Source of the DNA: Gammaproteobacteria bacterium
GTDB taxonomy: Bacteria > Pseudomonadota > Gammaproteobacteria > Natronospirales > DASSBR01
Reading direction: 5' to 3'
Assembly (NCBI GenBank): GCA_035701285.1
Contig: DASSNT010000016.1
Span: 724 to 64,723 of the forward strand
Length of the DNA: 64,000 nt
The position numbers were made by a program, and so were the translations under genes. The number at the start of each line of letters is the position of its first letter. Positions within the stretch are counted from its first letter, which is position 1. This document shows, in pieces, positions 1 to 64,000 of the stretch. The notes under the pieces were generated by a model. That model made no database searches, was not told the origin of the DNA, and was given only the letters and a program-made list of their open reading frames with translations.

Positions 1-824
1 TGCTGTACCAGGCCTGGGACCTGGTCTGGCTGGCGCGGCTCGAAGGCAAGGCAACAGATGTCCGGGCCGGCGAGTATGCAATCCCCACCCACGCGACCAC
101 CGCTACGCTGCTCGACAAACTGGTCAGTGGCGACATCGTCTTGCACAGCTTCACCGTTATCGACGGCTGGACCTTCCACGGTCTGCTGCGGCGGCTGGAG
201 AACAACCCGCTGATCAAGCACACGCTCGCCGGCTTGTCCGACGAAGAAATCATGGCGCGCATTGGTCATCCCGGCGAGCTGCCCGAAGGCCGCTTCTTTC
301 CTGAAACTTACAGCTTTCCGCGCGGCACGACCGATCTGGCCTTCCTCAAACGCGCCTACGAACTGATGCAGCAGCACTTGCAAAAAGCCTGGGAAAATCG
401 TGACCCGAGCATGAGCCTCGATACGATGTACAAAAGCCTGATCCTGGCGTCGCTGGTCGAGAAAGAAAGCGGCACCCTTGAGGAACTGCCGCGGGTTGCC
501 GGCGTCTTCGTCCGCAGGTTGCGCAAAGGCATGCGGCTGCAGAGCGACCCGACCGTGATTTACGGGCTCGGCAAGGAGTACGACGGCAATATCACGCTGC
601 ACGACCTCAGAACCGATACGCCTTACAATACGTATACGCGGCGTGGCCTGCCGCCAACACCGATTGCGCTGCCGAGCCTCGCTGCGATTCATGCGGCGAT
701 GCACCCGGCGCAGGGTGACGCGCTGTATTTCGTCAGCAAGGGCGACGGCAGCCACAAGTTCTCGGCGACGCTCGCGGAGCACCGGCAGGCCGTTCGCAAA
801 TACCAGCTGGGCGGGGGGCGCTGA
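1..824 (+). CDS. mltG: Endolytic murein transglycosylase MltG/YceG family, 5' end outside window
   Basis: Frame 3 is open from the window edge to TGA 822-824. YceG-like motifs 'PEGRFFPETY', 'LASLVEKE', 'GLPPTPIALPS'. mltG-tmk-holB-pilZ order as in Pseudomonas. Confidence 0.85.
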   Translation, partial: LYQAWDLVWLARLEGKATDVRAGEYAIPTHATTATLLDKLVSGDIVLHSFTVIDGWTFHGLLRRLENNPLIKHTLAGLSDEEIMARIGHPGELPEGRFFPETYSFPRGTTDLAFLKRAYELMQQHLQKAWENRDPSMSLDTMYKSLILASLVEKESGTLEELPRVAGVFVRRLRKGMRLQSDPTVIYGLGKEYDGNITLHDLRTDTPYNTYTRRGLPPTPIALPSLAAIHAAMHPAQGDALYFVSKGDGSHKFSATLAEHRQAVRKYQLGGGR

Positions 825-1453
825 TGTTCATCACGGTCGAAGGCGGAGAAGGCGTCGGCAAGACGACCCAGATCAAGGCCGTGCGCAAATGGCTGGAGGA
901 GCGCGGCCACGACGTGGTTGCGACGCGCGAGCCCGGCGGCACGCCGCTGGCCGAAGCGATTCGCGAACTGGTCATCAGCGTGGAGCAGGCCGACGTCCCG
1001 CCGCTGTCGGAATTGCTGCTGATGTTCGCGGCCCGAATCAGTCACGTTGAAGCTGTCATCGCGCCGGCGCTGGCGGCCGGCAAAACCGTTTTGTGCGACC
1101 GCTTTGTCGACGCCAGCTACGCCTACCAGGGCGGCGGCCGCGGCCTGCCGCCCGAGCAGATCGAAACGCTCGAAAACTGGCTGCCGGACATAGTCCGGCC
1201 GGACCTGACGATCCTGATCGACGCGCCGGTCGAAGTGGGGCTTGAACGGGCGCGGCGGCGCGGCCATTCGGACCGGTTCGAGCGGGAGGCGATGGATTTC
1301 TTCGGCCGCGTCCGCGACGCTTATCTTGTCCGCGCAAGGCAATTCCCGCGGCGCTTCATCGTCATTGACGCCGGCCACCGTCCACCCAAACGGGTGACAG
1401 CCGACATTCTGGCGCGGCTCGCCGAACGGCTCGAGGGAGCGCATGTTGAGTAA
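824..1453 (+). CDS. tmk: Thymidylate kinase
   Basis: P-loop 'VEGGEGVGKTTQ', 'REPGGTPLAE', 'DRFVDASYAYQG'. ATGA stop/start overlap with mltG. Confidence 0.95.
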   Translation: MFITVEGGEGVGKTTQIKAVRKWLEERGHDVVATREPGGTPLAEAIRELVISVEQADVPPLSELLLMFAARISHVEAVIAPALAAGKTVLCDRFVDASYAYQGGGRGLPPEQIETLENWLPDIVRPDLTILIDAPVEVGLERARRRGHSDRFEREAMDFFGRVRDAYLVRARQFPRRFIVIDAGHRPPKRVTADILARLAERLEGAHVE

Positions 1454-2390
1454 CGCCGGACCGCTACCCTGGCAGGCCGGGGCGTGGGATCAGCTGTTGC
1501 GAGCCCGTGCCAGCGACCGTCTGCCGCATGCGTTGCTGCTGCATGGACAGGCCGGCCTCGGCAAGGGGCATTTTGCCCGCGCGCTCGCGCAAACGCTGCT
1601 CTGCGCCCAAGGCGGCGACACCGCTTGCGGCGAATGCAATGCCTGTCGCCAGTTTGCCGTCGGCAACTCGCCCGATTTCTTCGTTCTGGAACCACCGGAA
1701 GACAAGAAGACGATCAAGGTGGACCAGGTCCGGGACCTGATCGACGCGCTCGCGCTGACCAGTCACGGCGGCGGTCGGCGCGTTGCCGTCATCGATCCGG
1801 CCGATGCGATGAATGCCAATGCCGCCAACAGCCTGCTGAAAACACTGGAAGAGCCGCCCGGGGCGAGCCTGCTGATGCTGGTAACGGCACGGCCGGCACG
1901 TCTGCCGGCGACGGTGCGCAGCCGCTGCCGGCAGATCCGTTTCGTGCCGCCGGCCGAGGACGTGGCAGTGCAATGGCTCATCGCCCAGGGTGTCGAGGAA
2001 TCGGCCGCTCGTCGGCTGCACGAGGTGGCGGGCCGGCGCCCCCTGAAGGCGCTGGCATTGAACGAGGACGCCGATCTGGAGCGAACTCGCGCCATACCCG
2101 AGGCAGCGACCGAGATCGTACTCGGCAAGCGCAACCCGCTGGCGGTTGCCGAAGGCTGGAGCAAGGAGCCGCTGGGCGAGGTGCTCGAGCTGTTGTCGAT
2201 GTGGCTGGCGGCGCGGGCGCGCTCCCAATTTACTGACGTAAAGCCCGATCCGGCAGCCGAAATGCTGGGGCCGCAGCGCATTTTCAAGATGGCGGATCGC
2301 TTGTATGAAGCGGAAAGACTGCGCGATACTTCCGTAAACCCGCAATTACTGCTGGAATCGTTGCTGGCGCCACTGGCGCCGGGGAGATAG
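1443..2390 (+). CDS. holB: DNA polymerase III delta-prime subunit
   Basis: 'PHALLLHGQAGLGKG', zinc module 'CGECNACRQF', 'SLLKTLEEPP', 'SRC' sensor motif. 11-nt overlap with tmk. Confidence 0.85.
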   Translation: MLSNAGPLPWQAGAWDQLLRARASDRLPHALLLHGQAGLGKGHFARALAQTLLCAQGGDTACGECNACRQFAVGNSPDFFVLEPPEDKKTIKVDQVRDLIDALALTSHGGGRRVAVIDPADAMNANAANSLLKTLEEPPGASLLMLVTARPARLPATVRSRCRQIRFVPPAEDVAVQWLIAQGVEESAARRLHEVAGRRPLKALALNEDADLERTRAIPEAATEIVLGKRNPLAVAEGWSKEPLGEVLELLSMWLAARARSQFTDVKPDPAAEMLGPQRIFKMADRLYEAERLRDTSVNPQLLLESLLAPLAPGR

Positions 2391-2393
2391 AAG

Positions 2394-2747
2394 ATGGCGG
2401 ACGCGCCAAGCCCGCAGCACGGGCTGCTCAAACTGGATATTCCCGACAAGAAGGCGCTTTACGCCGCCTACATGCCGTTTATCAAAAACGGCGGGCTGTT
2501 CGTGCCCACAGCGAAGCCGTACCGCATTGGCGACGAGGTGTTCGTGCTGGTCAATCTGCTTGAGGAATCGGAACGGCTGCCGGTGGCCGGGCGCGTCGTC
2601 TGGGTTACGCCAACGGGCGCGCAGGGCAAGCGTCAGGCCGGCATCGGCATCCAGTTCAGCGAGCAGGATGGCGGCACCACGCAGAAGAAGATCGAGGCGT
2701 CGCTTGCGGGCATGCTCGAGTCGGAGATCGCGACGCTGACGATGTGA
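2394..2747 (+). CDS. pilZ: PilZ-domain protein (type IV pilus assembly PilZ-like)
   Basis: 117 aa. 'LYAAYMPFIKNGGLFVP', 'GDEVFVLVNL', 'VVWVTP...GIGIQF' matches the PilZ fold. Position directly after holB as in P. aeruginosa. Confidence 0.75.
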   Translation: MADAPSPQHGLLKLDIPDKKALYAAYMPFIKNGGLFVPTAKPYRIGDEVFVLVNLLEESERLPVAGRVVWVTPTGAQGKRQAGIGIQFSEQDGGTTQKKIEASLAGMLESEIATLTM

Positions 2748-2766
2748 AGCTGGTGGCGAATCACTC

Positions 2767-4215
2767 GTGAACATCTATCGCGCCGCCGATGTGCGCGAAA
2801 TGGACCGGCGCGCGATGGAAGAATGCGGGCTCGGCAATGGCCGACTGATGGAGCGCGCCGGTGCAGCGGCATTTCAGGCGCTGCGTCGTAACTGGCCGTC
2901 GGCCCGCCGAATCGCGGTGGTTGTCGGCGCCGGCAATAATGGCGGCGACGGCTATGTGCTGGCGCGCCATGCCCGGGCACAAAGGCTCAAAGCTGCAGTT
3001 TTTGCCGTGCGCGATCCAAAGCAAGGCGATGCGATTGAGGCTGCTCAAGCCTTTCGCAGTGCCGGCGGACGCATCGAATCCTTGGACGCCTTCGCGGCGT
3101 TCGACCCGGAAGTGGTGGTCGATGCGCTGATGGGTACTGGTTTGGACCGCCCGCTGGGGGGCGATTTTGCCAAGGCCGTCGATGCCATCAACGAAAGCAG
3201 CGCAGCCCGTTTCGCCATCGATATCCCGAGCGGGCTGAACGCCGATTCCGGTACGGTCATGGGCTGTGCTGTCCGCGCTGACTGCACGATTACGTTCATA
3301 GGCGTTAAATGCGGCTTGCTCACCGGCCGCGCTCCGGCATTTACCGGCGCACTGGAGTTTGCCGGCCTGGACGTGCCGTCGCGCGTTTACGAAGGCATTG
3401 AGCCTGCCGCGCGTCTGGTGACGGATGCTGACCTGCGCGTGGCGCTTCCGCCACGGGACCGCGACGCGCATAAGGGGCAGTTCGGCCACGTGCTGGTGCT
3501 CGGTGGGGACCACGGCATGCCGGGCGCCGTGCGCATGGCGGCGGAATCCGCATTGCGTTCCGGCGCAGGTTTGGTGAGCGTCTATACGCAACCGGAACAT
3601 GTTGGCGCGGTCGTGGCCGCGCGCCCGGAACTGATGTGCCGCGCGGGTGGCGGCCTTGAGACGCTGCTTGATAAGGCGTCGGTCATTGCTCTGGGCCCCG
3701 GACTGGGGCAGGGTGACTTCGGCCGCCGCCTGTTCACGGCTGCGCTGGAAACGGATAAACCGCTTGTGGTCGATGCAGATGGTCTGAATCTGCTCGCCGC
3801 CCGGCCGGTCGCCCGCGGCCACTGGATTTTGACCCCGCACCCGGGCGAGGCCGGCCGGCTGCTTGGCTGTTCGACGGCGGAGATTCAGGCGGATCGTTTT
3901 GCCGCGGCCGCCGCACTCAGCACACGTTATCAGGCCGCGGTGGTACTGAAAGGTGCCGGCACACTGGTGGCTGCCCCGGGCGAGATACCGGCGCTCATCA
4001 ACAGAGGCAACCCCGGTATGGCGTCGGGCGGCATGGGAGATATCCTCACTGGCATTGTTGCCGCGATTTGGGGGCAAACGGATTCGGCTTTCGATGCAGC
4101 GCGCCTCGGCGCTTTCGTTCACGCGACTGCCGGCGATCGCGCCGCGGCCGGCGGCGAACGCGGCCTGGCCGCGCTGGATCTCGCGGCCGAGCTGCGCGGC
4201 GTTATCAATTCATGA
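2767..4215 (+). CDS. nnr: Bifunctional NAD(P)H-hydrate repair enzyme (epimerase/ADP-dependent dehydratase)
   Basis: GTG start. N-terminal YjeF_N 'GAGNNGGDGYVLAR', C-terminal carbohydrate-kinase part 'HKGQFGHVLVLGG', 'GMASGGMGDILTG'. nnr-tsaE-amiB synteny. Confidence 0.9.
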   Translation: MNIYRAADVREMDRRAMEECGLGNGRLMERAGAAAFQALRRNWPSARRIAVVVGAGNNGGDGYVLARHARAQRLKAAVFAVRDPKQGDAIEAAQAFRSAGGRIESLDAFAAFDPEVVVDALMGTGLDRPLGGDFAKAVDAINESSAARFAIDIPSGLNADSGTVMGCAVRADCTITFIGVKCGLLTGRAPAFTGALEFAGLDVPSRVYEGIEPAARLVTDADLRVALPPRDRDAHKGQFGHVLVLGGDHGMPGAVRMAAESALRSGAGLVSVYTQPEHVGAVVAARPELMCRAGGGLETLLDKASVIALGPGLGQGDFGRRLFTAALETDKPLVVDADGLNLLAARPVARGHWILTPHPGEAGRLLGCSTAEIQADRFAAAAALSTRYQAAVVLKGAGTLVAAPGEIPALINRGNPGMASGGMGDILTGIVAAIWGQTDSAFDAARLGAFVHATAGDRAAAGGERGLAALDLAAELRGVINS

Positions 4216-4667
4216 AACTGATCATTCCGGACGAGCCCGAAATGATCACGCTCGGCTGCCGGCTGGCGGCCGCGCTGCCGGAGTCGGGCCTCGTCATCAC
4301 GTTGCGCGGCGACCTCGGGGCCGGCAAGACGACGCTGGTCCGGGCAATGCTGCGCACTCTCGGCGTCAGTGGCCACGTCCGCAGCCCCACGTACACGCTC
4401 GTCGAGCCCTACGCGCTCAGTGGCCGACGCGCCTTCCATCTCGACCTGTACCGCGTGTCCGATCCTGAAGAGCTGGAGTTTCTCGGCGTTCGCGACCTCG
4501 ACCCCGCCGACGACCTCATCCTGATCGAATGGCCGGAGCGGGGCGAGCCGCTGCTGCCGGCCGCCGACCTGGACATCGCCATCGGCGTGACCGAAAGCGG
4601 CGGCCGGCAAGCCGACCTGACGGCTGAAACAGGCCGCGCCAGGGGATTATTATCGTCCCTGAGTTAG
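4212..4667 (+). CDS. tsaE: tRNA t6A37 biosynthesis ATPase TsaE
   Basis: Start chosen at ATG 4212 (ATGA overlap with nnr stop); the listed ORF 4068.. is an upstream extension. 'GDLGAGKTTLVR', 'SPTYTLVEPY', 'HLDLYR', 'IEWPE'. Confidence 0.9.
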   Translation: MKLIIPDEPEMITLGCRLAAALPESGLVITLRGDLGAGKTTLVRAMLRTLGVSGHVRSPTYTLVEPYALSGRRAFHLDLYRVSDPEELEFLGVRDLDPADDLILIEWPERGEPLLPAADLDIAIGVTESGGRQADLTAETGRARGLLSSLS

Positions 4668-4814
4668 CGGCGTGGCGGCGTTTTTCTCACGTGTCACCCT
4701 AGCTTGCCTTCCTATCTCACTAAATTTCTTACAAAATTGACTTGCAAAATTGAAATTTTCCGCTATCTTTAAGGGCGGGAACGCCATTCGGTACCGGGAA
4801 CAACACGGGGAGCA

Positions 4815-6107
4815 ATGAAAAAACTCATCCTGCTGCTGTGCTGGTTGCCTGCGGTCGCGTTTGCGGGAACGACGCATATCGAAGCCGTCGACGTGGGCGC
4901 CCATGCGGGTTATACCCGCGTCACACTGGACTTGTCCGGGCCGGTCGACCACAAGATTTTCACCCTCAAGAGCCCCGACCGGGTCGTGCTCGATATCAGA
5001 TCGGCCGAGTTGGACGCTCGATTGCCGGCCGGCAAGGGTCTCATTGACGATTTCCGCAGCGGCCGCCATGGTCATGGCGTCCGCATCGTGTTCGACCTGA
5101 ACGCACGCGGCGTGCCGCGCAGTTTCTTTATTCCCGCCAGCGGCAGCCAGGCGGCGCGGCTGGTGGTCGATGTTTACGGCAACGACGCCGCCAAACCTCA
5201 GCCTATTCCGGTATCGGTACCCACCAAGGCGGTGAAGCCCCGCGATATTGTCATAGCGGTCGACGCCGGTCATGGCGGTTTTGACCCCGGCGCGCACGGG
5301 CCGGACGGGCTGCTGGAAAAGGATGTCACCCTCGCAATTTCGAAGAAGCTTGCGGCGATGATCGACGCGATGCCGGGCATGCGCGCCGTGCTGACGCGCA
5401 GGGACGACCGCTACCTGAAGCTGCGACAGCGCACGGCTATCGCGCGGGCTAAGGACGCCGACATGTTCATTTCCATCCACGCGAATGCTTCGCGCAGCCC
5501 GGATCCTTACGGCGGGGCGGTTTATGCGCTGTCGCAGCACGGCGCGACCAGCGAGGCCGCGCGCTGGCTCGCGCACCGGGAAAACAGTTCGGACGACCTG
5601 GGTGGCGTAAAGCTGGACGACAAGAGCGCGATGCTCGCGTCGGTCCTGCTCGATCTGTCGCAGACGGCGACGATCAGCGCCAGCCTCAAAGTCGCGAACG
5701 ACGTGCTCGACGAAATGGCCGCGTTCGAGCCGCTGCACAGCAGCCGCGTCGAGCAGGCGGCGTTCGTCGTTTTGAAGTCGCCGGACATTCCGTCGATTCT
5801 GGTTGAGACCGCGTTCATCAGTAATCCTCATCAGGAAGATCTGCTCGGCAGTTCGCGGTTTCAGCAGCGAATGGCCACGGCGGTGCTGAACGGCGTTGTA
5901 TCCTACTTTCACGACCATCCGCCGCCGGGCACACTGATCGCGGCACGCGACGGCAACTTTGGCCGCCGCTACGTGATCAACCGTGGCGATACGCTGTCCG
6001 GCATTGCGGATCGGTTTGACGTCAGCCTGCAGGCGTTGCAGGCCGTCAACGGCCTGAGCGGCAGCACGATCCGCGCCGGGCAGGTATTGACGATACCGGC
6101 GAGCTAG
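4815..6107 (+). CDS. amiB: N-acetylmuramoyl-L-alanine amidase with N-terminal AMIN domain and C-terminal LysM
   Basis: Signal peptide. AMIN-like 'TRVTLDLSGPVDHKIFTLKSPDRVVLDI'. Amidase_3 'VIAVDAGHGGFDPGA', 'SIHANA', 'VLVETAFISN'. LysM 'YVINRGDTLSGIADRF'. Confidence 0.9.
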   Translation: MKKLILLLCWLPAVAFAGTTHIEAVDVGAHAGYTRVTLDLSGPVDHKIFTLKSPDRVVLDIRSAELDARLPAGKGLIDDFRSGRHGHGVRIVFDLNARGVPRSFFIPASGSQAARLVVDVYGNDAAKPQPIPVSVPTKAVKPRDIVIAVDAGHGGFDPGAHGPDGLLEKDVTLAISKKLAAMIDAMPGMRAVLTRRDDRYLKLRQRTAIARAKDADMFISIHANASRSPDPYGGAVYALSQHGATSEAARWLAHRENSSDDLGGVKLDDKSAMLASVLLDLSQTATISASLKVANDVLDEMAAFEPLHSSRVEQAAFVVLKSPDIPSILVETAFISNPHQEDLLGSSRFQQRMATAVLNGVVSYFHDHPPPGTLIAARDGNFGRRYVINRGDTLSGIADRFDVSLQALQAVNGLSGSTIRAGQVLTIPAS

Positions 6108-6172
6108 ACGCCAGCTTGTCCGCCGGCGGGTCGCCGGGGCATGATGTCCGTACACGGACATGCAGGTGCGTC

Positions 6173-7429
6173 ATGGACGACGACAAGCAACCGGGCCAGC
6201 GCCCTTCAAACTTCCTCGACGAGGCCTTCTGCCACCTTCAGGTCGAGCCGCAGATGCGGCGCTTGCTGAAGACGCCTTATCGCACCATCCAGGTCGAATT
6301 GCCGCTCCAGCGCGACGACGGCGCGCTGGCAATATACGAAGGCATTCGGGTGCAACACGACCGGAGCCGCGGACCGTTCAAGGGCGGGTTGCGCTATCAC
6401 CCCGACATCGATGTGGCGCATTCCACCGAGCTCGCCGAATTGATGACCTGGAAGGCGGCATTGATGGATTTGCCGCTGGGCGGCGCCAAGGGCGGCATTA
6501 ACTGCGACCCGCGGGAACTCAGCGCGACGGAACTTGAGAGGCTGACCAAGTTGTTCGTCGAATCGATGAACGACATCTTCGGCGCGGAGCACGATATTCC
6601 TGCACCCGATGTCGGCACCGGTCCGCGGGAGATGGCCTGGATTTATGACGCCTACGCGCGCACGCACGGCATGGAGTTGGGCGTTGTCACCGGCAAGCCG
6701 CTGGCGCTGTGCGGCTCACGCGGACGGCTGTCCGCCACCGGCCGCGGCGTGTCAATGGTCACCGGCTGGGCCGCTCACGAAGCAGGCATCGATGTCGATG
6801 GGGCGCGTATCGCTCTCCAGGGTTTTGGTAATGTCGGCAGTTTTACCGCACAGTTTTTGGCAGAAGCCGGGGCACGGATCGTGGCCGTTGGCGACGCGGG
6901 CGGTGCCATCAGGAATGACGACGGCCTCGACATAGCGATGCTGCTGTCGGCCATGCACGCGGGAGATGCGCCGCGATCGGTGGTTGACGTGGGCGTTGCC
7001 GGCGAGCGCATCGACAATGAAGAACTGCTTGCGGCCGATGTCGACATTCTGATCCCCGCCGCGCTCGGCCACGTCATCCACGAAGGCAATGCCGGTGCAG
7101 TGCGTGCGCGGATGATCGTCGAGGCGGCGAACGGGCCGCTGACCTTCGACGCCGATCGGCAGCTCAGGGAGCGGGGCGTCGTCGTGGTGCCCGACATCCT
7201 CGCCAATGCGGGCGGTGTGACGGTCTCGTACCTGGAATGGGTACAGAACCGCGAAGGCTACATGTGGGAAGAAGAGCGCGTGAACGCCAAGCTGACCGAC
7301 GTGTTGCGCAACGCCTGGAACGACATCAATGACCGCACATCGCGGGACGGCTGCTGGTATCGCCTGGCCGCGTACTGCATCGCCATCGAGCGCGTCAGCG
7401 AGACGGTGACGCTGCGCGGCTTCAAGTAG
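6173..7429 (+). CDS. Glu/Leu/Phe/Val-family (glutamate) dehydrogenase
   Basis: Start taken at ATG 6173 ('MDDDKQ'). Catalytic-Lys box 'LPLGGAKGGINCDP', Rossmann 'LQGFGNVGSFTA', 'ANGP', 'PDILANAGGVTVSYLEWVQN'. Confidence 0.9.
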   Translation: MDDDKQPGQRPSNFLDEAFCHLQVEPQMRRLLKTPYRTIQVELPLQRDDGALAIYEGIRVQHDRSRGPFKGGLRYHPDIDVAHSTELAELMTWKAALMDLPLGGAKGGINCDPRELSATELERLTKLFVESMNDIFGAEHDIPAPDVGTGPREMAWIYDAYARTHGMELGVVTGKPLALCGSRGRLSATGRGVSMVTGWAAHEAGIDVDGARIALQGFGNVGSFTAQFLAEAGARIVAVGDAGGAIRNDDGLDIAMLLSAMHAGDAPRSVVDVGVAGERIDNEELLAADVDILIPAALGHVIHEGNAGAVRARMIVEAANGPLTFDADRQLRERGVVVVPDILANAGGVTVSYLEWVQNREGYMWEEERVNAKLTDVLRNAWNDINDRTSRDGCWYRLAAYCIAIERVSETVTLRGFK

Positions 7430-7435
7430 GGCGGG

Positions 7436-7463
7436 TTGTAAGTTGGCCGCCGGCGAGTAGTAT
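7436..7463 (+). promoter_or_regulatory. Candidate sigma70 promoter for the nuo operon
   Basis: TTGTAA (7436-7441), 16-nt spacer, TAGTAT (7458-7463), about 40 nt upstream of nuoA. Sequence match only. Confidence 0.3.
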
Positions 7464-7503
7464 AGAAGCAACAACAACCGATGCGGAATGGAGTCTGCGT
7501 GTC

Positions 7504-7950
7504 ATGAGCGGCGTATCGCCGTCAATCAACCAGTTCTGGCCTCTCGCAGTTTTTTTTGGCGCCGTGCTGCTGCTGGTTTGCGTAGTGCTGCTGGTGTCCT
7601 GGCTGATCGGGCCGCGGCACAACGATCCGGCGACGCAAACGCCGTTCGAATCCGGCGTCGAATCCTACGGCGACGCGCGTTATCGATTTCCCGTAAAGTT
7701 CTACCTGATCGCGATGTTCTTCGTGATCTTCGACCTCGAATCCGTGTTTCTGTACGCCGGCGCCATCGCGCTGCGGCGCGTGGGCTGGAGCGCGTATTTC
7801 GAGATGGTTGTGTTTGTCGGCATCCTGTTTGCCGCGCTGGTCTATCTCTGGAAGCTCGGCGCGCTCGAATTTGCCACCCGGCGCTGGCGGCAGCCTTTCG
7901 GCCAGCGCGGGATCTGGGACGAGCGTCGCGAGCAGGTGAGCCGGCGCTGA
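7504..7950 (+). CDS. nuoA: NADH-quinone oxidoreductase subunit A
   Basis: 148 aa, 3 TM helices. 'PFESG', '[14 protein letters not shown]' signature. Confidence 0.93.
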
Positions 7951-8615
7951 TGCGGTGGTCGCTGAGCAAGGCGAATACGCCACCGGCGGAGGACGAGCGC
8001 TTCGACGACGCGGTGCGTCGCAACCTGGTCATGGCGAAGCTCGAAGATCTGGTGTCGTGGGGCCGCAAGAACTCGCTGTGGCCGTTCAACTTCGGGCTGT
8101 CGTGCTGCTACGTCGAAATGACAACGGCCTTTACCAGCCCCTACGACATCGCCCGCTTCGGCGCCGAGGTGCTGCGCGGCTCCCCGCGCCAATCCGACGT
8201 CATCGTCATTTCCGGAACCGTGTTCCGCAAGATGGCGCCGGTCATCAAGCGGCTCTACGACCAGATGATGGAGCCGCGCTACGTCATTTCGATGGGCTCG
8301 TGCGCGAACTCGGGCGGCATGTATGACATTTACAGCGTGGTGCAGGGCGTTGACACGTTTCTGCCGGTCGACGTTTACGTGCCGGGTTGTCCGCCGCGGC
8401 CGGACGCATTTCTGGAAGGGCTGATTATGCTTCAGGAAGCTATCGGCGACGAGCGCCGGCCGCTATCCTGGACGATCGGCACCGGCGGCGTCGAGCGCGC
8501 ACCTGCGCCGAGCATGCGCGACAGAAAACGCGATGAGCGAATGCGGACGAAGGAACTGCGCGACCCGAACAAGCTGGAAGGCTACCTGGAGCACAGGTTA
8601 GGCAAGCGCGGATAG
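7950..8615 (+). CDS. nuoB: NADH-quinone oxidoreductase subunit B
   Basis: Start at ATG 7950 (TGATG overlap with nuoA). '[17 protein letters not shown]', '[10 protein letters not shown]', '[12 protein letters not shown]'. The listed ORF 7488.. is an out-of-frame extension across nuoA. Confidence 0.93.
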
Positions 8616-8618
8616 ATC

Positions 8619-10367
8619 ATGCTGGAACGCACCCCCACAACAAGGATGTTGTTCGACAAATTCGGCGAAGCGAATTTCACCGGACAGACGACGGTGGACG
8701 GCATTCCGACGCTGTGGCTGACGCACGGCGATTTGCACGCCGTACTCCGCTACCTGAAGAATGACATCACGCAGCCGTACAAATGCCTGTACGACCTGAC
8801 CGCGATCGACGAACGCATCCGCAAGCATCGTGCCGGCCAGCCGGATAGCGATTTTACGGTCGTCTATCACCTGCTGTCCTACGAGCGCAACGCCGACATC
8901 CGCCTCAAGGTGGCGCTCAAGGAAAACGATCTCAGCCTGCCATCGATCACCAGCATCTGGCCCGCCGCGAACTGGTACGAGTGCGAAGTCTGGGACATGT
9001 TCGGCATCGTCTTCGACGGCCATCCGGCGCTTCGCCGCATTCTGTTGCCGCCGACCTGGGAAGGGCATCCGCTGCGCAAGGATCACCCGGCGCGCGCAAC
9101 CGAGATGGGTATCTTTCAGCTCCCCGACCGGCGCGAGGAGATCGAGCAGGACGCGCTGCAGTTCGATCCGACCTGGTGGGGCATGAATCCGGGCAATGAA
9201 GATACCGATTTCATGTTTCTCAATCTCGGTCCTAATCACCCGAGCGTGCACGGCGTGTTCCGCATCGTGCTGCAACTCGATGGCGAAGAGGTCGTCGACT
9301 GCGTGCCGGATATCGGCTACCACCATCGCGGTGCCGAGAAGATGGGCGAGCGCCAGTCGTGGCACACGTATATTCCCTACACCGACCGCATCGACTACCT
9401 CGGCGGGGTGATGAACAACCTGCCGTACGTGCTGGCAGTCGAGAAGATGGCGGGCATTGAGGTATCCGAGCGCGTCGAGACTATTCGGGTGATGCTGGTG
9501 GAGTTCTTCCGCATCATGTCGCACCTGCTGTTTCTCGGCACGATGGCCCAGGACCTCGGCCAGATGTCGCCGGTGTTCTACATGTTCGCCGACCGCGAGC
9601 GCGCCTATGACGTCACCGTCGGCATCATGGGCGAGCGCATGCATCCGAACTGGTTTCGCATCGGCGGCCTCGTCGATGACCTGCCGGCGGGCTGGGATGC
9701 AATGGTGCGCGAGTTCGTCGACTATTTTCCGGCACGGCTGGCGAAGTACGAAAAGATCATGCTCGACAACGGCATGATCAAAAAGCGCACGCGGGACATC
9801 GCGCGCTACACGCTGGACGAAGCGATCGACTGGGGCGTCACCGGCCCCGGCCTGCGCGCCTGCGGGTTGCACTGGGATTTTCGCAAGGACCGGCCGTACT
9901 CCGGCTACGAACGCTTCGACTTCGACGTGCCGACCGGCACGCACGGCGACTGCTACGACCGGATCATCGTGCGCTTCGAGGAAATGCGCCAGAGCCTGCG
10001 CATCATCGAGCAGTGTCTGCACAACATGCCGGAGGGGCCGATCAAAGCGCTGCATCCGCAGACGACGCCGCCGCCGAAAGAGCGCACGCTGCACGACATC
10101 GAAACACTGATCACGCACTTTCTGAACGTGAGCTGGGGACCGGTGATTCCGGCGGGCGAATGCAGCGTCGGCATCGAGGCGACCAAGGGCAACAACAGTT
10201 ACTACCTGATCAGCGACGGCAGCACGATGCCGTACCGGGTGCGCATTCGCACGCCGTCGTTTCCACACCTGCAGATGATTCCGCTGATCGCGCGCGGGCT
10301 GATGGTGCAGGATTTGATCGCGCTGATCGGAAGCATTGATTTCGTGATGGCGGATGTGGATCGGTGA
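8619..10367 (+). CDS. nuoCD: NADH-quinone oxidoreductase fused subunit C/D
   Basis: 582 aa. N-terminal NuoC part '[12 protein letters not shown]', C-terminal NuoD part '[13 protein letters not shown]', '[11 protein letters not shown]'. Fusion is typical of the E. coli-type complex. Confidence 0.95.
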
Positions 10368-10371
10368 AGAG

Positions 10372-10451
10372 CGGGGTTCGGGCGTCGGGATTCGGGGTTC
10401 GGGTGGAGAACTCCTCTTTCCCGATACCCGAACCCCGAATCCCGAGCCCCG
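10372..10451. repeat. Family A palindromic element (G-rich arm / C-rich arm hairpin), copy A1
   Basis: Left arm 'cggggttcgggcgtcgggattcggggttcggg' is the near-perfect reverse complement of right arm 'cccgaaccccgaatcccgagccccg'. About 20-nt loop. Lies between the nuoCD stop and the nuoE start. Confidence 0.85.
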
Positions 10452-10491
10452 GGACGCGCAAAAGAAGAATGCAGGTGCATTGATAGACAGG

Positions 10492-10956
10492 ATGCTTACC
10501 GAAGTTGAAAAGCGAGAAATCGAGGAAGAGCGCGGCCACTACCCGGACAACCGTGCGGTCAGCGTCGAAGCACTCAAAATCGTGCAGCGCGCGCGCGGAT
10601 GGGTATCTGACGACAGCCTGGCGGATGTGGCCGATTACCTCGGGCTGTCGACGGCCGAAGTTGAAAGCGTCGCGACGTTCTACAGCCTGATTTACCGCCA
10701 GCCGGTCGGGCGCCACGTGATTCACGCCTGCGACAGCATCAGTTGCTGGATCATGGGCTACGGCGACATGTGCGAGACGCTGAAGCAAAAACTCGGCGTC
10801 GGTCTCGGCGGCACCACCGCGGACGGCCGCTTTACGTTGCTGCCGATTCCGTGCCTCGGCAATTGCGATCACGCGCCGGCCGTCATGATCGACGAAGACC
10901 TGCACAATGACGTCACCGCCGATAACGTCGATGCCATTCTGGAGCGCTACGACTGA
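10492..10956 (+). CDS. nuoE: NADH-quinone oxidoreductase subunit E
   Basis: Start at ATG 10492 ('MLTEVEKREI'); the listed ORF start 10354 reads through repeat A1. 2Fe-2S Cys pattern 'HACDSISC...CLGNCDHAP'. Confidence 0.92.
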   Translation: MLTEVEKREIEEERGHYPDNRAVSVEALKIVQRARGWVSDDSLADVADYLGLSTAEVESVATFYSLIYRQPVGRHVIHACDSISCWIMGYGDMCETLKQKLGVGLGGTTADGRFTLLPIPCLGNCDHAPAVMIDEDLHNDVTADNVDAILERYD

Positions 10957-12278
10957 TGGAGGCGGTGCTGACCAGAAATATCCGTGCCGGCCGCGAGCCG
11001 CTGGACATCGGCGCGTACGAGAAAGCCGGTGGTTACCAGTCGCTGCGCAAGGCGCTCAAACTGGCGCCAGGCGAAATCGTCGAGATGGTCAAGCAATCGA
11101 ACCTGCGCGGGCGCGGTGGCGGCGGCTTTCCGACCGGGATCAAATGGGCGGCCATTCCGCAGGGCGACGATGCCCGCCCGCCGGCTTACCTGCTGGTCAA
11201 CGCCGACGAGATGGAACCGGGCACGTTCAAGGACCGCCTCTTGATGGAGGGCGATCCGCACCAGTGTATCGAAGCCTTCATCATCAGCGCGTATGCGATG
11301 CAGGCGCAGGCGGTATTCATCTTTCTTCGCGCGGCATACCATGAGTCAGCTCGGCGCCTTGCGCGTGCACTGGCCGAAGCCCGCGACAAAGGCTACCTCG
11401 GGCAGAAGATACTCGGCTCCGATTACAGCCTTGACATCGTGCTGCATCGCAGCGCCGGCCGTTACATCTGCGGCGAGGAAACGTCGCTGCTGAACGCAAT
11501 GGAAGGTGTGCGGCCGATTCCACGTGCCAAGCCGCCGCTGCCCCAGGTCGCGGGGCTCTGGGGCCAGCCGACGGTCGTCAACAACGTCGAAACGCTGTGC
11601 AACGTGCCGCACATTGTCGAGCGCGGCGCGGACTGGTTCAACGGCGTCAGCCTGGCCGAGGGCAAGGACGGCGGCACCAAGCTCTACGGCGCGAGCGGCC
11701 GGGTCAATCGGCCGGGTTTGTGGGAGCTGCCGATGGGTACGCCGGCGCGGGAAATCCTCGAGGACTACGCCGGCGGCATGCGCGAAGGCTATTCGCTGCG
11801 CGCGTTTCAGCCCGGCGGCGCGTCGACGCAGTTTGTCGGTGCCGACAAGCTCGACACGCCGATGGACTTCGACTCGATGAGCCAGGCCGGCGCGCGCCTC
11901 GGCACCGGCACGATGATCGTACTCGACGACAAAACATGCCCGATCGGCGCGCTGGCCAATCTGGAACATTTTTTCGCCCAGGAGTCCTGCGGCTGGTGTA
12001 CGCCGTGCCGTGAAGGGCTGCCGTGGACGGAGCGCTTGCTGCTTGGCATAGAAAACGGCGATGGCAGGGCGGAGGACATCGACGTGCTGTCGCTGCACAC
12101 GCGCTTTCTGAGCGGCAAAAATACGTTCTGCGCCCACGCGCCGGGGGCAATGATGCCGCTGGAGAGTGGAATGGCTATATTCCGAGACGAATTCGACGAG
12201 CATATCAAGGCGAAGAGATGCCGCTTTCGGGGTTCGGGATTCGGGGTTCGGGATTCGGCAAGGGAGAAGAACGGATGA
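10956..12278 (+). CDS. nuoF: NADH-quinone oxidoreductase subunit F
   Basis: 'GRGGGGFPTG' FMN site, 'ESCGWCTPCREG' 4Fe-4S motif. The last 16 codons ('RGSGFGVRDSAREKNG') and the stop are read from repeat A2. Confidence 0.93.
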   Translation: MEAVLTRNIRAGREPLDIGAYEKAGGYQSLRKALKLAPGEIVEMVKQSNLRGRGGGGFPTGIKWAAIPQGDDARPPAYLLVNADEMEPGTFKDRLLMEGDPHQCIEAFIISAYAMQAQAVFIFLRAAYHESARRLARALAEARDKGYLGQKILGSDYSLDIVLHRSAGRYICGEETSLLNAMEGVRPIPRAKPPLPQVAGLWGQPTVVNNVETLCNVPHIVERGADWFNGVSLAEGKDGGTKLYGASGRVNRPGLWELPMGTPAREILEDYAGGMREGYSLRAFQPGGASTQFVGADKLDTPMDFDSMSQAGARLGTGTMIVLDDKTCPIGALANLEHFFAQESCGWCTPCREGLPWTERLLLGIENGDGRAEDIDVLSLHTRFLSGKNTFCAHAPGAMMPLESGMAIFRDEFDEHIKAKRCRFRGSGFGVRDSAREKNG

Positions 12279-12388
12279 TAACTCTTTTGCTTATTGTGTT
12301 AGGTACGGCCCGGTGTTGCGTATCTGCTCGGTGCGAGCGTCTTGCCTCTTTGCCCGAGCCCCGAACCCCGAACCCCGGATCCCGATTC
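12228..12388. repeat. Family A element, copy A2 (about 160 bp, inverted G-rich/C-rich termini around an AT-richer centre)
   Basis: Left terminus 'cggggttcgggattcggggttcgggattcgg' (12228-12258), right terminus 'cccgagccccgaaccccgaaccccggatcccgattc' (12352-12388). Spans the nuoF stop and ends 5 nt before the nuoG ATG. Confidence 0.85.
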
Positions 12389-12393
12389 TGACC

Positions 12394-15081
12394 ATGGCCA
12401 TTATTTACATCGACAATCAGCCGTTTGAAGCCAACTCGGACAACAACCTGTTGCACGAGTGCCTGTCGCTGGGGTTCGACCTGCCGTACTTCTGCTGGCA
12501 TCCGGCACTGCATTCGGTGGGCGCGTGCCGGCAGTGCGCGGTGACGCAATATAAGGACGAAAATGATCAGCGCGGCCGCATCGTGATGGCCTGCATGACG
12601 CCGGCCGCGGACGGTACTCGCATCGCCCTCAAGGACGAGCAGTCGGGTGCGTTCCGCAAGACAATTATCGAGTGGCTGATGCTCAATCACCCGCACGACT
12701 GCCCGGTGTGCGAAGAAGGCGGCGAATGCCACCTGCAGGACATGACGGTGATGACGGGTCACAGTTTCCGTCGCACCCGCTTTCCGAAACGAACCTTCCG
12801 CAACCAGAACCTCGGTCCGTGCGTCGGCCACGAGATGAATCGCTGCATTACCTGTTACCGCTGCGTGCGGTTCTACCAGGAGTACGCCGGCGGGCGCGAT
12901 CTGGAAGCCTTCGGCGTGCACGACAACGTTTATTTCGGCCGCCGTGAAGACGGCACGCTGCAAAGCGAATTCAGCGGCAACCTGGCCGAGGTCTGTCCGA
13001 CGGGCGTGTTCACCGACAAGACCCTGGGCGAACGCTACACGCGCAAATGGGACCTGCGCGCGACGCCGTCGATCTGCCATCACTGCAGCCTGGGCTGCAA
13101 CATCAGTCCCGGGGAGCGCTACGGCGAGTTGCGCCGCATCGTCAACCGTTACAACCACGACGTCAACGGCTACTTCATCTGCGACCGCGGTCGTTACGGC
13201 TACCAGTTCGTCAATTCACCGGCGCGCATTCGCCAGTCGCATTTCGAAGGCGATCCGCTCGATCACGATGATGCGCTGGCGCGGCTTGCAACGCTGACGG
13301 TCGAGCCGCGGCGGCTGGTGGGCGTCGGCTCGCCCCGTGCATCGTTGGAGGCTAATTTTGCGCTGCGGACGCTGGTCGGCCCGGAGCGGTTTTCGCAGGG
13401 CATGACGCGTAAGGAAGCCGCGCTCGTCGACAAGGCTGTTAGCGCGCTAACCGGCGCGGCGCGCCTGCCGTCGGTAAAGGAGACGGAGCAGGCCGACGCG
13501 GTGCTGGTGCTGGGCGAGGACGTCAGCAATACCGCCCCCCGTCTCGCGCTGGCGTTGCGCCAGACCGTGCGGCGCAAATCGTACGAGATTTCCCGGCAGC
13601 TCGGCGTCGATTACTGGCACGACGAGAGCGTGCGAAGCGTCGGCACGCATTTCCAGAGCCCGTTCTTTGTCGCGACGGTGGCCGCGACGCGGCTGGACGA
13701 CATTGCCATCGATCCCATCCGCCTCTCGCCGCCGGACGTCGCCAGGCTGGGCTTTGCGGTAGCGCATGCAATCAATGCCGATGCGCCGGCGGTGCCCGAC
13801 CTCGACGACGCAGCACGCGCGGCCGCGGATCGCATAGCCGCTGTGCTGAAGGAAGCGGAACGGCCGCTGGTGGTCAGCGGCACGGGCTGCGGCGACGCGG
13901 CCGTTATCGATGCCGCCGCGAACATCGCCGCTGCACTGGCTGCTGCCAACCCCGAAGCGATGCTGAGCATGGTGGTGCCGGAGTGCAACAGCGTTGGTGC
14001 GCACCTGGCAGGCGGCAGCGACATCGAGACGGCGCTGGATGCACTGGGCAAGGGCGATGCCGACACGCTGGTCATTCTCGAGAACGACCTGTTCCGCCGT
14101 CTGGACGCGGCGACACTGACAGCGGCACTCGATACGGCGGCCTACGTCATCGTGCTCGACAGTCTCGAAAACGACATGACCCGCGCCGCCGACCTGGTGC
14201 TGGCGACCGGCACGTTTGCCGAAGCCGACGGCACGCTGGTCAACAACGAGGGCAGGGCGCAGCGCTTCTTCCGGCTGTTCGAGCCGGAGATCGATATTCG
14301 CGCCGGCTGGGACTGGTTGCGCGGCGCGTTGCGCGCCAACGGGCGCGACGAGGCGCGCGGCTGGCATCATCTCGATCAACTCACGATAGCGTGCGCACAG
14401 GCATTGCCGCAGCTGGCCGGCATTGAGCAGGCCGCCGTGGCGAGCGACTACCGCGTCGCCGGCATGAAAGCGGTGCGGGAACCGGCGCGCTACAGCGGCC
14501 GTACCGCAATGCTCGCCGACCGGACCGTACACGAACCGAAGCCACCCGAGGATCCGGACAGCGCGCTGTCCTACAGCATGGAAGGCTACCAGGGCGCAGT
14601 GCCGGGCTCGATCCAGTCGTTCTTCTGGGCGCCGGGCTGGAATTCGAACCAGCAGGCGGTGAACAAGTTTCAGGACGAGATTGCCGGCACACTGGCAGCC
14701 GGCGGATCCGGGCGGCGGCTGTTTGAACCGGACGGCGGTCGCCATTTTGCGGATGCCATTCCCGCCGGCTTTACGCCGCGTGACGGCGAGTGGCTGGCCG
14801 TGCCGCTGCATCACGTTTTCGGCAGCGAGGAACTCTCCCGCCACGCCCCGGCATTGCAGGCGAGGGCACCGGCCGCGCATGTGGTGCTGAATGCCGAAGA
14901 CGCAGAGCGGCTGGGGCTGGCTGAAGGCGCGGCTGTCGAGGTCCGCATGGACGGCGGCGAATGCAGGTTGCCGTTGCGGACCGAGCGGGAACTACCCGCC
15001 GGCGTTATCGGCGTGCTGGGCGAACCGGCATTTTCAGCCCGCTTGCCGGCGGCGGTCTCGCTCAGGGAGGCGCCGGCATGA
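12394..15081 (+). CDS. nuoG: NADH-quinone oxidoreductase subunit G
   Basis: Start ATG 12394 ('MAIIYIDNQPFEA...CWHPALHSVGACRQCAV') matches the canonical NuoG N-terminus. 895 aa. The listed ORF start 12166 reads through nuoF and the repeat. Confidence 0.95.
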   Translation: MAIIYIDNQPFEANSDNNLLHECLSLGFDLPYFCWHPALHSVGACRQCAVTQYKDENDQRGRIVMACMTPAADGTRIALKDEQSGAFRKTIIEWLMLNHPHDCPVCEEGGECHLQDMTVMTGHSFRRTRFPKRTFRNQNLGPCVGHEMNRCITCYRCVRFYQEYAGGRDLEAFGVHDNVYFGRREDGTLQSEFSGNLAEVCPTGVFTDKTLGERYTRKWDLRATPSICHHCSLGCNISPGERYGELRRIVNRYNHDVNGYFICDRGRYGYQFVNSPARIRQSHFEGDPLDHDDALARLATLTVEPRRLVGVGSPRASLEANFALRTLVGPERFSQGMTRKEAALVDKAVSALTGAARLPSVKETEQADAVLVLGEDVSNTAPRLALALRQTVRRKSYEISRQLGVDYWHDESVRSVGTHFQSPFFVATVAATRLDDIAIDPIRLSPPDVARLGFAVAHAINADAPAVPDLDDAARAAADRIAAVLKEAERPLVVSGTGCGDAAVIDAAANIAAALAAANPEAMLSMVVPECNSVGAHLAGGSDIETALDALGKGDADTLVILENDLFRRLDAATLTAALDTAAYVIVLDSLENDMTRAADLVLATGTFAEADGTLVNNEGRAQRFFRLFEPEIDIRAGWDWLRGALRANGRDEARGWHHLDQLTIACAQALPQLAGIEQAAVASDYRVAGMKAVREPARYSGRTAMLADRTVHEPKPPEDPDSALSYSMEGYQGAVPGSIQSFFWAPGWNSNQQAVNKFQDEIAGTLAAGGSGRRLFEPDGGRHFADAIPAGFTPRDGEWLAVPLHHVFGSEELSRHAPALQARAPAAHVVLNAEDAERLGLAEGAAVEVRMDGGECRLPLRTERELPAGVIGVLGEPAFSARLPAAVSLREAPA

Positions 15082-16058
15082 CCTTGATGCAGTCCATCGG
15101 GTACCCGCTGCTCAACATCGTTTTCATCATGTTGATCGCGATCCTGTGGGCCGCGGCGCTGACTTGGGTGGAGCGCCGGTTTCTCGGCTTCTGGCAGGAA
15201 CGCTACGGGCCGAACCGCGTCGGCCCCGGCGGCGTGATGCAGGTTTTTGCCGATATCATCAAGCTGCTCACGAAGGAGGACTTCACGCCGACGTATGCGG
15301 ATCGGGTGATATTCATCATAGCGCCGGCGTCGCTGGTGGTGGCCGTAATGATGCCGTTCGGCATCCTGCCGATTGCCGAGGATATCGGCATCAGCCCCGA
15401 TCTCAACATCGGCATTCTGTTCTTTCTGGCGATGTCGTCGCTGACGGTATACAGCGCCGTCCTTGGTGGCTGGGCGTCGAATAACAAGTACTCGCTGCTC
15501 GGCGGGCTGCGCGGCGCATCGCAGATGCTGGCCTACGAGGTATTCATGGGGCTTGCGCTGATGGGCGTGGTGATGATCACCGGCACGTTCAATCTGCAGA
15601 AGATCGTCGCGGCGCAGGACAACATGTGGTTCGTGTTGCCGCAGTTCCTCGGATTCATCGTTTTCGTTATTGCCGGCCTCGCCGAAACTCGGCGGTTGCC
15701 GTACGACCTGCCGGAAGGCGAGCAGGAACTGGTCGCCGGTTATCACACCGAATATTCGAGCATGAAGTTCGGCATGTATTTCCTCGGCGAATACCTCGGC
15801 ATGATCCTGATTTCGGCGTTGATCACGACGTTGTATTTCGGCGGCTGGCACGGGCCGCTGCTGCCGGGCTGGCTGTGGTTCATGCTGAAGACGGCATTCT
15901 TTTTGCTGTTATTCATTCTGCTACGGGCGTCGCTGCCGCGGCCGCGTTACGACCAGCTTACGGCGTTTGGCTGGAAGGCGATGTTGCCGCTGGCGTTGCT
16001 GAATTTCCTGGCGACGGGAGTCATTACGCTGGTTGTTTTGCCGCATGGAGGCGCGTGA
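15078..16058 (+). CDS. nuoH: NADH-quinone oxidoreductase subunit H
   Basis: ATGA overlap with nuoG. Polytopic membrane protein with '[22 protein letters not shown]' motif. Confidence 0.95.
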
Positions 16059-16573
16059 TGTTCAGTAACCTCCGCACGATCTGGAACGTCTTTACATTTA
16101 TCTTCAAGCCGAAGGTGACGGTCCAATATCCTGACGAGCGTACGCCGCTGCCACCGCGCTGGCGCGGCAGAATCATTCTCTCGCGCGACCCGGATGGCGC
16201 CGAGCGCTGCGTGGCCTGTTACTTATGCGCGGTAGCATGCCCGGTCGATTGTATTTCACTGCAGAAGACGGAGGACGAAACGGGCCGATGGTATCCCGAG
16301 TTCTTTCGCATCAATTTCTCGCGATGCATATATTGCGGCTACTGCGAGGAAGCCTGTCCGACGCACGCGATCCAGCTTACGCCGGATTTCGAGATGAGCG
16401 AGTACCAGCGGAAGAACATGGTGTACGAAAAGGAGGATCTGCTTATCGACGGGACCGGAAAGTACCACGATTACAATTTCTGGAAAGTCGCTGGTAAGGC
16501 GATGGATGGCAAAGACAAAGGTGAGGCTGAGAATGAACGGCCGCCTGTTGATGTGAAGAGTTTGCTGCCGTGA
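16058..16573 (+). CDS. nuoI: NADH-quinone oxidoreductase subunit I
   Basis: ATG 16058 overlaps the nuoH stop. Two 4Fe-4S ferredoxin motifs '[12 protein letters not shown]' and '[12 protein letters not shown]'. Confidence 0.95.
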
Positions 16574-16595
16574 GTCGGGTGGCTTCGAATGGCCT

Positions 16596-16696
16596 GCGTC
16601 GCGGTATCGGTTTCCCGGAACGCCGTGAATACATCCCTGTAGGCTCCGGCGGCGACATCCTGTCGCCGACGCTCCGGAAAACCAATCCCCCGACGC
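16596..16696 (+). repeat. Family B palindromic element, copy B1
   Basis: 26-nt core 'cgccgtgaatacatccctgtaggctc' (16621-16646), inner hairpin 'ggcgac-atcct-gtcgcc', outer complementary arms 'gcgtcgcggtatcggtttcccgg' / 'ccggaaaaccaatcccccgacgc'. Confidence 0.85.
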
Positions 16697-16726
16697 ATGC
16701 CTTACGTTGTGGTGGACTTGGGTCCC

Positions 16727-16764
16727 ATCCCCTCTCCCTCAGGGAGAGGGTTAGGGTGAGGGGG
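16727..16764. repeat. Family C hairpin unit, copy C1
   Basis: 'cccctctccctcagggagagggttagggtgagggg'. The same unit is seen at 19749.. and in reverse complement at 62779... Confidence 0.85.
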
Positions 16765-16863
16765 GCACATAAAGGCAGGCCCTTCAATTCCGCTTTACTG
16801 TTTGTAGCTTACATCAAGAGCGGAAGCGGCGACCCTCTTGTAATGGCTGGCGACAACCCGTCA

Positions 16864-16974
16864 GGCGTGTGCCGGGGGAACTATTTTCCAGAGCGTGAGC
16901 AGCAGGACGCTGCGACCGGAGCCTACAGGGATGTATTCACGGCGTTCTGGAAAATAGTTACCGCGGCACGCGCC
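16864..16974 (-). repeat. Family B palindromic element, copy B2 (inverted relative to B1)
   Basis: Reverse complement of the identical 26-nt core at 16919-16944. Own complementary arms 'ggcgtgtgccgggggaactattttccagag' / 'ttctggaaaatagttaccgcggcacgcgcc'. Confidence 0.85.
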
Positions 16975-17003
16975 CCGCGACAACCTGAAAGCCGCCATAG
17001 CCC

Positions 17004-17513
17004 ATGCCAGTAGCCTTCTACATCTCCGCTCTAATCGCAATCGTGGCGACGCTACTAACCGTAACGCGCTACAACGCAATCCACGCATTACTTTACCTGG
17101 TTGTGTCGCTGCTGGCCGTGGCCGTCGTGTTCTACACGTTAGGCGCACCCTTTGCAGCGGCGCTGGAAGTCATCATCTACGCCGGCGCCATCATGGTCCT
17201 GTTCGTCTTCGTCGTGATGATGCTGAACCTGACCGACATGGCCGATCGTGAACGCCGCTGGCTGAATTCCGGCATGTGGGTCGGACCGGGCATTCTCTCG
17301 CTGGTGTTGTTCGGCGAAATTATTTACATGCTGTTGAGTGGCCCAGTGGCGGCGCAGCCGGTGCATTACGTCGGTCCGGCTGCAGTTGGCGTTGCCTTGT
17401 ATACACGCTACGTGCTGGCGGTCGAAATCGCGTCCATGCTGCTGCTTGCCGGATTGATCGGCGCGTATCACTTCGGTCGCCGTCACAGCGGCAGTCGCGC
17501 GGGGAAGACCTGA
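17004..17513 (+). CDS. nuoJ: NADH-quinone oxidoreductase subunit J
   Basis: '[18 protein letters not shown]...[11 protein letters not shown]...[16 protein letters not shown]' is near-collinear with E. coli NuoJ as recalled. Confidence 0.93.
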
Positions 17514-17821
17514 TGGTCGCGATTGTTCCCAGTTACGGCATCTGGTTGGCGGGCATCCTGTTCGCCATCGGCATGGCCGGCTTGCTGGTGCGGCGCAACA
17601 TCGTGTTCATGTTGATGTGCATTGAAATCATGCTGAATGCGGCCGGTCTCGTATTTATCGTCGGCGGTGCGCGCTGGGGGCAGGCAGACGGGCAGGTGTT
17701 GTTTCTGCTGATTCTGGCGCTTGCGGCGGCGGAGGTGGCAATCGGGCTGGCATTGATTCTGCTGTTCCACCGGCGGTACCAGACGCTGGATGCCGACGCG
17801 GCCAGCCGGATGCGAGGATAG
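17513..17821 (+). CDS. nuoK: NADH-quinone oxidoreductase subunit K
   Basis: ATG 17513 (TGATG overlap with nuoJ). 102 aa, 3 TM. '[14 protein letters not shown]', '[13 protein letters not shown]'. Confidence 0.93.
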
Positions 17822-19723
17822 GTGATGTTGCAGTACGCCTGGCTCGTTCCCGCGTTGCCCTTGACCGGATTCCTCGTGCTGGCGCTGACCGCCAGCCGAC
17901 TGCCGAAAATGGTCGCCGGCACAATCGGCACGGCATCTGTTGGCCTGTCGATGCTCGCGGTGCTGGCCATCTGGGTACAGGTTGGCTTCTCGCCGCTGCC
18001 AACCGGCGGCTATACGCTGGTGCTGTGGCAGTGGATGAACGTTGGCGGATTCACGCCGACGATCTCGCTGTACGTCGATCACCTGGCGCTGATCATGATG
18101 TCGGTGGTGACGTTCGTCAGCTTCCTGATTCACCTGTATTCGCACGAGTACATGGAGGACGACGCCAGCTACAGCCGTTTCTTCGCGTACATGAACCTGT
18201 TCGTCGGCTCCATGCTGATCCTGGTGATGGCGGCGAATCTGCTGTTCTTCTACGTCGGCTGGGAAGGCGTCGGCCTGTGCAGCTACCTGCTGATCGGCTT
18301 CTGGTATGACAGCGCCGACTTCGATCGCGCCGCGCGCAAGGCCTTTATCGTCACCCGCATCGGCGATACCGCGATGGCGATCGGCTTCTTTCTGCTCTTC
18401 AATGCGCTCGGCACGCTCAACATCCAGGAGCTGATGCATCGTGCCGCGGCGAGTTGGACGGTCGGGCAGGGCATGGCCGTCGCCGGCGCGGCCTTGATAC
18501 TCGGCGGTGCTGTCGGCAAGTCCGCGCAATTTCCGCTGCAGGTGTGGCTGCCGGACGCGATGGCCGGCCCGACGCCGGTCAGTGCGCTGATTCATGCAGC
18601 GACGATGGTGACCGCCGGCGTGTACATCATTGCTCGCACGCATGTGCTGTTCGCGCTCGCGCCGGCGATTCAATTGCTGGTGGCGATCATCGGCGCGTTG
18701 ACATTGCTGATCGCTGGCTTCAGCGCGCTGGGCCAGGACGATATCAAGCGGATTCTGGCGTATTCCACGATCAGCCAGATCGGCTACATGTTTCTCGCTC
18801 TGGGCGTCGGCGCCTGGGCAGCCGCAATCTTCCATTTGATGACACACGCGTTCTTCAAGGCGCTGCTCTTCCTGGCCGCCGGCGTCGTCATTCATGCCAT
18901 GGATGGCGAGCACGACATCTTCAAAATGGGCGGCTTGCGCAAGACGCTGAAGGTCGCGTTCTGGCCGTTCCTGATCGGCAGCGCCGCGCTCACCGCTTTG
19001 CCGCTGATTACCGCGGGCTATTACAGCAAGGACCTGATTTTGTGGGAGGCATGGTCGTCGCCGCAGGGCGCCTGGTGGCTGTGGGTGATGGGGATTGTTG
19101 GCGCGCTGCTGACTGGCCTGTATATATTTCGAGCGGTATTTGTCGCTTTTTTTGGCAAGCCGCAGCGCGTGGTCGCTCACTATCCAAAAGGGCGCGTGGT
19201 TATTCCGCTACTGGTGTTGTCCTTCCTGTCGATCGTCGGCGGCTTCGTGGAAATTCCGCCGAACCTCGGCGATATCGATGCGTTCACGACGTTCATGGCA
19301 TCCGTGTTGCCGTCGGCTCAGGGCGCCGCTGAGCCGACGCCGGGGCTGATACTGGCGTGGATGCAGATTGCCGCCGGGCTGGTGGCGCTCGGCAGCATCG
19401 CCATCGCCGCCTTTCTGTTCGCGCGCCGCGCGCCGTTGTTCAACATGCTGGCGCGGTCGCGCGGCGGCCGGGCGCTCAAGCAATTCTGGGCCGTCGGCTG
19501 CGGCTTCGACTGGGTCTATCTGCGCGCGCTGAAGCGACCATATCGCCGGCTATCCTGGCTGGATCGCAACGACATCGTCGATTCGTTTTATACCGGTGTC
19601 GCTGCGCTGACGCGCGGGTTCTACTACATGCTGAGCGCAACGCAGACCGGCCGGATACGCTGGTATGCCGCCGGCATCGCCGCAGGCATGGTCACCTTCC
19701 TGGCCTTGGCGGTGTGGAAATGA
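17822..19723 (+). CDS. nuoL: NADH-quinone oxidoreductase subunit L
   Basis: 633 aa antiporter-like subunit. 'FYVGWEGVGLCSYLLIGFW', 'KSAQFPLQVWLPDAMAGPTPVSALIHAATMV'. Start is GTG 17822 or ATG 17825. Confidence 0.95.
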   Translation: MMLQYAWLVPALPLTGFLVLALTASRLPKMVAGTIGTASVGLSMLAVLAIWVQVGFSPLPTGGYTLVLWQWMNVGGFTPTISLYVDHLALIMMSVVTFVSFLIHLYSHEYMEDDASYSRFFAYMNLFVGSMLILVMAANLLFFYVGWEGVGLCSYLLIGFWYDSADFDRAARKAFIVTRIGDTAMAIGFFLLFNALGTLNIQELMHRAAASWTVGQGMAVAGAALILGGAVGKSAQFPLQVWLPDAMAGPTPVSALIHAATMVTAGVYIIARTHVLFALAPAIQLLVAIIGALTLLIAGFSALGQDDIKRILAYSTISQIGYMFLALGVGAWAAAIFHLMTHAFFKALLFLAAGVVIHAMDGEHDIFKMGGLRKTLKVAFWPFLIGSAALTALPLITAGYYSKDLILWEAWSSPQGAWWLWVMGIVGALLTGLYIFRAVFVAFFGKPQRVVAHYPKGRVVIPLLVLSFLSIVGGFVEIPPNLGDIDAFTTFMASVLPSAQGAAEPTPGLILAWMQIAAGLVALGSIAIAAFLFARRAPLFNMLARSRGGRALKQFWAVGCGFDWVYLRALKRPYRRLSWLDRNDIVDSFYTGVAALTRGFYYMLSATQTGRIRWYAAGIAAGMVTFLALAVWK

Positions 19724-19748
19724 TGACGTGCAGACGGAGAACATCTGA

Positions 19749-19845
19749 TCCCCTCTCCCTCAGGGAGAGGGCTAGGGTGAGGGGAGTTGATTTAACCCCT
19801 CATCCCGGCCTTCTCCCTGAGGGAGAAGGAGTAAGAAGAGAAGGG
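19749..19845. repeat. Family C composite hairpin element, copy C2
   Basis: 'cccctctccctcagggagagggctagggtgagggg...cccctcatcccggccttctccctgagggagaagg'. Fills the nuoL-nuoM gap and ends 8 nt before the nuoM ATG. Confidence 0.85.
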
Positions 19846-19853
19846 GCCGCCGG

Positions 19854-21326
19854 ATGCTTTTAGCGTGGCTGCTAATCGCCCCCGCCGCCGGCGGCATCCT
19901 CGCCTGGATAGCCGCGCCGTACGGAAAACAGTGGGCGCGGTGGATATCGCTCGCGGCGATGCTCGCCGATCTCGCGATCGCGATTCTGTTGTGGATGCGG
20001 GGTGGCCCGGCGATCGACATCGGCCCGCAGGGCGGCTGGCTGACGCAGTTGCAGCTGCCGTGGATTCCGTCGCTCGGCATCAGTTTTCATCTGGCACTCG
20101 ACGGCCTCAGCCTGCTGATGGTGCTGCTGACGGCGATCCTTGGCGTCGCCTCGGTGCTGATCTCGTGGCGCGATATCGACGAACGGGTCGGCTTCTTTCA
20201 TTTCAACCTGTTGTGGAGCATTGCTGGTGCGCTCGGCGTTTTCCTCGCCCTCGACCTGTTCCTGTTCTTTTTCTTCTGGGAACTGATGCTGGTGCCGATG
20301 TATTTTCTGATCAGCATCTGGGGACACGAGAACCGCACCTATGCGGCAATCAAGTTTTTCATTTTTACCCAGGCCAGCGGCCTGCTGATGCTGGTGTCGA
20401 TCCTGGCGCTGGTATTCGTGCATCACGGCTCGAGCGGCGTTTACACCTTCGACTACTTCAGTCTGCTCGGAACGCCGATGAACTGGTGGACGTCGATCTG
20501 GCTGATGCTCGGATTTTTTATTGCCTTTATCGTCAAGCTGCCAGCGTTCCCGTTTCATGTCTGGCTGCCGGACGCGCATACGGAGGCGCCGACCGCCGGC
20601 AGCGTCATCCTGGCGGGCGTGTTGCTGAAAACCGGCGCCTACGGTCTGATCCGGTTCGTCGGGCCGCTGTTTCCGGACGCCGCGCACTGGTTCAGCTTCA
20701 TAGCGATGTTGCTCGGCGTGATTGGCATTCTTTACGGCGCATTTCTCGCCTTCGCACAGACGGACTTCAAGCGGCTGGTAGCCTACAGCAGCATCAGCCA
20801 TCTCGGCTTCGTGCTGCTCGGCATCTTCGCGTTTAACGCCATCGCGCTGCAGGGCGCGGTGATGCAGATGGTCGCGCACGGCATCAGCACCGGCGCCCTG
20901 TTCATGCTGGTCGGCGTGCTGCAGGAACGGCTGCATACGCGCGACATGCGCGAAATGGGTGGGCTGTGGCAGGCCGTGCCGCGGATCGGCGCGGTGACGC
21001 TGTTCTTTGTGCTGGCGTCGCTCGGGCTGCCCGGGCTCGGCAACTTCGTCGGCGAGTTCCTGGTGCTGCTCGGCTCGTGGCCGGCGAACCTGGCGCTGAC
21101 GGTGGTCGGCGCGTGCGGACTCGTCGTGTCGGTCATTTACTCGCTGGCCATCATGAAGCGCGTGTTCTTCGGTCCGCGCAGCGGCACGGGCATTCTGGCG
21201 GACATGGGCGTGCGCGAGTTCACCGTCATGGCGCCGATGATCGTAATCCTGGTGTTGCTCGGCTTCTACCCGCAGCCGCTGTTCGACATTCTGCAGCCGA
21301 TGCTCGGCGGGGTGTTGCCGCCATGA
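19854..21326 (+). CDS. nuoM: NADH-quinone oxidoreductase subunit M
   Basis: 490 aa. 'FFFWELMLVPMYFLI', 'FPFHVWLPDAHTEAPTAGSVILAGVLLK'. Confidence 0.95.
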   Translation: MLLAWLLIAPAAGGILAWIAAPYGKQWARWISLAAMLADLAIAILLWMRGGPAIDIGPQGGWLTQLQLPWIPSLGISFHLALDGLSLLMVLLTAILGVASVLISWRDIDERVGFFHFNLLWSIAGALGVFLALDLFLFFFFWELMLVPMYFLISIWGHENRTYAAIKFFIFTQASGLLMLVSILALVFVHHGSSGVYTFDYFSLLGTPMNWWTSIWLMLGFFIAFIVKLPAFPFHVWLPDAHTEAPTAGSVILAGVLLKTGAYGLIRFVGPLFPDAAHWFSFIAMLLGVIGILYGAFLAFAQTDFKRLVAYSSISHLGFVLLGIFAFNAIALQGAVMQMVAHGISTGALFMLVGVLQERLHTRDMREMGGLWQAVPRIGAVTLFFVLASLGLPGLGNFVGEFLVLLGSWPANLALTVVGACGLVVSVIYSLAIMKRVFFGPRSGTGILADMGVREFTVMAPMIVILVLLGFYPQPLFDILQPMLGGVLPP

Positions 21327-22771
21327 CGCTCGCCGATCTTTATACAATCCTGCCGTTCGACGTGATGACAGTCGGCGTGGTCGTCGTGATGCTGGTCATC
21401 GCGTTCTATCGCCATCACGCGCTCACGCTCGGTCTCACGTTGCTGACGATCGCGGTGGCGTTCTACTGGCTGTTTCCAACCGGCGCGATTTTGCCGCGCC
21501 AGGTGACGCCGCTGTTCATTATCGATGCGTACGCGTGGTACTACGGCGGCATGCTGCTCGTTACCGCGGCGGGTGTCGCATTACTGGCGTACGCGTACTT
21601 CCATGAGCACGGCGGGGTCAGGGAAGAGTTTTACGTCCTGCTGCTGACCGCGACGCTGGGCGGCATGGTGCTGGCCGCCAGCAGCCATTTTGCCTCGCTG
21701 TTTCTCGGGCTCGAGCTGCTGAGCGTCAGCCTGTTCGGTATGGTCGGGTACACCGTCCGTCGCGCCGGGCCGCTGGAAGCGGCGCTGAAGTATTTGATTC
21801 TGACGGGCTTGTCGTCCGCGCTGCTGCTGTTCGGCCTGGCGCTGATTTACGTGACGCTCGGGACGATGCAGTTCGGCGTTATCGTTCGGGTGCTTGCCGT
21901 AAGCAACACCCTGAACGATCCCTACATGTTGATCGGCCTGGCGCTGATCGTCGTCGGCCTCGGCTTCAAGCTGTCGCTGGTGCCTTTTCACATGTGGACG
22001 CCTGACGTCTACCAGGGCGCGCCGGCGCCGGTTACGGCGTTCATCGCAACCGTATCCAAGGCCGCCGTCTTCGCGGTGCTGTTGCGCTACTGGGTGGAGA
22101 TCGACGCATACCGTTTTTCTACGGTTTATCTGGTCCTGACGATTATCGCAATCGCGTCGATGCTGGCCGGAAACCTGCTCGCGCTGATGCAGCACAGCGT
22201 CAAGCGCATCCTGGCGTATTCATCGATTGCGCACCTGGGCTATCTGCTGGTCGCCTTCCTCGCAACCGATGGCCAGGCCGTATCGGCGGTAAACTATTAT
22301 CTTGCTGCCTATGTGTTGACCAGCCTGGGCGCATTCGGCGTGGTCAGCGTGCTATCGTCATCGGATCGCGACGAGGCCGACGATCTTAACGATTACCGCG
22401 GCCTGTTCTGGCGGCGGCCGCTGACTGCCGGGATTTTTACCGCGATGCTTCTGTCGCTCGCCGGCATACCGTTCACCGCCGGCTTCATTGCGAAGTTTTA
22501 CGCGCTCGCCGCCGGCGTCAGCATCGCAAGCTGGTGGCTGGTGTTCACGCTGGTCGCCGGCAGCGCGATCGGGCTGTTTTACTATCTGCGCATTATCGTT
22601 GCGCTTTATGCCACGCCGGCCGCGGTGGGTGGAACGGGCAGACGAACACACGCCGGCGCAGCAGTGGCCGGTGCGCTGGCCCTGGCGGCATTCGCAGTCG
22701 CCGTCGTATGGATCGGCGTCTATCCCGATCCGCTCATTCGTTTCATTCAGCAGGCAACCACGTTGACTTGA
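21323..22771 (+). CDS. nuoN: NADH-quinone oxidoreductase subunit N
   Basis: ATG 21323 (ATGA overlap with nuoM). 'VPFHMWTPDVYQGAPAPVTAF', 'KRILAYSSIAHLGY'. The listed ORF 20966.. is an extension inside nuoM. Confidence 0.93.
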   Translation: MTLADLYTILPFDVMTVGVVVVMLVIAFYRHHALTLGLTLLTIAVAFYWLFPTGAILPRQVTPLFIIDAYAWYYGGMLLVTAAGVALLAYAYFHEHGGVREEFYVLLLTATLGGMVLAASSHFASLFLGLELLSVSLFGMVGYTVRRAGPLEAALKYLILTGLSSALLLFGLALIYVTLGTMQFGVIVRVLAVSNTLNDPYMLIGLALIVVGLGFKLSLVPFHMWTPDVYQGAPAPVTAFIATVSKAAVFAVLLRYWVEIDAYRFSTVYLVLTIIAIASMLAGNLLALMQHSVKRILAYSSIAHLGYLLVAFLATDGQAVSAVNYYLAAYVLTSLGAFGVVSVLSSSDRDEADDLNDYRGLFWRRPLTAGIFTAMLLSLAGIPFTAGFIAKFYALAAGVSIASWWLVFTLVAGSAIGLFYYLRIIVALYATPAAVGGTGRRTHAGAAVAGALALAAFAVAVVWIGVYPDPLIRFIQQATTLT

Positions 22772-22786
22772 GGGCAGGATGCAATC

Positions 22787-23167
22787 ATGACCGAACCTGG
22801 AAAGGATTATCCCGAAATGTCTCATCTCGATCCCGACGCGCGCAGGCGCGCGACGGAACTGGCGCATCAGCTAAGCGACGAAGGCTACCCGGAGCAGCAA
22901 GCGGTCCGGACGGCTGTTCAGCGCGTGACCGCCGAGGCGCAGAGAACATCGGGCCAGCACGCGGCCGATACCGAGGCGGAAAAGTATGTGACGCCGCACG
23001 AGGAAGGCTGGGCGGTGGTGTCGCCGACGGGTGAACATCAGACTGCGCTTTATGCGACGAAGGAAGAGGCGCTCGAAAAGGCGCGCGAGGTCGCCCGCAA
23101 GGAGCATTCGCGGGTTCACGTGCAGGGCGCGGATGAGCACGTGGAGGATCCGGGCGGCGAGGTGTGA
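22787..23167 (+). CDS. Small acidic hypothetical protein, C-terminal half DUF2188-like
   Basis: 126 aa. C-terminal 'EEGWAVVSPTGEHQTALYATKEEALEKAREVARKEHSRVHVQG' resembles the DUF2188 pattern (W.V...S..F.TK.EA...A). Family assignment from memory only. Confidence 0.6.
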   Translation: MTEPGKDYPEMSHLDPDARRRATELAHQLSDEGYPEQQAVRTAVQRVTAEAQRTSGQHAADTEAEKYVTPHEEGWAVVSPTGEHQTALYATKEEALEKAREVARKEHSRVHVQGADEHVEDPGGEV

Positions 23168-23202
23168 CCGTTCAAAATCGCTTTGGAGTGCCCAGCCCTC
23201 GC

Positions 23203-23592
23203 TTATAGAGACGCCCGCCGCCGCGACTCGAACTCGTTTTCGTGTTTCTCCTGGCACTCCAGACAGCGAAGCGCCGTCGGTTCGGCCTGTAGCCGTTCAA
23301 GCCGGATCTCCCGGCCGCAGTCTTCGCAGAGGCCATACTGGGAGTTGTCGAATTTGATCAAGGCGTGTTCGACCGCCTCCATTTCCCGCGACTCCGTTTC
23401 GATGCGTTCGAACTCGAGCCCCTTGATCAGGTCGTAAACCGAAGCTTCACCAGCATCGCGCACACGATGTGCGATATCGCGATACTGGTCTTCCTCCGCT
23501 TCCGCCAGGTGCCGTTCAATTTCCTCGCGCACGGCCTCGCGGCGCTCGCGCAGCGTATTTTCCAGTTCGGCATAGTCTTTGTTGTCGCGCAT
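23203..23592 (-). CDS. DksA/TraR-family C4 zinc-finger protein
   Basis: Start at ATG 23592 ('MRDNKDY'); the listed ORF to 23997 overlaps the upstream gene. Coiled-coil region then 'CEDCGREI-x17-CLECQ' (CxxC-x17-CxxC). Confidence 0.85.
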   Translation of the reverse strand: MRDNKDYAELENTLRERREAVREEIERHLAEAEEDQYRDIAHRVRDAGEASVYDLIKGLEFERIETESREMEAVEHALIKFDNSQYGLCEDCGREIRLERLQAEPTALRCLECQEKHENEFESRRRASL

Positions 23593-23614
23593 GTCGTACC
23601 TCTCGATGTGGTGA

Positions 23615-24529
23615 TCAGGCGCGCCGCCGGGCATGGCGGCGCTGCAGTTTATCGAGCCGTTGGCCTGGTGCGCGCAGATTGGCGGCGTTGCGGTTGATGT
23701 CCCGCCAGGGATCCTGTTTCTGCCCCAGGCGGCGAAAAATATTCTTGACGCCGTAGCGGTCGGCACGCAGCTTCGCGTCGTCCAGCGCGTCCCACTCGAT
23801 CGGCGTCGCCACAGCCGCGCCGGAATTAGCTCGAACAGCGTAAGGCGCGACTGTGGTCTGTCCGTAGGCATTGCGGTAGGTGTCGATAAACAGGCGCCCG
23901 CCGCGCTTGTTTTTGCGGTGTTCGGTGGTGACTTGCTCCGGTGCGGTGCTGGCGACGACGTCGGCGACGCCACGGGCGAACTCCCGTGCCGCAGCATAAT
24001 CGGCGGTCCGATCCAGCGGCACGACGACGTGCAGCCCGCGCGAGCCGGTGGTCATCAGGTACGCGACCAGCCCGATATCGAGCAGCAGTTCGAACATCGA
24101 GCGGGCGGTCGCGCGGACAACGTCGAAGGTGGTGTCGGGTCCCGGGTCGAGGTCGAAGACCAGGCGGTCGGGACGATCCGGCCGGTCGGCCTGCGACAGC
24201 CAGATGTGCGGCACGCAAACCTGGCTGGCCAGGTAGACGAGCGCGGCCGGTTCACGACAGACGCAGTAGTCCAGTTTCTCTTCCTTGCCGAGGTGCACGC
24301 GCTCGATCCAGCCCGGAAAATAGTCGGGCGCGTTCTTCTGGTAAAAGCCCTCGGCGTCGGCACCGTCCGGAAACCGGTATAGCGTCAATGGACGCCCCAG
24401 GATATGTGGCGCCATCACATCGGCAATGCGCGCGTAGTAGTCGATGAGGTCGCCTTTAGTCAGCCCGGCCTCCGGAAATAGAAGCTTGTCCCGGTGGGAG
24501 ACCTCGATTTTGCGATTGCCGATTTTCAT
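23615..24529 (-). CDS. Stand-alone LigD-type polymerase/primase (AEP) domain protein
   Basis: Start at ATG 24529 ('MKIGNRKIEVSHRDKLLFP'). 'LVFDLDPGPD' metal site, 'TTGSRGLHVVVPL', 'GRLFIDTYRNAYGQTTVAPYAVRA'. No ligase or Ku ORF anywhere in the window. Confidence 0.85.
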   Translation of the reverse strand: MKIGNRKIEVSHRDKLLFPEAGLTKGDLIDYYARIADVMAPHILGRPLTLYRFPDGADAEGFYQKNAPDYFPGWIERVHLGKEEKLDYCVCREPAALVYLASQVCVPHIWLSQADRPDRPDRLVFDLDPGPDTTFDVVRATARSMFELLLDIGLVAYLMTTGSRGLHVVVPLDRTADYAAAREFARGVADVVASTAPEQVTTEHRKNKRGGRLFIDTYRNAYGQTTVAPYAVRANSGAAVATPIEWDALDDAKLRADRYGVKNIFRRLGQKQDPWRDINRNAANLRAPGQRLDKLQRRHARRRA

Positions 24530-24637
24530 AAAAAAATGATAGCGGTTGCCGCAGTGCGGCCACACCGGGGTACGCCCTAGTTGAACCCGCACGCGCGAAT
24601 AATTGCGCCCGCTGCTGCCGTAAGGTACAAGGGGTGC

Positions 24638-25576
24638 ATGGAGAGTTCATCAAGACTGGTCGTCTTTGCCGCACTGACCGGCAACGCGATCATCGCCGTC
24701 ATCAAGTTCATTGCGGCGCTGTTGACGGGCAGCGCCGGCATGTTTTCAGAAGGCATCCATTCCGTTGTCGATACGGCGAATCAGGGCTTGTTGCTGTACG
24801 GAATGCACCGCGCCAAGCGCCCGCCTGACGAGGAGTTTCCATTCGGTTATGGCAAGGAGGTTTACTTCTGGAGCTTTGTCGTCGCGATCCAGCTGTTCGG
24901 AATCGGCGCGGTGTTTTCGATCTACGAAGGCGTGCAGCACATCATTTACAAACCGGAAATCGACGATGTCCGCGTCAGCTACATCGTCCTCGGGCTGGCA
25001 CTCCTGTTTGAAGGGTCGACGTGGGGCTTCGCGGTATTCAATTTTGCAAAGGAGAAGGGCCGCCGAACCTACCTGGAAGCCGTTCGCCGCGGCAAGGACC
25101 CGACGATGTTCATGGTGCTGTTCGAGGACACCGCGGCCATCTCCGGCATTGTGGTCGCATTCCTCGGCGTGTTCCTGACGTCGCGGACCGGCATCGGATG
25201 GTTCGACGGCACCGCCTCCATCGTGATCGGCTTGATTCTCGGCGTGACAGCCGCCTTGCTGGGCCGCGAGGTAAAGGGCCTGTTGATCGGCGAGAGCGCC
25301 AATCGCCCGGTCGTCCGCGGCATTCGGGAGCTGGCGCTGTCGTTTCCGGAAATCAAGGCGATCAACGAAACGCTGACCATGCATGTCGGGCCGGACTTCA
25401 TCCTGGTCAACATCAGCGTCGCGTTCAAAAACGACCTGCGCGCCATCGACGTCGCGGATGCCGCGGCGCGGCTCGACCGGGAAATCAAGCAGCGATTTCC
25501 GCACGTCAAACGCGTCTTTATCGAAGCCGAGAGCGGCTTCATGCCGACCGCGCGCGCCGTCAACCCGGAGGGTTGA
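24638..25576 (+). CDS. Cation diffusion facilitator family transporter
   Basis: Start ATG 24638 ('MESSS'). 'GSAGMFSEGIHSVVDTANQ', 'FPFGYGKEVYFWSF', six TM helices plus C-terminal cytoplasmic domain. Confidence 0.85.
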   Translation: MESSSRLVVFAALTGNAIIAVIKFIAALLTGSAGMFSEGIHSVVDTANQGLLLYGMHRAKRPPDEEFPFGYGKEVYFWSFVVAIQLFGIGAVFSIYEGVQHIIYKPEIDDVRVSYIVLGLALLFEGSTWGFAVFNFAKEKGRRTYLEAVRRGKDPTMFMVLFEDTAAISGIVVAFLGVFLTSRTGIGWFDGTASIVIGLILGVTAALLGREVKGLLIGESANRPVVRGIRELALSFPEIKAINETLTMHVGPDFILVNISVAFKNDLRAIDVADAAARLDREIKQRFPHVKRVFIEAESGFMPTARAVNPEG

Positions 25577-25597
25577 AAGACACGGCGGCGAGTGCCG

Positions 25598-25858
25598 CTA
25601 AGCTCTCCCGCGGCGCGCCAGCATACGGTAAATAATCAGCAGCACAATCGCGCCGATGACGGCGATGATGAAGCTGCCGAGATTAAACCCGGTGACGCCG
25701 CCCAGGCCGACCGCCGTGCCGATGAAGCCGCCGATCACTGCGCCGACGATGCCCAGCAGCGTGGTGACGATAAAGCCGCCGGGGTCCTTGCCCGGCATCA
25801 GCAGCTTGGCCACTGCACCGGCAATCAGGCCGAATACGATCCAGGTGATGATGCCCAT
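25598..25858 (-). CDS. GlsB/YeaQ/YmgE (transglycosylase-associated) small membrane stress protein
   Basis: Start ATG 25858 preceded by AGGA. 'MGIITWIVFGLIAGAVAKLLMPGKDPGGFIVTTLLGIVGAVIGGF' is the family signature. Confidence 0.85.
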   Translation of the reverse strand: MGIITWIVFGLIAGAVAKLLMPGKDPGGFIVTTLLGIVGAVIGGFIGTAVGLGGVTGFNLGSFIIAVIGAIVLLIIYRMLARRGRA

Positions 25859-25868
25859 ATCCGTTCCT

Positions 25869-26030
25869 TTATCGGGTGACGATGATGTAAATGGCGTGAA
25901 TGACGCCCGGAATATAACCAAGGATGGTCAGCAGGATGTTAATCCAGAACTGCGGACCGATACCGACCTGAAGAAACACGCCGAGCGGCGGAATCAGGAT
26001 AGAGATGATGATGCGGAGCACGTCCATCAT
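25869..26030 (-). CDS. Pmp3/YqaE-family proteolipid (53 aa, below the ORF-track size cut-off)
   Basis: Hand translation of the minus strand gives MMDVLRIIISILIPPLGVFLQVGIGPQFWINILLTILGYIPGVIHAIYIIVTR*. AAGGA sits 9 nt upstream. The start overlaps the DUF2254 stop as ATGA. Confidence 0.8.
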   Translation of the reverse strand: MMDVLRIIISILIPPLGVFLQVGIGPQFWINILLTILGYIPGVIHAIYIIVTR

Positions 26031-27433
26031 GGGCTACGTCCTTGTTTGTGTGCTTGAGTCATATTTAAGCAGATTTGCCGGGCGGGCGGTAAATCCGCTT
26101 CGCAAATCCGGAGGTTCCGCAGCACGCTTTGGTACGCTTCCTGGGCGGACAGCCGGTCGTGCGCTTCGCTCAACCCTTCATCGGCGCCGCGCCGGATCAG
26201 CGCGGCCTGCAGCGCCACGGCGCGGCGCTGGTCCCCGTTCTGCAGCCGGGGGGCCAGTTCGCGCAGGGCATGCAACATCTGCAGGGTCACGATGACGCTT
26301 TCGCGCGAATAGTTGCGGACCGGCGTAAATGCGGCGCCGACCACCTCTTCAAAACCGACCGGCTCGATGATCAGGCGCACCTGGCCGTTGGCGTCGCACT
26401 GAAATGCGGACGGTTCTTCGCGCACGGCCAGGCGGCCGATGCCGGCGCCGATCCGGTTGACGCAGTCCAGCGCCGTGAACGGGTCGTTCAAGGCCGGCGA
26501 CATTGCACGCACGGCGATTTCCGCGATCTGGTTGAACGCAAACCGCAGGTCCTGGACCGGCGTGCGGTGCTTGCCGATCACCATGCTCTGGCGGACCTTG
26601 CCGGCCAGTTTTCTATCGCAGCGGCGGCTTGGTGACACCCGCGCGATCGGGGTGCCGTCGAACAGGTAATCGCCTGGCCGGCGCAGCATCTCGATGACGA
26701 CGTCGCACTCCGTGGCCAGGATGGTCAGTCCCGTCGTGTCGAGCGTCTGGATGTAGCCTGGACCGGCGCAGTGCACAACCACGCTGTCGTCGTCGAGCTG
26801 CCGGCGCACCGCCTGCATTGCTTCTGCGTCGATGGTGTGGCGGACGTCGCCCGCCCGCGGCGGCCACGCCCGGTCGATCGTCAGATCCATTTCCTCGCCG
26901 ACTTCGGCGATCACCGACGGCGCCGCGATCATTTGCGCGATGTGGTGCGTGAAATAGATCAACGTCGCACCGGCGGTGACCGCCAGATAGAACGCGATGC
27001 TGACCGATAGTCCCGGCACCGCGGCACCGGCGCCGGCGTCGCTAACCGCGTAGAGCACGAGCAGGGCGTAAATAAAGGTAGTGACGAAAATGCCGAACGC
27101 GAACTGCGTCGGCTTGTCGCGCATGAAGCTGCGCACGAGACGGTGGCCGAACTGGCTGGTGGCGAGCGTGAGAACCACCGCCACGGTCGCAAATGAGAGA
27201 CTGGCGATCGCCACCATCGTCTGGGCGATGACCGTCAGAATTGTTTGCGCTTCGGCAAACCCGCCCGAGTAGATCACGCCGTTTCGTTGCAGGACGCGAA
27301 CCCAGTGGCTCGTATTGAACGCGTCGGCCAGCAGGTACAGCCCGATCCCGCCCGCCATCATCAACCCCGGCAAAAACCAGAAGTTGCGGAGCAGGGTGTC
27401 GACCAATTTAAGGAGTCGGGCTCGCATGACCAA
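26027..27433 (-). CDS. DUF2254-family membrane protein
   Basis: 468 aa. N-terminal 4-TM region ('FWFLPGLMMAGG', 'SLSFATVAVVLTLATSQFGHRL') followed by a large soluble domain. Family call from memory. Confidence 0.75.
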   Translation of the reverse strand: MVMRARLLKLVDTLLRNFWFLPGLMMAGGIGLYLLADAFNTSHWVRVLQRNGVIYSGGFAEAQTILTVIAQTMVAIASLSFATVAVVLTLATSQFGHRLVRSFMRDKPTQFAFGIFVTTFIYALLVLYAVSDAGAGAAVPGLSVSIAFYLAVTAGATLIYFTHHIAQMIAAPSVIAEVGEEMDLTIDRAWPPRAGDVRHTIDAEAMQAVRRQLDDDSVVVHCAGPGYIQTLDTTGLTILATECDVVIEMLRRPGDYLFDGTPIARVSPSRRCDRKLAGKVRQSMVIGKHRTPVQDLRFAFNQIAEIAVRAMSPALNDPFTALDCVNRIGAGIGRLAVREEPSAFQCDANGQVRLIIEPVGFEEVVGAAFTPVRNYSRESVIVTLQMLHALRELAPRLQNGDQRRAVALQAALIRRGADEGLSEAHDRLSAQEAYQSVLRNLRICEADLPPARQICLNMTQAHKQGRSP

Positions 27434-27482
27434 AAGCTAGCATATTGGCGAACAGGGCGCTCAGCCGGTAAGCTTGCGCCGC

Positions 27483-29285
27483 ATGTCTATTCAGGTACTG
27501 CCTGAGCAACTGATTAACCAGATCGCCGCCGGCGAGGTGATCGAGCGGCCGGCTTCGGTCGTCAAGGAGCTGATCGAAAACAGCCTCGATGCCGGGGCCC
27601 GCTCAATCGAGGTCGAGGCGGAGCGGGGCGGCATCAGCCGGATGCTGGTGCGCGACGACGGCTGCGGTATTCCGAAGGCTGAGCTGCCGCTGGCGCTGGC
27701 CCGCCACGCGACCAGCAAAATCGCCGCGCTGGCCGATCTTGAACGGGTCGGCACCCTAGGCTTTCGGGGAGAAGCGCTGCCCAGCATCGGCTCCGTTGCC
27801 GAGCTCAACCTCACTTCCCGTGCCCGCGACGCGGAGGAGGCGTGGACCGTTCGCGCCGATGGCCGCGGCGGCTTAAGCGAGGTGATGCCCGCGGCTCATG
27901 CTCAAGGCGCCAGCGTCGAGGTGCGCGAGCTGTTTTTCAGCGTTCCTGCGCGGCGCAAGTTCCTGCGGACCGAGGCGACCGAGTTCGGGCACCTCGAAAC
28001 GGTCGTTCGTCGCCTCGCATTGAGCCATTACGAAGTCCGCTGGCAGCTCACCCACAACGGCCGGGAAATCTGGCGGCTGCCGGCCTGCGCCGATCGTTCC
28101 GCGCGCGAAGCGCGCATCGGGATGCTGTGCGGCGACGACTTTATCCACGACACGCTCTATATCGAGCACGCCGCGGGCGGCGTCGGGCTCCACGGGTGGA
28201 TCGGCCTGCCGACGGCCGCCCGGGCGCGGACGGATCGGCAATATTTCTACGTCAACGGCCGGATGGTGCGCGACAAGCTCATTGCGCACGCGGTGCGCCA
28301 GGCTTACGACGATGTGCTGTTTCACGGCCGCCATCCCAGCTTCGTGCTGTATCTCGACATCGATCCGGCACTGGTGGACGTTAACGCGCATCCGGCGAAG
28401 CACGAGGTGCGCTTTCGCGACGGCCGGCGCGTGCACGACCAGATTTTTCATGTGCTGCACGAGGCGCTGGCGACAACGCGGCCGACGGCGGCTTCCGCCG
28501 GGGTGACGCCGGCGCCGGTAGTGCGTGACGCGCCGCCGCCGATGCAGACACGGCTGCAGATGACCGAGCGGGGCGGCAGCGTTGCCGAGAGCCTCGCGGC
28601 GTATGTGGCGCTGGGCGCGTCGCAGGAACAGCCCGTGCTGCCGGAACGGCCGCCGGTAGACGCACTGGACGAGTCGCCGCACGGCGAGCCGCCGCACGAC
28701 GAGCCGCCGCTGGGTATTGCCATCGGCCAGTATCGCGGCATCTATATCCTGGCGCAGCGCAGCGACGGCCTGGTGCTGGTCGACATGCACGCTGCGCACG
28801 AGCGGGTGACGTACGAGCAGATGAAGCGATCGCTCGCGAACGGCGGCATCAAGGCGGTGCCGCTGCTGGTGCCAGTGACGGTCGCCTTGACGGCAGCCGA
28901 AGCGGAGCGGTTGTGCGAGGACGCGGCGGAACTGGCGCGGCTCGGGCTGGAGATCGACCGGCTCGGCCCGTCGAGCATCGCGGTGCGCAGTCTGCCGCTC
29001 GAGTTGCGCAACGCCGATGCCGCGGCACTGGTCCGCGAAATCGCCGCTGACCTGATCGCAGAGGGCGGCAGCAAAGGCTTGAGCGGTTCGATTGAACGGG
29101 TGCTGGCGACGCTGGCCTGTCATCGCGCGGTGCGCGCGGGCCGGCAACTGACGCTGGCGGAAATGAACGCGCTGTTGCGCGTAATGGAAACCACCGATCG
29201 GGCGGATCAGTGCAATCACGGGCGACCGACCTGGACGCGGCTCAGCCTTGCGGAGCTCGACAGGCTGTTCCTGCGCGGGCAATAA
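27483..29285 (+). CDS. mutL: DNA mismatch repair protein MutL
   Basis: Start ATG 27483. 'LINQIAAGEVIERPASVVKELIENSLDAGA', 'VRDDGCGI', 'GFRGEALPSI', C-terminal 'CNHGRPT'. Confidence 0.95.
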   Translation: MSIQVLPEQLINQIAAGEVIERPASVVKELIENSLDAGARSIEVEAERGGISRMLVRDDGCGIPKAELPLALARHATSKIAALADLERVGTLGFRGEALPSIGSVAELNLTSRARDAEEAWTVRADGRGGLSEVMPAAHAQGASVEVRELFFSVPARRKFLRTEATEFGHLETVVRRLALSHYEVRWQLTHNGREIWRLPACADRSAREARIGMLCGDDFIHDTLYIEHAAGGVGLHGWIGLPTAARARTDRQYFYVNGRMVRDKLIAHAVRQAYDDVLFHGRHPSFVLYLDIDPALVDVNAHPAKHEVRFRDGRRVHDQIFHVLHEALATTRPTAASAGVTPAPVVRDAPPPMQTRLQMTERGGSVAESLAAYVALGASQEQPVLPERPPVDALDESPHGEPPHDEPPLGIAIGQYRGIYILAQRSDGLVLVDMHAAHERVTYEQMKRSLANGGIKAVPLLVPVTVALTAAEAERLCEDAAELARLGLEIDRLGPSSIAVRSLPLELRNADAAALVREIAADLIAEGGSKGLSGSIERVLATLACHRAVRAGRQLTLAEMNALLRVMETTDRADQCNHGRPTWTRLSLAELDRLFLRGQ

Positions 29286-29287
29286 AA

Positions 29288-29360
29288 AGTGCCTAGTGCT
29301 GAGTACCTAGTGCTGAGTCAAGAACTTCCTCGTCTTTCTCTGAACTCAGTCGCAGGCACT
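29288..29360. repeat. AT-richer mutL-miaA spacer with a tandem 13-mer and an imperfect long hairpin
   Basis: 'cctagtgctgagt' at 29292-29304 and 29306-29318. 'agtgcct' (29288-29294) pairs with 'aggcact' (29354-29360). 'ctgagt' pairs with 'actcag' (29344-29349). Confidence 0.6.
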
Positions 29361-29391
29361 TAGTCCCAGGAACTATGTCACAGCCGTTCCT

Positions 29392-30345
29392 ATGAAAATC
29401 AACTCACCAAAAGATGGCGCGGCGTTACCACCAGCTATCCTACTCATGGGCCCCACCGCGACCGGCAAGTCCGACGCGGCGCTTGCGCTGGCCGCACGGC
29501 TGCCGGCCGAAATCGTCAGCGTCGACTCGGCGATGGTCTATCGCGGCATGGACATCGGCACGGCCAAGCCGACGCCGGACGAGCAGGACGCGGTGCCGCA
29601 TCATCTGATCGATATTCTCGATCCTGCCGAAAGTTATTCCGCGGCGCGGTTTCGTGAAGACGCGCTGGCGGCGATGGACGCGATCACCGAACGCGGCCGG
29701 GTGCCGATCCTCGTCGGCGGCACGCTGCTGTATTTTCGCGCGTTGATGCGAGGGCTTGCGCCGCTGCCGAGCGCCGATCCGGACTATCGTGCCGAACTCG
29801 AGCGGCAGGCCGCTGAAATCGGCTGGCCGGCCCTGCACGCGCGGCTGGCAACGGTCGACGCGGGCGCCGCCGACCGGATCCATCCGAACGATGCGCAACG
29901 CATTCAGCGGGCGCTCGAAGTGCATCACCTGACGGGCGAGGCGATGACCGCCCAATGGCAGCGTGCCCACGCGCCGCCGCCTTACCGGCTTCTGCGGTTC
30001 GGCCTGATGCCGTCGTCGCGGGCACTGTTGCACGAGCGCATCGCAAACCGGTTTCAGGAAATGATCGTGGCCGGCTTTATCGACGAGGTGGCCGAGCTTC
30101 GGGCGAGGCCCGATCTCACGGCGGAGCATCCGTCGATGCGCGCGGTCGGTTACCGGCAGATCTGGGCCTACCTCGACGGGCGGCGCACCCGGGAGGAGGC
30201 TGTCATCGATGGCATCGTCGCGACGCGCCGCTACGCGAAGCGCCAGATGACCTGGTTGCGTTCGGAAGAGGACGTGAGGCTGATCGAGGCCCGCGATCCG
30301 GCGCTGGTCGAGCGTTTAAGCGCCATAGCCGCCGCTGCGCTGTGA
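29392..30345 (+). CDS. miaA: tRNA dimethylallyltransferase
   Basis: '[14 protein letters not shown]', '[19 protein letters not shown]', 'PHHLIDI', 'VGGTLLYF'. Confidence 0.95.
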
Positions 30346-30383
30346 TAGACTCCCCCCTATAGCATAGGTCGTCCCTTAGACCC

Positions 30384-30389
30384 TATAAT
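30384..30389 (+). promoter_or_regulatory. Perfect TATAAT -10 hexamer upstream of hfq (no convincing -35)
   Basis: 'ccctataatt' at 30381-30390, 75 nt upstream of the hfq ATG. hfq has its own strong RBS AAGGAGA at about 30451. Confidence 0.3.
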
Positions 30390-30463
30390 TGTTGCCCTTT
30401 CAGATACGGGCACTGCGTCAGCAGTAAAGGTATAAAACTAGAGCAAAACCAAGGAGAACTGCG

Positions 30464-30706
30464 ATGGCGAAAGGCCAGTCTCTTCAGGAGCCGTTTTTGA
30501 ATGCGCTCCGCAAGGAAAAAATTCCGGTTTCGATCTACCTGGTAAACGGTATCAAGTTGCAGGGTCAGGTGGAGTCGTTCGATCAGTTTGTCGTGTTGTT
30601 GAAGAACAGTGTCAGCCAGATGGTATACAAGCATGCCATTTCGACGGTCGTGCCCGGGCGGCCGGTTCATATCGCGCTGGAAGACGATGGGGACTCGCAC
30701 GACTGA
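30464..30706 (+). CDS. hfq: RNA chaperone Hfq
   Basis: '[57 protein letters not shown]'. 80 aa. Confidence 0.98.
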
Positions 30707-30727
30707 GCGTTTCCCGATGAGAAACGC
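30707..30727 (+). other. Stem-loop immediately after the hfq stop (no U-tract)
   Basis: 'gcgtttc-ccgatga-gaaacgc', 7-bp perfect stem. Possible partial attenuator or processing-protective hairpin between hfq and hflX. Confidence 0.35.
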
Positions 30728-30743
30728 GGCGAGAGGTCGTTGA

Positions 30744-32024
30744 TTGGCGCCCACTGCTGACAGCGCCGAACGAGCCATACTCGTACACCTCGGCATCGAT
30801 CTCGAGCCGGCGCGGGGTTCGGATCTGACGGCCGAGTTCACCGAACTCGCCCGGTCGGCAGGCGCAGAGCCTGTCGCCATCGTGGGTGGTCATCGGCGCG
30901 CGCCTGATCCGCGCTATTTCGTCGGCGCGGGCAAAGTCGCTGAAATACGCGCCGCCGTGGTCGAGCACGGCGCCTCCATCGTGCTGTTCAATCACGCGCT
31001 GTCTCCCAGCCAGGAGCGCAATCTCGAACGCGAACTGAAATGCCGGGTGCTGGGCCGCACCGGCCTTATCCTCGATATCTTCGCGCGCCGCGCGCGTTCG
31101 TTTGAAGGCAAGCTGCAAGTCGAGCTGGCGCAACTCAAGCATCTTTCCACGCGCCTCGTACGGGGCTGGACTCACCTCGAGCGGCAGAAAGGCGGCATCG
31201 GCCTGCGCGGTCCCGGCGAAACCCAGCTCGAGACTGACCGCCGCCTGATCGGCGGCCGCATCAAGCAGCTCAACCACAAGCTCGAACGGGTGCAAAAGCA
31301 GCGCGCCCAAGGCCGGCGCAACCGCCGCCGCCGCGACGTGCCGTCGATTTCTCTGGTCGGCTACACCAATGCTGGCAAGTCCACGCTGTTCAACCGGCTG
31401 ACCGGCGCCGGCGTGTATTCCGCCGACCAGTTGTTCGCAACGCTGGACCCGACGATCCGGCGCCTGCCGCTGGACGAGGCCGGGGAGGCCGTGGTGGCAG
31501 ACACGGTGGGTTTCATCCGCGATCTGCCGCACGATCTCGTCGCGGCGTTTCATTCCACGCTGCAGGAGACCGAGGAAGCCGATCTGCTCTTGCATGTCGT
31601 CGACGCGGCTGACGAGAACCGGTCCGAGCACATGCGCACGGTCAATGAAGTGCTGGCGGAAATCGGCGCGGCGGACGTGCCGCAGATCGAGGTATTCAAC
31701 AAGATTGATCTCGCCGGCCGCGAGGCGGGCTGCGAGTACGGCGATGACGGCCTCGCCAAACGCGTGTGGGTGTCGGCCGAAACCGGTGCGGGGCTCGATT
31801 TGCTGCGCACGGAAATCGCCCGCATCGTTGCCGGCGAAACCATCGGCGGCTGGCTGACGCTGTCGGCCGACCAGGGGCGCCTGCGCTCCAAGCTGTTCGG
31901 GCTCGGCGCTGTACGGGAAGAAGAAGTAACCGGCACCGGCGACTGGCGGCTGAAAGTCCGCCTGCCGCGCCGGGATTACCAGCAGTTGCGGCTCCACGAA
32001 GGCCTCGACCATATCGCCGAGTAA
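30744..32024 (+). CDS. hflX: GTPase HflX
   Basis: TTG start (uncertain). 'SLVGYTNAGKSTLFN', 'DTVGFI', 'NKIDL'. hfq-hflX-hflK-hflC order. Confidence 0.9.
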   Translation: MAPTADSAERAILVHLGIDLEPARGSDLTAEFTELARSAGAEPVAIVGGHRRAPDPRYFVGAGKVAEIRAAVVEHGASIVLFNHALSPSQERNLERELKCRVLGRTGLILDIFARRARSFEGKLQVELAQLKHLSTRLVRGWTHLERQKGGIGLRGPGETQLETDRRLIGGRIKQLNHKLERVQKQRAQGRRNRRRRDVPSISLVGYTNAGKSTLFNRLTGAGVYSADQLFATLDPTIRRLPLDEAGEAVVADTVGFIRDLPHDLVAAFHSTLQETEEADLLLHVVDAADENRSEHMRTVNEVLAEIGAADVPQIEVFNKIDLAGREAGCEYGDDGLAKRVWVSAETGAGLDLLRTEIARIVAGETIGGWLTLSADQGRLRSKLFGLGAVREEEVTGTGDWRLKVRLPRRDYQQLRLHEGLDHIAE

Positions 32025-32101
32025 CCGCGGAAGCCGGATTTTCCGACCCTAGGGATGCTACGATATAGGTTTTGCGCTGCCGCAATCCGGCTGGAGCGGA
32101 A

Positions 32102-33139
32102 ATGAGTTGGAACGAACCCGGAAACGACAAAGATCCTTGGGGAAACAGTCACAAGCCTGGCGACCTCGACGAGCTGATTCGTAACATCCAGCAACGGCTG
32201 AAGGTGATGTTCAATAACAAGCCGGGCAGCAACAAGTCCGGCGGCGGGGCCATGTTCCTGTGGGTCATTCCGTTGCTCGTGGCCGTCTGGTTGCTGAGCG
32301 GTGTATATCGCGTGGACTCGGCGGAACGCGGCGTGGTGCTGCGGTTCGGCGAGTATCAGGCGACCACCGGGCCGGGGCTGCACTGGCACTGGCCGTGGCC
32401 GATGGCGCACGCCGAAATCGTCAACATCGCCCGGGTGCGGCCGTTCAGTTATACCAACGAAATGCTGACGGCGGACGAAAACATTGTGCAGGTGGCGATC
32501 GCGGTGCAATACATCGTCGATGATCCCTACCAGTACCTGTTCGGCGTGCGCATGCCGAACCAGACGCTGGGCGAAGTGGCGGAGAGCGCCATTCGGCAGG
32601 TGGTCGGCCGTCACAAGATGGACTTCATTCTCGGCAAGGGCCAGAGCGAAGTCGCGGCGGCGGCCAAGGCGCAGATGCAGTCGGTGCTCGACCGCTACAA
32701 CGCCGGGCTGAAGGTGCTGTCCGTCAACCTGCAGAAGGATCAACCGCCACGGGAGGTGCAGGAGGCATTTGACGACGTCAACAAGGCGCGGGAAGACAAG
32801 CAGCGCCTGCAGAACGAAGCGCAGGCCTATGCGAACTCGATCGTTCCGAAAGCCAAGGGCCAGGCCGCTCATATCGTTCAGGACGCCGAGGCTTATCGAG
32901 CCAAGGTGGTTGCCGAGGCCAAAGGCCGCAGCAATCGTTTCGAAGCGATACTGGCGCAGTACAAGAAGGCGCCCGACGTAACCCGCACGCGACTCTATAT
33001 CGACGGCATCGAGGCGGTGCTGGAGGACACGCCGAAGGTGCTGGTCGATCCAAGCGCGAAAGGCAGCCTGCTGTACATGCCGCTCGACAGGCTGTTCAAG
33101 TCGGCACCTAAGAGCATGAACAAGGAGGGCGCACAATGA
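32102..33139 (+). CDS. hflK: FtsH protease modulator HflK
   Basis: Start ATG 32102 ('MSWNEPGNDKDPWG'). SPFH/band-7 domain. Confidence 0.92.
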   Translation: MSWNEPGNDKDPWGNSHKPGDLDELIRNIQQRLKVMFNNKPGSNKSGGGAMFLWVIPLLVAVWLLSGVYRVDSAERGVVLRFGEYQATTGPGLHWHWPWPMAHAEIVNIARVRPFSYTNEMLTADENIVQVAIAVQYIVDDPYQYLFGVRMPNQTLGEVAESAIRQVVGRHKMDFILGKGQSEVAAAAKAQMQSVLDRYNAGLKVLSVNLQKDQPPREVQEAFDDVNKAREDKQRLQNEAQAYANSIVPKAKGQAAHIVQDAEAYRAKVVAEAKGRSNRFEAILAQYKKAPDVTRTRLYIDGIEAVLEDTPKVLVDPSAKGSLLYMPLDRLFKSAPKSMNKEGAQ

Positions 33140-34017
33140 GCACCAAGTGGCTAGTGACTCTCGTTGCCATCGCGGTGGCGCTTTTTCTGCTGAACCTGTC
33201 GATATTTACCGTCAACCCGGCGCAGTCGGCCATCATGCTGCGCTTCGGCGACATCGTGCAGGCGGACTTCGAACCAGGGCTGCATTTCAAGACGCCGTTC
33301 GTAAACAAGGTGGTGCGCTTCGACAACCGCGTGCTGACGCTCGACAGCCCGCCGGAGCGGTTTTTGACGGTCAACAAAAAGAACCTGCTGGTCGATTATT
33401 TCGCCAAATGGAAAATCACCGATCCGGTGACGTTCTACCGCGCCACCGGCGGCAATGAGAACACGGCGCGGGCGCGCCTGGGGGAGATCGTCAAGAACGA
33501 GCTGCGGGCGGAATTCGGCACGCGTACCGTTCAGCAGGCCGTTACCGGTGAACGCTCCGAATTAATGAAGGAGCTGCGCGTCGAGGCGAACAAGTCAACT
33601 GACGATTTCGGCGTCGCGATCGTCGACGTGCGCATCAAGCGCATCGACCTGCCAACGGAAGTGAGCGGCGCGGTGTTCGACCGGATGCGCTCCGAACGTG
33701 CGCAGGTTGCACAGCGTTATCGCGCCGAGGGAGCAAAGCTCGCCGAGCAGATTCGCGCCAGGGCGGACAAGCAGCGCACGATTATTCTGGCCGAAGCGCA
33801 ACAGAAAGCGCAGGAAATCCGCGGCCAGGGCGATGCGGCTGCCTCGGCGATCTATGCGGCGGCATACAACCGGGATCCGGAGTTTTACACCTTCTACCGC
33901 AGCCTGCGCGCCTATCGCCAGGGGCTGGATAGCAACAACAGCGTGCTGGTGCTGAGTCCGGACAGTACGTTCTTTCATTACCTGGAATCGCCGGCCCCGT
34001 GTGGAAAGAACTGCTGA
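33136..34017 (+). CDS. hflC: FtsH protease modulator HflC
   Basis: ATGA overlap with hflK. Single N-terminal TM plus SPFH domain. Confidence 0.92.
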   Translation: MSTKWLVTLVAIAVALFLLNLSIFTVNPAQSAIMLRFGDIVQADFEPGLHFKTPFVNKVVRFDNRVLTLDSPPERFLTVNKKNLLVDYFAKWKITDPVTFYRATGGNENTARARLGEIVKNELRAEFGTRTVQQAVTGERSELMKELRVEANKSTDDFGVAIVDVRIKRIDLPTEVSGAVFDRMRSERAQVAQRYRAEGAKLAEQIRARADKQRTIILAEAQQKAQEIRGQGDAAASAIYAAAYNRDPEFYTFYRSLRAYRQGLDSNNSVLVLSPDSTFFHYLESPAPCGKNC

Positions 34018-34184
34018 TCGCGGTTGCGCTCGTACTGGTGATCGAAGGCGTGATGCCGTTTTTGAATCCAGCCGGTCTGCGCCGCACGCTCGCGTTGCTG
34101 ACTGAAATTGATGATCGCTATATCCGCGCCGCCGGCCTCAGCAGCATGCTGGCAGGCGTTGTTCTCCTCTACGTGATTCACTAA
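33999..34184 (+). CDS. DUF2065 (YjeT-like) small membrane protein
   Basis: 61 aa, two TM helices. 'LVLVIEGVMPFLNP' motif. Same position (hflC-yjeT-purA) as in E. coli. GTG start overlapping the hflC end. Confidence 0.75.
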   Translation: MWKELLIAVALVLVIEGVMPFLNPAGLRRTLALLTEIDDRYIRAAGLSSMLAGVVLLYVIH

Positions 34185-35501
<1,317 letters not shown>

Positions 35502-35503
35502 CG

Positions 35504-36229
35504 ATGCCACTGTTGGGCGTCAATATCGACCACATCGCAACGCTGCGCCAGGCACGCGGCACGCGCTATCCCGATCCTGTTGACGCCGCTTTTATCGCCG
35601 AGCGTGCAGGCGCCGACAGCATTACGCTGCATCTGCGCGAGGATCGTCGCCATATTCAGGACCGCGACGTGCGGCTACTGAAACAAACGCTGACAACGCC
35701 AATGAACCTGGAACTGGCCGCTGCCGACGAGGTGCTGGCGATCGCGGTCGATGTCGCACCGGAACATTGCTGCCTGGTGCCGGAGAGACGCGAAGAGTTG
35801 ACCACCGAGGGCGGACTCGACGTCAAGGGGCAGTTGAATCATATTGGCGATGCTTGTACTCGGCTGGCCGCCGCTGGGGTAACCGTTTCGTTGTTCATCA
35901 ATCCCGATGGGGCTCAGATCGACGCCGCCGCCGAACTGCGTGCGCCGGTTGTCGAGATCCATACCGGCCGCTACGCCGATGCGGCGACTGCCGCAGAACG
36001 CGAGGCGGAGTTCGAGCGTGTGCGTCGGGCCGTCGAGTATGCAGCCGGACGCGGATTGACGGTCAATGCGGGTCACGGGCTGCATTATCACAACGTCAGT
36101 CAGGTAGCCGCGCTGCCGGCAATGAACGAACTCAATATCGGGCACGCGATCATATCTCGCGCGGTGATTAGTGGCCTTGATGCCGCAGTACGCTACATGA
36201 AATCCCTGCTCGAGAGAGCAGCAGCGTGA
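35504..36229 (+). CDS. pdxJ: Pyridoxine 5'-phosphate synthase
   Basis: '[16 protein letters not shown]', '[12 protein letters not shown]', 'CLVPE', 'VEIHTG', 'NAGHGL'. Confidence 0.95.
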
Positions 36230-36615
36230 TCTTCGGCGTCGGCACCGATCTGGTCGAAATCGCGCGCATCGAGCGCACCTACGAGCGCCACGGCGAACGC
36301 TTCGTCAACCATTTGCTCACCGACCGCGAGCGCGCGCTGTTCGAAGAAAACAAGCGGCCGGTGCGATTTCTGGCAATGCATTTCGCCGCGAAAGAGGCCA
36401 TCGTCAAGGCGATGGGCACCGGATTCGCTCACGGCGTCTGGATTCGCGATATCGGATTTTATCCGGATGCGTGGGGCAAACCGTGCGTCGAAATGTCGCC
36501 GCGCGCACTGGAGGTCTGCCGCCGCCTTGGCGCCGGCGAAGGTTTTGTCAGCCTGAGCGACGAAAAAGGGCTGGCGCAGGCATTCGCAGTGCTGATGCGG
36601 GCTGACGCGGCATAA
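36226..36615 (+). CDS. acpS: Holo-[acyl-carrier-protein] synthase
   Basis: GTG start overlapping the pdxJ stop. '[12 protein letters not shown]', '[10 protein letters not shown]'. Confidence 0.9.
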
Positions 36616-36659
36616 CAAGGCAACCACGTGCCGGACGCATTTGCTAGACTGCCTGCCCT

Positions 36660-37454
36660 ATGAACGTCCTCGCATTCGATATAGAAACCGTGCCGGATGT
36701 CGAATCCGGGCGCCGGCTGTACCAGCTCGATGGTCTGGATGACGCCGATACCGCGCGGGCGATGTTGCATCGCCGCCGGCAGCGGACCGGTGGCAGCGAA
36801 TTCCTGCCGCTGCATCTGCATCGCGTCGTCGCGATTTCGGTTGCGATGGCCAATCGCGACGGTTTCAAGGTGTGGTCGCTCGGCGATCCCGCTTCGGACG
36901 AGCGCGAGCTGGTCAGCCGTTTTTTTGACGGCATCGACCGATTCTCGCCCGACCTGGTGTCGTGGAACGGTGGCGGCTTCGACCTGCCGGTATTGCACTA
37001 CCGCGCCATGCTCCACGGCATCGCTGCGCCGCGCTACTGGGAAACCGGCGACGGCGAGCAGACGTTTCGCTGGAACAATTACCTGTCGCGCTACCACTGG
37101 CGGCATCTGGACCTGATGGACGTGCTGTCGAGTTTCCAGATGCGCGCCGTGGCGCCGCTCGATGAAGTGGCCGTTATGCTCGGGTTGCCCGGTAAGCTCG
37201 GCATGCATGGCAGCAAGGTCTGGGATGCATGGCTGGACGGCGAGATTGATGCGATTCGCAATTACTGTGAAACCGACGCGCTCAACACATTCTTGATTTA
37301 CCTGCGCTTCGAGTTGATGCGCGGGCGACTCGGGTCGGACGGTTATCGGCAACGCTGCGAACAGATTCGCTCGGCGCTGCTGGACGACGGCCGCGCGCAC
37401 CTCAAGCAGTTCGTGGACGCCTGGATCGTCCCGGCAGAGGAGGGCGCGGCGTGA
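36660..37454 (+). CDS. Predicted 3'-5' exonuclease related to the PolB exonuclease domain (RNase H-like, PF10108-type)
   Basis: DEDD-type motifs 'AFDIETVPD' (ExoI), 'SWNGGGFDLPVL' (ExoII), 'NYCETDAL' (ExoIII). 264 aa. Confidence 0.75.
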   Translation: MNVLAFDIETVPDVESGRRLYQLDGLDDADTARAMLHRRRQRTGGSEFLPLHLHRVVAISVAMANRDGFKVWSLGDPASDERELVSRFFDGIDRFSPDLVSWNGGGFDLPVLHYRAMLHGIAAPRYWETGDGEQTFRWNNYLSRYHWRHLDLMDVLSSFQMRAVAPLDEVAVMLGLPGKLGMHGSKVWDAWLDGEIDAIRNYCETDALNTFLIYLRFELMRGRLGSDGYRQRCEQIRSALLDDGRAHLKQFVDAWIVPAEEGAA

Positions 37455-38503
37455 CCATCGGTCCATTGATGGTCGACATCGCCGGCCTCGCGCTCGACGA
37501 CGAGGATCGTGAGGTACTGGCACATCCGCTGGTTGGCGGCGTGATCCTGTTTTCACGCAATTACGAGAACCTGCCGCAACTCGAGGCTCTGACGGCGGAA
37601 ATCCACGCCATCAAAACGCCGCCGCTGTTGATTGCTGTCGATCAGGAAGGCGGGCGCGTGCAGCGCTTCCGCGAAGGGTTTACCCGCCTGCCGCCGTTGC
37701 GGCTGATCGGCAACGGTTATGCGCAAAATCCGAAGCTGTCGGCCGAACTGGCCGAGACTGCGGGCTGGACGATGGCGGCGGAACTGGCCGCTGTCGGCAT
37801 CGACTTCAGCTTTGCGCCGGTCGTGGATATCGACACGGGCGTCAGCGGCGTCATTGGCGACCGCGCTTTCCACAGGGATCCGGAGATCGTCGCGGCGCTT
37901 GCGCGGGCGTGGGTAAATGGCGTCCGGCGCGCGGGACAAATCACGGTGGCCAAGCACTTCCCGGGCCACGGGTCGGTCGCGCCCGATTCGCATACCGAGG
38001 TCGTTGAAGATCCGCGCGAGTACGACGCGATTGCGAAAGACGATCTTGCGCCATTTCGTCGGATGATCGCGCTGGATGTAGCCGCTGTCATGATGGCGCA
38101 CGTGATTTATCCGGCAGTCGATGAGGAGCCGGCCAGCCTGTCGCGCCGCTGGATTAAAGAAGAACTTCGTCACCGGATGAACTTCAACGGCGCCGTCTTC
38201 TGCGACGATCTGAGCATGCACGCCGTCGCCGCCCGTGGTGATGTCATCGACATCGCCCGGCAGGCGTTAACGGCTGGCTGCGACATGCTGCCAGTGTGCA
38301 ACAACAGGGCTACAGTGGAACGGTTGCTGGAGCACAGCGGCGCCTATGAGAATCCGAATTCGCGCCTGCGCCTGGCGCGTCTGCACGGCCGGCCGCAGAT
38401 GGATCGCGCCGAGCTGAAGGCGAGCGACCAGTGGCAGAAGAGCCAGCGGTTGCTGGCTGGATTGATGGAGCGGCCGCAGGGCGAATTTAATCTTCATGAA
38501 TAA
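37451..38503 (+). CDS. nagZ: Beta-N-acetylhexosaminidase (peptidoglycan recycling)
   Basis: GTGA overlap with the preceding gene. 'VGGVILFSRNY', 'IAVDQEGGRVQRF', 'KHFPGHG', 'FCDDLSM'. Confidence 0.93.
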   Translation: MTIGPLMVDIAGLALDDEDREVLAHPLVGGVILFSRNYENLPQLEALTAEIHAIKTPPLLIAVDQEGGRVQRFREGFTRLPPLRLIGNGYAQNPKLSAELAETAGWTMAAELAAVGIDFSFAPVVDIDTGVSGVIGDRAFHRDPEIVAALARAWVNGVRRAGQITVAKHFPGHGSVAPDSHTEVVEDPREYDAIAKDDLAPFRRMIALDVAAVMMAHVIYPAVDEEPASLSRRWIKEELRHRMNFNGAVFCDDLSMHAVAARGDVIDIARQALTAGCDMLPVCNNRATVERLLEHSGAYENPNSRLRLARLHGRPQMDRAELKASDQWQKSQRLLAGLMERPQGEFNLHE

Positions 38504-38526
38504 AACGAAGATAATTCGGTAACTTA

Positions 38527-39114
38527 TTGATGGAACAGGCAAAACTACTAAATGAAATAGCGGCCGTGCAGGCCGGCGCAGAGCTCCTTCATCCCCCATC
38601 GGCAGTGCGCGCCGCGGTCGATCGAATGGCATCCGTGGTGCGCGAGCGGCTTGCGGCGAGGAACCCCCTGCTGCTGTGCGTGATGACCGGCGGCGTGATG
38701 ACCACCACCTGGCTTGCCGAGCGCCTGGATTTCCCGCTGCAGATCGACTACGTGCACCTGACGCGCTACGACGGTGATACGAGCGGCAGCAATGAACCCA
38801 AGTGGCTGGCCAAGCCACGATTCGCGCTGGCCGGCCGGCATGTGCTCCTGGTTGACGATATCTACGATGAAGGCGTCACGCTGCGCCGCCTGATCGACTA
38901 TTGCCGCAGCCAGGGTGCGGCCGATGTCGCCAGCGCGGTGCTTGTGCGCAAGCGCCATGACCGCAACCGCGGCGGCATCGAACCGGATATCGTCGGCCTG
39001 GAAGTCGACGACCGCTACGTGTTCGGGTGCGGCCTCGACTACAAGAACTACCTGCGCAATCTGCCGGCGATTTACGCCGTTACCGAAACAACTGAAACAG
39101 GGAACGATTCATGA
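38527..39114 (+). CDS. Hypoxanthine/guanine phosphoribosyltransferase-like protein
   Basis: PRPP-binding 'VLLVDDIYDEGVTL', 'VFGCGLDYKNYLRNLP'. Start is TTG 38527 or ATG 38530. Confidence 0.85.
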   Translation: MMEQAKLLNEIAAVQAGAELLHPPSAVRAAVDRMASVVRERLAARNPLLLCVMTGGVMTTTWLAERLDFPLQIDYVHLTRYDGDTSGSNEPKWLAKPRFALAGRHVLLVDDIYDEGVTLRRLIDYCRSQGAADVASAVLVRKRHDRNRGGIEPDIVGLEVDDRYVFGCGLDYKNYLRNLPAIYAVTETTETGNDS

Positions 39115-39848
39115 CCGATCTGGCGATTATTGGCGGCACGGGCCTGACATCCCTGCCCGAACTGGAAATCACCCGCCGCGAAGTCGTTTACACGCCTTAT
39201 GGCCAGCCGTCCGGCCCGCTGACGCACGGCCGGCTCGGCGGCCGCGACATCGTCTTCCTGCCGCGCCACGGCTACGGCCACACGATCCCGCCGCACAAGG
39301 TGAACTATCGCGCCAACATCTGGGCGCTGAAAAACATCGGCGTCGGACGCATCCTGGCCGTGGCCTCTGTCGGTGGCATCCGCAAGGACATGGCGCCGGG
39401 TCACATCGCCTTTCCCGACCAGATTCTCGACTACACCTATGGCCGTGACCACACGTATTTCGAAGAGAACCTCGAACACGTGACGCATATCGACTTTACC
39501 TGGCCCTACGACGAGGAACTGCGCGGCGCGTTGCTGAAAGCGGCCGAGGCGGCGAAGCTGGAATTTGCGCCGGGCGGCGTTTACGGCGCGATGCAGGGGC
39601 CGCGGCTGGAAACGGCGGCCGAGGTGAACCGGCTGGAGCGCGACGGCTGCGACATGATCGGTATGACCGGGATGCCGGAAACGGCGCTGGCGCGCGAGCT
39701 GGGTCTCGCATACGCCTGCTGCGCGGTAGTCGCCAACTGGGCTGCCGGCCGCGGCGACAAGCCGATCCACGACGAATTGAAAGACAGCCTCCGCCACGGC
39801 ATGGACCAGGTGGGCCGCTTGCTGGCGGCTCTGATGCCATTGGTATAG
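39111..39848 (+). CDS. mtnP: S-methyl-5'-thioinosine / 5'-methylthioadenosine phosphorylase
   Basis: ATGA overlap with hpt-like gene. 'IIGGTGL', 'FLPRHGYGHTIPPHKVNYRANIWALK', 'GMTGMPE'. Confidence 0.88.
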   Translation: MTDLAIIGGTGLTSLPELEITRREVVYTPYGQPSGPLTHGRLGGRDIVFLPRHGYGHTIPPHKVNYRANIWALKNIGVGRILAVASVGGIRKDMAPGHIAFPDQILDYTYGRDHTYFEENLEHVTHIDFTWPYDEELRGALLKAAEAAKLEFAPGGVYGAMQGPRLETAAEVNRLERDGCDMIGMTGMPETALARELGLAYACCAVVANWAAGRGDKPIHDELKDSLRHGMDQVGRLLAALMPLV

Positions 39849-39899
39849 ACGCCGCGGATCCCCAACAGCGCCTTCATGACGCCGGATCTGTAACCTTGG

Positions 39900-40835
39900 C
39901 TAGGGAAACTCCGGCTGCGCTGCCGCGGCCGGCGGCTCTACCGGACGGACTTGAACGATGACGCCAAACAGGGGGTGGTCGAAGTAGTTGACCGCGTTCG
40001 GATCGACCGTGCGCGACTCGTTCATGACGACCGCCTGCGGCTCCGGCGGCATCGGCTGATAGTACGGCCCGAACCTGATCACCGGCGCCGGTCCCGCGTT
40101 CGCCGTTGACGGCGCGGCGAATTCGCCGGTCGATGAATGCCACGTTTTGAGCGCCGCCGGATTCACCGGCCGGTACGCAATATTCAGCGCCAGATGCAGG
40201 AAGCGATCAAAAGCCAGTTTGATCGTACCGAACGCCGGCGCCGTCGGCGGAGCGATCTTTTCCTTCGATGCAGCAGCCGCCTTGACCGGCCGTTGCGAGC
40301 TCGCCGGGAGCGGCACTCGGCCGGTGTCTGAATAGACCGCCGCTACCGTCGGCAGATTGGTGGAGGCCGGCGCCACCAGCGGCGTGATGGAAACCGTCGG
40401 TGCTTTGCCGCGCGGCAGCCCTTTCTCGATCCAGCCGGTGTGAATCAAGGTCTCGTAGCGCCCTGATCGTTTGAGCTGATTCCAGACGCCCTGCAGTTGA
40501 TATTGCGTGTCGGACAGGGGGAGTACCCGCTTTCCCGGCCCGATCGTGGCAGCCATGGCCGGTGTCGTTGCCGTCGACGTTAACGGGAAGGTTGCCGTAC
40601 CGCCGACGGGTGCCGGGGCAGTCGGTACGACCGCGTCCTTGAGATTCGGCAATTGCGGATCGGCCGGCCACATTTCGTCGCTGCCTGCCATATTCGCAGT
40701 GGGGCGAAAGACGATGACCTCGACCGCGAACCAGTGCTGGTCCTTTTTTTTGTCGGATTGCCCTGCAAAGGCAGCGCCGGCTGCCGCGACGGCGATAATC
40801 GCCGCTAAAGCGAGTCGAACAAATTTCATCATCAC
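39900..40835 (-). CDS. Secreted protein, CsiV (DUF2803)-like
   Basis: Signal peptide, 'WFAVEVIVFRP' start of the mature protein, Pro/Ala-rich. Sits 23 nt downstream of mfd, as csiV does in Vibrio. Family call from memory. Confidence 0.55.
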   Translation of the reverse strand: MMMKFVRLALAAIIAVAAAGAAFAGQSDKKKDQHWFAVEVIVFRPTANMAGSDEMWPADPQLPNLKDAVVPTAPAPVGGTATFPLTSTATTPAMAATIGPGKRVLPLSDTQYQLQGVWNQLKRSGRYETLIHTGWIEKGLPRGKAPTVSITPLVAPASTNLPTVAAVYSDTGRVPLPASSQRPVKAAAASKEKIAPPTAPAFGTIKLAFDRFLHLALNIAYRPVNPAALKTWHSSTGEFAAPSTANAGPAPVIRFGPYYQPMPPEPQAVVMNESRTVDPNAVNYFDHPLFGVIVQVRPVEPPAAAAQPEFP

Positions 40836-40858
40836 TTCCCGATGTTGTAATTTCAGCT

Positions 40859-43800
40859 TTATGCCGCCTGGCGCAGTTCGAGCCGTTCCAGCAGCGCTTC
40901 CACTGCCGCGACCCGATCCGCCGGTTCCGGCATGCTCTGCGTAAACCTTAACTGATCGCCGCCCTGCAGTTTGTACTTTTTCGGCTGTTCCTGCACCAGC
41001 CGCAGAACTGTTTGCGGGTCGACCGCCGGCTGCGGTTCGAACAGCAGCCGCCCACTCTGGCCGCCGGCCTCAATTTTGCGTATGCCGATCGGCTTGGCCT
41101 TGAGCCGCAACTCGGCGAGGCGGAACAGGTTTTTGGCGGCGTCGGGCAGCAGTCCGAATCGGTCGATCATCTCGACCTGCAGGTCGTCAAGTTCTGTCGC
41201 CGTTTCCGCGCCGGCGATGCGCTTGTATAACACGAGCCGCATGTGCACATCCGGCATGTAGTCCGCCGGCAGCAGCGCGGGAATGCCCAGGTCGATTTCG
41301 GCTTCGCGATGCAGCGGCTGCTCCAGTTCCGGAATCTTGCCGGATTTTAACGCCTTAACGGCGCGGTCGAGCAAATCGGTGTAGAGACTGAAGCCGACTT
41401 CGTGAATCTGGCCGCTCTGTTCGGCGCCCAGCAACTCGCCGGCACCGCGGATTTCGAGGTCGTGGGTGGCGAGGGTGAAGCCTGCTCCGAGTTCATCGAG
41501 CGATGCAATCGCGTCGAGCCGTTTGACGGCATCCGGCGTCATCAGCTTGCGCGGCGGCGTGAGCATGTACGCGTAGGCGCGGTGGTGCGAGCGCCCGACG
41601 CGGCCCCGAAGCTGATGCAACTGCGCCAGGCCAAAATGGTCCGCGCGGTCGATGATGATCGTGTTCGCCGTCGGCACGTCAATGCCGTTTTCTATGATCG
41701 TCGAACAGACCAGCACGTTAAAGCGGCGATGATAGAAATCCAGCATCACCTGTTCGAGTTCGCGCTCGCGCATCTGGCCGTGCGCGACGCGCACCTCGGC
41801 TTCGGGCACCAGTTCGCGCAGGTTACGCGCGGCCTTTTCGATCGTCTCGACTTTATTGTGGACGAAGAACACCTGTCCGCCGCGCTTGATTTCGCGCGTG
41901 CAGGCTTCGACCACCAGCGCGTCGTTCCACTGGTTGACGAACGTCTTGACCGCCAGGCGCTCGGCAGGGGGCGTTGCGATAATCGACAAGTCGCGGATAC
42001 CTGCCAGCGCCATGTTGAGCGTGCGCGGAATTGGCGTCGCCGTCAGCGTCAGCACATCGACCTCGGCGCGCAGGCTCTTGAGCTTTTCCTTGTGGCGCAC
42101 GCCGAAACGCTGCTCCTCGTCGATGATGACAAGGCCGAGATTTTTAAATTTCAACCGGTCCTTTAGCAGCGCGTGCGTGCCGACGACAATGTCGACGTCG
42201 CCGCCTTCGAGGCTGTCGGCCACCTTGTTCTGAGCGGCTGCATTGCGAAACCGCGACATCACTTCGACACGCACCGGCCAGTCGGCGAAGCGATCCTGAA
42301 AGGTCTGAAAATGCTGTTGCGCGAGCAGGGTGGTGGGCGCGAGAACGGCCACCTGTTTGCCATCCTGAACGGCGATGAACGCGGCGCGCACTGCGACCTC
42401 GGTTTTACCGAAGCCGACATCGCCGCAAACGACGCGATCCATCGCGCGCGGCGAGTGCATGTCGTTGCGGACCTGCTCGATCGCCGTAAGCTGGTCCGGC
42501 GTTTCCTCGAACGGGAACGCCGACGCGAAGGTCCGGTAATCCGCGTCGTCGATCTTGAACGCGTGGCCGGTGTGGGCCGCGCGGCGCGCGTAGACGTCGA
42601 GCAACTCCGCCGCCACGTCGCGGGCCTGCTCGGCGGCGCGGCGCTTCGCCTTCGACCATTGGTCGCCGCCAAGCTTGTGTAACGGGGCGCTCTCGGGCGA
42701 GCCGCCGGTATAGCGGCTGATCAGGTGCAATTGCGCAACCGGCACATAGAGCTTGTCGCCGCCCGCGTATTCGAGCGTCAGAAATTCGGTTTCAACGTCC
42801 GAGACGGCGATTGTCTGCAGGCCGAGATAGCGGCCGACGCCATGATCTTCGTGAACGACCGGCGCGCCGACGCTGAGGTCGGTGAGATCGCGGATGATCT
42901 TGTCGGGATCGCGGCCGACGCGGCGCTGGCGACGCTGGCTGACACGCTCGCCGAACAGCTGGTCCTCAGTGATGACTGCCAGGTCGACGTCCGGCAGCAC
43001 CAGCCCTTTTTCGAGCGGCGTAACGGCGAGATTGAAGCGGGCGTCCCCGCGGACAAAGTCAGTCCAGCTTGCCGTCTGCCGAGGCGTGATGTCGCGGCGA
43101 CGCAGCAAGTTCGCGAGGCTCTCCCGGTGCCCTGCGGATTCGACCGCGAACAGTATGCGCGTGTCGGGATTCTCTGCGGCAAAACTCAGCAGCGCGCGCA
43201 ACGGTTCTTCCGCCCGCGTGTCCACCAGCAGCGATGGCGGCGCCTCGCTCTGATATTCGACCGCGTCACCGGCCGATGCCGTTTCAAATATCTGGATGGT
43301 CGCGCGCCCGGCGAACTCAGCCTGCAATACACCGGGCGCCACAAACGCTTCGGCCGGCGGCAGCAACGGCCGCTCGATATCGTGCCCGCGCTGTTCGAAC
43401 CGCTGGCCGATCTGTTCCCAGGTCTGCTGCAGAACGGTTTCCACGCCTTCCATCGTTGCGACGACCGCATTAGTCGGCAGGTAATCGCCGAGGTGGCAGG
43501 TCTCATCGAAAAACAGCGGCAGGTAATACTCGATGCCGCCGGGCGCAATGCCGTTGCTGATATCACGATAAATCTGGCTGCGCTGCGGGTCGCCTTCGAA
43601 GCGACTCCGGTAGCGCTGCCGAAAGCCGCGGATGCCGTCTTCATCGAGCGGAAACTCCCGTGCCGGCAGCAGGCGCACGCGCTCGAGCTTGTCGAGCGAC
43701 AACTGGTTTTCCGGATCGAACGTGCGCAGTGTGTCCAGTTCGTCGTCGAACAGGTCGAGCCGGTAGGGGGCCTCGGAACCCATCGGGAAGAGGTCGATCA

Positions 43801-44314
43801 GCGCGCCGCGCACGGCGAACTCGCCATGCTCCATCACCTGCGAGACGCAGCGATACCCGGCCGTTTCGAGCCGTGCGCGCAGCGTTTCCGGGTCGAGTTT
43901 CTGGCCCACTTCCAGGACCAGCGAATTGGTCGCCACGTAAGGTTTCGGCGGAAGCCGTTCCAGCAGCGTCGGCGCCGCCGCCAGCACGATGCCACGCTCA
44001 AGCTGGCTCAGCGCGAACAGGGCGCTCAAGCGGTCGGAGACGATGTCCTGATGACTGGAAAAAATATCGTAAGGCAGCGTTTCGCGGTCGCGGAAATGCA
44101 GCACCGGCAGCGTGCTGTCGCCGAGAAAATAGCGCAGCGCAGCGTCCAGGCGGTCGGCTTCACGGGCGCTTCGGGCGATGACGAGCAACGGCCCGCCAGC
44201 CTTGCGCGCGGCATGGGCGAGCGCGAGCGCCGCTGCGGATCCGTACAGGCCTTGCCAGGCGATACGCTGGCCGGATCGGGGCAGGGCGGGGTCGTTTAGC
44301 TTGGCAACGGGCAT
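40859..44314 (-). CDS. mfd: Transcription-repair coupling factor
   Basis: 1151 aa. 'VCGDVGFGKTEVA' Walker A, 'IIDEEQRFGV' DEEQ box, RecG-like translocase and UvrB-homology regions. Confidence 0.97.
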   Translation of the reverse strand: MPVAKLNDPALPRSGQRIAWQGLYGSAAALALAHAARKAGGPLLVIARSAREADRLDAALRYFLGDSTLPVLHFRDRETLPYDIFSSHQDIVSDRLSALFALSQLERGIVLAAAPTLLERLPPKPYVATNSLVLEVGQKLDPETLRARLETAGYRCVSQVMEHGEFAVRGALIDLFPMGSEAPYRLDLFDDELDTLRTFDPENQLSLDKLERVRLLPAREFPLDEDGIRGFRQRYRSRFEGDPQRSQIYRDISNGIAPGGIEYYLPLFFDETCHLGDYLPTNAVVATMEGVETVLQQTWEQIGQRFEQRGHDIERPLLPPAEAFVAPGVLQAEFAGRATIQIFETASAGDAVEYQSEAPPSLLVDTRAEEPLRALLSFAAENPDTRILFAVESAGHRESLANLLRRRDITPRQTASWTDFVRGDARFNLAVTPLEKGLVLPDVDLAVITEDQLFGERVSQRRQRRVGRDPDKIIRDLTDLSVGAPVVHEDHGVGRYLGLQTIAVSDVETEFLTLEYAGGDKLYVPVAQLHLISRYTGGSPESAPLHKLGGDQWSKAKRRAAEQARDVAAELLDVYARRAAHTGHAFKIDDADYRTFASAFPFEETPDQLTAIEQVRNDMHSPRAMDRVVCGDVGFGKTEVAVRAAFIAVQDGKQVAVLAPTTLLAQQHFQTFQDRFADWPVRVEVMSRFRNAAAQNKVADSLEGGDVDIVVGTHALLKDRLKFKNLGLVIIDEEQRFGVRHKEKLKSLRAEVDVLTLTATPIPRTLNMALAGIRDLSIIATPPAERLAVKTFVNQWNDALVVEACTREIKRGGQVFFVHNKVETIEKAARNLRELVPEAEVRVAHGQMRERELEQVMLDFYHRRFNVLVCSTIIENGIDVPTANTIIIDRADHFGLAQLHQLRGRVGRSHHRAYAYMLTPPRKLMTPDAVKRLDAIASLDELGAGFTLATHDLEIRGAGELLGAEQSGQIHEVGFSLYTDLLDRAVKALKSGKIPELEQPLHREAEIDLGIPALLPADYMPDVHMRLVLYKRIAGAETATELDDLQVEMIDRFGLLPDAAKNLFRLAELRLKAKPIGIRKIEAGGQSGRLLFEPQPAVDPQTVLRLVQEQPKKYKLQGGDQLRFTQSMPEPADRVAAVEALLERLELRQAA

Positions 44315-44400
44315 TCAGCGGAAAGGGTGATTTCAGGACCGCCTATTATCGCATACGGCCGCGGCGGCGATGGGCGCGGCCGGCTGCAACCCGCGGCATC

Positions 44401-44442
44401 TTGACGTACGTAGAACAGCCATGTATAACGGCATCATGTATA
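44401..44442 (+). promoter_or_regulatory. Candidate sigma70 promoter with overlapping 8-bp direct repeat (possible PadR operator)
   Basis: TTGACG (44401-44406), 17 nt, TATAAC (44424-44429). 'catgtata' at 44420-44427 and 44435-44442 (15-bp period), straddling the -10. Confidence 0.45.
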
Positions 44443-44469
44443 GCGAACCGAAGGCTGGATGGCAAAACG

Positions 44470-44847
44470 ATGGAAATCAATAAGGACCTGATCGCGGCTT
44501 CGTCGACGCCGATCGTGCTGGCGATCCTGGCCGAGGAAGACAGCTACGGCTACGCCATTCTCAAGCGCGTTCGCGACTTGTCCGGCGGGCGGATGGAGTG
44601 GACCGACGGGATGCTGTACCCCGTCCTGCATCGGCTCGAACGGCTCGGCCACATCAAGGCGCGGTGGGAGGTGGCGGACAGCGGCCGCCGTCGCAAGTAC
44701 TATCGGATTACGCGCCCCGGCCGCGAGCAGCTCGTCGAGGAGCACCGGCAGTGGCAAGCGGTGGACGCAACGCTGCGCGGCATCTGGAAGGGGCTTTCTC
44801 TTGCCGGCGGCACGTCCCTGACTGCGCACTGCCCGCAGGGCGCCTGA
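44470..44847 (+). CDS. PadR-family transcriptional regulator
   Basis: Start ATG 44470 ('MEINKD'). 'PIVLAILAEEDSYGYAILKRV', 'GMLYPVLHRLERLGHI', 'RRKYYRITRPGRE'. Confidence 0.9.
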   Translation: MEINKDLIAASSTPIVLAILAEEDSYGYAILKRVRDLSGGRMEWTDGMLYPVLHRLERLGHIKARWEVADSGRRRKYYRITRPGREQLVEEHRQWQAVDATLRGIWKGLSLAGGTSLTAHCPQGA

Positions 44848-44850
44848 GCG

Positions 44851-46236
44851 ATGGCCGCTGCCGGCCATGTCGTATCGCTGGAGGAGCAGATTGAGCTTTG
44901 GCGGAGTTACCTTCGCCGCCGTCAGGCGATCCATTCGATCGACATTGCGGAGCTTGAAGATCATCTGCGTGAGCAGGTAGCGGTGCTGGGCGAGGCGGGG
45001 CTCGCCGCCGATGAAGCGTTCCTGGTGGCGGTCAAGCGCATGGGTGACCTCGATGCGCTTTCGCGCGAGTTCGCGCGCGAGCATTCGGACCGTCTCTGGA
45101 AGCAGCTCGTGATGGTTTCACCGGACACCGGCGCCCCTGCGCGAGCCCGAACGGATGCCATCGTCGCTTTCTGCCTCGCGGTTGCTGCGGCGGTGGCTAT
45201 CAAGGTGCCGGCGCTGTTCGGGATGGAGCTGGAGCAGGGCGCCGGCTTTTACGCCCGCAACCTGAGTCTCTTCGTGCTACCCCTGCTGACCGGCTACTTT
45301 GTCTGGAAGAGGCAGCTCGAAATCCGCGTGCTTCGCTGGCTGGTCGTGGCGTTCGTTGCGGCCGGTGTATTCGCCAATATTTATCCGTTCGTTTCAGGCG
45401 GCGATACTGGCGCGCTCAGCGACACGGCGGCGCTTACCGCGCTGCACCTGCCGATCGCGCTCTGGCTGATAACAGGCATGGCGTACGCGGGTGACCGGTG
45501 GGGTCAGACCGGCGGCCGCATGGACTTCATCCGCTTCTCGGGCGAGTTCTTTATCTACTACGTGCTGATCGCCCTTGGCGGCGGCGTGCTGATGGGATTC
45601 ACGGCGCTGATTTTCGAGTCGATTTCGATCGACATCGAGCCCTTTTTCCAGTCGTGGCTGCTGCCGTGCGGCGTGGTGGGGGCGGTGCTGGTCGGGGCCT
45701 GGCTGGTGGAGGCCAAGCAAAGCGTGATCGAGAACATGGCGCCGGTGTTGACGCGCCTTTTTACGCCTCTTTTCGCCGCGGCGCTGGTCACGTTCCTCGG
45801 AACGCTGCTGTGGACCGGGCGCGGCGTCGACATCGATCGCAACGTGCTGATCGCATTCGACCTGCTGCTGGTGGTGGTCCTGGGCCTGCTGCTTTATTCG
45901 GTGTCGGCGCGGGATTCTGGGATGCCGCCCGACGCGTTTGATGTGCTGCAGGTCGTGCTGGTAGTCAGCGCGCTGGTGGCCGATGCCGTCGCGCTGTGGG
46001 CCATTGCCGCGCGCATCACCGAATTCGGCTTTACACCCAACCGGGTGGCCGCGCTGGGCGAAAACGCGATTCTCCTGGTGAATCTGGCGTGGTCGGCCGT
46101 CCTCTACATCCGCTTCCTGCGCGGGCGTGGATCGTTCTCAAGCCTGGAGCAATGGCAGACGGACTACCTGCCGGTCTACGCGGCGTGGGCGGCGATAGTG
46201 GTGATCGCGTTTCCGCCGGCCTTCGGGTACATCTGA
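44851..46236 (+). CDS. PadR-associated polytopic membrane protein (N-terminal soluble helical prefix plus about 10 TM, DUF4153-like)
   Basis: Starts 4 nt after the padR stop. N-terminal 'IELWRSYLRRRQAI...IAELEDHLREQV' resembles the permease-prefix domain found next to PadR genes. The remainder is hydrophobic. Confidence 0.7.
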   Translation: MAAAGHVVSLEEQIELWRSYLRRRQAIHSIDIAELEDHLREQVAVLGEAGLAADEAFLVAVKRMGDLDALSREFAREHSDRLWKQLVMVSPDTGAPARARTDAIVAFCLAVAAAVAIKVPALFGMELEQGAGFYARNLSLFVLPLLTGYFVWKRQLEIRVLRWLVVAFVAAGVFANIYPFVSGGDTGALSDTAALTALHLPIALWLITGMAYAGDRWGQTGGRMDFIRFSGEFFIYYVLIALGGGVLMGFTALIFESISIDIEPFFQSWLLPCGVVGAVLVGAWLVEAKQSVIENMAPVLTRLFTPLFAAALVTFLGTLLWTGRGVDIDRNVLIAFDLLLVVVLGLLLYSVSARDSGMPPDAFDVLQVVLVVSALVADAVALWAIAARITEFGFTPNRVAALGENAILLVNLAWSAVLYIRFLRGRGSFSSLEQWQTDYLPVYAAWAAIVVIAFPPAFGYI

Positions 46237-46249
46237 TCGGCGTCCCGTC

Positions 46250-47146
46250 TCAATCCCGGAAACGTCTCAACAGATCCTCGTAGGCGTCGATCCGCCGATC
46301 GCGGAAATACGGCCAGATGCGGCGGACGTCTTCCGAGCGCGCGAGATCGATATCCGCTATCAGCACGTCCGGTTGATCAGCCGGCGACTGCGCCAGAATC
46401 TCGCCCTGCGGACCACAGACGAAGCTTGAGCCCCAGAACTCGATGCCGTGCTGTTCGTTGGCCGGATCGGGCTCGAAGCCAATGCGGTTGCAGGCGAGGA
46501 CGGGGAGGCCATTGGCGATGGCGTGGCCACGCTGGATCGTCGTCCAGGCGTCGCGCTGGCGGGTCTGCTCGTCGTTCTTGTCCTCTGCTGACCAGCCGAT
46601 AGCGGTCGGGTAGAGGAGCATGTCGGCGCCGGCAAGCGCCATCAGGCGCGCGGCCTCCGGATACCACTGGTCCCAGCAGACCAGCACCCCGAGTTTGCCG
46701 ACCGAGGTTTCCACCGGCTGAAAGCCCAGGTCGCCCGGGGTAAAGTAAAACTTTTCGTAGTAGCCCGGGTCATCGGGAATGTGCATCTTCCGGTAGCGCC
46801 CGGCGATGGTGCCGTCCGTTTCGATGACGGCGGCAGTGTTGTGATAAATCCCCGGCGCGCGCCGTTCGAACAGTGAGGCGATGATTACAGCATTGAGCTC
46901 CCGTGCGACTTCGCCCAGCTTTTCAGTGGTCGGACCGGGAATCGACTCGGCCCAGTCGAACGCCTCAGTGTCTTCGCGCTGGCAGAAGTAGGGGCCGGCG
47001 TGAAGCTCCTGCAACAACACCAGGCGCGCACCTTCTTTGGCGGCCTTGCGGATGCCGTCGATCGTTTCAGCCAGGTTGGCTTCGCGATCCGACCCGCAGG
47101 CGTGCTGGACCAGCGCGACGCGCAGCCGGTTATTCGTCCTTTCCAA
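46250..47146 (-). CDS. aguB: N-carbamoylputrescine amidase
   Basis: CN-hydrolase motifs 'LVLLQELH', 'RYRKMHIPD', 'LGVLVCWDQWYPE'. Start placed at TTG 47146 (GGAGGG 6 nt upstream); GTG 47176 is the ORF-track alternative. Confidence 0.88.
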   Translation of the reverse strand: MERTNNRLRVALVQHACGSDREANLAETIDGIRKAAKEGARLVLLQELHAGPYFCQREDTEAFDWAESIPGPTTEKLGEVARELNAVIIASLFERRAPGIYHNTAAVIETDGTIAGRYRKMHIPDDPGYYEKFYFTPGDLGFQPVETSVGKLGVLVCWDQWYPEAARLMALAGADMLLYPTAIGWSAEDKNDEQTRQRDAWTTIQRGHAIANGLPVLACNRIGFEPDPANEQHGIEFWGSSFVCGPQGEILAQSPADQPDVLIADIDLARSEDVRRIWPYFRDRRIDAYEDLLRRFRD

Positions 47147-48197
47147 GTACGCCCTCCGGAAGTTGCATGGTGACACAATGCAGACTGCCGAACTGGTGAA
47201 TCAGCGGCAGACAATCAATGGTAATAGTGTCGCGTCCGGGGAAGCAGCCGGCAATCGACTCGCGCGCGATTTCGTCCGCCGGATCGTCATACGCCGGCAC
47301 GAGCACGGCGCCGTTGATGATCAGGAAATTGGCATAGCTGGCTGGCAGCCGCTGACCGTGCGCGTCATGGATTGGCCGCGGCGATGGCAGTGGCACCAGC
47401 CGGTAGGGCTCGCCGTTAATGTTAGTTATAGCATTAAGTTTCGCAGCCATCTTACGGAGTTCAAGGCAGTTTTCGTCGCCGGAATCGGCACAAGCCTGGT
47501 AAAGAATCGTGCCTGGATCGGCGAAGCGGGCGAGGGTGTCGATATGGCTGTCGGTGTCATCGCCGGCCAGCGCCCCGTGTTCGAGCCACAGGACCCGCTC
47601 AATCCCCAGCAGCTCGCGCAGCCGGGCTTCGATGTCGATGCGGTTCAGCTCCGGATTGCGGCTCGGCTGCAGCAGGCATCGGCTGGTGGTGAGAAGCGTG
47701 CCCGCGCCATCCGTATCAATACTGCCGCCTTCGAGCACCATGGCCGCGGTCTCCACCGGGGTGGCCCCGAAGCAGCCGGCCGCGGCGAGTTCGCCGGTGA
47801 TGCGGTTGTCGCGCTCGGCCGGAAATTTATTGCCCCAGCCGTTGAAGGTGAAATCGAGGAGGCGCGGACCAGTCGCGGTCTGGACGCTGATGGGACCATG
47901 GTCGCGCGCCCAGGTATCGTTTGAGGGCGCGATGGTGATCGTCACCCGGCGCATCTCGCCGCCGGCCGTGGCGAGCAGGCCGCGCACATGTGCCTGATGC
48001 GCCGCATCGGCGGCGACAATCAGGACCCGTTCACGATGGCTGATTTCGCAGGCGAGATGGGTGAAGACGCGCTCGACCGGTCCCAGCATCGAAGTCCAGG
48101 GACCGTCTCTGCGCGGCCACGTGAGCAGAACGCCGCTTTGCGGTTCCCACTCGGCCGGCAGCCTGCGCGCAACGGAAGCGTCAGTCGCCGTGGCCAC
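47130..48197 (-). CDS. aguA: Agmatine deiminase
   Basis: 'PAEWEPQSGVLLTWP', 'NDTWARDHGP', 'FNGWG', 'GSLHCVTMQLP' (catalytic Cys). Confidence 0.93.
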   Translation of the reverse strand: MATATDASVARRLPAEWEPQSGVLLTWPRRDGPWTSMLGPVERVFTHLACEISHRERVLIVAADAAHQAHVRGLLATAGGEMRRVTITIAPSNDTWARDHGPISVQTATGPRLLDFTFNGWGNKFPAERDNRITGELAAAGCFGATPVETAAMVLEGGSIDTDGAGTLLTTSRCLLQPSRNPELNRIDIEARLRELLGIERVLWLEHGALAGDDTDSHIDTLARFADPGTILYQACADSGDENCLELRKMAAKLNAITNINGEPYRLVPLPSPRPIHDAHGQRLPASYANFLIINGAVLVPAYDDPADEIARESIAGCFPGRDTITIDCLPLIHQFGSLHCVTMQLPEGVLGKDE

Positions 48198-48495
48198 TCA
48201 CGATCTTGGTCACGGGCGCGGGCGGCGCGTCGTGAAAAGGCTTGTCCTTGGACACCGTGTGCAGAACGATGTTGTGCTCGAAATACACGACGTAATCGGT
48301 GTAGATCCAGCGCGCAATGGGCGGCTCGCCGACCGCGGGCACTTTTTTGACCGGCGCGCCGAAAATCTGCTCGACATTCTGCATCGTCATGCCGTGAACC
48401 GGCTGGTTCACCGAGGGCGTTGCCTGATCGGCAACGGCCGCTACCGGCATCGCCAGCAGCGCGCAGAAGATCAAAACGTTCAGGTTTGCTTTCAT
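48181..48495 (-). CDS. Small secreted hypothetical protein
   Basis: Start ATG 48495 ('MKANLNVLIFCALLAMPVAAVA' signal peptide). 104 aa. 17-nt overlap with the aguA start. No family recognised. Confidence 0.65.
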   Translation of the reverse strand: MKANLNVLIFCALLAMPVAAVADQATPSVNQPVHGMTMQNVEQIFGAPVKKVPAVGEPPIARWIYTDYVVYFEHNIVLHTVSKDKPFHDAPPAPVTKIVSGHGD

Positions 48496-48580
48496 GGCCG
48501 CCTCCCATAGCCTTGGCCTGCGGAAATATAGCATATTCAATCAGCCGCGAATTTACCGTTTATGGTTTAATAGCGACCCT

Positions 48581-49828
48581 ATGTTCCGACCGTTCGAACT
48601 TTTCGTCGGGCTGCGCTACCTGCGGGCCAAGCGGCGCAATCACTTCATTTCGTTTATTTCGGTGATCTCCGTACTGGGGATTATCGTCGGCGTGATGGCG
48701 CTGATAACGGTGCTGTCCGTCATGAACGGCTTCGATAAGGAGCTGCGTTCGCGCATCCTCGGCTTCGCCTCGCACGTGACGATCAGCGGTTTCGACGGCG
48801 AGCTTGAGGACTGGCAGGACGTGGCCGCCATCGCCAAAAAGAACCCGCACGTGATCGGCCTCGCGCCGTACGTATCCGGTCAGGGCCTGCTGGCCAACGG
48901 CGGCAATGTCAGCGGTGCAATCATTCGCGGCGTGGCACCCGACAAGGAAGAGCAGGTCTCGACGGTGGCGAAAAAGACGGTCGAGGGCAACTTTGAGGCG
49001 CTCAAGCCGGGAAGCTGGGGCATTGTCCTCGGGCGCTACCTGGCGATGAAGCTGGGCGTGGGGGTGGGTGACAAGCTCATTCTGATGGTGCCGCAGGGCA
49101 ACGTCACGGTGGCCGGCCTGATGCCGCGCTTCCGACGATTTCACGTGGTCGGTATCTTCGAAGCCGGCGAATATACCTACGACAGCAGCCTCGCCGAAAT
49201 CAACATCAGCGATGCACGCAAGCTGTTTGACATGAGCTCCGCCGTGACCGGCGTTCGCCTGAAGCTCGACAACCTGTTTCTCGCGCCGGCAGTGTCGCGC
49301 CAGTTGGTGAGGGAATATCGCGGCCAGTATTACGTTCAGGACTGGACCCAGCAGCGCGCCAATTTCTTCCAGGCGATCCAGACCGAGAAGCGCGTGATGT
49401 TCGTGATCCTGTCGCTGATCATCGCTGTCGCGGCTTTCAACATCGTTTCGACGCTGGTAATGGTCGTCAACGACAAGCAGGCGGATATTGCGATTCTGCG
49501 CACGCTGGGCGCCCGGCCCGGCGCGGTGATGCGCGTCTTCATCGTGCAGGGCACGCTGATCGGCATTGTCGGCATCATCATCGGCCTGATTCTGGGCATC
49601 CTGCTGGCGCGGAACATCAACGACATCATGCAGTTCCTGGAGAGCGTATTTCACATCAACCTGCTGCCGGCGGACGTGTACTACATCAGTGATTTGCCGT
49701 CCGACATGCACTGGAGCGACGTGATCAAGATCGGATGCTCCGCGTTCGTGCTGACGCTGTTGTCGACGTTGTATCCGGCGTGGCGCGCGTCCCGGGTGCA
49801 GCCGGCCGAGGCGCTTCGGTATGAATAG
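48581..49828 (+). CDS. lolC: Lipoprotein-releasing system transmembrane subunit (LolC/LolE/LolF family)
   Basis: Start ATG 48581 ('[20 protein letters not shown]'). MacB-like periplasmic domain and FtsX C-terminus. Confidence 0.9.
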
Positions 49829-50516
49829 CGTGACGGTGAACGCGGACGCGCCCGTGATCGAGTGCCGCAATCTGGCGCATCGGTTCGTCGAAGGCGGACT
49901 CGAAGTGCAGGTGTTGCGCGATGTGAATCTGCGTTTGCAGCCGGGCGAGCGGGTGGCAATTGTCGGCGCGTCCGGTTCCGGCAAAAGTACGCTGCTGCAT
50001 TTGCTCGGCGGTCTCGATACTCCGACTTCAGGCGAGGTAAATATCCAGGGCGTCAACCTTGGTCGGCTGAACGGCGCCAAACGCGGTGAACTGCGCAACC
50101 GCGCGATCGGGTTCGTATACCAGTTTCATCATCTGCTGCCTGAATTTACGGCGCTCGAAAATGTTGCGATGCCGTTGCTGATTCGCGGCGTCGTACCGCG
50201 TGACGCTGCGGCCGAGGCGGCCAAGCTGCTGGATCGCGTGGGGCTGGGCGAACGGCTCAAGCACAAGCCGGGCGAACTGTCGGGTGGCGAACGTCAGCGC
50301 GCGGCGGTAGCGCGGGCATTGATCACGCGGCCGGCGTGTTTGCTGGCCGATGAACCGACCGGTAATCTCGATGCGGCATCGGGGAACAATGTTTACGATT
50401 TGATGATTGAGTTGAATAAGGCCATGGGGACCGGGATGGTTGTGGTCACGCATGATCCTGGATTGGCTGAGCGGATGGATACGGTTTATACATTAGCTGA
50501 TGGGGTATTAGCTTAG
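49821..50516 (+). CDS. lolD: Lipoprotein-releasing system ATP-binding protein
   Basis: '[11 protein letters not shown]', 'LSGGERQR', '[11 protein letters not shown]'. 8-nt overlap with lolC. Confidence 0.93.
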
Positions 50517-50520
50517 GTTT

Positions 50521-50797
50521 TGTGCCGCCTGCGGCGGCGAGCTGATTGGGTGCCGGTTTCCGGCCCGGCAGCCGGGTTACTTTCCTTTCGGGGAAAGTAA
50601 CCAAAGCCATTGCTCATGGAGCTTGGTCCAAAGTGCGTCCTGCACTTTGAACTTCCCGAAGATCGGGCGAAAAATGGGGGCCGGAGCAGAACTCGCGCGT
50701 CCCTGCGCTCGGACACTGCTCCTTGTTTCCCCATTTTTCACCCGATCTTCGGCTGCGCTCAAATCGCGGGAAAAGAAGCCGGCCATCGTGGCCGGCT
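50521..50797 (+). repeat. Family D multi-hairpin element (about 280 nt), copy D1
   Basis: Collinear with the reverse complement of 62890-63172. Contains at least 7 hairpins, for example 'gttactttcc-tttcgg-ggaaagtaac' (50576-50601) and the long-range stem 50655-50680 / 50729-50752. Confidence 0.9.
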
Positions 50798-50853
50798 AAG
50801 AGAAGAATAAAGGCAAAAGATGCGCCGTTTAAAGGCGCACAAAACAAGATCAA

Positions 50854-53178
50854 ATGGGGCAACAACGACCTGCAACGCTCAATCTGTCCGCGGCCGGACT
50901 CGCACTCCTGCTCGGCGTTATGCTTCTCGATCGTCTGCCAGTGCTGCCGTCGGCCTGGTGGCTGGCGGCGCTGCTCCCGACTGCGTTCGCGTGGCGCTGG
51001 TCGCTCGGCCGCTATCTCATGATTGCAGCGTTCGGCTTCGCCTGGGCGTGGTGGCCTGCCCATAGCGCGTTACAACATCGGTTGCCGACCGCGCTCGAAG
51101 GTGTCGATCTCAATGTCACCGGCATCGTGCAGCCGTTTCCGAAGCGTGAAGGTCGGCTGGCGCGCGTCACGTTGCGGGTGACTCAGTTCGACAGCCCGAC
51201 GCCACTCAATTCTCCACCGCGAAAGCTGCGCTTGAGCTGGTACTGGCCGGACAGCATGCCGCGCGTCGGTGAGATGTGGCAGTTTCGCGTCCGCCTGAAG
51301 CGGCCCAACGGCTTTCAGAATCCGGGCGATTTCGACTATGAAGGGTGGCTGTTTCGCAACGAGATCGATGCGACCGGCTATGTTCGCCATGATCGGGCCA
51401 AACGCATAGCGACTGCGCAGCAGGCGCCGTTGCTGCTCCGTGTGCGGCGGGATCTGGCGGGTGTTATCGATGCGGCGGTACCGGGCAGCCTGTATCGCGG
51501 CGTTCTTAAGGGCGTCACCATTGGCGACGGGCACGATATTACCGATGCGCAGTGGGACTTGTTTCGGCGCACGGGCATTACGCATCTGGTGGTGATCTCC
51601 GGGTCGCATATCGTGCTGGTGGCTGGCTTCATCGGGCTGCTCATCAGTTTCTTCTGGCGTTTGAGTGCCCGCCTGTGCGAGCGGCTGGCGGCGCGGCGTG
51701 CGGCCGTGATCGGCGGGCTCGCGGCGGCAATTGTTTATTCAATTATCGCCGGCTTCGGCGTGCCGATTCAGCGCGCGCTGATTATGTTCGCGGTGGCGGC
51801 CGTCGCCATCTGGCAGGGACGCGAGGTTCAGCCGTTTTCGATTCTGGCGGTGGCGCTGATCGGCGTGCTGTTGATCGATCCGCTGGCGCCGATGTCGCCG
51901 GGATTCTGGCTGTCTTTCGGCGCGGTGGCGGTATTGATTTATGTGTTTGCCGGGCGGCCGCGGCACGGGCTGGTACGAAATACGCTGTGGGCGCAGGCGG
52001 CGGTCAGCATTGGCTTGCTGCCGTTTCTGACGCTGTTCTTCGGCCAGGCGTCGATTGTCGGGCCGTTCGCCAACCTGATTGCGATCCCGGTGTTTTCGAT
52101 TGCAGTCGTGCCGTTGGCATTGGCGGGCGTTTTGCTTGGCGCGATCTGGTTGCCCGCCGGGGCACTGCTGTTGCAGTGGGCAGCGACTGCGCTCGACTGG
52201 TTGTGGCCGGTGCTCGAGTGGTTTGCCGGCCAGCCGCAGTCGCAGCTGGTTTTGCCGACGCCGTCCGTGCTGGCGATTCTGCTTGCGCTTGGCGGCATCA
52301 TGCTGTTGCTCGCGCCGCGCGGCGTACCGGCGCGTTGGCTCGGAGCGGTGATGGTCGCGCCGCTGGTGCTGGCGCCGCGTGCCGTGCCTCCAGTGGGCGG
52401 CTTCGATCTGGCGCTGCTCGATGTGGGGCAGGGGCTGTCGGCGGTGGTGCGCACGCACTCGCACACGCTGATCTTTGATACGGGCCCGGATTTCGGCAGT
52501 GGTTCGGACACCGGCGAGCTGGTGGTCGTACCGTATCTGCGCAGCCTCGATATCCGCAAGCCGGACATTTTGCTGGTCAGCCACGGCGACAGCGATCATG
52601 CCGGCGGGGCAGAATCGGTATTGAAGGCTTTTTCGGATTTGCGCGTCATCACCAGTGCTCGCGAGGATTTTCCGGGTGCGGCTGCGTGCGTGGCCGGGCA
52701 GGAGTGGCGCTGGGACGGGGTCACGTTCCGGATATTGAACCCGCCGACGGCGGAGGGTAATTCGTCCGACAACGATCGCTCGTGCGTGCTGAAGATCGAA
52801 GCGGCCGGTGGCAGTGCACTGCTGACGGGCGATATTGAGAAGGATGCCGAGTATCGGCTGGTGGCTGACGATCCGGCGCTGCTCGACAGCGACGTTCTGG
52901 TTGCGCCGCATCATGGCAGTGAAAGCTCGTCGAGTATCGCCTTCGTGCGGGCGGTCACGCCGGAGTTCGTGCTGTTCCCGGTGGGCTATCGGAACCAGTG
53001 GGATTTTCCGCGGTCGGCGGTGACGGCGCGGTACAGGGAGGTCGGCGCGCACCTGTTGAACACGGCCTCGTGTGGCGCCATCCGGTTGCGGGTGGCGGAA
53101 AAAGTAAAGCTGGTGTCCGTCTGGCGGCCGGATCACCGCCGTTTATGGACGAGAGCGGGTAAAACGTCCTGTGATTGA
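50854..53178 (+). CDS. comEC: DNA internalization-related competence protein ComEC/Rec2
   Basis: 774 aa. Polytopic competence domain plus C-terminal metallo-beta-lactamase 'LLVSHGDSDHAGG', 'APHHGS'. Confidence 0.9.
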   Translation: MGQQRPATLNLSAAGLALLLGVMLLDRLPVLPSAWWLAALLPTAFAWRWSLGRYLMIAAFGFAWAWWPAHSALQHRLPTALEGVDLNVTGIVQPFPKREGRLARVTLRVTQFDSPTPLNSPPRKLRLSWYWPDSMPRVGEMWQFRVRLKRPNGFQNPGDFDYEGWLFRNEIDATGYVRHDRAKRIATAQQAPLLLRVRRDLAGVIDAAVPGSLYRGVLKGVTIGDGHDITDAQWDLFRRTGITHLVVISGSHIVLVAGFIGLLISFFWRLSARLCERLAARRAAVIGGLAAAIVYSIIAGFGVPIQRALIMFAVAAVAIWQGREVQPFSILAVALIGVLLIDPLAPMSPGFWLSFGAVAVLIYVFAGRPRHGLVRNTLWAQAAVSIGLLPFLTLFFGQASIVGPFANLIAIPVFSIAVVPLALAGVLLGAIWLPAGALLLQWAATALDWLWPVLEWFAGQPQSQLVLPTPSVLAILLALGGIMLLLAPRGVPARWLGAVMVAPLVLAPRAVPPVGGFDLALLDVGQGLSAVVRTHSHTLIFDTGPDFGSGSDTGELVVVPYLRSLDIRKPDILLVSHGDSDHAGGAESVLKAFSDLRVITSAREDFPGAAACVAGQEWRWDGVTFRILNPPTAEGNSSDNDRSCVLKIEAAGGSALLTGDIEKDAEYRLVADDPALLDSDVLVAPHHGSESSSSIAFVRAVTPEFVLFPVGYRNQWDFPRSAVTARYREVGAHLLNTASCGAIRLRVAEKVKLVSVWRPDHRRLWTRAGKTSCD

Positions 53179-53240
53179 CAGGAAAATACTATATGATTCC
53201 TGTCTTTTATGGCGGCTACGCGGTTGAGGCTTGTCGCGAA

Positions 53241-53313
53241 GGCGACGGTACGGTGCCTCTGGGTTCGGCATCCTGCCTCACACAGCCCTGAGCGAAGTCA
53301 CCGTACCGCCGCC
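53241..53313 (+). repeat. Family B-related half element, copy B4
   Basis: 'ctctgggttcggcatcctgcctcacacagccctg' matches 62685-62718 exactly. Own arms 'ggcgacggtacggtg' / 'caccgtaccgccgcc'. Lacks the 26-nt 'cgccgtgaatac..' core. Confidence 0.75.
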
Positions 53314-53345
53314 TTGACACGTTATCGCTGGGGAAGAGGGCGTAC

Positions 53346-54050
53346 ATGCTTGAATTGATCGAAGCCGGCGGCTGGCTGATGTGGCCGATTCTCCTGTGTT
53401 CGGTGATCGGCGCGAGTATCGTCATGGAGCGTTTGTGGACGCTGCAGCGCAAGCGCGTGCTGCCGGCGCATCTGCGCGCGCAGGTGTGGCGCTGGCTGAC
53501 CAATGACGAGCTGAACGACGAGAATCTGAAGGCGATGCGGCAAGGGTCGCCGCTCGGGCGGATGCTGGCCTCGGGGCTCGTCAACCGGCACAAGCCGCGC
53601 GAGATCATGAAGGAGAGTATCGAGGACACCGGCCGGCAGGTGGTGCATGAGCTGGATCGTTACCTCAATACGCTCGGCACGATCTCGGCGATTTCGCCGC
53701 TCCTTGGCCTGCTGGGCACGGTGGTGGGCCTGATGAAAGTGTTCACCGCCATTACCAGTCACGGCACCGGCGATCCGACGGTGCTGGCCGGCGGCATTTC
53801 CGAGGCGCTGATTACTACCGTCGCGGGCCTGTCGGTCGCAATTCCGGCGCTGATCGCTTATCGCTACCTGAAGGGCAAGGTCGACGACCTGGTCGTGCAC
53901 ATGGAAGAAGAGGCGATCAAGCTGGTCGAGGCGGTGGACCGGCAGACGGAGATGGCGCCGCAGCCTGAATCGGAATCTGAGCCGGAAATCGACGAGTACG
54001 CCAACAACAGCAAGCGGCGGCGTGGCAAGCGTGAATCTTCGGCCGCGTAG
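53346..54050 (+). CDS. exbB: MotA/TolQ/ExbB proton-channel family protein
   Basis: 'GGWLMWPILLCSVIG', 'ISPLLGLLGTVVGL', 'GISEALITTVAGL'. About 35-aa charged C-terminal tail. Confidence 0.88.
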   Translation: MLELIEAGGWLMWPILLCSVIGASIVMERLWTLQRKRVLPAHLRAQVWRWLTNDELNDENLKAMRQGSPLGRMLASGLVNRHKPREIMKESIEDTGRQVVHELDRYLNTLGTISAISPLLGLLGTVVGLMKVFTAITSHGTGDPTVLAGGISEALITTVAGLSVAIPALIAYRYLKGKVDDLVVHMEEEAIKLVEAVDRQTEMAPQPESESEPEIDEYANNSKRRRGKRESSAA

Positions 54051-54458
54051 ATCGGAAGAGCCGGACGTCAACATCACGTCGCTGATCGACGTGGTGCTGA
54101 TGCTGCTCGTGTTCTTCATGCTGTCGACGACGTTCGTCAAGAATACGGACATCCAGATTCAGTTACCGAAGTCGAGCGCACCGCCGGTGAACGTTGCCGA
54201 CAAGGGTATCGCCCTCACCATCGATGCCAAGGGGCGCTATTACATCGATGGCCATCTGCTGGCCAACGGTGGCCCGGATGCGCTGAAGCGGACGCTGGCC
54301 TCGGCCGCGGAGGGCAATTTCAAGCGGCCGCTGACCATCCGTGCCGATGCGCGCACGACGCACCAGTCGGTCGTGACGGCGATGGATGTCGCCGGACAAT
54401 TGGGCTTCGTGCATCTCAACATCGTGACGACACATCCCGGCGCGTCCTCCGGCGGCCA

Positions 54459-54462
<4 letters not shown>
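54022..54462 (+). CDS. exbD: Biopolymer transport protein ExbD/TolR
   Basis: GTG 54022 (or GTG 54031) overlapping the exbB end. 'NITSLIDVVLMLLVFFM', 'IRADARTTHQSVVTAMD'. Confidence 0.88.
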
Positions 54463-56227
<1,765 letters not shown>

Positions 56228-56231
<4 letters not shown>

Positions 56232-57232
56232 ACCGCGCCCGCCTCGAAGCCGCACTCGTATCCATCTGGTATCGCCACAAGCGGCCGCCGTTCGGGCTGC
56301 AACTGCTCGCCCACCTGTTCCGAGCCGCAAGTACGGCACGGCGCGCTGCCTACGATAAAGGACTGCGGCCCAGTCGGCGCGTTGCGGCGCCGGTGGTCGT
56401 CGTCGGCAACATCACCGTCGGCGGCAGCGGCAAGACGCCGTTGACGATCTGGCTGGCGAAGGCGTTGCGCGAGCAGGGCATCCGCGTTGGCCTGGTCACG
56501 CGGGGTTACGGCGGCGCGGCCAGATACTGGCCGCGTGACGTGACGCCAGCAAGCGACACAGCCGAAGTGGGCGATGAGGCCGTGCTTCTCGCCCGCTCGA
56601 CGGGTTGTCCGGTGGTGGCCGGGCCGGAGCGCGCGGCCGCCGCCGCGCGACTGGCCGGCGAGGTAGACGTGATTATCGCCGACGACGGCCTGCAGCATTA
56701 CGCGCTCCAGCGCGACTTCGAAATAGCGGTTGTTGACGGTGAACGCGGTCTTGGCAACGGCTGGCTGCTGCCGGCCGGCCCGCTGCGCGAGCCGGTGGCG
56801 CGGCTGGACGAGGTCGATTGCATTGTCGTCAGGGGCGGCGCCGAGCGCATGGCGATGGCCGGCGCGTTGTCGATGACACTCAAGCTTGGCGACGCACGCG
56901 CCCTGGGCAGTGACGAGCAGCGCCCGCTTTCGTCGTTTCGAGACACACCGGTACATGCCGTGGCCGGCATCGGTCATCCCGAGCAGTTTTTTTCGATGCT
57001 CCGGGCCGAAGGGCTGGAGGTCATCCCGCATCCGTTCCCGGACCATGCGGCGTTGGCGTTGAAGGACGTCGATTTCGCTTATGGGCCGGTGCTGATGACG
57101 GAGAAGGACGCGGTTAAACTGCCTGCCGTCGATAATGCGCGATTGTGGGTCGTGCCGGCGGAAGCAAGCCTGCCGGAAGCGGAAGCCGACGACCTGGTCA
57201 CGCGCATCCGCGGCCTGGTCCGCGTATCATAG
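56228..57232 (+). CDS. lpxK: Tetraacyldisaccharide 4'-kinase
   Basis: '[16 protein letters not shown]', 'RGYGG', 'DDGLQH'. Confidence 0.93.
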
Positions 57233-57252
57233 ACGCCGAAGACCGTTCAGGA

Positions 57253-57444
57253 ATGGCCATGGACAAGAAGCTCCTTGATATCCTGGCGTGCCCGATCTGC
57301 AAGGGCCCGCTGGTGTACGACAAATCCGCTGCCGAGCTGATCTGCAAGGTGGACCGGCTCGCGTACCCGATTCGCGACGATATTCCGGTCATGCTGGAGG
57401 ACGAGGCGCGCGTGCTGGAGCCGGACGAGGAAGTCTCCGCTTAG
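57253..57444 (+). CDS. ycaR: Trm112/YcaR-family small zinc-ribbon-like protein
   Basis: '[14 protein letters not shown]', '[17 protein letters not shown]'. Start is ATG 57253 or 57259. Confidence 0.88.
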
Positions 57445-58205
57445 TGCAATTCCATGTCGTAATTCCGGCGCGCTTCGGCTCTGAGCGCCTGCCGGCCAAA
57501 CCGCTTGCAAAGCTGGCTGGCAAACCACTGATCCAGCATGTTTATGAACGGGCGGCCGAAAGCGGCGCGGCAAGCGTCGCGGTCGCGACCGACGATGAAC
57601 GCATCCTCGAAGCCTGCCGGGCGTTTGATGCAGATGCATTGCTGACCGCCGCGACACATCAAAGCGGCACCGACCGCGTTGCCGAAGTCGCTGACGTATG
57701 CGGCTGGAGCGAGGAGGAGATCGTCGTCAATCTGCAGGGCGACGAACCGGCGATGCCGCCGGTCCTGATTGCCCAGGCCGCACAGGCGCTGGCTGATGCC
57801 GGAAGCGCTGGCATCGCGACGCTGGCGACGCCGATTACGGCGCGCCCTGAATTCGAGGATCCCAACGCCGTGAAGGTAGTTTGTGATCGGCAGGGGCGGG
57901 CGCTGTATTTCAGTCGTTCGCCGATTCCGTTCGAGCGCGGGCCGGCCGTTTCTTCCGGTCAGGATCGGCCTCAGGGTTTGCGTCACATCGGGCTTTATGC
58001 ATACCGGGTTGCAACGCTGCGGACTCTGACGCAGGCGCCGCCCTGTGCGCTGGAGCTGGCGGAGCGGCTCGAACAACTGAGAGCATTGTGGCTCGGCATC
58101 GAAATCGCGGTCGCAATAGTCGACCCCGCGCCGCCGGCCGGCGTGGATACCCCGGCAGACCTCGCGCGGGTCGAAAGGCTGCTAGCAAGCCGTGCAGTAA
58201 CCTGA
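57444..58205 (+). CDS. kdsB: 3-deoxy-manno-octulosonate cytidylyltransferase
   Basis: GTG 57444 overlapping the ycaR TAG by 1 nt. 'VVIPARFGSERLPAKPL', 'VNLQGDEP', 'LEQLRALW'. Confidence 0.9.
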   Translation: MQFHVVIPARFGSERLPAKPLAKLAGKPLIQHVYERAAESGAASVAVATDDERILEACRAFDADALLTAATHQSGTDRVAEVADVCGWSEEEIVVNLQGDEPAMPPVLIAQAAQALADAGSAGIATLATPITARPEFEDPNAVKVVCDRQGRALYFSRSPIPFERGPAVSSGQDRPQGLRHIGLYAYRVATLRTLTQAPPCALELAERLEQLRALWLGIEIAVAIVDPAPPAGVDTPADLARVERLLASRAVT

Positions 58206-58224
58206 ACCAAATTCTCTGAAAAGA

Positions 58225-58749
58225 TTGCAAGTGGATAGAATTTCGATACTTTTTGTATGCATGGGAAACATCTGCCGGTCGCCGACCGCCGAGGGCGTGT
58301 TCCGCCACCGCGTGGCCGAAAGGGCGCCTGAACTGGAGGTGGAAATCGATTCCGCCGGCACTCATGCCTACCACATCGGCGCCGCCCCCGACGCCCGCGC
58401 GCAAGCCGCGGCCCGGGAGCGCGGGTTCGATCTCGGCGGTTTGCGGGCGCGGGTCGTGGGCGATCAGGATTTCGCTCATTTCGACTACGTGCTGGCGATG
58501 GACGAAGCCAACCTGAACTATCTGCAGGCGATGTGCCCACCGGAATACCAGTCGCGCCTCCACCTGTTCCTGGAATATGCGCCGGATGCCGCGGAGCGGT
58601 CAGTGCCCGACCCGTACTATGGTGGCCAGGACGGCTTCAGCCATGTGCTGGACCTGGTTGAGCAGGCGAGCGACGGATTGATCGCGCATCTGCGGCGGCG
58701 GCAGGCCGCGGCCACGGTGGTAGGGAGAAGCAGGAGCAAGAACAGCTGA
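58225..58749 (+). CDS. Low-molecular-weight protein-tyrosine phosphatase
   Basis: 'ILFVCMGNICRSPTAEG' (CX5R P-loop), 'DPYYG' Asp loop. TTG 58225 or GTG 58231 start. Confidence 0.9.
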   Translation: MQVDRISILFVCMGNICRSPTAEGVFRHRVAERAPELEVEIDSAGTHAYHIGAAPDARAQAAARERGFDLGGLRARVVGDQDFAHFDYVLAMDEANLNYLQAMCPPEYQSRLHLFLEYAPDAAERSVPDPYYGGQDGFSHVLDLVEQASDGLIAHLRRRQAAATVVGRSRSKNS

Positions 58750-58761
58750 AGCTGCTCTTGC
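58735..58761. terminator. Possible bidirectional stem-loop between convergent ptp and rne
   Basis: 'agcaagaacagc-tgaa-gctgctcttgc' (one mismatch) with the ptp stop in the loop. Only a weak T-run follows. Confidence 0.3.
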
Positions 58762-58781
58762 CCCTTTAACTTTGCGACGCG

Positions 58782-61280
58782 TTAGCCGTCGGGATTGCGC
58801 GTAGCGTCTTCAGCCGCCGGCGGATCCGTCCGGCGTTCTTCGGCATCCTGTTGACGCCGCTGCTCGTACAGCTCCCGCAGAGGCGGTGCCGACACGGCCT
58901 GGTCCGGCGCGGGTCGGGTTTCCGGCATTTGATGTTGCCGTTCCGGCTTGGTCTCGCTCACCGGTGCGCCCGTCGGCCTGCTGGTGGATATGGATGCGTC
59001 GGCTGGCTTTTCAGCGCGTGACGGTTCGGCCGGTTGTGCCGGCCGGCTTTGCGGCTGCGCCGGGGGTTCCGGCTTCAGACGCGGCGACTGTTCATCCGCC
59101 GAGGCGCGTGGCGCCGTCTGCGCCGGATTACTCGTCGACTTTTCGCCAGGCGCTTGCGGAGATTCCTGCTCCGGCCGATTGTTATTCCGCGGCTCCTGTC
59201 CTTCCCGGTTTTCGCTGCGAGCACGCCGACGCCGGCGGCCGCCGCGGCGACCGCGCCGCGTGCCCCGGTTCGAACGGCTCGATTTCTGTTCGCCGCCCGA
59301 TTCGGCGCCAGGGGCTGGCGCCGCCGCGGTCGCAGGCTTTTTGTCCGCGTTTGACGACGCAGTGGCCGTTTCCGCGGAGCCGCCGCGCTTCGCCGCACCG
59401 CCGTTACCGGACGGTTTGCTGCCGCGATTGCTCTGCGAGCGGTTGCCTGAGGCGCCGTTTGACCTCGTCCGGCCGCGACCGCTACCGCCGCTGGCGCGGC
59501 GGTCGCTGCTCCGGGAACTGCCCGACGAGCGGCTGGAAGCGGGAGCACTGCGCTTTTCCTGCCTTTTTCGCGATGCCGGTTCCTCCGGCGCCGGGGCAAA
59601 GAGCCACGACCACAACCGGGGCAACACGCCGGCTTGCGCCGGTGCGGCCGCCTGGGCCGTAATCGGTGCAGGTGCGGCCGGGGAGATCGCTTTGACGGCC
59701 GGCTCTTCCGCGCGCGGTGCCGCGCGTGACTTCAGATAGTCGTTGGCGGTAGGCGCCGCGTTGGCGGCGATCTTATAGCTGGACTCGCTCTTGTCCGCCG
59801 GCATGTCCTGATCACGCGTGCGCTGGATTTCAAAGCGCGGCGTCTCCAGCAGCGGATTCGGGACCAGCACCACGCTGATGCCGCAGCGGCTTTCGATTGC
59901 GGTCACGGCATCGCGCTTTTCATTCAGCAGGTACGTCGCGACGTCGACCGGCAGATGCGCGGCCACACGACCGGTGCGGTCTTTCATCGCTTCTTCTTCA
60001 ATCAGCCGCAGGATCGATAACGCGAGCGACTCGATACCCCGAATCCGGCCTTCGCCGGCGCAGCGCGGGCAGACGATCTGCGTGAACTCGCCCAGCGACG
60101 GGCGCAGCCGCTGGCGCGACATTTCCATCAGTCCGAACCGCGAGATGCGTCCGACCTGGATACGCGCACGGTCCATTTTCAGTGCCGCGCGCAGCCGGTT
60201 TTCGACCTCGCGCTGATTGCGTGCGGGCCCCATGTCGATGAAATCGATCACGACCAACCCGCCGATGTCGCGCAGGCGGAGCTGGCGGGCGATTTCGTCG
60301 GCGGCCTCAAGATTGGTGTTCAGCGCGGTTTCTTCAATGTCGCCGCCCTTGGTCGCCCGTGCCGAGTTGATGTCGATCGACACCAGCGCCTCGGTGTGGT
60401 CGATGACCAGCGCGCCGCCCGACGGCAGGCGCACGTCACGCCCGAACGCCGCTTCGATCTGGCTCTCGATCTGGTAGCGGTTGAACAGCGGCACGTCCTC
60501 GTCGTACTGCTTGAGCTTCGACAGGCTTTGCGGCATGACCCGTTGCATGAAGTCCTGCGCGTCGCGAAACACGGCGGGATCGTCGATCAGAATTTCGCCG
60601 ATATCGGGGCGCAGGTAGTCGCGCAGCGCCCGGATGATCACGTTGCTTTCCTGGTAGATCAGGAAGGGCGCGGCCTTCTGCGCGGCCGCTTCTTCAATCG
60701 CGCGCCAGACCTGCACCAGGTAGTCCAGGTCCCACTGCAGTTCCTCGCCGCTGCGGCCGACGCCGGCGGTGCGGACGATCACGCCCATGCCATCCGGGGC
60801 GCTCAAGGTGGCCAGCGCTTCGCGCACTTCTTCACGTTCATCGCCCTCGATGCGGCGCGAGACGCCGCCAGCGCGCGGGTTGTTCGGCATCAGCACCAGG
60901 AAACGCCCGGCGAGACTGACGAAGGTGGTCAGCGCGGCGCCCTTGGTGCCGCGTTCTTCCTTGTCGATCTGGACGACAAGCTCCTGGCCTTCGCGCACCA
61001 CGTCCTTGATATTGACGCGGCCGCCGTCGCCGTCGGGGGAGGAGGAGAAGTAGCTGCGGGAAATTTCCTTCAGCGGGAGAAAGCCGTGGCGTTCCGCGCC
61101 GTAGTCGACGAAAGCCGCTTCGAGGCTGGGTTCGACCCGGCTGATGCGGCCCTTATAGATGTTGGCTTTTTTCTGCTCGCGACTCGGAACTTCGATGTCC
61201 AGGTCGTTGAGGGTCTGGCCGTCCACCATGGCCACGCGCAACTCTTCCGGCTGAGTTGCGTTAATGAGCATTCGTTTCAT
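58782..61280 (-). CDS. rne: Ribonuclease E
   Basis: '[22 protein letters not shown]', S1 domain, 'VIDFIDM', '[10 protein letters not shown]' Zn-link. About 320-aa Arg/Pro/Ser-rich low-complexity C-terminal half. Confidence 0.96.
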
Positions 61281-61638
61281 TGTGCCGATCTCTCAGGCAC
61301 TCAGGCGCGTAAGCATGTTGTGGCACGCGCTCTGACGGTTGCGATCGGATTCTCTGTGATGGCGCCGCGCACAGGCGTGGCTGCCGGAATCCCTGCCAAC
61401 GTCAGCGCTGCGTGACCATGCCGCGCATGGGAGCGCCGATGTAGTCTGCCGCTCGCCACAGCGAACGGCCGAAAAGTTTAATCAGGAGAAGCCGATTGAG
61501 CTTCCCCGCCTGTGCATTAAAGCCTTCGTTGCAAAAAATGAGGCTTTACGGGGGCCGAGACTCGTATTATGTCGCATGGCGCAGTCGCGCCGTGGCCACC
61601 GGTTCGGTACTATAGCAATCACACGCATTGCATCGCAA
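61281..61638 (-). promoter_or_regulatory. Long rne 5' leader with candidate promoter (-35 TTGCGA 61638-61633, -10 TATAGT 61614-61609 on the minus strand)
   Basis: About 320-nt untranslated leader, comparable to the autoregulatory E. coli rne leader. Contains hairpin 'aaagcct-N14-aggcttt' (minus strand, about 61519-61546). Promoter is by hexamer match only. Confidence 0.35.
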
Positions 61639-61672
61639 TCTTTCTTTATTCTCAATTACTTGGGGCGCAGAT

Positions 61673-62614
61673 TTGAGTATCGGTGGACAAGCCGTTCGTC
61701 ACGCCGTGGCCAATGCCGAGGACGAAGGCCAGCGTGTGGATAACTTTCTGTTCCGCGAGCTGAAGGGCGTGCCGAAAGGCCATGTTTACCGGCTGCTGCG
61801 CACCGGACAGGTGCGCGTGAACGGGCGCCGGGTCAAGCCGACCAGCCGGCTCGCGGCAGGCGACGATGTCCGTATTCCGCCAGTGAAGCAGGCGAGCGCG
61901 AAGCCGGCTGCGCCGACGGGCCAGGATCTGGGCTGGCTGGCCAATTGCATCATTTACGAGGACGACAGCCTGCTGGTGCTCAATAAGCCGGCGGGCCTTG
62001 CCGTCCACGGCGGCAGCGGCCTGAGCCTGGGCGCGATCGAGGCGTTGCGGGCGCTGAGGCCGCAGGCGCCGTACCTGGAGCTGGTTCACCGGCTGGACCG
62101 CGAAACCAGTGGCTGCCTGCTGATCGCGAAGCGCCGCAGCCGGCTGCGCGCGATGCACGAGCTGCTGCGCAACGGGCACGTAGAAAAGAAGTACCTGGCG
62201 CTGTTATCCGGGCACCTGAATGATGCGGGCTCCGTGACGGCCGCTTTGCGCAAGCACCAGGTGGCAGGGGGCGAGCGCCGCGTGCATGTGGACGAGAGCG
62301 GCAAGGCGGCAGAAACACGTTTCAAGCCGCTAACGATGTACGGGCAGGGGACGCTGGTCGAGGCAAGAATCCTCACCGGCCGGACGCATCAGATCCGTGT
62401 ACACGCGGCGCATCTGGGCCATCCGGTCGCGGGCGACGACAAGTACGGCGAGCACGAAACGAACCGTGATTGGCGCAGGCTAGGTCTGAAGCGGATGTTC
62501 CTGCATGCGGCGAGTATCAGTTTTACGGCGCCGTGGAATGACGTGCCGCTGGCGTTTGATGCGCCGCTGGATTCGGAGTTACGAGGGGTTCTGGATCGGC
62601 TGGAAGAGGGTTAG
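61673..62614 (+). CDS. rluC: 23S rRNA pseudouridine synthase RluC
   Basis: S4 domain 'GQRVDNFLFRELKGVPKGHVYRLLRTGQVRVNGRR', 'HRLDRETSGCLLIAK', 'TGRTHQIRVH'. Start uncertain: TTG 61673 fits the E. coli N-terminal length; TTG 61628 is the ORF-track limit. Confidence 0.88.
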   Translation: MSIGGQAVRHAVANAEDEGQRVDNFLFRELKGVPKGHVYRLLRTGQVRVNGRRVKPTSRLAAGDDVRIPPVKQASAKPAAPTGQDLGWLANCIIYEDDSLLVLNKPAGLAVHGGSGLSLGAIEALRALRPQAPYLELVHRLDRETSGCLLIAKRRSRLRAMHELLRNGHVEKKYLALLSGHLNDAGSVTAALRKHQVAGGERRVHVDESGKAAETRFKPLTMYGQGTLVEARILTGRTHQIRVHAAHLGHPVAGDDKYGEHETNRDWRRLGLKRMFLHAASISFTAPWNDVPLAFDAPLDSELRGVLDRLEEG

Positions 62615-62629
62615 TTTCGGGGTTGTCGC

Positions 62630-62742
62630 AGGGGCGGCGGCGCGGTGCCTTCTCCCAGGGACGCCGTGAATACATCCCTGTAGGCTCTGGGTTCGGCATC
62701 CTGCCTCACACAGCCCTGGGAGAAGGCACCGCACCCCCGCCC
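62630..62742 (+). repeat. Family B palindromic element, copy B3
   Basis: Identical 26-nt core at 62662-62687. Perfect arms 'gcggtgccttctcccaggg' / 'ccctgggagaaggcaccgc'. Confidence 0.85.
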
Positions 62743-62778
62743 GATTCGTTGTAGACTCGGTAGGGAGGAGAAATTTAC

Positions 62779-62885
62779 ACCCCTCACCCTAACCCTCTCC
62801 CCGAGGGAGAGGGGATGAGAAGACTACGGGCTGACGGCGAAACTTCTTGCACCTTCTCCCCCAGGGAGAAGGCAGGGATGAAGGG
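62779..62885. repeat. Family C composite hairpin element, copy C3
   Basis: 'cccctcaccctaaccctctccccgagggagagggg...ccttctcccccagggagaaggcagggatgaaggg', related to C1 and C2. Confidence 0.85.
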
Positions 62886-62889
62886 ATAA

Positions 62890-63172
62890 ATTGCCTGCCG
62901 GCCAGGAAGGCCGGCTCCAACCCTGCGATTTGAGCGCAGCCGAAGATCGGGCTGAAAATCGGGGAAACAAGGAACAGTGTCCGAAGCCATGGAGGGCTGA
63001 GTTCTGTTCCGGCCCCGATTTTCAGCCCGATCTTCGGGAAGTCCAAAGTGCAGGGATGCACTTTGGGCCAAGCTCCATGAGCAATGGTTTTGGTGACTTT
63101 TGCCGAAACAAAAGTCACTCGGCCGCCGGGCCGAGACCCGGCACCCAATCAACCCGCCGAAGGCGGATCAAA
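62890..63172 (-). repeat. Family D multi-hairpin element, copy D2 (inverted relative to D1)
   Basis: The reverse complement aligns end to end with 50521-50797. Ends 6 nt from the gspF stop. Confidence 0.9.
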
Positions 63173-63177
63173 ATTTC

Positions 63178-64000
63178 TTAATGCACGAGCGTATTAAGAT
63201 CAAAAATCGGCAGCATAATTGCCAAAACAATAACCAAAACGATCGCCCCCATAATCAAAATCATAGCCGGCTCAAGAACCCCCAACATAGTAGCCAGCAA
63301 CGTCTCAAGCTCCCGCTCCTGATTCTGCGCAGCCCGCTCCAGCATGGTCCGAAGCTGCCCACTGGTCTCACCACTGGCAATCAGATGGATTGTCATCGGC
63401 GGAAACAGCCCGCTGACGGCCAGCGCCCGATTGATCGCCGAACCTTCGCGAACCCGGTTGGCGGCTTCATCGACAGCTTCGCGCATCGGCACATTGGAAA
63501 CCACTTCACCGGCAATCCGCAGCGCTTCCAGCACCGGCACGCCGCTGCCGGCGAGAATACTGAGCGTGCGGGTGAACCGGGAGGTATTGAGGCCGCGCAC
63601 GACGCGCCCGATCAGCGGCAGCTTCAGCAGCAGGCGGTGAAACTGACGCTTCGGCTCGGGACGCTTCAGCCAGAAATAAATGCCGAAGCCGACAACAACG
63701 ATGCCGATCAGCAGGTAGATGCCGTCGGCGCGCAGGAAATCGCTGAGCGCGATCAATGCCCGGGTCAGAAACGGCAGCTCGTGCCCGATGTTGTTGAACA
63801 CCGTCACCACCTGCGGCACGACGTAGGTCAGCAGGAACGCGACGATGATGATCGACATCGCCGTCAGCAGGATCGGGTAGATCATTGCGAGGCCGAGCTT
63901 CTGACGAAGCGCCTGACGGCTTTCGGCGTAATCGGCCAGCCGTTCGAGCACCGCGTCGAGATGACCCGTTTGTTCGCCGGCGGCGACGGTGGCGCGAAAA
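63178..64000 (-). CDS. gspF: Type II secretion system inner-membrane protein F (5' part outside window)
   Basis: The frame stays open to the window edge ('...AAGEQTGHLDAVLERLADYAE'). 'GLFPPMTIHLIASGETSG', C-terminal 'LAIMLPIFDLN'. Confidence 0.9.
   Translation of the reverse strand, partial: FRATVAAGEQTGHLDAVLERLADYAESRQALRQKLGLAMIYPILLTAMSIIIVAFLLTYVVPQVVTVFNNIGHELPFLTRALIALSDFLRADGIYLLIGIVVVGFGIYFWLKRPEPKRQFHRLLLKLPLIGRVVRGLNTSRFTRTLSILAGSGVPVLEALRIAGEVVSNVPMREAVDEAANRVREGSAINRALAVSGLFPPMTIHLIASGETSGQLRTMLERAAQNQERELETLLATMLGVLEPAMILIMGAIVLVIVLAIMLPIFDLNTLVH

Follow-up and report, generated by a model that had tools for sequence, protein, structure and literature searches.

A conserved eight-hairpin intergenic repeat beside lolD and gspF in uncultured soil Gammaproteobacteria

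Introduction

REP, ERIC, BOX, and bcr1 belong to the structured intergenic repeats, a common kind of sequence for which it is rarely clear whether a given family is selfish DNA or a regulatory part of its host. The genome of an uncultured soil gammaproteobacterium raises this question for a stretch of about 280 nt that consists of a row of eight hairpins (H0–H7) in fixed order. An earlier note on the window (the whole 64-kb stretch of DNA analyzed here) had described two inverted copies of this stretch and had proposed that it is a new structured ncRNA family, a non-autonomous IS200/IS605-type derivative, or a BIME-like mosaic of REP hairpins. What is this element, and is it maintained for its structure? 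The lineage is known from soil metagenomes only, and our answer is built on the window, on related DNA, and on searches of sequence collections.

Results

Two copies follow lolD and gspF

Copy 1 (W_lolD; positions 50518–50797, plus strand) starts 2 nt past the stop codon (TAG, 50514–50516) of lolD, which encodes an ABC transporter ATPase (49821–50516, plus strand; Pfam PF00005), and the start of comEC lies 57 nt downstream. Copy 2 (W_gspF; 62897–63173, minus strand) starts 5 nt past the stop codon (TAA, 63178–63180, minus strand) of gspF, the 3' part of which (63178–63951, minus strand; Pfam PF00482) encodes type II secretion protein F, and is placed between the convergent genes gspF and rluC. 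These element boundaries are uncertain by a few nucleotides. The alignment of the two copies from end to end was borne out, with a mean column identity of 86% (BLAST, 83.3% over 281 nt), and the 20-, 24-, and 15-nt segments on which the earlier note had relied occurred in the window at the two copies only, with approximately zero occurrences expected by chance. A REP unit almost always comes after the element, which in the window is clustered with genuine REP-like units. The genome from which the window derives also carries several further families of intercistronic hairpin repeats.

The first GC-rich hairpin, H0 (50524–50538, plus strand; GCCGCC-TGC-GGCGGC), lies 6–8 nt from the left end and carries the loop C(UUCG)G in copy 2 (63149–63171, minus strand). 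Its stem is identical in all six full copies that we collected (see below), and a partial copy in L049 has GCGCGC/GCGCGC instead. H2 (50575–50602, plus strand; copy 2, 63093–63118, minus strand) is a hairpin of 10–12 bp with a conserved UUUCGG loop, found mainly as two variants, GTTACTTTCC and GTGACTTTTG, which differ at three pairs, all compensated; the distribution of these variants conflicts with locus and genome alike. The long hairpin H5, of about 98 nt, has an outer stem of 25 bp, an inner stem of 7 bp, and a further hairpin at its tip (50655–50752, plus strand; copy 2, 62940–63037, minus strand, where complementarity between the two 25-nt arms is 100%). None of the six copies varies in the outer 12 bp of H5 (CCGAAGATCGGG), which place a GATC on either arm (50661 and 50744 in copy 1, 62945 and 63029 in copy 2), so that each element has two invariant GATC sites spaced 83–84 bp apart, one in each of two invariant 13-bp near-palindromes, CCCGAAGATCGGG. 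H5 is followed by the small hairpin H6, with the invariant GGCTGCGCTCAAATCGC (50753–50769, plus strand; copy 2, 62923–62939, minus strand), and by the terminal GC hairpin H7, GCCGGCC-N5-GGCCGGC (50778–50796, plus strand; copy 2, 62897–62915, minus strand), which stands at the right end and whose stem is invariant in all copies. Further invariant stretches are CUCAAAUCGC in the H6 loop, ACUUCCC, and CCUUGUUUCCCC.

The hairpins are predicted to be stable, and their stems covary

Both copies folded far better than shuffled sequences. The predicted energy was −152.7 kcal/mol for copy 1 (z = −8.1) and −158.5 kcal/mol for copy 2 (z = −9.2), and in neither case was a fold as good obtained in 200 shuffles. 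The forward and reverse strands folded about equally well, indicating that energetics do not settle the strand, or the choice between RNA and single-stranded DNA, and we therefore rejected an assignment of the strand by folding energy. UUCG-type loops and invariant G-U pairs are found on the sense strand, with 26 G-U cells compared with 9 A-C cells.

The two copies of the window alone gave a consensus fold of 88 pairs, eight of which were changed on both sides. When the four additional full copies were included, the consensus comprised 98 pairs, and 96.1% of the 585 pair cells were standard pairs. Double changes were found in 19 of the 98 pairs (32 cells), compared with one to three pairs in each of six register-shifted controls, and the observed value was reached by none of 500 shuffles. 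Covariation was judged here by these controls and shuffles rather than by R-scape, on six full sequences from three species; it was strong in seven of the consensus structure's 11 helices. Substitutions in the stems are thus nearly always matched by a complementary change.

These data strengthen the central proposal of the earlier note, that the differences between copies preserve pairing. The compensation is real for the three pairs of gttactttcc/ggaaagtaac versus gtgacttttg/caaaagtcac, for ggagcag versus ggaacag, for gcgc versus agcc, and for the changes in the long stem. The ccggc/gccgg region, also put forward as compensated, turned out to have one-sided changes of the G-U type only. Several of the segments that had been taken as single-stranded are themselves paired: in cccgaagatcggg we recognize the 25-bp stem's 5' arm, and ccattgctcatgg forms a hairpin. 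The loops are not nearly identical, as had been supposed: among the first four full copies, unpaired columns varied at 25% and paired columns at 20%.

Orthologous copies are conserved in related species

The four additional full copies came from two related MAG species and again followed either lolD or gspF. Between lolD and comEC, the window shares the element with L045 (925–1259; ComEC 86% identical) and L022 (7250–7533; 78%); between gspF and rluC, it shares the element with L052 (8531–8818) and L053 (2597–2886), which are from the same two MAGs as L045 and L022. The arrangement of lolD and element is the same in L045 and L022, as is that of gspF and element in L052 and L053. All six full copies are in sense orientation and begin 1–11 nt past the stop codon of the upstream gene. 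Within the DNA examined there are two copies per genome, and the MAG assemblies are continuous through all six. At least two paralogous copies per genome have therefore been kept at the lolD and gspF sites in three species, each beside the stop codon of a housekeeping gene and on the strand of that gene.

Orthologous copies are 81–89% identical, whereas the 4-fold degenerate sites of lolD, comEC, gspF, rluC, msbA, and lpxK are only 53–70% identical (chance, 40%) and the spacers adjoining the element cannot be aligned between relatives. This contrast argues that the hairpins are under purifying selection, and on these alignments the element is estimated to have evolved several-fold more slowly than synonymous sites. 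Copies within one genome are 79–83% identical and thus no closer to each other than orthologues are, which argues against simple homogenization within the genome. Locus-specific signatures point in the same direction of long residence, including the H5 mid-stem and an H1 type that A_gspF and B_gspF have in common. The neighboring REP units are also kept at orthologous positions; conservation alone, therefore, cannot separate a function for the host from a constraint acting at the level of the repeat family.

Other relatives have altered copies or none. In L046 and L049 the element is reversed, antisense to lolD/comEC, and in L046 the central 160 nt are lost. In the L046 deletion, TT(T/A)CGG of the H2 loop has been fused with CTTCGG from the end of H5; judged from this junction, it is a microhomology deletion and not a designed "mini" element. 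Empty sites were confined to lineages that are more distant (L047 and L055), and in the P0125 lineage the spacer at gspF is just 34 nt long. L045 has a 50-nt hairpin insert within the H0 loop, and the variants of H1 and H2 are shared as a mosaic that follows neither locus nor genome. At 50568–50574 ten Logan contigs break off, and L054 ends just past H1. We rejected the contig ends as proof of many copies, as they differ by 6 nt between samples and a REP accounts for a similar break that follows gspF in the L049 lineage.

The element has no recognized relatives outside the clade

Rfam returned no match at the gathering score over the whole window, and at E values up to 10 it returned only microRNA-like hairpin noise; no HEARO, IS605-type, or other transposon-associated RNA family was matched. 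Scanning 185,579 species genomes for an exact 18-mer yielded 30 loci, of which 29 were chance matches and L022 alone was real, with the 18-mer being too strict a probe because three of the six full copies differ within it. An exact 20-mer scan gave four matches in the JGI metagenomes, all by chance, and none in IMG/VR. By blastn, 5,426 Escherichia coli genomes contained no match to the element, which thus showed no similarity to ERIC. The sole match among plasmids, phages, and E. coli covered 44 nt, namely H2 and the linker, and fell in one intergenic hairpin of Acinetobacter baumannii; it may be a shared module or a coincidence. The copies recovered all come from a narrow clade of Gammaproteobacteria, uncultured and from soil.

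Within 190 kb of clade DNA, searching for each hairpin with mismatches recovered only the known copies, and nhmmer and a covariance model agreed that no hairpin occurs singly elsewhere in the clade DNA searched. A lone H0-like hairpin was present in L049. A covariance model of H5 and H6 found no extra copies in 193 kb.

The earlier note had seen no plausible ORF, and this assessment held. Twelve frames (six per window copy) searched against 5.8 billion protein clusters revealed no relatives, and the open sense frame had no match among 1.84 billion representative proteins. A small protein gene was also rejected because one-base indels shift every frame between copies and because the one ORF that opens with ATG, in H3, is cut short by an early stop in copy 2. 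No transposase, TnpA/TnpB, IscB, or RAYT domain was detected by Pfam among about 50 ORFs of the window, and none appeared in the gene lists returned for the loci of the relatives.

In all six copies, the first 45 nt matched the reverse complement of the last 45 nt no better than shuffled sequences did, and no consistent direct repeat or target duplication flanked the six full copies and the L046 partial copy. The left flanks (TTAGG, TAGGA, AGAAG, AGAAA, GAGTG, AATAG, CATCG, and GAAGG) have no tetra- or pentanucleotide in common. We found no σ70-like promoter before the element and no consistent T-run or terminator after H7. A σ54 promoter within H1 was discarded by eye, as the −12 element does not fit. 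A CsrA-type sponge was also rejected, as the five GGA motifs match chance expectation by our own estimate and lie mostly in stems.

Discussion

Our results show that the element is real and under selection, and is neither a chance arrangement nor decaying junk: the covariation persisted as copies were added, the copies are few and without target-site duplications, and their decay is non-random. We favor the interpretation that it represents a previously undescribed, low-copy family of structured intergenic repeats of the ERIC/bcr1/REP kind, to which we give about an even chance. Because no promoter-like site precedes the element, we infer that it would be transcribed by read-through from the upstream gene. 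It would then act in cis, as a hairpin array within a 3' UTR or an intercistronic RNA that could block 3'-to-5' exonucleases and/or provide processing sites for RNase III or RNase E. Such an array may determine how stable the lolCDE and gsp transcripts are and uncouple the downstream comEC, as is reported for REP/BIME, ERIC, and bcr1 repeats. Several points weigh against this model. The invariance of the H0, H7, and outer H5 stems suggests sequence-specific recognition over mere pairing. Template switching inside a hairpin can create compensated palindromes mechanically, without selection at the RNA level. A strict 3'-UTR role would not predict the orientation antisense to lolD/comEC in L046 and L049, although the L046 copy is also centrally deleted. 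The reversed and deleted copies, the empty sites, and the variant mosaic look like signs of a mobile or recombining past. The origin was probably a mobile or recombining palindromic element that has since become fixed, which would also explain the second locus.

The same observations raise the question of whether the element is mobile still. It could be a non-autonomous transposon that recognizes single-stranded hairpins, either an IS200/IS605-derived PATE or a RAYT-mobilized unit, which is moved in trans now or was until recently. The hairpins would be retained for recognition by the transposase on single-stranded DNA, and conservation would come from re-insertion or gene conversion off master copies. 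GC-rich hairpins close to each end, with neither terminal inverted repeats nor target duplications, the occupation of two loci per genome, the copy that L046 and L049 carry reversed within the same spacer, the sites that are empty (L047 and L055) or reduced to 34 nt (P0125), the H1/H2 mosaic, the insert in the H0 loop of L045, and the REP unit that nearly always comes next would all fit this explanation, as would the Logan and L054 contig ends if they mark further near-identical copies or variants. However, the gene surveys of the window and the relatives revealed no transposase, TnpB, IscB, or RAYT, the left flanks have no common motif, and no transposon RNA family was matched in Rfam. Assemblies that cross all six copies, together with the 79–83% identity of same-genome copies, indicate no recent burst, and the locus signatures shared by orthologues imply long residence at each site; the L046 deletion, being attributable to microhomology, does not supply a "mini" element either. 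We consider this explanation unlikely; the IS200/IS605 identity first proposed has only the generic support of hairpins near both ends.

As to the ncRNA family of the original proposal, we regard it as decidedly unlikely that the two loci are a paralogous gene pair for a trans-acting structured ncRNA of about 270 nt, processed from an mRNA 3' end or expressed from an unrecognized promoter. Such paralogue pairs exist, as in GlmY/GlmZ and RsmY/RsmZ. Two diverged paralogues at conserved loci in three species, strong covariation in most consensus helices, the UUCG-type loops and conserved G-U pairs of the sense strand, and an orientation fixed to the upstream gene in every full copy agree with it, and CUCAAAUCGC, ACUUCCC, and CCUUGUUUCCCC could serve as recognition or seed sites. 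Against this, there is neither a promoter-like site nor a consistent terminator, the fold is a linear string of near-perfect hairpins that has no junctions, pseudoknots, or conserved internal loops, the loops are as variable as the stems, several of which are invariant in sequence, and Rfam holds no matching family. Antisense and deleted copies, and absence from sister lineages at both loci, also fit an essential RNA poorly. A new class of large structured RNA of this size, acting as a trans regulator released from the 3' ends of lolCDE and gsp mRNAs, is accordingly a doubtful proposition, and the same low probability applies to its variant, a domesticated transposon-end scaffold whose protein is encoded elsewhere. 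A site that acts as DNA, by cruciform extrusion or through CCCGAAGATCGGG near-palindromes that are recognized by a dimeric protein or sensitive to Dam methylation, appears highly improbable. It would account for the invariance of the outer 12 bp of the H5 arms and of the H0 and H7 stems beyond the needs of pairing, for the two invariant GATC sites 83–84 bp apart, and for the equal folding of both strands; BIMEs, moreover, bind IHF, gyrase, and Pol I (PMC3184786). Duplex binding, however, needs no compensatory change in 19 pairs, a symmetric DNA site needs no fixed orientation, and no candidate binding protein or Dam system was identified here.

The repeat family that we favor provides an unusually clean natural experiment, as a long, low-copy, eight-hairpin family whose two copies can be tracked as orthologues across three species, with synonymous sites near saturation and nineteen stem pairs rebuilt. 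It provides direct evidence of long-term structural selection in a repeat that lacks defining features of MITEs, REPs, and PATEs. If transcribed, the element would offer a tractable way to study how operon expression is tuned by hairpin arrays at gene ends; a protein partner, if there is one, could lead to a new mobile-element or RNA-protein system.

With HEARO, OLE, raiA, and similar large bacterial ncRNAs discovered by comparative genomics, the element shares a size in the range of about 200–600 nt and covariation drawn from environmental sequences. Junctions of several stems and conserved unpaired nucleotides are features of those RNAs, whereas the element is a chain of near-perfect hairpins with variable loops and behaves like a repeat, in that one copy is inverted, one has a deletion, and some sites are empty. 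We rejected a classical MITE because both terminal inverted repeats and target-site duplications are absent. PATEs and IS605 ends resemble it in having hairpins near both ends without inverted terminal repeats or target duplication, but the element differs from PATEs in having no conserved left-flank target, and no parent IS or TnpA/TnpB was seen.

REP units and BIMEs are likewise GC-rich hairpins of intercistronic and convergent-gene spacers and are linked to the protection of mRNA 3' ends. REP units are 20–40 nt long, high in copy number, and found singly or in varied mosaics, whereas the eight hairpins of the element keep a fixed order and never occurred alone in the 190 kb of clade DNA, so that the REP/BIME mosaic suggested earlier was rejected. 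Compared with ERIC and bcr1 (127–155 nt), the element is about twice as long and forms an array of eight hairpins in place of one cruciform; it also differs in lacking terminal inverted repeats and flanking direct repeats and in the two copies per genome seen. ERIC and REP sequences at gene 3' ends are co-transcribed and alter mRNA stability, and compensatory changes in RNA structure are known from bcr1 and from the IS605-end stem-loops of Borrelia (PMC3184786). Like ERIC and bcr1, the element is intergenic, non-coding, and imperfectly palindromic, lies at gene 3' ends, probably within transcription units, and retains its structure by compensatory change.

Results

The two copies of the element lie at 50518-50797 on the + strand (copy 1, ~280 nt) and at 62897-63173 on the - strand (copy 2, ~280 nt, in the opposite orientation). 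They align end to end, as the earlier note had described, with a mean column identity of 86% (83.3% by BLAST over 281 nt), and the long identical words to which it drew attention occur nowhere else in the window, ~0 chance matches being expected. Both copies fold as hairpin chains, with energies of -152.7 kcal/mol for copy 1 (z = -8.1 against shuffled sequence) and -158.5 kcal/mol for copy 2 (z = -9.2). In the two-copy consensus fold, 8 of the 88 pairs are altered on both sides yet still paired, in agreement with the claim that the differences preserve pairing; the compensated pairs listed there by hand all stand except the 'ccggc' example, whose changes are one-sided only. No reading frame is conserved between the copies because 1-nt indels separate them, and two very large protein collections contain no relatives of the translated peptides, which bears out the lack of a plausible ORF.

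According to a Pfam scan, the ~50 ORFs of the window are all housekeeping genes, among them the nuo operon, mutL, miaA, hflX/K/C, purA, pdxJ, mfd, lolCDE, comEC, exbBD, msbA, lpxK, kdsB, rne, rluC, and gspF. Copy 1 starts 2 nt past the lolD stop codon; 57 nt separate its end from comEC, and lolD, copy 1, and comEC share one orientation. Copy 2 starts 5 nt past the gspF stop codon, between the convergent gspF and rluC; downstream of it come two REP-like units and a hairpin repeat of 120 nt. Each copy is on the strand of its upstream gene. We found neither a sigma-70-like promoter nor a consistent terminator at the element.

Exact-word DNA scans gave one real match only in 185,579 species genomes and no real match in the JGI metagenomes and IMG/VR. 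Further copies were found through the flanking proteins, by fetching contigs for the relatives of ComEC and GspF, which form a small clade (ComEC 66-86% identical; next ≤50%). Genomes A and B each carry a full copy in sense orientation after lolD (L045:925-1259 in A, L022:7250-7533 in B) and another after gspF (L052:8531-8818 and L053:2597-2886, respectively). The lineage of L046 (ComEC 79% identical by BLASTP) is nested inside the clade of the window genome, A, and B; its lolD-comEC spacer contains a copy that is reversed and lacks positions 76-235. The breakpoint lies between TT(T/A)CGG in the loop of hairpin H2 and CTTCGG at the end of the long hairpin H5, which makes the internal loss a microhomology deletion. 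Here rluC is followed by prfB, not gspF (16068-18012), so the second locus has been rearranged in this lineage. The contig of a basal lineage, L049, begins inside another reversed copy, with a first hairpin of GCGCGC/GCGCGC instead of GCCGCC/GGCGGC. A solitary hairpin resembling the first hairpin, H0 (TTTTGTGCCGCTTGCGGCG), lies at 84-103 between this copy and the comEC start; the element's 5' motif has thus been duplicated in L049. Other sites are without the element: the lolD-comEC spacer of L047 (100 nt) and the gspF-rluC spacers of L055 and L056 (132 nt). The P0125 lineage has just 34 nt after gspF, and L055 carries (GGTTAAG)n there. Apart from the H0-like hairpin of L049, searches of ~190 kb of the clade (with nhmmer, with an H5+H6 covariance model, and with each module, mismatches allowed) revealed no more copies and no solitary hairpin modules.

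When the first four full copies are aligned, standard pairs make up 98.4% of pair cells, and both partners have changed in 14 pairs. With all six (the lolD and gspF copies of the window genome, A, and B), 96.1% of 585 cells are paired, and 19 of the 98 pairs have changed on both sides (32 cells). Sliding the 3' partners by 1-3 columns as a control gave both-side changes in 1-3 pairs, and 0 of 500 column shuffles reached the observed values. Of the 11 consensus helices, 7 contain double changes; the stems of H0, of the last GC hairpin (H7), and of outer H5 are invariant. The single-stranded segments, said earlier to be almost identical, proved otherwise, as 25% of unpaired columns are variable versus 20% of paired ones in the four-copy alignment.

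Identity between orthologous copies is 81-89%, against 53-70% at the four-fold degenerate sites of six flanking genes in the same genomes (40% expected from base composition), and the spacers adjoining the element cannot be aligned between genomes. Copies within a genome (79-83% identical) are no closer than orthologues, and we therefore rejected within-genome concerted evolution as the source of the conservation. Some states are locus-specific: the two gspF copies outside the window (A and B) have H1 in the GGGGG/CCCCC form, and orthologues share the H5 mid-stem. Judged from these comparisons, the structure of the element is maintained by selection. The REP units adjoining the gspF copy are likewise conserved in place, so family-level constraints on the palindromic repeats of this lineage may contribute.

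The REP-like units of the window (16723-16770, 19744-19838, and 62771-62891, in the nuoI-nuoJ, nuoL-nuoM, and gspF-rluC spacers) belong to two families, CCCTCTCCCTCAGGGAGAGGG.TAGGGTGAGGGG and CCCCTCATCCC.GCCTTCTCCCTGAGGGAGAAGG; the second follows the element after gspF and in L046. The ~120-nt hairpin repeat is a third family (62621-62742, 53257-53313, 16585-16706, and 16859-16985), whose 29-nt arms at 62632-62660/62714-62742 show 93% complementarity. Members follow comEC and rluC, and an inverted pair lies within the nuo operon; the family is also found at orthologous places in L022 (4680-4800), L045 (3703-3834), and L053. Long hairpins from inverted GGGGTTC/GAACCCC heptamer arrays occupy the nuoCD-nuoE and nuoF-nuoG spacers (10371-10451 and 12223-12385), and in a relative (L057 3860-4140) the gspE-gspF spacer is taken up by one of this type.

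The element shows signs of a mobile or recombining past: two loci per genome, reversal at the lolD-comEC spacer in two lineages (L046 and L049), and sites without it in others. A REP unit lies ~10-25 nt downstream in 6 of 7 copies. The lolD copy of genome A has an extra ~50-nt hairpin-rich insert exactly inside the H0 loop (L045 ~940-990), which suggests nesting of small palindromic units in the loops of hairpins already present. The main variants of H2, the hairpin with the UUUCGG loop, are three compensated pairs apart. One (GTTACTTTCC) is found in the lolD copies of the window genome and A and the gspF copy of B, and with one more compensated pair in the gspF copy of A (GCTACTTTCC); the other (GTGACTTTTG) is found in the lolD copy of B and the window's gspF copy, whose H1 is of the lolD type. 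This distribution conflicts with both locus and genome and could not have arisen unless copies exchanged sequence. Ten Logan contigs with identical LolD (L035-L044), each from a different sample, all end at window 50568-50574, and L054, which encodes the GspF of genome B, ends just after H1. Such ends at hairpins would fit graph branching, from extra near-identical copies or strain variants; they are not decisive, because the end points vary and a similar break elsewhere is due to REP. Across many samples (L057-L060 included), Logan contigs break off near one base, either barely into the element or barely into a REP after gspF.

Discussion

The element is real, non-random, under selection, and outside any described family. 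We give roughly half of our confidence to a fixed, selected structural repeat that would act in cis. All six intact copies are in sense orientation and start 1-11 nt from a stop codon, no promoter was seen, the sense strand has UUCG-type loops and invariant G-U pairs (26 G-U versus 9 A-C cells), and other hairpin repeats of the window genome sit in the intercistronic spacers of the nuo operon. These features point to an array of RNA hairpins that acts in cis within a 3' UTR or intercistronic transcript. The array could block 3' exonucleases and/or serve as a substrate of RNase III or RNase E; the perfect 25-bp stem of H5 would be the obvious candidate for such processing.

The two loci, reversals, and empty sites could also be read as a still-mobile hairpin-type transposon, which we consider unlikely; Pfam found no transposase, TnpB, IscB, or RAYT domains among the ~50 window ORFs. 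Paired copies of conserved structure might instead be a trans-acting paralogous ncRNA, a somewhat weaker prospect, and we are equally doubtful that the element represents a large structured RNA of a genuinely new sort. Folding is about as good for the reverse strand as for the forward one, so a role as single-stranded or duplex DNA is conceivable; a duplex role might rest on CCCGAAGATCGGG, an invariant near-palindrome with GATC on both arms. A DNA-level site seems very improbable.

Several identities that the earlier note had put forward for checking fell away or gained little support. No Rfam family matched, HEARO and IS605-associated motifs included. The element has no terminal inverted repeats, and no target-site duplications surround its copies, so it is not a classical MITE. 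A BIME-like mosaic of REP hairpins was rejected, as the hairpins were not found alone in ~190 kb of the clade (the H0-like hairpin of L049 aside). Of the proposed IS200/IS605 derivative, the hairpins near both ends were confirmed, though these are generic; no target sequence is common to the left flanks, and neither the window ORFs nor the gene lists of the relatives' loci included a parent element of this type.

A single intergenic hairpin in Acinetobacter baumannii (GTTACTTTTCTTTCGGGAAAAGTAAC then CAAAACCATTG; NZ_CP104448.1 1672425-1672467, L051 1501-1543) is 88.6% identical to H2 and its linker (E = 1e-4); the resemblance could be coincidental or reflect an ancient module common to both.

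Structured repeats at gene 3' ends such as REP and ERIC are co-transcribed and alter mRNA stability, and compensatory changes at the RNA level are known from bcr1 and the Borrelia IS605-end stem-loops (PMC3184786). By analogy, the features of a cis-acting array would fit this documented behaviour. The element is unrelated to ERIC, and nothing in 5,426 E. coli genomes resembles it; in kind, it is closest to the ERIC/bcr1/REP-type structured intergenic repeats. It differs from them in being ~280 nt long with eight hairpins in a fixed arrangement, in having very few copies and no transposon hallmarks, and in its demonstrable retention at orthologous sites across species.
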